In this document: positions 1-8,603 of the stretch, piece by piece | Position numbering within the stretch: the stretch's first letter is position 1 | Layout: each line of letters opens with the position of its first letter | IMG/VR virus record: IMGVR_UViG_2541047905_000009 | Reading direction: 5' to 3' (one strand) | DNA length: 8,603 bases | Origin: a virus | Lineage: Duplodnaviria > Heunggongvirae > Uroviricota > Caudoviricetes | Notes under the pieces: generated by a model | Told to the model about the DNA's origin: nothing | Database searches by the model: none | Seen by the model: the letters and a program-made list of their open reading frames with translations, nothing else | Position numbers and translations under genes: made by a program

Positions 1-1254
1 ATGCTGGAACAAATGGGCATTGCCGCGAAGCAAGCCTCGTATAAATTAGCGCAACTCTCCAGCCGCGAAAAAAATCGCGTGCTGGAAAAAATCGCCGATG
101 AACTGGAAGCACAAAGCGAAATCATCCTCAACGCTAACGCCCAGGATGTTGCTGACGCGCGAGCCAATGGCCTTAGCGAAGCGATGCTTGACCGTCTGGC
201 ACTGACGCCCGCACGGCTGAAAGGCATTGCCGACGATGTACGTCAGGTGTGCAACCTCGCCGATCCGGTGGGGCAGGTAATCGATGGCGGCGTACTGGAC
301 AGCGGCCTGCGTCTTGAGCGTCGTCGCGTACCGCTGGGGGTTATTGGCGTGATTTATGAAGCGCGCCCGAACGTGACGGTTGATGTCGCTTCGCTGTGCC
401 TGAAAACCGGTAATGCGGTGATCCTGCGCGGTGGCAAAGAAACGTGTCGCACTAACGCTGCAACGGTGGCGGTGATTCAGGACGCCCTGAAATCCTGCGG
501 CTTACCGGCGGGTGCCGTGCAGGCGATTGATAATCCTGACCGTGCGCTGGTCAGTGAAATGCTGCGTATGGATAAATACATCGACATGCTGATCCCGCGT
601 GGTGGCGCTGGTTTGCATAAACTGTGCCGTGAACAGTCGACAATCCCGGTGATCACAGGTGGTATAGGCGTATGCCATATTTACGTTGATGAAAGTGTAG
701 AGATCGCTGAAGCATTAAAAGTGATCGTCAACGCGAAAACTCAGCGTCCGAGCACATGTAATACGGTTGAAACGTTGCTGGTGAATAAAAACATCGCCGA
801 TAGCTTCCTGCCCGCATTAAGCAAACAAATGGCGGAAAGCGGCGTGACATTACACGCAGATGCAGCTGCACTGGCGCAGTTGCAGGCAGGCCCTGCGAAG
901 GTGGTTGCTGTTAAAGCCGAAGAGTATGACGATGAGTTTCTGTCATTAGATTTGAACGTCAAAATCGTCAGCGATCTTGACGATGCCATCGCCCATATTC
1001 GTGAACACGGCACACAACACTCCGATGCGATCCTGACCCGCGATATGCGCAACGCCCAGCGTTTTGTTAACGAAGTGGATTCGTCCGCTGTTTACGTTAA
1101 CGCCTCTACGCGTTTTACCGACGGCGGCCAGTTTGGTCTGGGTGCGGAAGTGGCGGTAAGCACACAAAAACTCCACGCGCGTGGCCCAATGGGGCTGGAA
1201 GCACTGACCACTTACAAGTGGATCGGCATTGGTGATTACACCATTCGTGCGTAA
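1..1254 (+). CDS. proA: gamma-glutamyl phosphate reductase (glutamate-5-semialdehyde dehydrogenase), complete 417 aa
   Basis: The full-length ORF translation is recognised as enterobacterial ProA (aldehyde dehydrogenase fold, proline biosynthesis). It sits immediately upstream of thrW, which is the canonical E. coli gene order. Recognition is from memory, not a database search. Confidence 0.95.
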
Positions 1255-1299
1255 ATAAAACCGGGTGATGCAAAAGTAGCCATTTGATTCACAAGGCCA

Positions 1300-1330
1300 T
1301 TGACGCATCGCCCGGTTAGTTTTAACCTTG
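1300..1330 (+). promoter_or_regulatory. candidate thrW promoter region (TTGACG -35-like hexamer, weak -10, GC-rich discriminator)
   Basis: TTGACG at 1300-1305 lies about 65 nt upstream of the tRNA 5' end; the -10 match is poor. A flanking inverted repeat (1261-1271 / 1305-1315) could also be the proBA terminator. Read by eye only. Confidence 0.25.
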
Positions 1331-1368
1331 CCCACCGTGATTCACGTTCGTGAACATGTCCTTTCAGG

Positions 1369-1444
1369 GCCGATATAGCTCAGTTGGTAGAGCAGCGCAT
1401 TCGTAATGCGAAGGTCGTAGGTTCGACTCCTATTATCGGCACCA
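1369..1444 (+). tRNA. thrW: tRNA-Thr (anticodon CGU), 76 nt with encoded CCA
   Basis: GCCGATATAGCTCAGTTGGTAGAGCAGCGCATTCGTAATGCGAAGGTCGTAGGTTCGACTCCTATTATCGGCACCA has a cloverleaf with GTTCGACTCC T-arm and anticodon loop tTCGTAa. Position after proA matches thrW, a known integration hotspot. Confidence 0.93.
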
Positions 1445-1461
1445 TTCAAACATCTCCCCAA

Positions 1462-1545
1462 GTCTACTAAAGTCTTTCAAAACCCCTTATAATCCGCGTA
1501 TTAAAGCCCCGTTCGTCTTTTGACGTCTACTAAAGTCCCTCAAAA
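1462..1545 (+). repeat. two direct repeats GTCTACTAAAGTC(T/C)(T/C)TCAAAA spaced 63 bp apart (candidate integrase arm-type / attL sites)
   Basis: Identical 13-mer at 1462-1474 and 1525-1537, each followed by a near-identical 8-mer, with a third TCTAC at 1546-1550. Location between the tRNA 3' end and the int start is typical of arm-type sites of tyrosine recombinases. Confidence 0.4.
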
Positions 1546-1609
1546 TCTACGGTCAGATGGGGGTACTTATGGGGGTATTTGCTGTTCGGTTTAGTGGAGG
1601 TACCCCCAA

Positions 1610-2824
1610 GTGAAACTCAATGCCCGTCAAATAGACACAGCCAAGCCAAAAGAGAAGGCTTACAAGCTGGCCGATGGTGGCGGTTTGTATCTCTTGGTAA
1701 AACCTAATGGAGGTAAATACTGGCGACTTAAATATCGTGTAGATGGTAAAGAGAAGCTATTGGCACTAGGTGTGTATCCTGAGGTTACTCTAGCCGATGC
1801 TCGGGCAAAACGTGAAGATGCGAAAAGAGGTATCGCTGGTGGTATCGATCCGATGGAAGCGAAACGAGAGGAAAAGATTGCCCGGGAAACGCAGTTAAAC
1901 AACACCTTCAAAGATATTGCCCTTGAGTGGCACAGCAGCAAATTAAAAAAATGGTCTGCTGGTTATGCTTCAGACATCCTCGAAGCCTTCAACAAAGATG
2001 TGTTCCCTTACATTGGCAAAAAACCAATCGCCGAAATCAAACCACTTGAACTTCTGAATGTGCTGCGGCGCATCGAGGGGCGCGGTGCTACAGAAAAAGC
2101 CAAAAAAGTGAGGCAGCGGTGCGGGGAAGTTTTCCGCTATGCAATAGTCACTGGTCGCGCAGAGTATAACCCTGCACCAGACCTTACTAGCGCGATGCAA
2201 GGCCATGAATCTAATCATTACCCTTTCCTTACAGCTAAAGAATTACCTGATTTTTTCAAGGCATTGTCCAGTTACTCAGGAAGCGCATTGGTTGTTATGG
2301 CGGCTCGTCTACTGATTATCACCGGCTTGCGGACTGGCGAACTACGTGGCGCATTATGGGATGAAATTGATTTCAACAAGGCTATCTGGGAGATACCCGC
2401 TTCACGTATGAAAATGCGGCGGCCTCATATTGTGCCATTGTCTGATCAGGCTCTTTCGCTTATTGGGAAGATTAGAGAAATAACAGGCAATTACCCTCTT
2501 ATGTTTCCCGGGCGCAATGATCCAAGGAAAACAATGAGTGAGGCCAGCATAAACCAAGTGTTTAAGCGCATTGGCTACGCTGGACGTGTAACTGGTCATG
2601 GGTTCCGGCACACTATGAGTACGATTTTGCATGAGCAGGGCTATAACACCGCGTGGATAGAAACGCAGCTCGCTCACGTTGATAAGAACTCAATTCGTGG
2701 CACATACAACCATGCGCAATATCTGGATGGAAGGCGGGAGATGCTTCAATGGTATGCCGACTATATGGATTCTCTCGAGCATGGCGGAAATGTGGTGCAT
2801 ATGGTGTTTGAAAAACACGCATGA
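1610..2824 (+). CDS. int: site-specific tyrosine integrase, P4-type (N-terminal arm-binding DUF4102-like domain plus catalytic domain), 404 aa, GTG start
   Basis: N-terminus (KLADGGGLYLLVKPNGGKYWRLKYRVDGKEKLLALGVYPEVTLADAR) fits the arm-binding domain of P4-family integrases. C-terminus has GHGFRHT and a catalytic Tyr context (IRGTYNHAQY). GGAGG lies 10 nt upstream of the GTG. Adjacent to the tRNA. Confidence 0.9.
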   Translation: MKLNARQIDTAKPKEKAYKLADGGGLYLLVKPNGGKYWRLKYRVDGKEKLLALGVYPEVTLADARAKREDAKRGIAGGIDPMEAKREEKIARETQLNNTFKDIALEWHSSKLKKWSAGYASDILEAFNKDVFPYIGKKPIAEIKPLELLNVLRRIEGRGATEKAKKVRQRCGEVFRYAIVTGRAEYNPAPDLTSAMQGHESNHYPFLTAKELPDFFKALSSYSGSALVVMAARLLIITGLRTGELRGALWDEIDFNKAIWEIPASRMKMRRPHIVPLSDQALSLIGKIREITGNYPLMFPGRNDPRKTMSEASINQVFKRIGYAGRVTGHGFRHTMSTILHEQGYNTAWIETQLAHVDKNSIRGTYNHAQYLDGRREMLQWYADYMDSLEHGGNVVHMVFEKHA

Positions 2825-2910
2825 AACAACTGGACAAGTATACAGAGGTTTACTAAAGTATAGGGGAGTAGATTGATAAAAACTCACAGAGGATTGCTAT
2901 TTAACAGTTA

Positions 2911-2938
2911 GCCCTGGAGAAGGGCAATCGCTCTTTTA
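2911..2938 (+). terminator. weak candidate intrinsic terminator downstream of int
   Basis: Hairpin GCCCT-GGAGA-AGGGC (2911-2925) followed by a T-rich stretch CTCTTTTAT. The stem is short and the T-run is displaced. Confidence 0.25.
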
Positions 2939-2967
2939 TAAACGAAGGTGTATTGAGCCTTCTACGT

Positions 2968-3033
2968 CGCTGACAAAGCGGAATGTTCTTTAACAGGCTT
3001 TGGCGCTGACAAAGCGCAATTGTTCTTTAAAAC
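2968..3033 (+). repeat. two ~28-bp direct repeats (CGCTGACAAAGCG-N3-TGTTCTTTAA) with 36-bp periodicity in the int-alpA intergenic region
   Basis: CGCTGACAAAGCG at 2968-2980 and 3004-3016, each followed by TGTTCTTTAA. Candidate regulator-binding sites or iterons. Confidence 0.5.
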
Positions 3034-3131
3034 TACTGGATGTCACGCCTAATAGCGTGATCCTGCCGAAATGCAGGGTAGCTCTACCCTTGTGGAGCGA
3101 ACAAACCAAAACAATCTGACTATCTTTTATA

Positions 3132-3166
3132 AAAGACCGCAATATGTTTTTCATATTGTGGTCTTT
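3132..3166. promoter_or_regulatory. 35-bp near-perfect palindrome (AAAGACCGCAATATG-TTTTT-CATATTGTGGTCTTT), candidate operator upstream of alpA
   Basis: 15-bp arms with a single mismatch (G-U compatible as RNA). It lies about 90 bp upstream of the alpA start, with a TTGACG hexamer at 3181-3186. Confidence 0.4.
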
Positions 3167-3252
3167 GGCGTATTCGACATTTGACGCAAATAAAACTCTC
3201 GCCATTCGTTGCAGGAGGGGGTTATTGCGTCATTAGTACAGGATATTAATAA

Positions 3253-3456
3253 ATGGCTAATTACAATTCATTAATTCGTCTCTCTGAAGTTCAAAGGCGA
3301 ACTGGTTATAGCAAAGCATGGATTTATCGTCTTATTAGTCAGGGGAGGTTCCCTAAACAGGTAAAAATTGGAAGTCGGGCAATTGCTTTTGTTGAGTCTG
3401 AAATAGATGAATGGATTGAGAAGTGTATATTAGAATCTAGAGACGAGGTGGCCTGA
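3253..3456 (+). CDS. alpA: AlpA/Vis-family phage transcriptional regulator / excisionase-like HTH protein, 67 aa
   Basis: SLIRLSEVQRRTGYSKAWIYRLISQGRFPKQVKIGSRAIAFVESEIDEWIEK matches the AlpA-family HTH pattern. Its position just downstream of a P4-type int is as in CP4-57-like elements. AGGA lies 11 nt upstream of the ATG. Confidence 0.85.
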   Translation: MANYNSLIRLSEVQRRTGYSKAWIYRLISQGRFPKQVKIGSRAIAFVESEIDEWIEKCILESRDEVA

Positions 3457-3887
3457 TGGAAAAGAAAAACCGCCCATTACAGGCGGCTAATTCAGATATT
3501 CGTGTATCTGATGTTACGCCCCTTACAAAATCCCTTCAAGCACCAAAGCGCACACCGAAAAAGCATCGTGCCAGAGTCTATATGCTGCGTACTGGTATAG
3601 AGGGATGGACAGAAAATGACATTCTTCGCTACTGCCGTCTGTCTTCTGGTCGTAACTATGCAACAGAGTTAGAACGCCAGCTTGGAATCACTCTGGAGCG
3701 TATCGACGAAAAGAATCCTGATGGTATCGGAACACACCTTCGCTACCGTTTCTCCTGCCGTGGTGATGTTCTGAAAGTGATCACTCATATTAACCATCTT
3801 GCGAACATAAATGATCACAACGGACTTTCTCAGCAGGAAATTGCCGACATTCTGAAACTCTACCCGGACGCGTTTAACGCCGCCTAA
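3456..3887 (+). CDS. hypothetical protein, 143 aa, basic N-terminus (possible DNA-binding)
   Basis: ORF whose start overlaps the alpA stop (TGATG), indicating translational coupling. K/R-rich N-terminal 40 residues. No family recognised. Confidence 0.65.
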   Translation: MEKKNRPLQAANSDIRVSDVTPLTKSLQAPKRTPKKHRARVYMLRTGIEGWTENDILRYCRLSSGRNYATELERQLGITLERIDEKNPDGIGTHLRYRFSCRGDVLKVITHINHLANINDHNGLSQQEIADILKLYPDAFNAA

Positions 3888-3899
3888 CGGAGACTGAAA

Positions 3900-4733
3900 A
3901 TGAACATCGAAAAAAGCAGATTAATTTCTGAGGCCGCCCCTCATCTGAACGCCTCTCTGGGCACAATTAACGGTAATGAATTTGCCGCAATTGTCCCGGT
4001 TATTCCAGGTCACATCGGTGGGCGTGAAACCAATATTGTTAGCGCAAAAGCGTTACACAAAGCGTTGGGCGTGGGAAAAGACTTCTCTACATGGATCACT
4101 GATCGCATCTCTGAATATGACTTCACCATTGGGCACGATTACTCAGTCCATAAAACAATTTCCCCAAATTTGGGGAAAAGCCCGAATGGCACGGCTTACA
4201 GCAAGATTAAGCAGTCTGGCAGACCCGGCAAAGACTATCTGTTAAGTGTCGGAATGGCGAAAGAGCTGGCAATGATCGAACGCAATGATCAGGGTCGCGC
4301 TATCCGTCGTTATTTCATCCAGTGCGAGGAAGAATTACAGCGTAGCGTGCCTGAAATCGCCGCCCGCTATCGTCGCCAGCTAAAAGCCCGTATCAGTGCC
4401 GCAAACAACTTTAAGCCAATGTGCGATGCGCTGAATATGGCCCGTGCCGAGCAGGGGAAAACGACGCAGCAACACCACTACACAAACGAGAGCAATATGA
4501 TTTCTCGTATCGTTCTTGGAGGGCTAACTGCTAAGCAGTGGGCGCGGATAAATGGCTATTCTGGCGAACCTCGCGACCATATGAACGCAGAACAGCTTGA
4601 GCACCTCTCATATCTCGAAAGCACCAATATCACGTTAATTGATATGGGCATGGAATATGAGCAGCGCAAAGGAGAACTCACCCGCCTGTCGCAACGCTGG
4701 CTCGCCAAGCGTCTGGAGGCGGTCCATGTTTAA
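3900..4733 (+). CDS. phage antirepressor-like protein (AntA/ORF6N-type N-terminal domain), 277 aa
   Basis: N-terminal region (IGGRETNIVSAKALHKALGVGKDFSTWITDRISEYDF ... KDYLLSVGMAKELAMIERNDQGRAIRRYFIQCEEE) matches the characteristic AntA/Bro-N-type antirepressor signature ending in RRYFIxCE. C-terminal half unassigned. GGAGA lies 8 nt upstream of the ATG. Confidence 0.8.
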   Translation: MNIEKSRLISEAAPHLNASLGTINGNEFAAIVPVIPGHIGGRETNIVSAKALHKALGVGKDFSTWITDRISEYDFTIGHDYSVHKTISPNLGKSPNGTAYSKIKQSGRPGKDYLLSVGMAKELAMIERNDQGRAIRRYFIQCEEELQRSVPEIAARYRRQLKARISAANNFKPMCDALNMARAEQGKTTQQHHYTNESNMISRIVLGGLTAKQWARINGYSGEPRDHMNAEQLEHLSYLESTNITLIDMGMEYEQRKGELTRLSQRWLAKRLEAVHV

Positions 4734-4908
4734 GCCGACAGGAACACCACAACCTCAAAAACGCTACAAAGATGCCCACGGAGCACTCGTTACTGTCGAA
4801 AGCGTGTCTCACAACCGAGTGACGTTTTATCGCGACGGGTATCAATCGCCATGCGTACAACCGCTGGCGCGCTTCATGAAGGAGTTCGCGGAGGTTAACA
4901 AATGCTAA
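4726..4908 (+). CDS. small hypothetical protein, 60 aa ([60 protein letters not shown])
   Basis: ATG at 4726 is preceded by GGAGG (4715-4719) and overlaps the upstream stop (ATGTTTAA). The longer 4639 start in the ORF track lacks an RBS and gives an implausible N-terminus. Confidence 0.6.
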   Translation: MFKPTGTPQPQKRYKDAHGALVTVESVSHNRVTFYRDGYQSPCVQPLARFMKEFAEVNKC

Positions 4909-5930
4909 CCGTCCAGAAGAAGATATTTTCACTGACTGCTATGTCGCAAAAATCCAGCAATATGACAGCAAAGTCTGGCATTAATACAGCAGATACAAGC
5001 AAAGCTTATCATTTTATGGTGGTAGGAGCGGATGCCTTAACTATGTCAGAAATTACGGTCGATGGTGTTAGCGTTGAGAAGGTCAGCGGCTGCGCCAGAG
5101 AATTTCTGGTCGTAGATGACCTGTTCTGCTCGCGTAGTGACTCCACAAAAATCTTCGTCCGCACGCGCGACGTTAACGAAATGAGCGCGATGTACTGTGC
5201 CTCTGGTTCTTCCAATAGTGAGTTTTCGGAGTCCATAAAAAAGAGCTTGCCGTTATGCGGCAACACGGTTTATGGTTATAAGGCACCTCATAAAACGGGT
5301 GCCGGGATTAGGACCCCGCAGGCAATCGAGGCGATACATGACGCGCCAGCGTCTTTTTTTGTATCGGCGCACACGCACACCTTATCAATGGTGGGCTGTA
5401 TGGGGCTGACTTCGGTCAGGCTGGTTTCCTTGATTGCCAGTAGTCCTAACCCTGTACAGTCCACCGCCAGCGAGCTTAGGACCTCCGGCGGTGGCTATAA
5501 ACCATCAATCAAGGAGGCTGCCACATGCTGGCTACTACCCCTACCCAAAAACCGCAATTTATCTGGATTATCGCCGCAGTTCGCCGCGATTGCCCGACAA
5601 TTACCGCCAAAATTCATCATATTGCTGCCGAGTCTGAACGCGATGCTCGCCGTTCTCTGGTGCGCGATCACATCTGCTTTTTTGCTGGTCGTATCCGCAT
5701 GGAGGTGGCACATGATTAAAACCTACGATGTGCATATGGATCCCCTCGAACGCACAAGCCAGATCATCACACTGACAGAAGTGATTAACGACATTCTGGT
5801 GAGCAACTCTCCCTCACGAGACGAAAGACTGAAGGCGTTACTCGCGATATTGGATCTCGCCGTTCGTGACGTTCATTTCCTGCTGGAAGGTGGACAAATG
5901 CCATGCAAAACGGGGGCAACCAATGAATAA
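4902..5930 (+). CDS. uncertain: 342-codon open frame with strong RBS; 5' half plausibly coding, 3' extent unresolved (reads through other RBS-supported genes)
   Basis: ATG at 4902 has GGAGG 7 nt upstream and overlaps the previous stop (ATGCTAA). The frame has no stop until 5930, yet across 5525-5711 it is rich in rare CUA codons while another frame codes well. It contains a terminator-like hairpin. Coding status is ambiguous. Confidence 0.35.
5340..5360 (+). terminator. candidate intrinsic terminator / attenuator (GACGC-GCCA-GCGTC followed by T7)
   Basis: 5-bp GC-rich stem with a 4-nt loop, followed immediately by TTTTTTT (5354-5360), inside the long open frame and about 165 nt upstream of the next RBS. 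Confidence 0.4.
5406..5514 (+). ncRNA. candidate structured RNA / regulatory leader (UUCG-tetraloop hairpin, crossing stems, long-range stem overlapping the SD)
   Basis: Complementary segments read by eye: CTGAC-UUCG-GTCAG (5406-5419); GTCCTAA (5443-5449) with TTAGGAC (5476-5482); CCACCGCC (5461-5468) with GGCGGTGG (5487-5494), crossing the previous pair; CCTTGATTG (5428-5436) with CAATCAAGG (5506-5514), reaching into AAGGAGG. No folding energy was computed. Confidence 0.3.
5525..5719 (+). CDS. small protein, 64 aa, tentatively Icd-like (host cell-division inhibitor family of P4-like elements)
   Basis: Strong SD AAGGAGG 7 nt upstream of the ATG. Codon usage is good in this frame. [21 protein letters not shown]...[13 protein letters not shown] resembles, from memory, the FxW-FAAVRR...FAGR pattern of Icd-like proteins; this family call is low confidence. 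Confidence 0.55.
   Translation: MLATTPTQKPQFIWIIAAVRRDCPTITAKIHHIAAESERDARRSLVRDHICFFAGRIRMEVAHD
5712..5930 (+). CDS. small hypothetical protein, 72 aa (alternative reading: C-terminal part of the 4902 open frame)
   Basis: ATG at 5712 is preceded by GGAGG (5701-5705) and overlaps the stop of the 5525 gene (ATGATTAA). Translation [30 protein letters not shown]... is protein-like. Confidence 0.45.
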   Translation: MIKTYDVHMDPLERTSQIITLTEVINDILVSNSPSRDERLKALLAILDLAVRDVHFLLEGGQMPCKTGATNE

Positions 5931-6117
5931 CTCAATTAATACCCCTCGCCTTACGTCCGCACTTCAATTAATCGAGCAAGCAGCGGCTGTCCTGGTTGCT
6001 GTCAGTCTTTCGGCTGAAGAAATGGACGCTGCTGATGTCGTGGATGCGATTAAAGCGTGCTCATCTTTGGTTAACGATGCCCGTGCCGAGCTGGTAATTC
6101 TTGGGGGTGAAAAATGA
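5923..6117 (+). CDS. small hypothetical acidic protein, 64 aa
   Basis: ATG at 5923 overlaps the upstream stop (ATGAATAA), with a G-rich stretch upstream. The GTG at 5866 in the ORF track lacks an RBS. Confidence 0.55.
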   Translation: MNNSINTPRLTSALQLIEQAAAVLVAVSLSAEEMDAADVVDAIKACSSLVNDARAELVILGGEK

Positions 6118-6377
6118 ATATCAACTTAATTTATCGTCATCCGTGTGAGCTGGAAATTGAATCATTGCTGGGGCGCGAAGAGCCATATCCAGACACATTC
6201 ACTCCCGCAGATTGCGCGACTGAACGGCTTACCAGAGCGCGCACAGGTCTGGTTCATGTGATGAATGAGATTGTTCCCTCGGTGGGAGGGGAACAGGCGA
6301 CAGTAATCAATAGCTGGCTACAAAAAGTTACCTCCCTGATAGATATCGGTTTAATCGATGTGGAGAGTGCGAAATGA
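6114..6377 (+). CDS. small hypothetical protein, 87 aa
   Basis: ATG overlaps the upstream stop (ATGA), with GGGGGTG upstream. Translationally coupled. Confidence 0.6.
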   Translation: MNINLIYRHPCELEIESLLGREEPYPDTFTPADCATERLTRARTGLVHVMNEIVPSVGGEQATVINSWLQKVTSLIDIGLIDVESAK

Positions 6378-6595
6378 CCAACATCCAGCTCATTGAAGCG
6401 CAATGTCGCATCGAACAGGTTCAGACTGTTTTAGGGTTCTGGCTTGAAGGGGCCAGCCCCAGCAACAGAGACAAGTTAATGATTGGCGCGGTTATGTCAC
6501 TGCTCAATGGCGTACCAGAAGCTATTCAGGAAGCGGACGAATTGTTGGGCAAATATGAGTTACAGAATCATTCAGGCGAGGCGAAACATGAATAA
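6374..6595 (+). CDS. small hypothetical protein, 73 aa
   Basis: ATG overlaps the upstream stop (ATGA), with GGAGAG 6 nt upstream. Confidence 0.6.
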   Translation: MTNIQLIEAQCRIEQVQTVLGFWLEGASPSNRDKLMIGAVMSLLNGVPEAIQEADELLGKYELQNHSGEAKHE

Positions 6596-7190
6596 TTTCT
6601 TAACTTTCCATGCAGAAGCAACGCCTGACGGCGTAAACATCATGTACCGCAGCAACGATGGCATGACAGAACGCGTTGAGACCGTCTCATATATTGATGC
6701 CGTAAATCGTCTGGATGCCGGGGATTATGACGATAAACCAGATGAAGGCATGTTTATACATCTCGCTATTGCCAGTGGCGGCAACCAGGGATATTTCGAT
6801 TACACATCACAGCATCACGTGATTATGTGGCGCTGGCTGATAGCAACAGCATTCATCAATGAAATGAGAAAGGAAAACGGCACTGTCAGCATCATTGATG
6901 ATACTGGCAATCCTTCCGAAGTGGCTGTTTATTCCAACGGCATCGTCGCCATGCCGCTGTATCCAGTAGCAGAGCGCCTCGCTATGGCAAACAACATTGA
7001 GGGCGCGATGATAGAACGTTTTGGCATCGAGTCTGGCACAGAACGCGCCATCATTTTCTACAGAGCCATGATGGATGTGGAACAAGGAGCACTGACTCCA
7101 TTTGGTCGTGAAACGCTTGCTGAACTTCACAACAGCTTTATAGCTGAACTGAATGAAAACGGCATGCCAGCGGAACCAGTGACGCACTGA
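6588..7190 (+). CDS. hypothetical protein, 200 aa
   Basis: ATG at 6588 overlaps the upstream stop (ATGAATAA). The 6483 start in the ORF track would overlap the preceding gene by about 110 nt and gives a junk N-terminus. Protein-like composition. Confidence 0.65.
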   Translation: MNNFLTFHAEATPDGVNIMYRSNDGMTERVETVSYIDAVNRLDAGDYDDKPDEGMFIHLAIASGGNQGYFDYTSQHHVIMWRWLIATAFINEMRKENGTVSIIDDTGNPSEVAVYSNGIVAMPLYPVAERLAMANNIEGAMIERFGIESGTERAIIFYRAMMDVEQGALTPFGRETLAELHNSFIAELNENGMPAEPVTH

Positions 7191-7200
7191 GGATGGAGCC

Positions 7201-7542
7201 ATGATTACTAAAAATTTCCGACTGAATGCGCTGGCAAATAAGTATGCGTCAGCACTGTATAACCACATTACCTCCACCAGCGGCGGGGACTATTTCATGA
7301 TTGATGCGGACGGAGAGGCCGTCCGTGTGGAAATCGTCAATGGAGTAAAAGGCGTTCGCAGCCTGATCGATAGTTACGCACTGGCAGCCATGAAAGTGTT
7401 CTACCCGCAGTGGGAAACCGTGGGGATCGAGCTTCTTGATCGTTGCGTCACTAAGGACAGATTGACTGACGTCGGGCGTGAGATATGGCAAAGCATGGTT
7501 AATGACATGGGCGCAACTGTAGCGGGAGGTTCTCATGCGTGA
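7201..7542 (+). CDS. hypothetical protein, 113 aa
   Basis: GAGGA 6 nt upstream of the ATG; 10 nt after the upstream stop. Confidence 0.65.
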   Translation: MITKNFRLNALANKYASALYNHITSTSGGDYFMIDADGEAVRVEIVNGVKGVRSLIDSYALAAMKVFYPQWETVGIELLDRCVTKDRLTDVGREIWQSMVNDMGATVAGGSHA

Positions 7543-7906
7543 AAATGTAGAAATGGCGCTTAGCTCCGCAATCGGAGAGCAGGTGGCAAAGATTGCTGGT
7601 GCTGTGTGGATTCATAACCTTCATTCTACTGGTGAAGAGAAAATGGCAATTCAGACGCCAGAGGGACGCACCATTACTACATCTCTGAAGCCGTCAGATG
7701 TTTGTGATCTGATTTGCGCATTCATGTACCCAGCAATGAGGACTGTCCACGGCGATAAGTGGAAACTTGCGACAACCGCTGAATTTGATATGTGGCTAAA
7801 CAATGATGGCATGCTGACTGATTACGGAATAACCAAGTGGCAGATGCTAGTTAGCCATATCGCAAACGCTATAGACCACGTGGGGTACGGTGATGCGAAA
7901 CATTGA
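7535..7906 (+). CDS. hypothetical protein, 123 aa
   Basis: GGGAGG 5 nt upstream of the ATG; start overlaps the upstream gene by 8 nt. Confidence 0.65.
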   Translation: MRENVEMALSSAIGEQVAKIAGAVWIHNLHSTGEEKMAIQTPEGRTITTSLKPSDVCDLICAFMYPAMRTVHGDKWKLATTAEFDMWLNNDGMLTDYGITKWQMLVSHIANAIDHVGYGDAKH

Positions 7907-8384
7907 TCTTATCCGTCAGGTTATCAGTGCGTCTGAAAACAACTGGCCTCATGTGCTGGGCTGCCTGAACATAAATGTCCCTGACTCTCCGCGCCGTCAT
8001 GCTCCCTGCCCTGCATGTGGGGGCAAAGATCGATTCCGGTTCGATGACAACGGGCGCGGTAGCTTCATCTGTAATCAGTGCGGCGCTGGTGATGGGCTGG
8101 ATTTAATTAAACGCGTAAATAACTGCGACACAACAGAGGCGGCGCTTCTTGCCGCTGATGTTCTGGGTATTGATTACCGGACAACGGAAACACCAGAAGC
8201 CACCAGCCAGAAACGGGAACAACTGGAAACCGAGCGCCAGCGACGCGAACAGGAGCGCCTGAAAAGGGCAGAGAAGGACGAACAACAAAGACGGGATACG
8301 TTTTCCCGTCAGTTTGATGACATGCGCAGAAAGGCTGTAAACGGCAAATCTGATTATCTGGTTGCGAAAGGGGTAGGTGATTGA
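7893..8384 (+). pseudogene. DNA primase (P4 alpha / primase-helicase type), N-terminal zinc-ribbon fragment truncated by IS insertion
   Basis: CPACGGKDRFRFDDNGRGSFICNQCGAGDGLDLIKR is the CxxC...CxxC primase zinc-ribbon motif. The ORF ends after 163 residues (ATG 7893) at a TGA that is the first three bases of the IS terminal repeat (8382-8384). Full-length homologues are several hundred residues. Confidence 0.8.
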
Positions 8385-8603
8385 ACCGCCCCGGGTTTCC
8401 TGGAGAGTATTTTATCTGTGAACTCAGGCTGCCAGATCATCGTTTCCGATGGAAGCATAATAAGCTTTTTCTGCTTCTGCCGGAGGAGTATGGCCCAGCC
8501 TTTCCAGCAATCGTCGATTGTTATACCAGTCCACCCACGTGAGTGTGGCCAGTTCCACTTCTGCACGGTTTTTCCAGCTCTTACGGTGTATTACCTCCGC
8601 TTT
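8382..8603 (-). mobile_element. IS3-family insertion sequence, IS629-like, terminal part (partial; runs off window end)
   Basis: Terminus TGAACCGCCCCGGGTTTCCTGGAGAG recalled as the IS629/IS3411 terminal inverted repeat. An IS3-family transposase C-terminus is encoded on the - strand just inside. Confidence 0.8.
8424..8603 (-). CDS. IS3-family transposase OrfB, C-terminal 59 codons (partial, 5' end beyond window)
   Basis: Reverse-complement translation in frame with the window end: ...KAEVIHRKSWKNRAEVELATLTWVDWYNNRRLLERLGHTPPAEAEKAYYASIGNDDLAA*. This is the typical C-terminal tail of an rve-domain IS3-family transposase. The track ORF at 8354..8566 is in a different frame and is not the real gene. 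Confidence 0.8.
   Translation of the reverse strand, partial: KAEVIHRKSWKNRAEVELATLTWVDWYNNRRLLERLGHTPPAEAEKAYYASIGNDDLAA

Follow-up and report, generated by a model that had tools for sequence, protein, structure and literature searches.

Does a gene annotated as an antirepressor on a phage satellite switch on the satellite's helper? The sequence-only reading of the 8,603-nt stretch of viral DNA analyzed here (the window) had proposed that the 277-aa product of the antA-family gene at 3900-4733 inactivates the repressor of a resident helper prophage, as the epsilon protein of P4 does with the C repressor of P2. The question bears on how phage-inducible chromosomal islands (PICIs) of Gram-negative bacteria sense and manipulate their helper phages beyond AlpA. 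EcCIMP1-like islands are common, and the antirepressor gene is reported to be one of their most conserved (PMC11773190). The role that we favor, tentatively, as the most likely one for the antA product is that of a regulator that binds DNA as a dimer while the satellite is in its induced phase.

The Island and Its Relation to EcCIMP1

The satellite setting of the gene was borne out. By its sequence, the island at the tRNA-Thr gene thrW classifies as an EcCIMP1-like PICI, matching gene for gene EcCIMP1 of E. coli MP1, an experimentally verified satellite that parasitizes Kapi1, a P22-like phage (Pick, Stadel & Raivio, ISME J 2025, PMC11773190). Most proteins are 95–100% identical between the two islands, with the Ash ORF at about 82% and the AntA protein at 98.2%. 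Besides this high identity, the island shares with EcCIMP1 the int-alpA-...-primase gene order, the thrW integration site (CGT; 1369..1444, + strand; ARAGORN and Rfam tRNA) and the att core TCCTATTATC (PMC11773190), which occurs once in the window, at 1428-1437. At least 80% of the window is present in 274 of 5,426 complete E. coli genomes (about 5%).

The integrase, of the P4-type tyrosine family (404 aa; 1610..2824, + strand; Pfam Arm-DNA-bind_3, Phage_int_M and Phage_integrase), is 99.5% identical to that of EcCIMP1. By homology, the int-alpA intergenic region (2825..3252) would correspond to the EcCIMP1 fragment (-449 to +50) whose alpA promoter responded to the helper in reporter assays (PMC11773190). 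A repeat search found two direct repeats, GCTGACAAAGCG..GTTCTTTAA, in this region, starting at 2969 and 3005; searches for the repeat in Kapi1, SPN9CC and P4 returned only a one-mismatch chance match, and it is absent from Kapi1. The 67-aa alpA product (3253..3456, + strand; Pfam Phage_AlpA, E 7e-20), a master activator/excisionase-type regulator, is 100% identical to its EcCIMP1 counterpart. It is followed by orf143, a conserved gene taken from the ORF list (3456..3887, + strand), which had no match in Pfam, PHROG, NCBIfam or PADLOC and whose synteny with antA is kept even in Citrobacter elements. At the other end of the island, only the N-terminal 164 aa of the primase-helicase, including its zinc ribbon, are present (7890..8384, + strand; Pfam Zn_Ribbon_Prim). 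Intact relatives have 918 aa, and homology ends at about 8382, where the match to strain N25 stops. The truncated gene abuts the end of an IS3-family element (8385..8603, - strand), recognized by ORF translation and annotated as an IS3-family transposase in strains DLI.6n and M15. The island thus lacks an intact replication module, its primase being cut at about residue 164 of 918 beside this element.

The antA Gene and Its N-Terminal Head

The ORF at 3900-4733 is a genuine gene. It runs on the + strand from an ATG at 3900 to a stop at 4731-4733, has a Shine-Dalgarno sequence (GGAG) 9–12 nt 5′ of the start, and is found as an identical ORF in RefSeq, WP_001673419.1, labeled "antA/AntB antirepressor family protein." Its product (pI 9.3) has 1,827 homologues at E ≤ 1e-3, far more than chance would give. 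Assignment to the AntA family held up: Pfam AntA/AntB (PF08346) matched residues 47-129 over the full model (1-68), scoring 77.7 bits where the gathering cutoff is 27 (E 1e-21), and PHROG Ant families matched with a best E of 1e-37. The RRYFIxCE signature is present as RRYFIQCE at residues 136-143 (nt 4305-4328), with R136, Y138 and E143 conserved or invariant in a comparison of 20 diverse homologues. The label "ORF6N-type," in contrast, found no support, as Pfam ORF6N (PF10543) was absent from the whole protein at E ≤ 0.01 and AntA alone matched.

In the full-length AlphaFold2 (AF2) model (pLDDT 81.8), the N-terminal domain, residues 25-129 (3972..4286, + strand; Pfam envelope 47-129), is predicted to form a beta-hairpin and a winged-helix-like AntA domain, in which residues 87-106 make up a low-confidence loop. 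The model and the conservation together delimit a long connecting helix, residues 130-160 (4287..4379, + strand), that bears the RRYFIQCE motif. Comparison of alleles revealed a mosaic segment at approximately residues 57-116 (nt 4068-4247), corresponding to the winged-helix core. The mosaicism is confined to this core, while the islands around it are 97–100% identical.

The C-Terminal Module

The domain search of both halves that had been called for returned Pfam AntA for the head and a recurrent module without a Pfam family for the tail. The description of the C-terminal half as unassigned is correct insofar as it is nameless in Pfam, where no family matched even at E ≤ 10 and just one sub-threshold wHTH match appeared, but it does not hold otherwise, as this half is a recognizable recurrent domain (phrog_2657 and PADLOC PDC-S22) found in 420 representative clusters. 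NCBIfam gave no match for AntA or the neighboring ORFs. The representative search, AF2 and Foldseek place a predicted helical-bundle domain at residues ~161-277 (4380..4730, + strand), with conserved basic residues at R164, K187, R225, R256 and K257. Of 107 clusters scanned for what precedes this domain, 46 had Rha as the N-terminal partner, 25 KilA-N, 21 AntA and 3 Bro-N; the bundle of about 115 aa is a mobile, shuffled module. KilAC/ANT (PF03374) was absent from residues 131-277 even at E ≤ 10; judged by profile comparison, the tail is not the KilAC domain of the AntA-family antirepressor-type proteins that we checked or that are described in the literature.

The fold gives a further clue. 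The bundle modeled alone reached a pLDDT of 96.6, and a Foldseek search of the PDB with the full-length model returned DdrC of Deinococcus radiodurans (PDB 7UDI, 8U0G and 7QVB) at E 1e-5 and probability 1.0, collinear across both domains. The C-terminal domain alone also matched DdrC chains (TM 0.63–0.70, rmsd 2.6–3.7 Å), and these chains were the sole significant PDB matches, the runner-up having a probability below 0.2. In both proteins a beta-hairpin and wHTH head is joined by a long linker helix to a helical-bundle C-terminal domain. DdrC, whose N-terminal domain is a wHTH and whose C-terminal domain is a domain-swapped four-helix bundle, is a dimer that binds, compacts and circularizes DNA and senses breaks (PMC9303277, PMC11347143). 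The two differ in that identity is only 13–18%, with no profile-level sequence match, and in that DdrC is encoded on the chromosome and acts in the response to DNA damage, while the antA product is encoded by a mobile element. A sequence search of PDB chains with the single antA protein found none, and profiles A2 and A3 found nothing among all PDB sequences at E ≤ 10, so that no sequence homology to DdrC was detected.

As a separate observation, DdrC, which was described as having no homologues outside Deinococcus, structurally resembles a phage Bro-network protein, a likeness that may interest the Deinococcus field.

Operon Organization and the Immunity RNAs

The sequence-only reading placed antA second in the operon after alpA; it is indeed the second gene after alpA, but third in the chain alpA-orf143-antA. 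Packing is tight from alpA through orf143, antA, the DUF4222 gene and the Ash ORF, with neighbors overlapping or 12 nt apart: orf143 starts within the alpA stop (1-nt overlap), and the 60-aa DUF4222 gene (4726..4908, + strand; Pfam PF13973, E 2e-24; RefSeq coordinates) shares 8 nt with the end of antA. No promoter or terminator was predicted between alpA and antA, and the terminator scan found none on the + strand between 3017 and 5340. We infer from this low-power consensus scan and from homology to EcCIMP1 that antA is co-transcribed with alpA.

Downstream, an Ash-family (P4 eta-like) ORF (4902..5930, + strand; Pfam Phage_ASH on residues 124-219) encloses the immunity RNAs, and the P4 ORF over the CI RNA region matches the same Phage_ASH family. 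An isrK-type RNA (5283..5359, + strand; Rfam RF01394, 63 bits against a GA of 50) carries an intrinsic terminator (stem 5340-5353) that is the first on the + strand after alpA. It is followed by a C4/CI-type antisense immunity RNA (5384..5471, + strand; Rfam RF01695, 80.2 bits against a GA of 45, E 6e-15) and, directly 3′ of this, by a 64-aa icd-like small ORF (5525..5719, + strand; tblastn to the P4 cI-region ORF, E 3e-7; "Icd-like" in the MP1 annotation). Six closely spaced ORFs, small or without assigned function (5923..7906, + strand; ORF list and RefSeq), then occupy positions equivalent to those of epsilon, orf151 and orf106 in P4.

Ending at 4733, antA lies upstream of the isrK RNA, the C4 RNA and the icd-like ORF, which, for a gene with a role like that of epsilon, is the wrong side of the immunity RNA gate. 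The genes P4 epsilon, P1 ant and Gifsy-1 anrP all lie downstream of the gate, which argues against an antirepressor function for antA; in P1, ant is downstream of c4-icd, whereas antA is upstream of C4/icd in the window. P4 epsilon (95 aa, matching the Pfam "Derepression" family PF25738 at 9e-51) is located directly downstream of the CI RNA, a place taken in the window by the icd-like and other small ORFs. PF25738 matched neither AntA nor any other scanned ORF of the window, tblastn of P4 epsilon against the window found nothing, and no similarity was seen for P4 orf151 or orf106; among the P4 queries, just the cI-region ORF and the alpha primase matched. The island's epsilon-like function, if any, therefore lacks an assigned gene. 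Phage_ASH, which satellite-finder papers treat as the epsilon homologue, was considered and rejected, as PF10554 represents the CI-region ORF and epsilon belongs to PF25738.

Role of the antA Product

Taken together, the position and the domains of antA suggest a regulator made after the helper wakes rather than the switch that wakes it. We propose, as a leading though tentative reading, that the product, with its two domains, serves an EcCIMP1-like PICI as a regulator of the "Bro-network" kind. Transcription of antA would start at the alpA promoter, and the protein would therefore be made only once a helper phage is induced or infecting; in EcCIMP1, alpA is required for excision and transfer, and an alpA-lux fusion was induced only in mitomycin-treated Kapi1 lysogens (PMC11773190). 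The architecture of head, long helix and bundle in the AF2 model matches that of the dimeric, DNA-binding DdrC, and the antA product may likewise dimerize via its C-terminal bundle and bind DNA, with specificity presumably set by the winged-helix head, the segment swapped between alleles. Bound to DNA, it could tune transcription or DNA transactions of the satellite, the helper or both during the induced phase, for which there are precedents in CapR, a PLE protein, and in the AntA domain of AriS from Listeria. It may also add to EcCIMP1-dependent superinfection immunity, and it would not be the trigger of helper prophage derepression. Some points count against such a regulator. The repeat of the alpA promoter region is absent from Kapi1. 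The modeled likeness to DdrC comes without detectable sequence support, and four-helix bundles are common; DdrC itself has a negatively charged wHTH surface and binds DNA without sequence specificity. The AntA head could, moreover, bind a repressor, because the founding members, Ant1/2 of P1 and P7, are true protein-binding antirepressors (cited in PMC9043618).

This last point is where the case for a true antirepressor begins, one that inactivates the CI/C2-type repressor of a resident P22-like or lambdoid helper prophage. The family takes its name from the P1/P7 Ant antirepressors (PMC9043618), no P4 epsilon homologue (PF25738) was found in any scanned ORF of the island, and the gene is reported as one of the most conserved in EcCIMP1-like elements; a broad helper-activating function would also be useful, because a Kapi1-like prophage is present in just 2 of 21 EcCIMP1 strains (PMC11773190). 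We nevertheless consider this role unlikely, and less likely than that of an induced-phase regulator. Deletion of the whole of EcCIMP1 left Kapi1 titres after induction and Kapi1 CI-lux unchanged, and EcCIMP1 raises, rather than lowers, the superinfection immunity of Kapi1 lysogens (PMC11773190, Fig 4B,C for the deletion). The promoter of alpA, behind which the gene sits, fires only with the helper already induced. Kapi1 already encodes an immI antirepressor of its own, along with a LexA-like CI that RecA can cleave. Neither a KilAC/ANT nor a P22_AR_C domain is present, unlike in TP-J34 Ant, the Kapi1 Ant proteins, P1/P7 Ant and AriS (the last two per PMC9043618). No AntA homologue was found in Kapi1, whose "anti-repressors" are Rha+KilAC and Bro-N+P22_AR_C combinations. 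In AriS, the sole dissected case, the AntA domain is no antirepressor; it acts after induction, modulating lytic genes of the phage itself (PMC9043618). All of this evidence is indirect and none of it directly refutes derepression of a helper; our literature search found no tested PICI AntA or helper-derepression function.

EcCIMP1 adds the superinfection immunity just mentioned to Kapi1 lysogens, and no known defense system was found on the island (PMC11773190), which raises the prospect that the antA product is an interference or defense effector, the source or one of the sources of this immunity against Kapi1, acting on incoming DNA or transcription. The C-terminal domain matches the PADLOC candidate PDC-S22 (residues 165-266, E 1e-10), and when the AriS AntA domain was over-expressed, phage replication fell by about 80% and virions decreased about 10-fold (PMC9043618). 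Yet the PDC-S22 match covers only the shuffled C-terminal domain (positions 156-259 of the 281 in the model), and the family is itself an unvalidated guilt-by-association candidate on which the literature is uninformative. The same architecture is common in ordinary temperate phages, P22-like ones included (in the two cases examined, the gene was flanked by the lysis cassette and terS or belonged to the equivalent late region), and expression is expected to be low in uninduced lysogens. We judge a defense role improbable, and slightly more so that the antA product is a DdrC-like dimer recognizing DNA structures (ends, nicks, duplexes) without sequence specificity and aiding satellite replication, concatemer handling or packaging. 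For the latter speak DdrC as the sole solved structural analogue, with a match spanning both domains, its compaction and circularization of DNA and sensing of breaks, and the fact that no packaging functions have been identified in EcCIMP1 (PMC11773190). The fold alone is shared, however, and the swapping of heads (AntA, Rha, KilA-N, Bro-N) together with the allelic swap in the wHTH fit sequence or target specificity better.

There is a small chance, in our estimate, that the combination of an AntA head with a DdrC-like bundle defines a new class of satellite effectors aimed at helpers, either antirepressors in which the DdrC-like module replaces KilAC and switches on P22-like or lambdoid prophages on satellite arrival in a lysogen, or the missing agent of the helper-specific superinfection immunity that EcCIMP1 confers. 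If so, winged-helix allele swaps would track helper specificity. The "antirepressor" label of antA derives from its head domain only, and this, the shuffled DdrC-like tail and the position upstream of the gate warn against reading "AntA" as a function.

Comparison With Known Systems

The likeness to P4 epsilon is a proposed functional analogy only, both being satellite genes in an alpA-to-primase operon; the proteins share no sequence or domain similarity. The P1/P7 Ant1/Ant2 proteins (immI) share the N-terminal AntA domain but combine it with KilAC (PMC9043618), which the antA product lacks. Ant of Streptococcus phage TP-J34 has an AntA head 33% identical across residues 46-152, including an RxYFIQxE motif, but homology stops where the head ends, and its C-terminal half is KilAC-like. 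TP-J34 Ant was also considered as a characterized relative with both domains and set aside, the remaining BLAST alignment being spurious. AriS of a Listeria phage, also annotated as an antirepressor, joins an AntA head to a separable C-terminal effector. Its relatives have AntA, Bro-N or Rha as alternative heads, and once the phage is induced, the AntA domain of AriS reduces lytic transcription of the phage itself (PMC9043618). AriS differs in being phage-encoded, from Firmicutes, and in having a KilAC C-terminal domain that inhibits the SOS response (PMC9043618).

The nearest counterpart is the "antirepressor" of EcCIMP1, known by annotation alone, which has the same length and the same position in the order int-alpA-orf143-antA-DUF4222-Ash...primase, at the same thrW site and att core. 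The islands differ in that the one in the window has its primase cut at codon ~164, next to the IS3-family element, and an uninterrupted Ash ORF. More broadly, antA resembles the "Bro zone" proteins of Gram-negative PICIs (PMC10111431) in its AntA domain, its alpA-to-primase position, its C4/isrK neighbors and its domain swapping. That work describes the class, with no function assigned to its AntA members; the antA C-terminal domain is nameless in Pfam. With a Bro-network Pfam domain, the corresponding position, a C-terminal domain common to Rha, KilA-N and Bro-N heads and a mosaic allele, antA is an ordinary Bro-zone gene.

Genomic Context and Features of antA

From proA (1-1254) the window leads through the tRNA-Thr gene thrW (1369-1444) into an integrated element, and the att core TCCTATTATC reported for EcCIMP1, a phage-inducible chromosomal island (PICI) of E. 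coli MP1, was found at 1428-1437. All element genes lie on the + strand: a P4-type integrase (1610-2824), alpA (3253-3456), orf143 (3456-3887), antA (3900-4733), a DUF4222 gene (4726-4908), an Ash-family ORF (4902-5930), small ORFs (5923-7906) and a zinc-ribbon primase of which the initial 164 codons are present (7890-8384), followed by the end of an IS3-family element from about 8385 to the window end. In the segment 7890-8603, the primase-helicase stops after about 164 of 918 codons, and homology to intact islands ends at ~8382, where the IS3-family end starts; this copy of the island is probably defective in replication. The primase gene of strain DLI.6n carries this IS at a deeper position. 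In the alpA promoter region between int and alpA, GCTGACAAAGCG-N-AAT-(N)-GTTCTTTAA occurs twice as a direct repeat (2969-2994 and 3005-3030) and may be a regulator binding site; MP1 and one other E. coli relative have a single copy, and a search of Kapi1, the P22-like helper phage of EcCIMP1, found none. A 71-aa reverse-strand ORF in the same region (2990-3205) may correspond to EcCIMP1_002, which databases mis-annotate as UvrB (PMC11773190).

The 277-aa antA ORF is present exactly as the sequence-only reading had described it, with an ATG at 3900 preceded by GGAG 9-12 nt upstream. Of its "AntA/ORF6N-type" label, the AntA part was borne out by Pfam AntA/AntB (residues 47-129, E 1e-21) and by PHROG Ant families (best 1e-37), while the Pfam scan gave no support for ORF6N. 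The signature RRYFIQCE occupies residues 136-143, with R136, Y138 and E143 conserved among diverse homologues, and the protein is basic (pI 9.3). The gene is indeed the second after alpA, being third in a chain behind alpA and orf143 in which neighbouring genes overlap or stand 12 nt apart. No terminators were predicted on the + strand of this chain ahead of the isrK terminator (about 5340-5360).

Allelic and Phylogenetic Distribution

Synteny of the alpA-orf143-antA-DUF4222 block extends to Citrobacter elements whose integrase and attachment site differ, and their AntA is 74-75% identical to that of the window. Every relative examined has antA between orf143 and the DUF4222 gene, and the three genes may work as a unit; family searches with orf143 (143 aa) gave no match anywhere. 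Some E. coli islands agree with the window at 97-100% identity in integrase, AlpA, orf143, DUF4222 and primase N-terminus but at just 84% in AntA. Comparison with one such locus (L010, 8001-8810) placed the differences in a single block, residues ~57-116 (window 4068-4247), where the winged-helix core is replaced blockwise and the protein is 8 aa shorter. Such a swap is the pattern that would be expected if the AntA head determines target specificity. In another allele (P0091), residues 1-30 are swapped, as is the C-terminus. Full-length AntA relatives are present in ordinary phages too, as in Edwardsiella phage EPP-1 (64% identical), and the P22-like Salmonella phage SPN9CC has a Rha-headed version; in the two phage cases examined the gene is located between lysis cassette and terminase, or else in an equivalent late region.

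The C-Terminal Half

The C-terminal half had been called unassigned, which holds for Pfam (no model for residues ~150-277); it is nonetheless a recurrent domain, matched by phrog_2657 and by the PADLOC candidate PDC-S22. An exhaustive HMMER search, covering 1.84 billion representatives, recovered the domain from 420 clusters, nearly always as the C-terminal half of 210-280-aa proteins, and in 107 of these proteins its N-terminal partners were Rha (46), KilA-N (25), AntA (21), Bro-N (3) and P22_AR_N (1). Conserved positions include R164, G186, K187, Y194, E197, G208, R225, R256, K257 and L260. A KilAC/ANT identity was ruled out, and TP-J34 Ant shares the AntA head only.

AlphaFold2 models of the full-length protein (window 3900-4730; pLDDT 81.8) and of the C-terminal domain alone (4347-4730; pLDDT 96.6, pTM 0.88) were confident, and Deinococcus DdrC was the sole significant family matched in the PDB by Foldseek. 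Both domains of the full-length model aligned collinearly with DdrC (E 1e-5, probability 1.0); the C-terminal domain alone gave TM 0.63-0.70 and rmsd 2.6-3.7 A, and all its other matches had probabilities below 0.2. DdrC is a dimer whose head, a beta-hairpin plus winged helix, and tail, a domain-swapped four-helix bundle, jointly build its DNA-binding grooves (PMC9303277, PMC11347143). The structure papers report that homologues are lacking outside Deinococcus, yet DdrC is the only significant PDB match to this phage/satellite architecture. A search for homology between AntA and DdrC at the sequence level found no support; judging from the predicted fold, a mobile-element protein of this kind may have given rise to DdrC.

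Position Relative to the Immunity RNAs

Within the Ash ORF, Rfam identified isrK (5283-5359; 63 bits, gathering cutoff 50) and a C4 antisense RNA (5384-5471; 80 bits, cutoff 45), followed by an icd-like ORF of 64 aa (5525-5719). Together these form a complete P4/P1-type RNA immunity module, embedded in a 342-aa "Ash family" frame of odd composition that in MP1 is split into a pseudogene and icd. P4 has the order vis(AlpA)-eta/CI RNA-epsilon-orf151-orf106-alpha, with the derepressor epsilon downstream of the RNA, and P1 has c4-icd-ant, with the antirepressor likewise downstream. The same holds for anrP in Gifsy-1 (isrK-orf45-anrP; PMC4825925). In contrast, antA lies upstream of the immunity RNA. 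Phage_ASH (PF10554) has served as a proxy for epsilon/"Ash" in satellite-finder papers. However, in P4 (L005, 7888-8175 and 8168-8584) PF10554 hits the ORF that overlaps the CI RNA region whereas epsilon is assigned to PF25738 ("Derepression"), and "Ash family" annotations in islands are therefore no sign of a helper derepressor. No scanned window ORF matched PF25738.

Role of AntA

The sequence-only reading had proposed that AntA may derepress the helper prophage, as Epsilon does for P4. We consider this less likely than the reading given below, since it conflicts with the position of the gene, its domain content and published island-deletion phenotypes. The EcCIMP1 alpA-lux reporter is active only in Kapi1 lysogens given mitomycin, Kapi1 titres and CI-lux are unaltered when EcCIMP1 is deleted, and the island adds to superinfection immunity (PMC11773190). 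Kapi1 has a CI of the LexA-like, self-cleaving type and an immI antirepressor of its own (Bro-N+P22_AR_C), near which lie Arc/Mnt-type regulators; it further encodes a Rha+KilAC protein, and a search for an AntA homologue in it found none. AriS, the only dissected AntA-domain protein, has an AntA/AntB head and an ANT/KilAC tail, both associated with P1/P7 Ant1/2, and its "antirepressor" annotation proved wrong: the head reduces the phage's own lytic transcription post-induction and the tail blocks the SOS response (PMC9043618). Taken together, the EcCIMP1 data, Kapi1's own CI and antirepressor, and the AriS results make a trigger role for AntA unlikely, although AntA might still derepress a prophage upon arrival of the satellite in a new lysogen.

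The best-supported reading, which we put forward tentatively, is that AntA is a Bro-network regulator that would be made together with AlpA once the helper is active and would bind DNA as a dimer. A role of AntA in interference or superinfection immunity is quite improbable. We see only a slim chance that AntA takes part in DdrC-like DNA handling.

Comparison With Known Islands

EcCIMP1 is integrated at thrW, and its excision, circularisation and transduction occur only with Kapi1 present (PMC11773190). The MP1 locus and the window have identical gene order and most proteins are 95-100% identical (AntA 98.2%, AlpA 100%; Ash ORF about 82%). At least 80% of the stretch is held by 274 of 5426 complete E. 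coli genomes (about 5%). Intact relatives extend into a 918-aa primase and into P22-type ejection-protein genes, so the satellite itself brings versions of the DNA-ejection proteins of the helper; their late zone, downstream of the window, has DUF2824, Inj_translocase and P22 gp16-like/SLT genes (L001, 21935-27281; L010, 14838-16810). The EcCIMP1 authors remarked on the likeness to Kapi1 genes and coloured as "antirepressor", by annotation, a gene among the most conserved in EcCIMP1-like elements (PMC11773190). From a comparison of Gram-negative PICIs, the interval separating alpA from primase was already known as a "Bro zone" of domain-swapping Bro-network proteins, AntA named among them, and C4/isrK immunity RNAs (PMC10111431). 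Since both element and gene class have been described, the window AntA is a further copy of a known kind, for which our analysis defines the shuffled DdrC-like tail and adds the position upstream of C4 and the allelic head swap.

Follow-up and report, generated by a model that had tools for sequence, protein, structure and literature searches.

The window, a viral stretch of DNA of 8,603 nucleotides, raises the question of why one reading frame stays open for 342 codons across a segment that appears to carry regulatory RNAs, a terminator and two smaller genes. A scan of the sequence found no stop in this frame from 4896 to 5928, whereas the two other frames hold 19 and 29 stops between 4600 and 6200. 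The long ORF begins with the ATG at 4902, in overlap with the stop of the gene upstream (TAA, 4906-4908), and the stop-free frame with a GGAGG-N7-ATG start placed on that stop, as described in a reading of the sequence only, was thereby confirmed. Base composition gives a probability of ~8e-8 for 342 open codons and of ~2e-3 for the first 127 codons alone, so chance is excluded as the source of the frame. In our main reading, to which we give a probability of roughly 0.7, this would be a read-through ORF similar to eta of phage P4, in which the translation matters and not the product. An open frame here probably serves to let ribosomes from upstream overcome the self-repression of the island, as in P4. 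The elements at its start are:

4726..4908, + strand: upstream DUF4222 gene (Pfam PF13973, 87 bits; a PGAP CDS in the identical E. coli A20 copy)
4890..4904, + strand: coupled start of the long ORF, seen in the sequence as GGAGG (4890-4894), 7 nt and ATG (4902)
4902..5930, + strand: long ORF with an ATG start and 342 codons, probably an eta-like read-through ORF (RefSeq name 'ash family protein')

One answer would be a local lesion: a frameshift, pseudogenisation or a sequencing error would have removed the stop of a gene that begins at 4902 and fused it to the frames downstream. The island copy is indeed partly decayed in appearance. From its gene order (tRNA-Thr at 1369-1444, int, an alpA-like gene, an antA-like gene and a TOPRIM/DUF927 primase), the window seems to be a phage satellite integrated at thrW, a PICI/P4-like island similar to EcCIMP1, and it ends in an IS element inside the primase, with the late/packaging zone beyond view; as the primase is cut, the circuit discussed below may be idle in this window. 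PGAP also calls 'ash' partial in some genomes, and an internal frameshift exists in the single loci L033 and L055. However, a copy with 100% identity is present in an independent complete genome, that of E. coli A20, the same uninterrupted frame occurs in hundreds of genomes, and the layout recurs in Escherichia, Klebsiella, Pluralibacter, Enterobacter, Lonsdalea and phage P4 itself, with long ORFs of 310-334 aa in Klebsiella and Pluralibacter. A profile search of genome contigs with the long-ORF alignment returned 11 loci. Exactly one long frame (137-418 codons), the same one relative to C4 each time, passes through C4 in 64 of 64 related loci, and in 30 of the 32 icd-linked modules chosen by DNA pattern alone that frame is open and reaches 77 nt or more upstream of IsrK; because the loci are phylogenetically related, both figures are too high as a count of independent events. 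Among the homologues, none shows a shorter 'intact' gene that stops near 5400-5520, where the sequence-only reading had expected an in-frame stop if a lesion were to blame; the exceptions to openness are two closed outliers among the 32 loci. The lost stop proposed there is already contradicted by the recurrence of the same arrangement across genera and in P4, and we consider a lesion highly improbable.

A complete P4-type immunity module sits within the long frame. From the promoter to the end of the frame, the features are:

5247..5276, + strand: predicted internal sigma-70 promoter, the PLE equivalent, assigned by eye (-35 TTGCCG at 5247-5252, -10 TATGGT at 5271-5276)
5283..5359, + strand: IsrK / P4 seqA-type leader sRNA (Rfam RF01394, 63 bits against a gathering score of 50)
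5323..5331, + strand: seqA-like target CAATCGAGG, complementary to the C4 loop over 9 contiguous pairs
5340..5360, + strand: intrinsic terminator ending the leader sRNA, seen in the sequence as a 5-bp GC-rich stem with a 4-nt loop (5340-5353, GACGC-GCCA-GCGTC) and T7 (5354-5360), which we take to correspond to P4 t1
5384..5471, + strand: C4 / P4 CI-type antisense immunity RNA (Rfam RF01695, 80.2 bits against a gathering score of 45)
5425..5436, + strand: specificity loop of C4, the seqB equivalent, TTTCCTTGATTG
5506..5517, + strand: seqC-like target CAATCAAGGAGG, overlapping the icd Shine-Dalgarno, with 12 contiguous pairs to the loop
5525..5719, + strand: Icd/Kil-like gene of 64 aa (NCBIfam NF033153, 70.4 bits against a cut-off of 25) with an AAGGAGG Shine-Dalgarno
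5712..5930, + strand: 72-aa gene in the frame of the long ORF, coupled to icd by an 8-nt overlap, its ATG at 5712 preceded by GGAGG

Both Rfam matches are full length, IsrK over model positions 1-77 of 77 with the terminator at its end and C4 over positions 1-87 of 87. The C4 structure has 28 predicted pairs, 14 of which show compensatory double changes among 29 distinct homologue sequences. The loop and its two targets covary as a set of three over 18 loop types: cognate seqA sites pair over a mean of 8.6 contiguous nt against 4.7 for non-cognate ones, and cognate seqC sites over 10.2 against 5.5. The seqA-like site lies in the leader just 5' of the terminator and the seqC-like site on the ribosome-binding site of the Icd/Kil homologue, and at least 18 immunity specificities are encoded by the 12-nt loop and these two targets. 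The internal promoter, with a predicted +1 at ~5283, is the putative member of the set: a simple promoter scan of the sequence made no call at 5247-5276, the site matches the corresponding region of P4 eta in its position, and only icd (2% variable sites) varies less among the E. coli variants than the segment that holds it (3%).

Much of what had been noticed from the letters was borne out by these matches. The terminator lies inside the frame, the 64-aa frame with its AAGGAGG and the GGAGG-supported ATG at 5712 are both present, and the long ORF does overprint two small genes, since the Icd-like frame is supported by its family match and the 72-aa gene by a pN/pS of 0.50 in its own frame. 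The suggestion that the 5' part could be non-coding RNA held for 5283-5471 only, the stretch of the isrK and C4 matches. A non-stop mRNA ending at the U7 terminator had also been proposed as the normal product, and this was set aside, as by homology to P4 and IsrK the terminator would end a leader sRNA made from the internal promoter.

RefSeq, Pfam and PHROGs show the region as a protein ('Ash', 'transcriptional repressor'), and in the identical copy of E. coli A20 the sole CDS that PGAP places across it is WP_024192463.1, 'ash family protein', with icd unannotated. Under the protein annotation two regulatory RNAs and the Icd-like and 72-aa genes go unseen, just as had been predicted for gene finders. 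The Pfam model PF10554 (Phage_ASH) matches the long ORF with 54.3 bits against a cut-off of 26 over residues 124-219, which correspond to positions 5271-5558 of the window, exactly the RNA region. The Phage_ASH domain is a conceptual translation of the promoter, IsrK, C4 and the icd Shine-Dalgarno, and the match is evidence for the RNA module and not for a protein fold.

It could be argued that the 342-aa product is a genuine 'Ash' or Bro-network regulatory protein with a fold and an activity of its own, perhaps that of a regulator or antirepressor, and that its gene merely houses the RNAs. Pfam, PGAP and PHROG do treat it as a family ('transcriptional repressor/regulator'), the ORF as such is conserved across genera, and both a pN/pS of 0.50 and gene-like codon usage mark the N-terminal part in the E. 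coli group; this part may have some protein-level role. In contrast, the first ~100 residues are unalignable between genera, and conservation, where it exists, falls on residues that overlie the promoter, the helices of the RNAs and icd, which is read out of frame. Among the E. coli variants, where the variable sites of C4 have no third-position bias (16/12/15), a test by codon position was underpowered, and because the DUF4222 control gave 11/11/11 it was replaced by Nei-Gojobori counts. These counts, which are noisy (the antA control had no clear frame), gave in the Klebsiella group a pN/pS of 0.94 for the N-terminal part of the long ORF and of 2.04 for the long frame over icd, against 0.28 for the icd region in the icd frame. 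As the codon-usage frame posterior is driven mainly by the presence or absence of stops, only per-codon means were used; across 5525-5711 they are -4.29 log P per codon in the long frame and -3.92 in the icd frame, so that the long frame reads there like an off-frame, in agreement with the nonsense-like peptide pointed out from the sequence.

AlphaFold found no fold in the long-ORF product (pLDDT <50 for residues 1-286; mean 33.7), with some confidence only in the 72-aa C-terminal part, and residues 1-127 had no match in Pfam or PHROG searches. The 'repressor' label was traced to an old P4 'cI gene product' CDS, and the repressor function of P4 cI is now assigned to an RNA (PMC4825925). The amino-acid sequence of the long ORF thus appears barely constrained; full-length conservation in homologues, which was to speak for one real gene, holds for the open frame and fails for the protein sequence, and a folded regulatory protein seems to us quite improbable.

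The same lack of amino-acid constraint and of a predicted fold, together with the coincidence of the Ash domain with the ncRNAs, would fit an untranslated accident, in which the lack of stops in structured, GC-rich RNAs and in an overlapped gene is fortuitous and the protein family a creation of gene callers and Pfam. Openness across icd alone has a P of 0.24 by synonymous resampling and for that reason was not counted by itself as a sign of selection. The C4 stretch is also open in Stx-phage relatives, lambdoid prophages without an upstream start, and that openness may therefore be inherited rather than selected. In the same five Stx-phage (Oslovirus-type) prophages, however, the long frame is closed at or near the 5' end of IsrK, with stops from 48 nt before to 29 nt after the IsrK start and no coupled upstream start; most non-icd contexts in the DNA-pattern sample are also open upstream, which leaves the lambdoid control a narrow one of five loci. 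An accident also leaves aside the 127 codons that lie open upstream of the RNAs. This upstream stretch varies in length and exists in at least four non-homologous versions, every one stop-free in the long frame against 0-9 stops per frame in the two other forward frames, and the probability of being open from composition is 8e-4 to 6e-2 for each unrelated segment. Most related loci have GGAGG and an ATGA or ATGCTAA overlap with the upstream ORF at the start of the long ORF. The frame is furthermore kept through insertions and deletions between IsrK and C4, being open across gaps of ~21, 24, 48, 62 and 107 nt, whose ends come from nhmmer envelopes and are good to +/-1 nt, so that exact mod-3 distances are out of reach. 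On this evidence we regard an accident as unlikely. A purely spurious ORF had been adopted at first as the main reading because the Pfam Ash domain mapped onto the RNAs, and was dropped after the long ORFs of Klebsiella and Pluralibacter and the frame statistics.

The read-through reading, in which ribosomes rather than their product do the work, is modelled on P4 (Forti et al., 1999, as summarised in the relevant part of PMC10111431). On this model we infer that the long frame is translated, that the internal promoter is active, that C4 is processed and that antitermination takes place. In a quiescent island, short transcripts would start at the internal promoter and the C4 RNA would be processed out of them; its pairing with seqA and seqC would bring about termination and block the translation of icd, so that the replication operon (the small genes and then the primase) would stay off. 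When the upstream operon (alpA, antirepressor, DUF4222) is on, ribosomes would enter the long ORF by translational coupling and traverse the leader, the terminator hairpin, C4 and seqC. Their passage would prevent formation of the hairpin, antisense pairing and loading of Rho, and the transcripts would thereby escape immunity and reach the replication genes.

The likeness to the eta/kil region of P4 extends over the whole segment. There, too, the stop of the preceding gene is coupled to a long ORF that contains an internal promoter (predicted here), an isrK-type leader with seqA and a terminator, a C4-type CI RNA and a seqC on the ribosome-binding site of the Kil/Icd homologue, and a replication operon ending in the primase lies downstream. 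P4 eta (8767..8168) holds the same isrK and C4 matches, Phage_ASH covers residues 22-146 of Eta, kil forms the C-terminus of eta, and the Icd-like protein of the window is 41% identical to P4 Kil. The P4 left-operon immunity with its PLE, seqA, t1, cI, seqC and timm is reportedly the subject of work by Forti et al. in 1999, Sabbattini et al. in 1995 and Briani et al. in 2000. The differences lie in the spacing and in the ends. The segment before IsrK has 381 nt here and 74 nt in P4, and the gap between terminator and C4 has 24 nt here and 107 nt in P4; the gene downstream is not epsilon, unlike in P4.

Moreover, P4 eta shares the frame of kil and, after 199 aa, its stop, whereas the long ORF is neither nested in frame nor ended there: it runs +1 relative to icd, ends 211 nt past the icd stop and, as the 72-aa gene is in its frame, takes this gene as its C-terminus. 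In locus L046, where the long ORF ends at icd, the 72-aa gene stands by itself. Between C4 and the icd ATG, the spacer has one base fewer here than in P4-type loci, and consequently the long frame overprints icd out of frame and becomes fused to the 72-aa gene. The layout is otherwise that of P4 eta; the +1 frame and the fusion set the variant of the window apart. Among the 30 open icd-linked modules of the DNA-pattern sample, 21 are in frame and nine are +1, and stops in the +1 frame are absent from 28 of 29 icd sequences of the +1 type against 7 of 19 of the in-frame type, so that stop avoidance follows the frame architecture. The read-through ORF has at least two frame architectures, and a spacer longer or shorter by one base accompanies the change between them. 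A P4-style ORF that is open only so that ribosomes erase an RNA immunity signal appears to be general and evolvable in enterobacterial satellites.

Whether the one-base shift is a selected switch or a neutral variant is another matter, and a switch strikes us as rather doubtful, if conceivable. If it were true, late transcripts of the P4 type would yield an Eta-Kil fusion, while in the type of the window ribosomes would traverse icd out of frame, and the induced transcripts would make no cell-division inhibitor and would deliver the 72-aa product as a C-terminal fusion. A segment of 1 kb would then have several readings, namely a packaging signal and a promoter at the DNA level, an antisense RNA and a leader sRNA with its terminator at the RNA level, and two protein frames, all held together by a freely varying ORF that serves as an escort for ribosomes.

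Related RNA circuits are found in other phages. In the immI operon of phages P1 and P7 (c4, icd, ant), a C4-family RNA is processed from the transcript that it represses, and the ribosome-binding site of an Icd-like first gene is the target, a likeness to the window that is seen in the Rfam and NCBIfam matches; an antirepressor lies downstream in P1 and a replication operon in the window. To our knowledge, no eta-like overprinting ORF has been described for P1. The IsrK-orf45-anrP locus of Salmonella Gifsy-1 makes an IsrK sRNA up to a terminator that leaks; on the longer mRNA produced by read-through, alternative structures cover the ribosome-binding site, and the downstream RNA STnc1160 arises by processing (Hershko-Shalev et al., 2016; PMC4825925). 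The authors of that work described IsrK as structurally homologous to P4 SeqA. That locus belongs to a lambdoid prophage with a Rha-type antirepressor downstream, unlike the island of the window. In a separate observation, at least one satellite-detection scheme uses the Phage_ASH model as the marker for a different P4 protein, epsilon.

The N-terminal part of the long ORF differs from P4 in one more element:

5050..5156, - strand: captured gene fragment (small terminase, gene 3) of P22 type, 92.5% identical to P22 and antisense to the long ORF

The identity to P22 takes in the annotated pac site. The fragment ends at a pac-like 22-mer (5135-5156), and its core, TAGTGACTCCACAAAAA, is invariant in 17 island variants. 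The E. coli PICI EcCIMP1, to which we liken the window by gene set and neighbourhood, lies in the same chromosomal region on the proA side and carries an integrase, AlpA, an antirepressor, an 'Ash family protein' and a primase. It adjoins proA and is mobilised by the P22-like phage Kapi1; in the paper that describes it, Ash is taken to be a protein and no packaging signal is given (PMC11773190). The pac-like fragment beneath the long ORF provides a testable lead on the packaging of EcCIMP1-type islands by P22-like helpers.

The sequence-only reading had described a 342-codon frame overprinting two small genes and containing a terminator, and the sequence and ORF listing bear this out: the ATG follows GGAGG-N7 and overlaps the stop of the DUF4222 gene, the terminator (stem 5340-5353 plus T7) lies where it had been placed, the 64-aa ORF opens at 5525 in a different frame behind AAGGAGG, and the GGAGG-ATG at 5712 is in frame with the long ORF. 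Given the base composition, chance would leave this many codons open with P ~8e-8. The gene order is as follows.

1-1254: proA
1369-1444: tRNA-Thr(CGT)
Between the tRNA and the AntA-type gene: tyrosine integrase, then an alpA-like gene, then a 143-aa ORF
3900-4733: AntA-type antirepressor
4726-4908: DUF4222 gene
4902..5930 (+): long ORF, after the DUF4222 gene
Downstream of the long ORF: small overlapping ORFs in a chain, then a TOPRIM/DUF927 primase

Rfam at curated thresholds placed two RNA families within the long ORF, on its own strand, together with which we list the sites complementary to the C4 loop and the gene called icd here.

5283-5359 (+): isrK, Rfam, 63 bits; the T7 terminator is its 3' end
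5323-5331 (+): C4 loop-complementary site in the leader (seqA), CAATCGAGG, directly 5' of the terminator stem
5384-5471 (+): C4 antisense RNA, Rfam, 80.2 bits
5425-5436 (+): C4 loop, 12 nt, TTTCCTTGATTG
5506-5517 (+): C4 loop-complementary site on the icd SD (seqC), CAATCAAGGAGG
From 5525 (+): 64-aa ORF, Icd-like protein, NCBIfam, 70.4 bits

The RNA circuit in the window is real, as seen in its elements, their complementarity and their covariation. Double compensatory changes occur in 14 of the 28 predicted C4 pairs (29 distinct C4 sequences from related loci), and loops pair with their cognate sites over a mean of 8.6 and 10.2 contiguous pairs vs 4.7 and 5.5 for non-cognate combinations (18 loop sequences). 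The whole leader folds better than 200/200 shuffles (z = -3.85), and in its predicted fold seqA pairs in cis with the loop region. Among the E. coli variants L002-L033, whose islands are otherwise 90-98% identical, C4 and its flanks (5360-5524) have 47-62% variable sites; variation is slight in the predicted promoter (3%) and in icd (2%). A hypervariable C4 beside a nearly fixed promoter and icd is what one would expect if the segment were an immunity-specificity cassette, and it looks like one that recombines; 18 loop types were found in total across the loci.

This kind of element is already described in phage P4, as eta/kil with the CI RNA, and the window carries the same kind in an EcCIMP1-like island adjoining proA. 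In P4 (NC_001609), the long ORF starts by an ATGA overlap on the ORF88/vis stop, ends at 8168 (199 aa) and encloses an isrK match (8692-8615) and a C4 match (8507-8420); its C-terminus is the 65-aa Kil, 41% identical to the Icd-like protein of the window. Briani et al. 2000 reportedly described t1 as a CI-dependent intrinsic terminator between PLE and cI. As Forti et al. 1999 is summarized in PMC10111431, eta houses a constitutive promoter whose transcript is terminated via CI/seqA interactions and is the source of CI RNA; Kil is a truncated Eta, and full-length Eta is translated solely from transcripts of a late promoter further upstream, in coupling with the alpA homologue, and its translation prevents termination. 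The same source already mentions CI and seqA homologues within 'Bro' genes of PICIs, and IsrK is a structural homologue of P4 SeqA according to PMC4825925.

By analogy with P4, the internal promoter would give rise to the leader and C4. Pairing of C4 with seqA would favour termination at the T7 hairpin, while its pairing with seqC would block icd translation, expose the RNA to termination and leave the primase operon silent. Transcripts of the upstream alpA-antA-DUF4222 operon would bring ribosomes into the long frame, where they would melt the hairpin and the antisense targets such that the transcript is read through.

We then asked how far the openness of the frame is conserved, using three sets of loci. 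The long-ORF alignment gave 56 (11 in species-representative genomes, 45 in IMG/VR), annotated records gave 8 (phage P4 and 7 in E. coli genomes), and a search independent of protein, by a fixed DNA pattern taken from the C4 core, gave 120 in IMG/VR. A single long frame of 137-418 codons runs through C4 in 64/64 loci of the first two sets, which are kin, so that the counts are not independent; the other two frames through C4 reach just 7-120 codons, and the long one keeps a constant register to C4. Of 32 icd-linked modules in the pattern set, likewise kin, two are closed; in the other 30 the frame is already open 77 nt or more before the IsrK start. The first ATG usually has GGAGG before it and shares bases with the stop of the preceding ORF, whose identity varies by lineage (DUF4222, AntA-like, vis-like, others). 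The DNA from start to promoter spans 74 to 557 nt and belongs to at least four unrelated sequence families, all with zero stops in the long frame; the three larger ones have 5-9 stops in each of the two other forward frames, and P(open) by composition is 8e-4 to 6e-2 per family. The open frame is thus conserved, coupled to the upstream gene and indifferent to sequence.

RNA constraints may explain the openness across C4 proper. In five Stx-phage prophages an IsrK-C4 cassette of almost the same sequence stands before a Rha gene; there the frame has no coupled start and meets stops at or close to the IsrK 5' end (between 48 nt before and 29 nt after the IsrK start), therefore RNA constraints alone do not force the upstream openness. 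Two single frameshift variants were also seen: in locus L033 (3649-3867) the long frame enters the icd frame about 20 codons inside icd, and in locus L055 (3123-3184) the long ORF is two ORFs with the start-to-stop overlap retained. Translation coverage, as predicted from the frames, is retained in both.

The modules follow two architectures. In the P4 type (21 of the open icd-linked modules of the pattern set), the long frame is that of icd/kil and ends at its stop, with the C4 ATG 138 or 135 nt from that of icd. In the window type (9 modules) this distance is 137 nt, and the long frame, +1 to icd, crosses icd stop-free and runs on in the next gene for 172, 211 or 868 nt. The split is shown directly by PHROG 6928, built on the P4-type fusion, to which the long ORF aligns at positions 31-149 of the profile and the stand-alone Icd ORF at 138-194. 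Stops in the +1 frame of icd are absent from 28/29 distinct +1-type sequences and present in 12/19 in-frame-type sequences, mostly from the Trp-Leu-Ile codons TGG CTG ATT, replaced by Trp-Ile-Ile in +1 types; since the clades are related and a single icd is open in this frame by chance with P = 0.24, the tracking of stop avoidance with architecture is only suggestive. It is speculative that, upon induction, the +1 arrangement keeps the cell free of Icd. We found no prior description of this architecture with its accompanying one-base spacer difference, nor of how far the loop/seqA/seqC specificity series extends.

The product of the long ORF is probably not a protein in the usual sense. Aligned 'Ash' ORFs of E. 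coli, Klebsiella and Pluralibacter conserve only the first dozen residues, the promoter-IsrK-C4 stretch, and the out-of-frame image of Icd plus the gene downstream; some 90 N-terminal residues could not be aligned, and residues 1-127 of the long ORF have no match in Pfam or PHROG. In the Klebsiella family, pN/pS in the long frame is 0.94 for the N-terminal part and 2.04 for the icd segment, vs 0.28 in the icd frame. For the E. coli group the N-terminal value is 0.50 (DUF4222 control 0.32), which keeps some doubt alive. Given 46 aligned sequences, AlphaFold2 returned a mean pLDDT of 33.7: residues 1-286 fall below 50, and just residue 287 and 291-317 reach 50-59, confined to the part matching the 72-aa gene (5712-5930). 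This gene itself is real: its pN/pS is 0.50 in its own frame vs 0.91 and 1.84 in the others, and it stands free in locus L046, where the long ORF ends at icd.

The Pfam Phage_ASH match covers long-ORF residues 124-219, that is nt 5271-5558, therefore the 'Ash domain' is the predicted promoter, IsrK, C4 and icd SD in translation. We found no earlier account of this widely used Pfam model as an image of the RNA module. On the P4 long ORF it covers residues 22-146 (8330-8704). PF10554 was taken as a P4 epsilon marker in PMC8628076 ('Ash, also called epsilon'); it matches Eta in the seqA/cI region, and epsilon belongs to another family, PF25738, therefore PF10554-based surveys detect the immunity RNA module and not the derepression protein. 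The finding is a useful annotation correction, not a surprise to P4 specialists. In the 100% identical E. coli A20 copy, RefSeq has a single CDS, 'ash family protein' WP_024192463.1, and neither icd nor the 72-aa gene; other genomes have a 355-aa ash version, or a 'partial' ash with icd annotated separately. In loci L002 (1700-2731) and L004 (1700-2956), PGAP calls 'ash' an incomplete pseudogene, yet nothing interrupts the frame (343 and 418 codons), and the 72-aa gene is left without annotation between icd and the following CDS. In the Stx-type prophages L007 (2116-2889) and L068 (1618-2403), the annotated start of the Rha-family regulator is an ATG within C4, with an SD-supported ATG about 170 nt downstream; the misplaced start creates an artificial 'Phage_ASH + Phage_pRha' domain architecture.

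Antisense within the N-terminal part of the long ORF lies a 107-bp P22-type small-terminase piece (5050-5156). This piece is 92.5% identical to P22, and its end coincides exactly with the annotated pac site. The pac-like 22-mer (5135-5156) matches P22 pac at 17/22 bases, and its core TAGTGACTCCACAAAAA stays the same across 17 island variants while the flanking bases vary. It could be the packaging signal through which P22-like helpers, Kapi1 for example, serve EcCIMP1-type islands; no packaging determinant is reported in the EcCIMP1 paper (PMC11773190).

The primase gene matches E. coli A20 up to ~8380, and no base differs between the two copies from 4700 to 7848. Beyond (8381-8603) it runs into TGAACCGCCCCGGGTTTCCTGGAGAG..., an IS3-family end, which we take to be IS629/IS1203-like, with a transposase C-terminus on the minus strand. 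This truncates the primase ORF at 164 aa, and the island copy here is therefore probably replication-defective and may be inactive.

Viral contig L112 has three matches to the C4 DNA pattern, 656 nt apart, and two or three C4 cores per contig also occur in L091, L093, L135, L163, L180 and L185; the spacing is ~656 nt in L112, L091 and L093, and ~2.6 kb in L135.

Follow-up and report, generated by a model that had tools for sequence, protein, structure and literature searches.

The question raised by this locus is what the dense cluster of RNA structure signals in front of an Icd-like gene represents. The locus lies in a stretch of 8,603 nucleotides of viral DNA (Caudoviricetes; IMG/VR record IMGVR_UViG_2541047905_000009), referred to here as the window. 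A preliminary description made from the sequence alone had taken positions 5340-5524 as a structured non-coding segment and had proposed that it could be an immunity or attenuator RNA, either analogous to the CI RNA of phage P4 or new. The results showed that 5247-5524 is very probably the RNA immunity region of a P4-like satellite, that is, an IsrK-C4 module, which is named seqA-CI-seqC in P4 and a1b1-c4-a2b2 in P1 and P7. The module is intact and real, and it has already been described in kind, as a homologue of the P4/P1 system. Its family membership, its fold, the coevolution of its boxes with their targets, the identity of the downstream gene and the maintenance of the overlapping open reading frame (ORF) were all computed directly.

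AlpA (PF05930) and primase zinc-ribbon (PF08273) domains were found in the window, together with an integrase-like ORF at 1610-2824 (annotated as an integrase in a related island), and the island lies at a tRNA-Thr(CGU) gene (1369-1444). To judge from its sequence, with an integrase at a tRNA gene, AlpA and an alpha-type primase, the window is a P4-like satellite. No psu, sid or delta gene was found within the 8603 bases, and the window stops within the primase gene, in an IS3 fragment.

A scan with Rfam covariance models, which the preliminary description had suggested, showed that two families, isrK (RF01394) and C4 (RF01695), match above threshold and over their full lengths; other matches (group II intron, snoRNA, plastid UTR) were below threshold and were taken as chance. 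The genes and signals of the region, all on the plus strand, are as follows.

4902-5930, plus strand: frame-3 ORF of 342 aa, RefSeq 'ash family protein', counterpart of P4 eta (ORF list; PGAP annotation in a 100% identical genome)
5247-5276, plus strand: putative PLE-like sigma-70 promoter (-35 TTGCCG at 5247-5252, 18-nt spacer, -10 TATGGT at 5271-5276)
5283-5359, plus strand: isrK/seqA-type RNA (RF01394, 63 bits, threshold 50, model positions 1-77 of 77)
5340-5360, plus strand: isrK intrinsic terminator (GACGC-GCCA-GCGTC at 5340-5353, T7 at 5354-5360; also found in a terminator scan)
5384-5471, plus strand: C4 antisense RNA, homologue of P4 CI RNA and P1/P7 c4 (RF01695, 80.2 bits, threshold 45, E = 5.7e-15, model positions 1-87 of 87)
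5525-5719, plus strand: Icd/Kil-like gene of 64 aa (NCBIfam NF033153, phage_ICD_like, 70.4 bits, cutoff 25)
5712-5930, plus strand: next gene, 72 aa, with a Shine-Dalgarno (SD) sequence GGAGG and an ATG overlapping the end of the icd-like gene by 8 nt

An exact sequence check recovered all of the stems of the preliminary description at their coordinates. The terminator-like hairpin followed by seven U residues at 5340-5360 is the isrK terminator, and the CTGAC-TTCG-GTCAG tetraloop hairpin at 5406-5419 is hairpin 1 of C4. The idea of a P4 CI-like immunity or attenuator RNA near an Icd-like gene was borne out by the full-length C4 and isrK matches, the NF033153 match and the covarying pairings; the wording 'analogous or new' was not, since the full-length Rfam matches make C4 and isrK homologues. 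Likewise, the elements placed within 5340-5524 held, but the start did not, as isrK begins at about 5283 and is preceded by the promoter at 5247-5276. The label 'non-coding' is correct in that RNA genes are present, but the segment is not strictly non-coding, as the frame-3 ORF crosses it.

Folding of 5283-5540 gave -105.4 kcal/mol (z = -3.85, with none of 200 shuffles equally good) and folding of 5384-5471 gave -42.4 kcal/mol (z = -4.42), showing that the structure signals are stronger than chance. The isrK RNA consists of hairpin 1, hairpin 2 with the a1 box in its loop, the b1 box and the intrinsic terminator; the consensus fold of 70 homologues contains compensatory pairs in hairpin 1, and the T-run is present in 70/70. 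It sits directly upstream of C4, from which it is separated here by a 24-nt spacer, and the tandem was found in all eight comparison loci; it occurs in P4, D6, RCS47, the P2-like P88 and Stx phages. The minimum free energy (MFE) fold of C4 equals the Rfam structure, with a 17-bp closing stem (5389-5405/5450-5466), hairpin 1 (5406-5419) with the UUCG loop, hairpin 2 (5420-5441) with the b' box in its loop, and the a' box in a single-stranded junction. When covariation of pairings was counted over 120 specificity types, the closing stem was 99.7% paired with 9 of 17 pairs compensatory, and hairpin 1 was 99.8% paired with 5 of 5 pairs compensatory. The compensatory changes that the preliminary description had proposed to look for in homologous loci were found in all helices of the module.

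We infer the promoter at 5247-5276 from its conservation in an alignment of nine diverse loci including P4, in which the -10 TAnnnT is invariant, the TTG-type -35 is mostly kept and the distance to isrK is fixed; the element is 100% identical in another of the compared loci (L003). A consensus promoter scan did not report it, as 8 of 12 positions match, which is below threshold. The promoter lies inside the eta-like ORF, and transcription is predicted to start near 5283.

The antisense boxes of C4, their targets and an alternative helix are arranged as follows.

5308-5314, plus strand: a1 box (TTAGGAC), complementary to C4 a'
5323-5331, plus strand: b1 box (CAATCGAGG), complementary to C4 b' with one G-U pair
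5426-5436, plus strand: b' box in the loop of C4 hairpin 2, pairing with 5506-5516
5443-5449, plus strand: a' box (GTCCTAA) in the C4 junction, pairing with 5476-5482 and 5308-5314
5461-5494, plus strand: alternative helix, in which 5461-5468 (3' strand of the C4 closing stem) pairs with 5487-5494
5476-5482, plus strand: a2 target box (TTAGGAC), exact reverse complement of a'
5506-5520, plus strand: b2 target box, overlapping the SD AAGGAGG (5511-5517) of the icd-like gene

The 9-bp long-range stem reaching into AAGGAGG (5428-5436/5506-5514) is exact, CCTTGATTG being the reverse complement of CAATCAAGG, and represents the b'/b2 antisense-target pairing, which grows to 5422-5436/5506-5520 with G-U pairs. 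Target boxes stand only at 5308, 5323, 5476 and 5507, and no further copies were found in the window. Three-way covariation of the boxes is visible in the nine aligned loci, and family-wide the a' pairing is 92-95% paired (6 of 7 pairs compensatory) and the b' pairing 86.2% paired (9 of 10 pairs with compensatory change). Coevolution was further examined in a collection of 221 C4 modules with 136 (a',b') box combinations, which are phylogenetically non-independent and represent the enterobacterial-type C4 subset, as ATGGTRG and the lengths of the helices were constants of the search pattern. The results showed that the module's own box matched, compared with swapped boxes, in 95% versus 5% for a1 (at least 7 nt), 72% versus 15% for b1, 98% versus 4% for a2 and 90% versus 6% for b2, with the own-box matches standing at fixed offsets. 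In formal pair counts, 95.4% were paired versus 75% after shuffling and at most 47% after sliding, and double-change cells numbered 1068 versus 337.

The two crossing stems of the preliminary description (5443-5449/5476-5482 and 5461-5468/5487-5494) are exact, but rather than a static pseudoknot they represent mainly the a'/a2 and b'/b2 duplexes plus one alternative helix. In the latter, 5461-5468 (CCACCGCC) is the exact reverse complement of 5487-5494 (GGCGGTGG); over the 120 types it is 96.0% paired, with 5 of 8 pairs compensatory and slid controls at most 51%. This helix would present a2 (5476-5482) in a loop and is mutually exclusive with the C4 fold.

The gene at 5525, for which the preliminary description had noted Icd-like character and a strong ribosome-binding site, is indeed a member of NF033153, the family of Icd/Kil-like cell-division inhibitors, with AAGGAGG 7 nt before its ATG. 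It is the first translated gene after the RNA module, a small ORF directly 3' of b2 and the SD, and at the N-terminus it can be aligned with P4 kil and the downstream ORFs of D6 (annotated icd) and RCS47. The gene that follows it (5712-5930) gave no family match in Pfam or NCBIfam.

In P1 and P4, RNase P and PNPase trim the leader transcript to yield C4 as a stable RNA of about 77-80 nt. In the same two phages this RNA blocks, in trans, translation of the gene that follows and brings about early termination of transcription, and c4 and CI are trans-acting determinants of immunity in P1, P7 and P4. Processing, action in trans, Rho-dependent termination and translational bypass are carried over from work on P4, P1 and Gifsy-1, and by this analogy the module would work as follows. 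The internal constitutive promoter (about 5247-5276) would start an untranslated leader at about 5283. Some transcripts would end at the isrK terminator (5340-5360), giving a small IsrK/seqA RNA with a1 and b1, and those that read through would carry C4 (5384-5471) and would be processed to the stable RNA of about 80 nt. Its exposed a' (5443-5449) and b' (5426-5436) would pair with a2 (5476-5482) and b2 (5506-5520), covering the SD of the icd/kil-like gene (ATG at 5525); premature termination of the downstream replication operon would be expected to follow from the lack of icd/kil translation, leaving the satellite quiescent and immune to elements that share its specificity. The a1 and b1 boxes in IsrK are additional target copies and could bind C4, acting as a decoy, a competitor or a partner in folding. 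Transcripts from further upstream would be translated throughout as the eta-like ORF (4902-5930), coupled to the preceding DUF4222 gene, and this translation should override the RNA block, as for P4 eta. The island looks degenerate, and the switch may no longer govern a working replication module, since the primase gene is truncated beside the IS3 fragment with which the window ends on the right.

This arrangement closely follows that of P4. The same Rfam families stand in the same order (isrK, then C4); C4 is preceded by a1/b1 and followed by a2/b2, the latter over the SD of a Kil/Icd-like gene of 64-65 aa, and a -10 TAnnnT with a TTG-type -35 lies at the same distance from isrK. A long ORF that begins upstream of the promoter, coupled to the preceding gene, likewise spans both RNAs, the 8-nt overlap at the kil/epsilon junction has the same geometry as that between the icd-like and next genes here, and an integrase by a tRNA gene, AlpA and a primase are shared. 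The Rfam C4 match on P4 lies inside the old 'cI' ORF and falls at what is presumably the map position of the CI RNA. However, the boxes differ (a GTGAGAA and b TTCACAGG in P4; a TTAGGAC and b CAATCAAGG here), the isrK-C4 spacer is 107 nt in P4, four genes (a 143-aa gene, AntA, DUF4222 and the N-terminal part of eta) separate alpA from the promoter here, and PF25738, the epsilon family, does not match the gene that follows icd. In the immI region of P1/P7 (a1 b1, c4, a2 b2, icd, ant), a C4-family RNA also lies directly before icd with the SD in b2, and the module can be aligned along its entire length with those of the P1-like D6 and RCS47 at about 70% identity; unlike P1/P7, no antirepressor gene follows icd here, an AntA-family gene lying upstream instead, and the element is a satellite island rather than a P1-type plasmid prophage.

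By sequence, the closest relatives are the isrK-orf45(STnc1160)-anrP cassette of Gifsy-1 and those of lambdoid Stx phages. In the Stx2 phage F039, in which both RNAs are annotated as ncRNAs, C4 is 96.6% and isrK 93.4% identical to those of the window, and a' and the b' core are identical. However, the gene downstream in F039/Gifsy-1-type cassettes encodes a Rha-family regulator or an antirepressor and not Icd, and the reported function in Gifsy-1 is activation, IsrK in trans turning on translation. Read-through of IsrK, a processed STnc1160 RNA and IsrK pairing have been reported (PMC4825925), Hfq binding and partial terminator read-through of IsrK being reported for Gifsy-1 only. As the same module has been dissected experimentally there as an activator circuit, the direction of the IsrK effect in the present element is uncertain. 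On this model, IsrK acting in trans would open the long transcript and ribosomes would load inside C4 at ATG 5388, the equivalent of 'orf45', with coupling into the downstream gene. Two in-frame ATGs, at 5388 and 5400, are indeed present 12 nt apart in an open frame. However, the frame from 5388 is out of phase with the icd-like gene (+137) and runs to 5930 with no stop near the icd start, so termination-reinitiation at 5525 in the orf45-anrP manner is impossible in the same way; furthermore, the module belongs to a P4-like satellite whose first gene is icd/kil-like, as it is in P4 and P1. These data make a Gifsy-1-type activator an improbable account of the locus. Such a circuit and P4-type immunity are compatible, and neither excludes the other.

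The second alternative is a leader that attenuates purely in cis, in which intramolecular folds (pseudoknot, CCTCC, b'/b2) hide the SD of the icd-like gene and no small RNA acts in trans. The pairings could form in cis in an unprocessed transcript, the boxes of isrK and C4 are paired with each other in the MFE fold of 5283-5540, the conserved alternative helix exists, and a long Gifsy-1 transcript has been described with two alternative structures. The CCTCC noted earlier as an anti-SD is present at 5482-5486, but a pairing role with GGAGG is weakly supported (78.6% paired versus 73.7% shuffled), and a further hairpin just before b2 (5490-5494/5502-5506) was rejected, being 51% paired and no better than slid controls. 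In contrast, the target boxes are duplicated up- and downstream of C4 and have diversified into 136 specificity types, the signature of a trans-acting immunity determinant. Moreover, homologues yield stable processed RNAs, namely STnc1160 of about 80 nt (PMC4825925) and P4 CI, a processed antisense RNA repressor (PMC4825925; PMC10111431), and CI/C4 is described as an RNA repressor in an immunity system (PMC10111431). It is thus very improbable that the locus acts in cis only, and the IsrK-C4 immunity module remains the preferred reading.

The eta-like ORF has its ATG at 4902, 7 nt after an SD (GGAGG, 4890-4894); this ATG overlaps the end of the DUF4222 gene (TAA at 4906-4908), and translation of the ORF appears to be coupled to that gene. 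The ORF starts before the internal promoter, spans isrK and C4 together with the target boxes, crosses the icd-like gene out of frame and enters the next gene. Residues 124-219 (5271-5558) match the full Pfam model PF10554 'Ash' at 54.3 bits (cutoff 26). The equivalent P4 ORF lies at 1335-1979 of the P4 locus (L009), where PF10554 scores 82.9 bits over 1440-1979, the central part of eta; the P4 epsilon (derepression) protein matches PF25738 (170 bits) and not PF10554. The PF10554 model is the conceptual translation of isrK, the spacer, C4 and the target boxes.

The results showed that this frame is kept open family-wide. Of the 221 loci, 190 have frame 0 open through +130, compared with 63 and 13 for the other two frames, and 153 have it open for at least 200 nt upstream (8 and 6); stops in frame 0 arise in 3 of 99 b' variants, compared with 37 and 29. 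In 117 of 125 loci the distance from isrK to C4 is divisible by 3; preservation of spacer phase was strong when measured from the isrK motif (12 of 17 distinct lengths) and less so when measured from a1, a noisier anchor (21 of 44 distinct lengths, p = 0.03). However, entropy by codon position was 1.15/1.07/1.17, with no third-position excess. The preliminary description had named amino-acid conservation in frame 3 as evidence against its reading; the Pfam 'Ash' match is there, but the third-position excess in variability is not, so that such conservation is only superficial. Dismissal of 'Ash' as a purely spurious ORF was also rejected, as the frame is under active maintenance and has its counterpart in P4 eta. 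Nor is maintenance of an ORF without amino-acid constraint a novelty, the eta mechanism having been published with the eta/kil/CI arrangement and translational anti-termination in P4 (PMC10111431); there, translation of eta prevents Rho-dependent termination of transcripts from the upstream promoter (Forti 1999, as cited in PMC10111431). In the present element, a 2-nt shift separates the eta-like frame from that of icd/kil, so the nesting of kil within eta fails: the icd-like ATG stands at +137 from the C4 ATG, out of phase, while in other loci an ATG at the icd position stands at +138 in 119 and is in phase in 140 of 195.

The remaining alternative, that the segment is merely the central 'Ash' domain of a 342-aa protein with incidental RNA-like stems, draws on the PF10554 match, the PGAP annotation, the open frame and the mostly phase-preserving spacer indels, but is hardly credible in view of two covariance models far above threshold, substitutions that compensate within helices and between boxes separated by up to about 100 nt and that protein constraint does not predict, the absent third-position excess, a pseudogene flag on the 'ash' CDS of a 96% identical relative, an entire Icd-like gene covered in another frame, and the roles published for CI RNA and eta translation in P4.

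The IsrK-C4 cassette itself is mosaic: its C4 is 97% identical to those of Stx2-phage cassettes and 67% to that of the nearest satellite relative, and the flanks are unrelated to those of F039 (56-63% identity). A speculative and rather unlikely extension is that the cassette was exchanged with Stx2-converting lambdoid phages and provides RNA-level cross-immunity or helper sensing between the satellite and a non-P2 phage. Because a' and the b' core are shared, the satellite C4 could silence the Rha-type regulator of an F039-type phage, and, if this is true, phage IsrK or C4 could switch the satellite replication operon. No co-residence with Stx-type cassettes was found, the cassette being single copy in each genome listed among the 35 with a cassette of at least 99%.

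Taken together, the locus is an ordinary, intact example of a well-studied RNA immunity switch and therefore poses no new biological question. Its meaning lies in annotation and evolution. RefSeq gives only the 'ash family protein' CDS; both RNA genes are missing, as is the Icd-like gene in the identical genome, where it is unannotated because the 'ash' CDS covers it. PF10554 ('Ash') represents the translated isrK-C4 locus in the middle of eta and not the ε derepressor (PF25738), so a census of P4-like satellites using PF10554 as an ε marker in effect detected the RNA immunity cassette, and the same holds in effect for the "Rha/Ash domain" proteins of papers on Stx phages. Across the family, the specificities have diversified into 136 combinations in which a and b boxes assort independently of each other, the overlapping frame remains stop-free during this diversification, and entire cassettes move between satellites and lambdoid phages.

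The preliminary description had placed a structured RNA segment at 5340-5524, upstream of an Icd-like gene, and every sequence element it named was found at the coordinates given. When the entire window was searched with Rfam, two full-length matches scored over the curated thresholds:

5283-5359, isrK RNA (RF01394), 63 bits against a threshold of 50
5384-5471, C4 antisense RNA (RF01695), 80.2 bits against 45, E = 5.7e-15

The hairpin GACGC-GCCA-GCGTC at 5340-5353 with its seven Ts at 5354-5360, which had been called terminator-like and was also found by a terminator scan, is the isrK terminator; the isrK fold and its T-run were kept in 70 of 70 sequences. The C(UUCG)G hairpin at 5406-5419 lies where it had been placed and is hairpin 1 of C4. 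The density of RNA structure claimed for the segment was borne out by folding, which gave -105.4 kcal/mol for 5283-5540 (z = -3.85 versus shuffled sequence) and -42.4 kcal/mol for 5384-5471 (z = -4.42). The ORF at 5525-5719 is indeed Icd-like (NCBIfam NF033153, 70.4 bits versus 25), and the AAGGAGG at 5511-5517 lies 7 nt ahead of its ATG at 5525. Every defining feature of C4, isrK and Icd that could be tested was present. The c4/CI RNAs are known for processing by RNase P and PNPase, for Rho dependence and for immunity that acts in trans.

The tandem order isrK then C4 was present in every comparison locus. In phage P4, C4 falls within the old 'cI' ORF, and isrK is also hit by the curated family 'a1, b1 targets of C4' with a score just under threshold. 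The tandem is likewise found in P1-like D6 and RCS47, where icd and/or ant lie downstream of it, in P2-like P88 and in several Stx-converting phages; in the record of Stx2 phage F039 both RNAs are explicitly annotated by the depositors. The RNA system has also been reported for lambdoid prophages, P1, P7 and N15 (PMC3632133; PMC4825925). Among known systems the P4 immunity region resembles the window module most; P1/P7 immI and the Gifsy-1/Stx-phage isrK-orf45-anrP cassette come next. The window module is a known kind of system, with its own distinct immunity specificity. In P88 (L008, 1501-1985), isrK and C4 stand directly ahead of the gene for a 'derepression protein', a member of the epsilon family PF25738, and icd is absent from between them. 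D6 (L005) has a second C4 match at 1080-1159 (40.2 bits, below the threshold of 45), about 550 nt upstream of its main C4. Three C4 copies were found in locus L046 (9728-9792, 10384-10448 and 11040-11104) and two each in L025, L027 and L088, in tandem with a module spacing of about 656 nt; the a'/b' boxes differ between copies where compared (L046, L025). These arrays resemble a stack of several immunity cassettes, each made of an RNA and a small gene, within a single element.

The a' and b' boxes lie inside C4, and their target boxes were found within the window only at 5308, 5323, 5476 and 5507. Three-way covariation of a1, a' and a2 was visible in nine diverse aligned loci, and likewise for the b boxes.

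a boxes of four of the loci
Window: a1 TTAGGAC, a' GTCCTAA, a2 TTAGGAC
E. coli 03_3013: a1 TTGGCGT, a' ACGCCAA, a2 TTGGCGT
P88: a1 TTTCCAC, a' GTGGAAA, a2 TTTCCAC
P4: a1 GTGAGAA, a' TTCTCAC, a2 GTGAGAA

C4 modules were then gathered from viral contigs and GTDB species genomes with a reading-frame-independent DNA pattern, giving 221 unique modules in which a' and b' form 136 different combinations. Because ATGGTRG and the lengths of the helices were set by the pattern, the statistics apply to the enterobacterial-type subset; the loci are also not independent of one another. Target boxes were at fixed offsets across the modules, and perfect matches of at least 7 nt were far more frequent for a locus's own box than for boxes swapped between loci (a1, 95% versus 5%; b1, 72% versus 15%; a2, 98% versus 4%; b2, 90% versus 6%). 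In an alignment that held a single module for each of 120 specificity types, 95.4% of cells in the C4 fold, a'/a2 and b'/b2 were paired, versus 75.1% when shuffled and at most 47% with slid partners, with 1068 double-change cells versus 337 in shuffles. Compensatory pairs numbered 9 of 10 in b'/b2, 6 of 7 in a'/a2 and 5 of 5 in hairpin 1.

The three stems of the preliminary description (5443-5449/5476-5482, 5461-5468/5487-5494 and 5428-5436/5506-5514) are exact complements, the last lengthening to 5422-5436/5506-5520 if G-U pairs are counted. The box covariation and pair counts indicate that this supposed long-range stem into the SD is the b'/b2 antisense-target duplex and 5443-5449/5476-5482 the a'/a2 duplex. 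The other of the two stems described as interleaved, 5461-5468/5487-5494, is distinct from these duplexes: it is an alternative helix, itself conserved, with 96% pairing and compensatory changes in 5 of 8 pairs, which competes with the C4 closing stem and would put a2 in a loop. CCTCC is present at 5482-5486, but comparison lends little weight to the cis anti-SD role proposed for it, and gave no support for an additional small hairpin (5490-5494/5502-5506) just ahead of b2.

Frame 3 holds a 342-aa ORF (4902-5930), named 'ash family protein' in RefSeq for a 100% identical genome. Amino acid conservation in this frame, named beforehand as evidence against an RNA, was not what was found: in the C4-module collection, non-fixed positions showed no third-codon-position excess (entropies 1.15, 1.07 and 1.17 by codon position) and substitutions in the module track RNA pairing. 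The frame (frame 0 of the family) is nevertheless actively kept open.

Open frames across the module
Open through +130, of 221 loci: frame 0, 190; frame 1, 63; frame 2, 13
Open at least 200 nt upstream: frame 0, 153; frame 1, 8; frame 2, 6
Distinct b' variants with a stop, of 99: frame 0, 3; frame 1, 37; frame 2, 29

The isrK-to-C4 distance was divisible by three in 117 of 125 loci and for 12 of 17 distinct lengths, less markedly with a noisier anchor. The window ORF is equipped with an SD of its own and begins at an ATG that overlaps the DUF4222 gene stop. The open frame is the known P4 arrangement. In P4 (L009), the frame-0 ORF at 1335-1979 starts at the vis end, upstream of PLE, with three consecutive ATGs (products of 199, 198 and 197 aa), covers isrK and CI, and has kil as its last 65 codons. 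A passage of PMC10111431, citing Forti et al. 1999, describes CI as encoded inside eta, the constitutive promoter as internal to eta, and Kil as a truncated form of Eta. Of the eta features that could be tested, in-frame nesting of kil was the one lacking in the window: the icd ATG is at +137 rather than +138, and this 2-nt shift carries the frame-3 ORF out of frame across icd into the next gene, which explains why PGAP annotates a single long CDS and leaves out the Icd-like gene. That gene is unannotated in the 100% identical RefSeq genome NZ_CP022730 (5826-6020) because the long CDS covers the same stretch; both RNA genes are likewise unannotated there. In a 96% identical relative, PGAP marks the long CDS as a pseudogene and calls icd.

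The surroundings agree with the P4-like element described earlier, in the order proA, tRNA-Thr(CGU), integrase, AlpA, AntA, DUF4222, module, small genes, truncated primase and IS3 fragment. The ATG of a 72-aa gene at 5712-5930 overlaps the icd end by 8 nt, a junction geometry like that of kil/epsilon in P4; this gene had no family match in Pfam or NCBIfam. A primase-like ORF at 7890-8384 (zinc-ribbon PF08273) stops after 164 aa where a related island has a 2757-nt TOPRIM/DUF927 gene, and is followed by an IS3-family transposase fragment (8424-8558, minus strand). The satellite replication gene thus appears disrupted.

By comparison of identities, the window cassette is a mosaic.

Identity to the window of the nearest satellite relative (L003) and of Stx2 phage F039
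Flanks: L003, 97-100% (promoter 100%, icd 99.5%); F039, 56-63%
isrK: L003, 88%; F039, 93.4%
Spacer: L003, 71%; F039, 79.2%
C4: L003, 66.7%; F039, 96.6%
a2-b2 region: L003, 70.6%; F039, 88.2%

F039 has exactly the same a' box and b' core as the window. In P13374, the O104:H4 outbreak Stx2 phage (C4 core at 1304), the b' box is the same as in F039 but the a' box differs (TTGTAGCAA) and is matched by its a1 and a2 (TTGCTAC), implying that a and b boxes are exchanged and assort independently. The exact cassette (at least 99% identity) was found in 35 of 5426 complete E. coli genomes; among the matches listed there was one copy per genome, under an 'ash family protein' CDS. Related cassettes at 80-95% identity lie in about 270 further E. 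coli genomes under 'ash' or 'Rha family' CDSs.

The analysis establishes family membership, the fold, that the boxes coevolve, which gene follows and that the ORF is maintained. The steps from promoter to bypass are drawn by homology, with conservation as well for the promoter. A putative promoter at about 5247-5276 would start the leader near 5283; it scores under the scan threshold, with an invariant -10 TAnnnT and a mostly kept TTG-type -35 in the nine-locus alignment. On the minus strand, an inverted repeat (TTGCCG-TTATG-CGGCAA, 5247-5263) overlapping this -35 reads as a terminator-like hairpin then a T-run, with no obvious minus-strand gene to terminate. Termination at 5340-5360 would yield IsrK, bearing target mimics, and read-through transcripts, once processed, C4. 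Pairing of a'/b' with a2/b2 would occlude the SD of icd/kil, and the untranslated transcript would then terminate, silencing the replication operon. Transcripts initiated upstream and translated across the region as an eta-type ORF may escape the block.

Pfam PF10554 'Ash' falls on residues 124-219 of the frame-3 ORF, exactly isrK, C4 and the target boxes. In P4 it matches the translation over isrK, CI RNA and the kil start (1440-1979, 82.9 bits); the epsilon derepression protein (1972-2259) is PF25738 (170 bits), not PF10554. In Stx1/Stx2 phages, CDSs named 'Ant' or 'regulatory protein' (L006, 1275-2297; L007, 1274-2107) start about 230 nt upstream of isrK and run in frame across both RNA genes to a Rha domain (ASH aa 73-168, Rha aa 178-263), an eta-like fusion in lambdoid phages. 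Rha proteins of Stx phages have been described with PF10554 as one of their protein domains (PMC8951638), and a satellite census relied on it to mark epsilon in P4-like satellites (PMC8628076). The relevance of the module lies more in annotation practice than in biology: PF10554 is not the epsilon protein.

Follow-up and report, generated by a model that had tools for sequence, protein, structure and literature searches.

The window, by which we mean the whole analysed stretch of 8,603 nucleotides, contains in its middle part a train of five small genes, preceded directly by two RNA genes and followed by three further ORFs and the beginning of a primase gene. The features are listed below with their coordinates and strand.

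1-1254: proA
1369-1444, plus strand: tRNA-Thr(CGT), the integration site, with the EcCIMP1 att core TCCTATTATC at 1428-1437
1610-2824, plus strand: tyrosine integrase of the island
3253-3456, plus strand: AlpA-family regulator, 100% identical to EcCIMP1 AlpA, which opens the coupled chain
3456-3887, plus strand: 143-aa protein, its start overlapping the alpA stop by 1 nt
3900-4733, plus strand: AntA/AntB antirepressor-domain protein
4726-4908, plus strand: DUF4222 protein, with an 8-nt overlap with the antA stop
4902-5930, plus strand: 342-aa read-through ORF, 'ash family protein' of PGAP and candidate analog of P4 eta, its start overlapping the DUF4222 stop
5247-5276, plus strand: putative constitutive promoter, analog of P4 PLE, proposed from a sequence match alone
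5283-5359, plus strand: isrK-like leader (isrK, 63 bits), equivalent to P4 seqA and to the P1 a1-b1 target region
5304-5314 and 5322-5331, plus strand: a1 and b1 sites, respectively, within the isrK-like leader
5340-5360, plus strand: intrinsic terminator of the isrK-like leader
5384-5471, plus strand: C4/CI-type antisense immunity RNA (RF01695)
5425-5436 and 5440-5452, plus strand: loop b' and linker a' of C4, respectively
5476-5517, plus strand: downstream C4 targets a2 (5476-5483) and b2 (5506-5517), b2 including the Shine-Dalgarno sequence of the icd-like gene
5525-5719, plus strand: gene 1, icd-like, 64 aa (Icd-like protein, P4 Kil homolog), the first translated gene past C4
5712-5930, plus strand: gene 2 (o2), 72 aa, with its own ATG and Shine-Dalgarno sequence inside the icd stop region
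5923-6117, plus strand: gene 3 (o3), 64 aa, with a 40% identical homolog in island L025
6114-6377, plus strand: gene 4 (o4), 87 aa, predicted helical hairpin, with homologs in islands L020 (52%) and L024 (40%)
6374-6595, plus strand: gene 5 (o5), 73 aa, phrog_20558, with homologs in islands L020, L024 and L025 (37-43%)
6588-7190, plus strand: o6, 200 aa, phrog_1515
7201-7906, plus strand: o7 (7201-7542) and o8 (7535-7906), missing from some island variants
7893-8384, plus strand: P4-alpha-like primase, N-terminal 163 codons (Zn-ribbon), cut by an insertion sequence
8385-8603, minus strand: end portion of the IS3-family element interrupting the primase gene

The integration site, gene order and nucleotide identity of the window show it to be a phage-inducible chromosomal island (PICI) of the EcCIMP1 type, inserted at tRNA-Thr, and the train is a known kind of operon inside a known element, which bears out its earlier placement in the early operon of a phage satellite. 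EcCIMP1 is the PICI of E. coli MP1 (Pick, Stadel & Raivio 2025, PMC11773190), for which helper-dependent excision, replication and transfer were shown with phage Kapi1 and in which AlpA is the master activator. The island occupies, as EcCIMP1 does, the tRNA-Thr next to proA, here between proA and yagU, with the att core TCCTATTATC (sequence taken from PMC11773190), and its right end lies beyond the window. Nucleotide identity to EcCIMP1 amounts to 97-98% across window positions 608-8382; all proteins are 90-100% identical (icd and o2-o8, 91-100%), and both elements share the order int, alpA, antirepressor, Ash/Icd region, small genes and primase. The two differ in the predicted C4 immunity type, which is T1 in the window and T3 in the EcCIMP1 host MP1, and in the primase gene, which in the window, unlike in EcCIMP1, is cut by the IS3-family element, so this copy of the island can probably not act as a replicon. 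In intact islands the primase has TOPRIM and DUF927; their annotation includes P22-like ejection-protein genes and no sid, delta or psu. In PMC11773190 the region is annotated as 'Ash family protein' and hypothetical proteins, the small genes are not characterised, and the words 'Icd' and 'ejection' are absent. A literature search on the RefSeq protein accessions returned no paper.

All five small ORFs and the one following them were found at the positions given in the preliminary description, and so were the start-on-stop overlaps: the genes starting at 5525, 5712, 5923, 6114, 6374 and 6588 overlap successively by 8, 8, 4, 4 and 8 nt, with the junction sequences ATGATTAA, ATGAATAA, ATGA, ATGA and ATGAATAA. 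The MN(N/I) N-terminus noticed in three of the genes is also present, and it arises because the junction overlap itself reads ATGAAT(AA). Every start is preceded by a Shine-Dalgarno match, with anti-SD duplex energies from -6.8 to -11.4 kcal/mol. The coupled chain is longer than had been described, as it runs from alpA (3253) to the primase (7893); at nine of its 11 junctions the genes overlap by 1-14 nt, and at the remaining two they are 10 and 12 nt apart. Tight junctions, with genes overlapping by 1-17 nt or lying 9-13 nt apart, are also found in the diverged islands L020, L024 and L025/L027. Since start-stop overlaps are common in phage operons, we regard this pattern as typical of the genre and not as an anomaly.

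Conservation in related islands, which the preliminary description had named as one of the points on which the reality of these ORFs turns, was found. Of 5426 complete E. coli genomes, about 9% carry the island family and 486-490 have the block 5712-6595 intact, and all ORFs are intact in 18-20 of the 20 loci examined. Among the diverged islands L020, L024 and L025, each of o2-o5 has homologs of similar length and 32-52% identity, and the order and combination of these families vary among islands. Diverged islands were also used for pN/pS, because polymorphism within E. coli is too sparse; changes are concentrated at third codon positions and pN is well below pS, which, together with protein-level conservation, argues that the genes are translated and are not noise. 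The five small genes are therefore confirmed as real, conserved genes that head the early/replication operon of an E. coli phage satellite.

Two RNA genes located directly upstream of the train had been overlooked, namely the isrK-like leader and the C4/CI antisense RNA. The C4 match to RF01695 is full length, with 80.2 bits at a gathering score of 45, and the isrK match also exceeds its gathering score. The putative promoter in front of them has a -35 box TTGCCG, an 18-nt spacer and a -10 box TATGGT, and aligns with P4 TTGCCT / TATAGT. The C4 loops are complementary both to the leader sites and to the gene 1 Shine-Dalgarno region. Flanked on both sides by sequence of at least 97% identity, the segment 5283-5524 is itself hypervariable (60-100%), and it falls into five specificity types, in which the C4 loops and both target sets change together, as a three-way covariation. 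In all four 5x5 matrices of predicted energies the cognate loop-target duplexes are the most stable ones; for b2 the predicted values are from -17 to -21 kcal/mol for cognate and from -7 to -16 kcal/mol for cross-specificity duplexes, and in every specificity type b2 ends with the gene 1 Shine-Dalgarno sequence. The stretch 5500-5620 is C-rich and G-poor, which is compatible with a Rho utilisation site. As the isrK terminator is situated between the proposed promoter and C4, synthesis of C4 of the window type would depend on read-through; a 39-nt insert that includes a TATAAT box is found in other immunity types but not in the window type. The C4 specificity determinants of the window are those of an Stx2a phage module, apart from a single-nucleotide difference each in loop b' and b1, and the a' element of another island type is shared with a P1-like phage. 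In the diverged island L020 no Rfam C4 or isrK match was obtained at E <= 0.1, though the Icd-o4-o5-o6-primase train is present, so the train can also occur where it is controlled differently.

Gene 1 had been called tentatively Icd-like. The assignment holds and the reservation can be dropped, since the match to NCBIfam NF033153 has an E-value of 9.8e-20 (70 bits, cut-off 25); comparison of the proteins shows it to be homologous to P4 Kil (41% identity, E = 1.6e-8), and it is likewise a homolog of P1 Icd. Expression of P1 Icd inhibits cell division or kills the cell. Both the identity with P4 Kil and a long ORF superimposed on gene 1 had escaped notice earlier. This ORF of 342 aa is open through isrK, C4 and icd, in a frame other than that of icd, and its C-terminus is o2. 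From isrK to the o2 ATG (429-468 nt) the o2 frame is free of stops in seven types or lineages, while each of the other two frames has 2-8 stops over the same span; the probability of such an open frame in shuffled sequences is 0.001-0.0035 per sequence. Depending on immunity type the ORF measures 342 or 355 aa, the change in length being in frame (net 39 nt, 13 codons), and at least seven clusters at 50% identity align without a break over about aa 110 to 334. Synonymous divergence (pS) is 0.41-0.60 in icd versus 0.77-0.85 in o2, o4 and o5, and the lower value for icd is what dual coding would predict. Conservation of the 'Ash' frame could in part reflect constraints on the RNA genes.

Given that PGAP calls the 342-aa ORF in most genomes and that its frame is conserved, one could suppose that the RefSeq model is right, with 4902-5930 encoding a single 'Ash family' protein and icd and o2 being no genes, or that the region is untranslated RNA. 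We consider this most improbable. The Pfam Phage_ASH match covers aa 124-219, which are exactly the isrK and C4 RNA genes, and it is the icd frame that matches NF033153 and P4 Kil. The stand-alone homologs of o2 (68-76 aa) all start at one common Met, and o2 has a Shine-Dalgarno sequence of its own. Other RefSeq genomes carry separate annotations of the Icd-like protein and the 72-aa protein, and Kil of P4 is described as a translated product that functions in cell killing (PMC10111431).

We propose, with a probability of about 70%, that the train is the promoter-proximal part of a P4-type early ('left') operon gated by C4 antisense RNA at gene 1. The constitutive promoter at about 5247-5276 would give rise to the isrK-like leader and the C4/CI antisense RNA, and mature C4, through loop b' and linker a', would pair with the leader sites a1/b1 and with the nearby downstream sites a2/b2. 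On the precedent of P4, P1 and Gifsy-1, C4 bound to b2 would repress translation by blocking the ribosome-binding site of gene 1, and the train would be closed to ribosomes. The mRNA down to the primase would then stay untranslated, because each next gene starts on or inside the previous stop, and would presumably be terminated by Rho, as in P4. With the gate open, translation would be relayed, if coupling operates in vivo as in these precedents, through icd, o2, o3, o4, o5 and o6 and on to the primase. The 342-aa ORF, tied back to alpA by tight junctions, may serve as a second, immunity-insensitive entry through read-through translation, in analogy to eta of P4, which is translated from the late promoter. 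The products would be a Kil/Icd-type toxic or division-inhibiting peptide and the four unrelated, modular small-protein families o2-o5, which most likely act by binding other proteins, whether of the helper, of the host or the primase of the island.

Sequence comparison indicates that o2-o5 are four unrelated families. Paralogy among them was rejected, as Smith-Waterman comparison with shuffles gave z <= 1.9 and hhalign of the family profiles 0.5-2.8% probability; o7 (phrog_37628) and o8 form the sole paralog pair (z = 6.3). The profile searches proposed in the preliminary description (Pfam, PHROGs), to which NCBIfam was added, were run with each protein and with the o2 family, and returned the Icd-like family for gene 1 and otherwise families of unknown function. 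Its statement that no domain is recognisable beyond gene 1 agrees with the lack of any Pfam match for o2-o5. No functional PHROG category was obtained for o2-o5, and the matches of o5, o6 and o7 are all to families of unknown function. Weak profile matches far under the cut-offs, to TY-Chap1 (E = 0.005), CARF (E = 0.008), PTPS, DrmMII and PglZ, were set aside, and PADLOC matches to known anti-phage defence proteins were sub-threshold noise at E > 0.007. Sequence and profile searches of the PDB with the small proteins gave nothing credible; the match of o4 to SAKe6BE, with no passing stretch, was spurious. The structure of o4, the one predicted with confidence (pLDDT 83), is a long antiparallel helical hairpin, for which Foldseek found no match at E <= 0.001 in PDB or BFVD (best about 0.3 and 1.1). 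The model of o5 (pLDDT 68), helical at low confidence, was kept out of the fold search. A scan of viral contigs with o4 yielded near-identical copies alone, a scan of genome contigs with o6 one close relative only, and tblastn of o5 against phage genomes no match.

As to the role of the products, it is possible, and we say so tentatively, that o2-o5 are small effectors acting on helper or host, by derepression, superinfection exclusion, anti-defence or host takeover. In P4 the slot after Kil, with the same 8-nt overlap, is filled by epsilon, a helper-derepression protein, and the analogy with helper manipulation is legitimate because epsilon stands at the position of o2. However, o2-o5 have no similarity to P4 epsilon, orf151 or cnr (nothing better than E = 0.07 in blastp, no DUF5375 match), and PADLOC, Pfam and PDB gave no significant match for them, phrog_20558 (o5) being the sole PHROG family found. 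Divergent families that are modular and shuffled between islands would suit effectors, as would the helical hairpin predicted for o4, a fold common in protein-binding modules. EcCIMP1, moreover, gives superinfection immunity against its helper Kapi1, and a known defence system was not found in it (PMC11773190).

Such a role of the products is compatible with the RNA gate as the regulatory model. Expression would then have two entries, the immunity-sensitive start of Kil/Icd and the immunity-insensitive ORF of 342-355 aa, which overprints Kil/Icd and ends as o2. That all of this holds together, with o2-o5 as new helper- or host-directed families, one of them possibly behind the superinfection immunity of EcCIMP1, with two-entry expression and with a gate possibly cross-wired to resident prophages, is a speculative and rather unlikely combination.

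The position of the small genes, always between the immunity module and the primase gene, suggests another role, that of accessory replication factors for o4-o6 and perhaps also for o2 and o3, such as copy-number regulators, Cnr-like primase partners or origin-associated proteins. It agrees with the fact that the window, L020 and L024 all combine o4, o5 and o6 with the TOPRIM/DUF927 primase, and with the presence of cnr in the P4 operon, just upstream of alpha. We nevertheless find it unlikely, as the order and content of the small genes vary while the primase stays, and one o2-o6 block precedes two replicase types, DUF5906 and TOPRIM with DUF927. The o6 family also occurs in early left operons of temperate phages, where its members lie beside xis/int with no primase near, and a DNA-binding or Cnr (DUF5375) signature was not found.

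It could also be argued that the small ORFs are a mere translational relay, keeping Rho off and feeding ribosomes to the primase, and that their peptides are functionless, since the junction overlaps are kept even where gene content differs. In P1, translation of a leader ORF permits expression of the downstream gene. The same holds for Gifsy-1 (PMC4825925). We judge a functionless relay very unlikely, as at 32-52% identity, and with pN clearly lower than pS, the families still keep their length and conserved motifs, and the recurrence of the same families in different orders would be unexpected of a pure spacer.

The proposed gate at gene 1 offers a concrete, testable regulatory model for the satellite family. 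From the five immunity types it can be predicted which islands are heteroimmune, and the determinants in common with an Stx2a phage point to possible cross-talk, at the RNA level, of satellites with toxin-converting prophages. The four small families, with their alignments and diverged homologs, may serve as candidates, and as candidates only, for the superinfection immunity of EcCIMP1. Annotation of the region calls for caution: PGAP often fuses the two RNA genes, the Icd-like gene and o2 into the 342-aa 'ash family protein', sometimes leaves o2 unannotated, and o4 is labelled in some RefSeq genomes as 'nicotinic acetylcholine receptor subunit beta'.

The P4 left operon (vis, seqA, CI RNA, kil/eta, epsilon, orf151, cnr, alpha) shares with the window the order of AlpA-like gene, isrK-like leader, C4/CI RNA, Kil/Icd-like ORF, small genes and Zn-ribbon primase, as well as 8-nt start-stop overlaps at its junctions. 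The Icd-like domain of P4 is the C-terminus of the old 'cI ORF', and epsilon, orf151, cnr and alpha follow. In P4, too, a long ORF passes through the RNA region and is linked to upstream genes by overlapping start-stop junctions; the logic of eta, kil, CI and seqA, along with C4/isrK matches in Gram-negative PICIs, is described in PMC10111431. The long ORF of the window is likewise joined to its upstream genes by overlapping junctions and open through the CI region, but its in-frame terminal part is o2 and not Kil as in P4. As it is out of frame with Kil/Icd, we regard the window as a variant of the P4 eta/kil arrangement, and the analogy is not exact. The window differs further from P4 in its small genes after Kil, which have no detectable similarity to epsilon, orf151 or cnr, in the AntA, DUF4222 and 143-aa genes between alpA and the RNA module, and in having ejection-protein genes in its intact relatives where P4 has sid, delta and psu.

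The immI operon of P1/P7, composed of the c4 antisense RNA, icd and ant1/2, shares with the window the C4 elements a' and b', the targets a1/b1 and a2/b2, the position of b2 over the icd ribosome-binding site, and the overlap of icd with the start of the next gene. The C4/CI RNAs of P1 and P4 act by translational repression, with polarity on the genes downstream or their Rho-dependent termination. The specificities of P1 and P7 differ by covariation of loop and target, as those of the island types do. Downstream lie four small genes and a replication module in the window and the antirepressor in P1/P7; the AntA-domain gene of the window, unlike in P1/P7, is located upstream of the RNA module.

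In isrK-orf45-anrP of Salmonella Gifsy-1 the isrK RNA has its own terminator with read-through into a small ORF, as is proposed for the window, and it was demonstrated experimentally that the next gene, through coupling, requires translation of the small ORF (PMC4825925). In Gifsy-1 an antirepressor gene lies downstream, and the short IsrK RNA is a trans activator. Other PICIs offer a further parallel. The small-gene train, the specificity types and the out-of-frame arrangement are not described in PMC10111431, and at one locus (L002) the train lies behind a truncated terminase gene within a prophage. C4 and isrK Rfam matches fall inside Bro/Ash-type ORFs of several PICIs, and PICIs and helper-embedded PICIs with 'Bro zone' immunity RNAs are organised, as the window is, into the zones Integration, Bro, Replication and Late (PMC10111431).

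The train of small genes is a real feature of the window, correctly spotted in the preliminary description, whose gene positions (5525, 5712, 5923, 6114, 6374 and 6588) match the list of open reading frames and the sequence exactly:

5525-5719, icd-like gene (gene 1), homolog of P4 Kil/Icd, 64 aa
5712-5930, o2, 72 aa
5923-6117, o3, 64 aa
6114-6377, o4, 87 aa
6374-6595, o5, 73 aa
6588-7190, o6, 200 aa

From the icd-like gene to o6, consecutive genes overlap start to stop by 8, 8, 4, 4 and 8 nt, the junctions being ATGATTAA, ATGAATAA, ATGA, ATGA and ATGAATAA, and a Shine-Dalgarno match is located upstream of every start. The ATGAAT(AA) overlap accounts for the protein starts with MN. The chain extends further than in the preliminary description: it begins at alpA (3253) and reaches the primase gene (7893), with 9 of 11 junctions overlapping and gaps of 10 and 12 nt at the other two.

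Both the element that contains the train and the regulatory plan behind it are already known. In the window proA, tRNA-Thr(CGT), a tyrosine integrase, AlpA, a 143-aa protein, an AntA-domain protein and DUF4222 precede the small genes, which are followed by proteins of 200, 113 and 123 aa and by the Zn-ribbon N-terminus of a P4-alpha-type primase. The same layout is found in EcCIMP1, a phage-inducible chromosomal island (PICI) of E. coli MP1. That island has inserted into tRNA-Thr, flanked by proA and yagU; phage Kapi1 induces and transduces it, and it depends on AlpA (PMC11773190). Gene order is unchanged at the MP1 locus, which is 97-98% identical to window 608-8382, each train protein being 91-100% identical to its window counterpart, and the published att core TCCTATTATC was found at 1428-1437. 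In PMC11773190 the region is labelled as 'Ash family protein' and hypothetical proteins, and the term 'Icd' is not used. An IS3-family element (8383-8603) leaves only the first 163 codons of the primase gene in the window, and autonomous replication of this island copy is probably lost as a result.

Several further observations concern the element as a whole. A 71-aa minus-strand ORF between int and alpA (2990-3205) may be the counterpart of EcCIMP1_002, a small gene assayed for UvrB-like function (PMC11773190). The Rfam 'int-alpA RNA' lies between int and the next gene in two diverged islands (L024, 3165-3231; L025, 3445-3513) and was not found in the window at E <= 1. The 113-aa and 123-aa genes after o6 (o7 and o8, 7201-7906) are tandem paralogs (Smith-Waterman z = 6.3); both are missing from island variants L001 and L018, in which the replicase gene directly follows o6, and the small-gene block is common to two replicase contexts, DUF5906 and TOPRIM+DUF927. 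L018 (NZ_CP148430.1, 1-12152) is a 12,152-bp circular 'plasmid' record of an EcCIMP1-like element with AlpA, AntA, the train, an intact primase, PerC and a different integrase; it could represent the element in an excised or episomal state, or else result from assembly. In L002 (NZ_CP119120.1) the train, from icd on, is located behind a truncated terminase gpA gene in a lambdoid prophage, the homology to the island starting inside the C4 gene, an arrangement suggestive of embedding in a helper or of recombination. Homologs of P22-type DNA-ejection proteins are encoded 3' of the primase, beyond the end of the window, in L019, L025, L027 and L028; in intact islands the ejection-type genes are DUF2824, Inj_translocase and a gp16-like lytic transglycosylase. 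They are an odd cargo for a satellite, and fit a P22-like helper such as Kapi1.

The preliminary description overlooked two RNA genes immediately 5' of gene 1, which together with their pairing elements are arranged as follows:

5247-5276, promoter-like site upstream of isrK (TTGCCG, 18-nt spacer, TATGGT)
5283-5359, isrK-like RNA (Rfam, 63 bits)
5304-5314 and 5322-5331, leader targets a1 and b1 inside the isrK-like RNA, complementary to C4 a' and b'
5340-5360, intrinsic terminator of the isrK-like RNA
5384-5471, C4 antisense RNA (Rfam, 80 bits)
5425-5436, C4 hairpin loop b'
5440-5452, C4 linker a'
5476-5483 and 5506-5517, downstream targets a2 and b2, complementary to C4 a' and b'

The Shine-Dalgarno sequence of gene 1 falls within b2. 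A C-rich, G-poor stretch (5500-5620, C/G ratio 1.5-2.3), spanning the ribosome-binding site of icd together with the 5' third of the gene, would be compatible with a Rho utilisation site.

Segment 5283-5524 behaves as a hypervariable cassette. Among 20 related loci (L001-L019 and L028) its identity is 60-100%, with both flanks at >=97%. Five variant types (T1-T5) were distinguished, in each of which C4 loops, upstream targets and downstream targets are altered jointly, and same-specificity pairs show the greatest stability in all four 5x5 matrices of predicted duplex energies. Both results speak for a functional pairing. T1 and T2 have b in common and differ in a, T4 and T5 have a in common and differ in b, and 3' of 'GGAGGCTGCCACATG' all types converge to near identity. 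The five immunity types are a local variant added to the known regulatory plan. EcCIMP1 of MP1 belongs to T3 and the window to T1, and the two islands are therefore predicted to be heteroimmune. Elements a', a1, a2 and b2 of the window are identical to those of the Stx2a phage Stx2_EC3283 module, from which it differs by one nucleotide in loop b' and one in b1; the a' element of T2 is common to the P1-like phage 673R5. Such shared determinants predict cross-immunity at the RNA level between satellites and prophages. In Stx2_EC3283 a 261-aa ORF lies immediately 3' of C4, at a place where related Stx-phage and E. coli records carry a Rha-family regulator annotation.

Over the same region a long ORF (4902-5930) is often annotated by PGAP as a single 342-aa 'ash family protein', which merges the two RNA genes, the icd-like gene (out of frame) and o2; its Pfam Phage_ASH match (aa 124-219) is the translated isrK and C4 genes. 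No annotation is given for o2 in MP1 or strain 83972. From isrK to the o2 ATG (429-468 nt) the o2 frame is free of stops in all five immunity types and in L024 and L025, while each of the other two frames contains 2-8 stops, and by shuffling the open frame has P = 0.001-0.0035 per sequence. The ORF is 342 or 355 aa long among the types, a net 39 nt in frame. A full HMMER search returned at least seven 50%-identity clusters aligning continuously from about aa 110 to 334, as well as stand-alone o2 homologs of 68-76 aa, all with the same starting Met. The icd frame differs from that of the long ORF, and synonymous divergence of icd (pS 0.41-0.60) is below that of o2, o4 and o5 (pS 0.77-0.85), as would be expected under dual coding. 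In L009, a viral contig, icd stops at 40 aa, the expected o2 ATG is missing and the long ORF is cut to 288 aa. Two explanations offer themselves, a sequencing error or a natural knockout affecting the gate gene.

Of 5426 complete E. coli genomes, 486-490 carry an uninterrupted 5712-6595 block, its identity never falling below 95%. Word-indexed searches gave mainly close relatives, and context look-ups gave diverged islands of the same architecture. The preliminary description had made its case depend on conservation in related islands, and homologs of the small ORFs are present there:

L020: Icd, o4 (52%), o5 (43%), o6 paralog, o6 (61%), primase
L025/L027: isrK, C4, Icd (71%), o2 (39%), o3 (40%), o5 (42%), o6-like gene, primase
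L024: isrK, C4, Icd (42%), o2 (33%), ORF6N protein, 64-aa gene, o5 (37%), 59-aa gene, o4 (40%), o6 (32%), o7 (52%), 73-aa gene, primase

The order and combination of families are shuffled, so the families act as modules. Compared with their diverged homologs, genes 2-5 have similar lengths, conserved motifs, an excess of third-position changes and pN well below pS, which shows selection on the proteins, the case being weakest for o3. That the small genes are a pure translational relay is less likely, as is the view that they serve replication.

As for the products, o2-o5 have no recognisable domain, as had been stated (no Pfam or NCBIfam match), no PADLOC or PDB match, and no detectable relatedness to one another or to P4 epsilon, orf151 or cnr. 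The model of o4 is a long antiparallel helical hairpin (pLDDT 83, confident) with only generic fold matches, and that of o5 is of low confidence. Some o4 copies (6114-6377) are called 'nicotinic acetylcholine receptor subunit beta' in RefSeq and UniRef, evidently a propagated annotation error. Relatives of o6 are located in early left operons of temperate phages. The proposal that the small proteins may be effectors, which concerns the products, has two supports, the analogy with P4 epsilon and the unexplained superinfection immunity of EcCIMP1 (PMC11773190).

The best-supported account is a regulatory one, in which the train is the satellite's gated early operon. C4 RNA would govern ribosome entry at gene 1, the start-stop overlaps would relay translation down to the primase, and the long ORF would provide an alternative entry from an AlpA-driven upstream transcript. 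Sequence anatomy, covariation and conservation are shown directly, and whatever goes further is inferred from P4, P1 and Gifsy-1.

C4 and isrK profiles match several Gram-negative PICIs (PMC10111431). On the minus strand of P4, Rfam places isrK at 8692-8615 and C4 at 8507-8420, and P4 TTGCCT/TATAGT aligns with the promoter-like site of the window. In P4 the old 'cI ORF' has an Icd-like domain as its C-terminal part (NF033153, E = 8e-21). Next come epsilon, which derepresses the helper, then orf151, cnr and the alpha primase; the Kil peptide, this Icd-like part, is 41% identical to gene 1 (E = 1.6e-8), and the Kil/epsilon and epsilon/orf151 overlaps are likewise 8 nt. Experiments on Gifsy-1 have shown that the isrK terminator is read through and that translation of the next gene is coupled to that of the small ORF (PMC4825925). 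P4 Kil is a truncated Eta; the full-length form, whose translation blocks termination, is made only from a late promoter further upstream, in coupling with the alpA homolog (PMC10111431). The long ORF resembles this eta/kil arrangement, but its in-frame terminal part in the window is o2 and not the Kil homolog, which makes it a local variant of the known plan.
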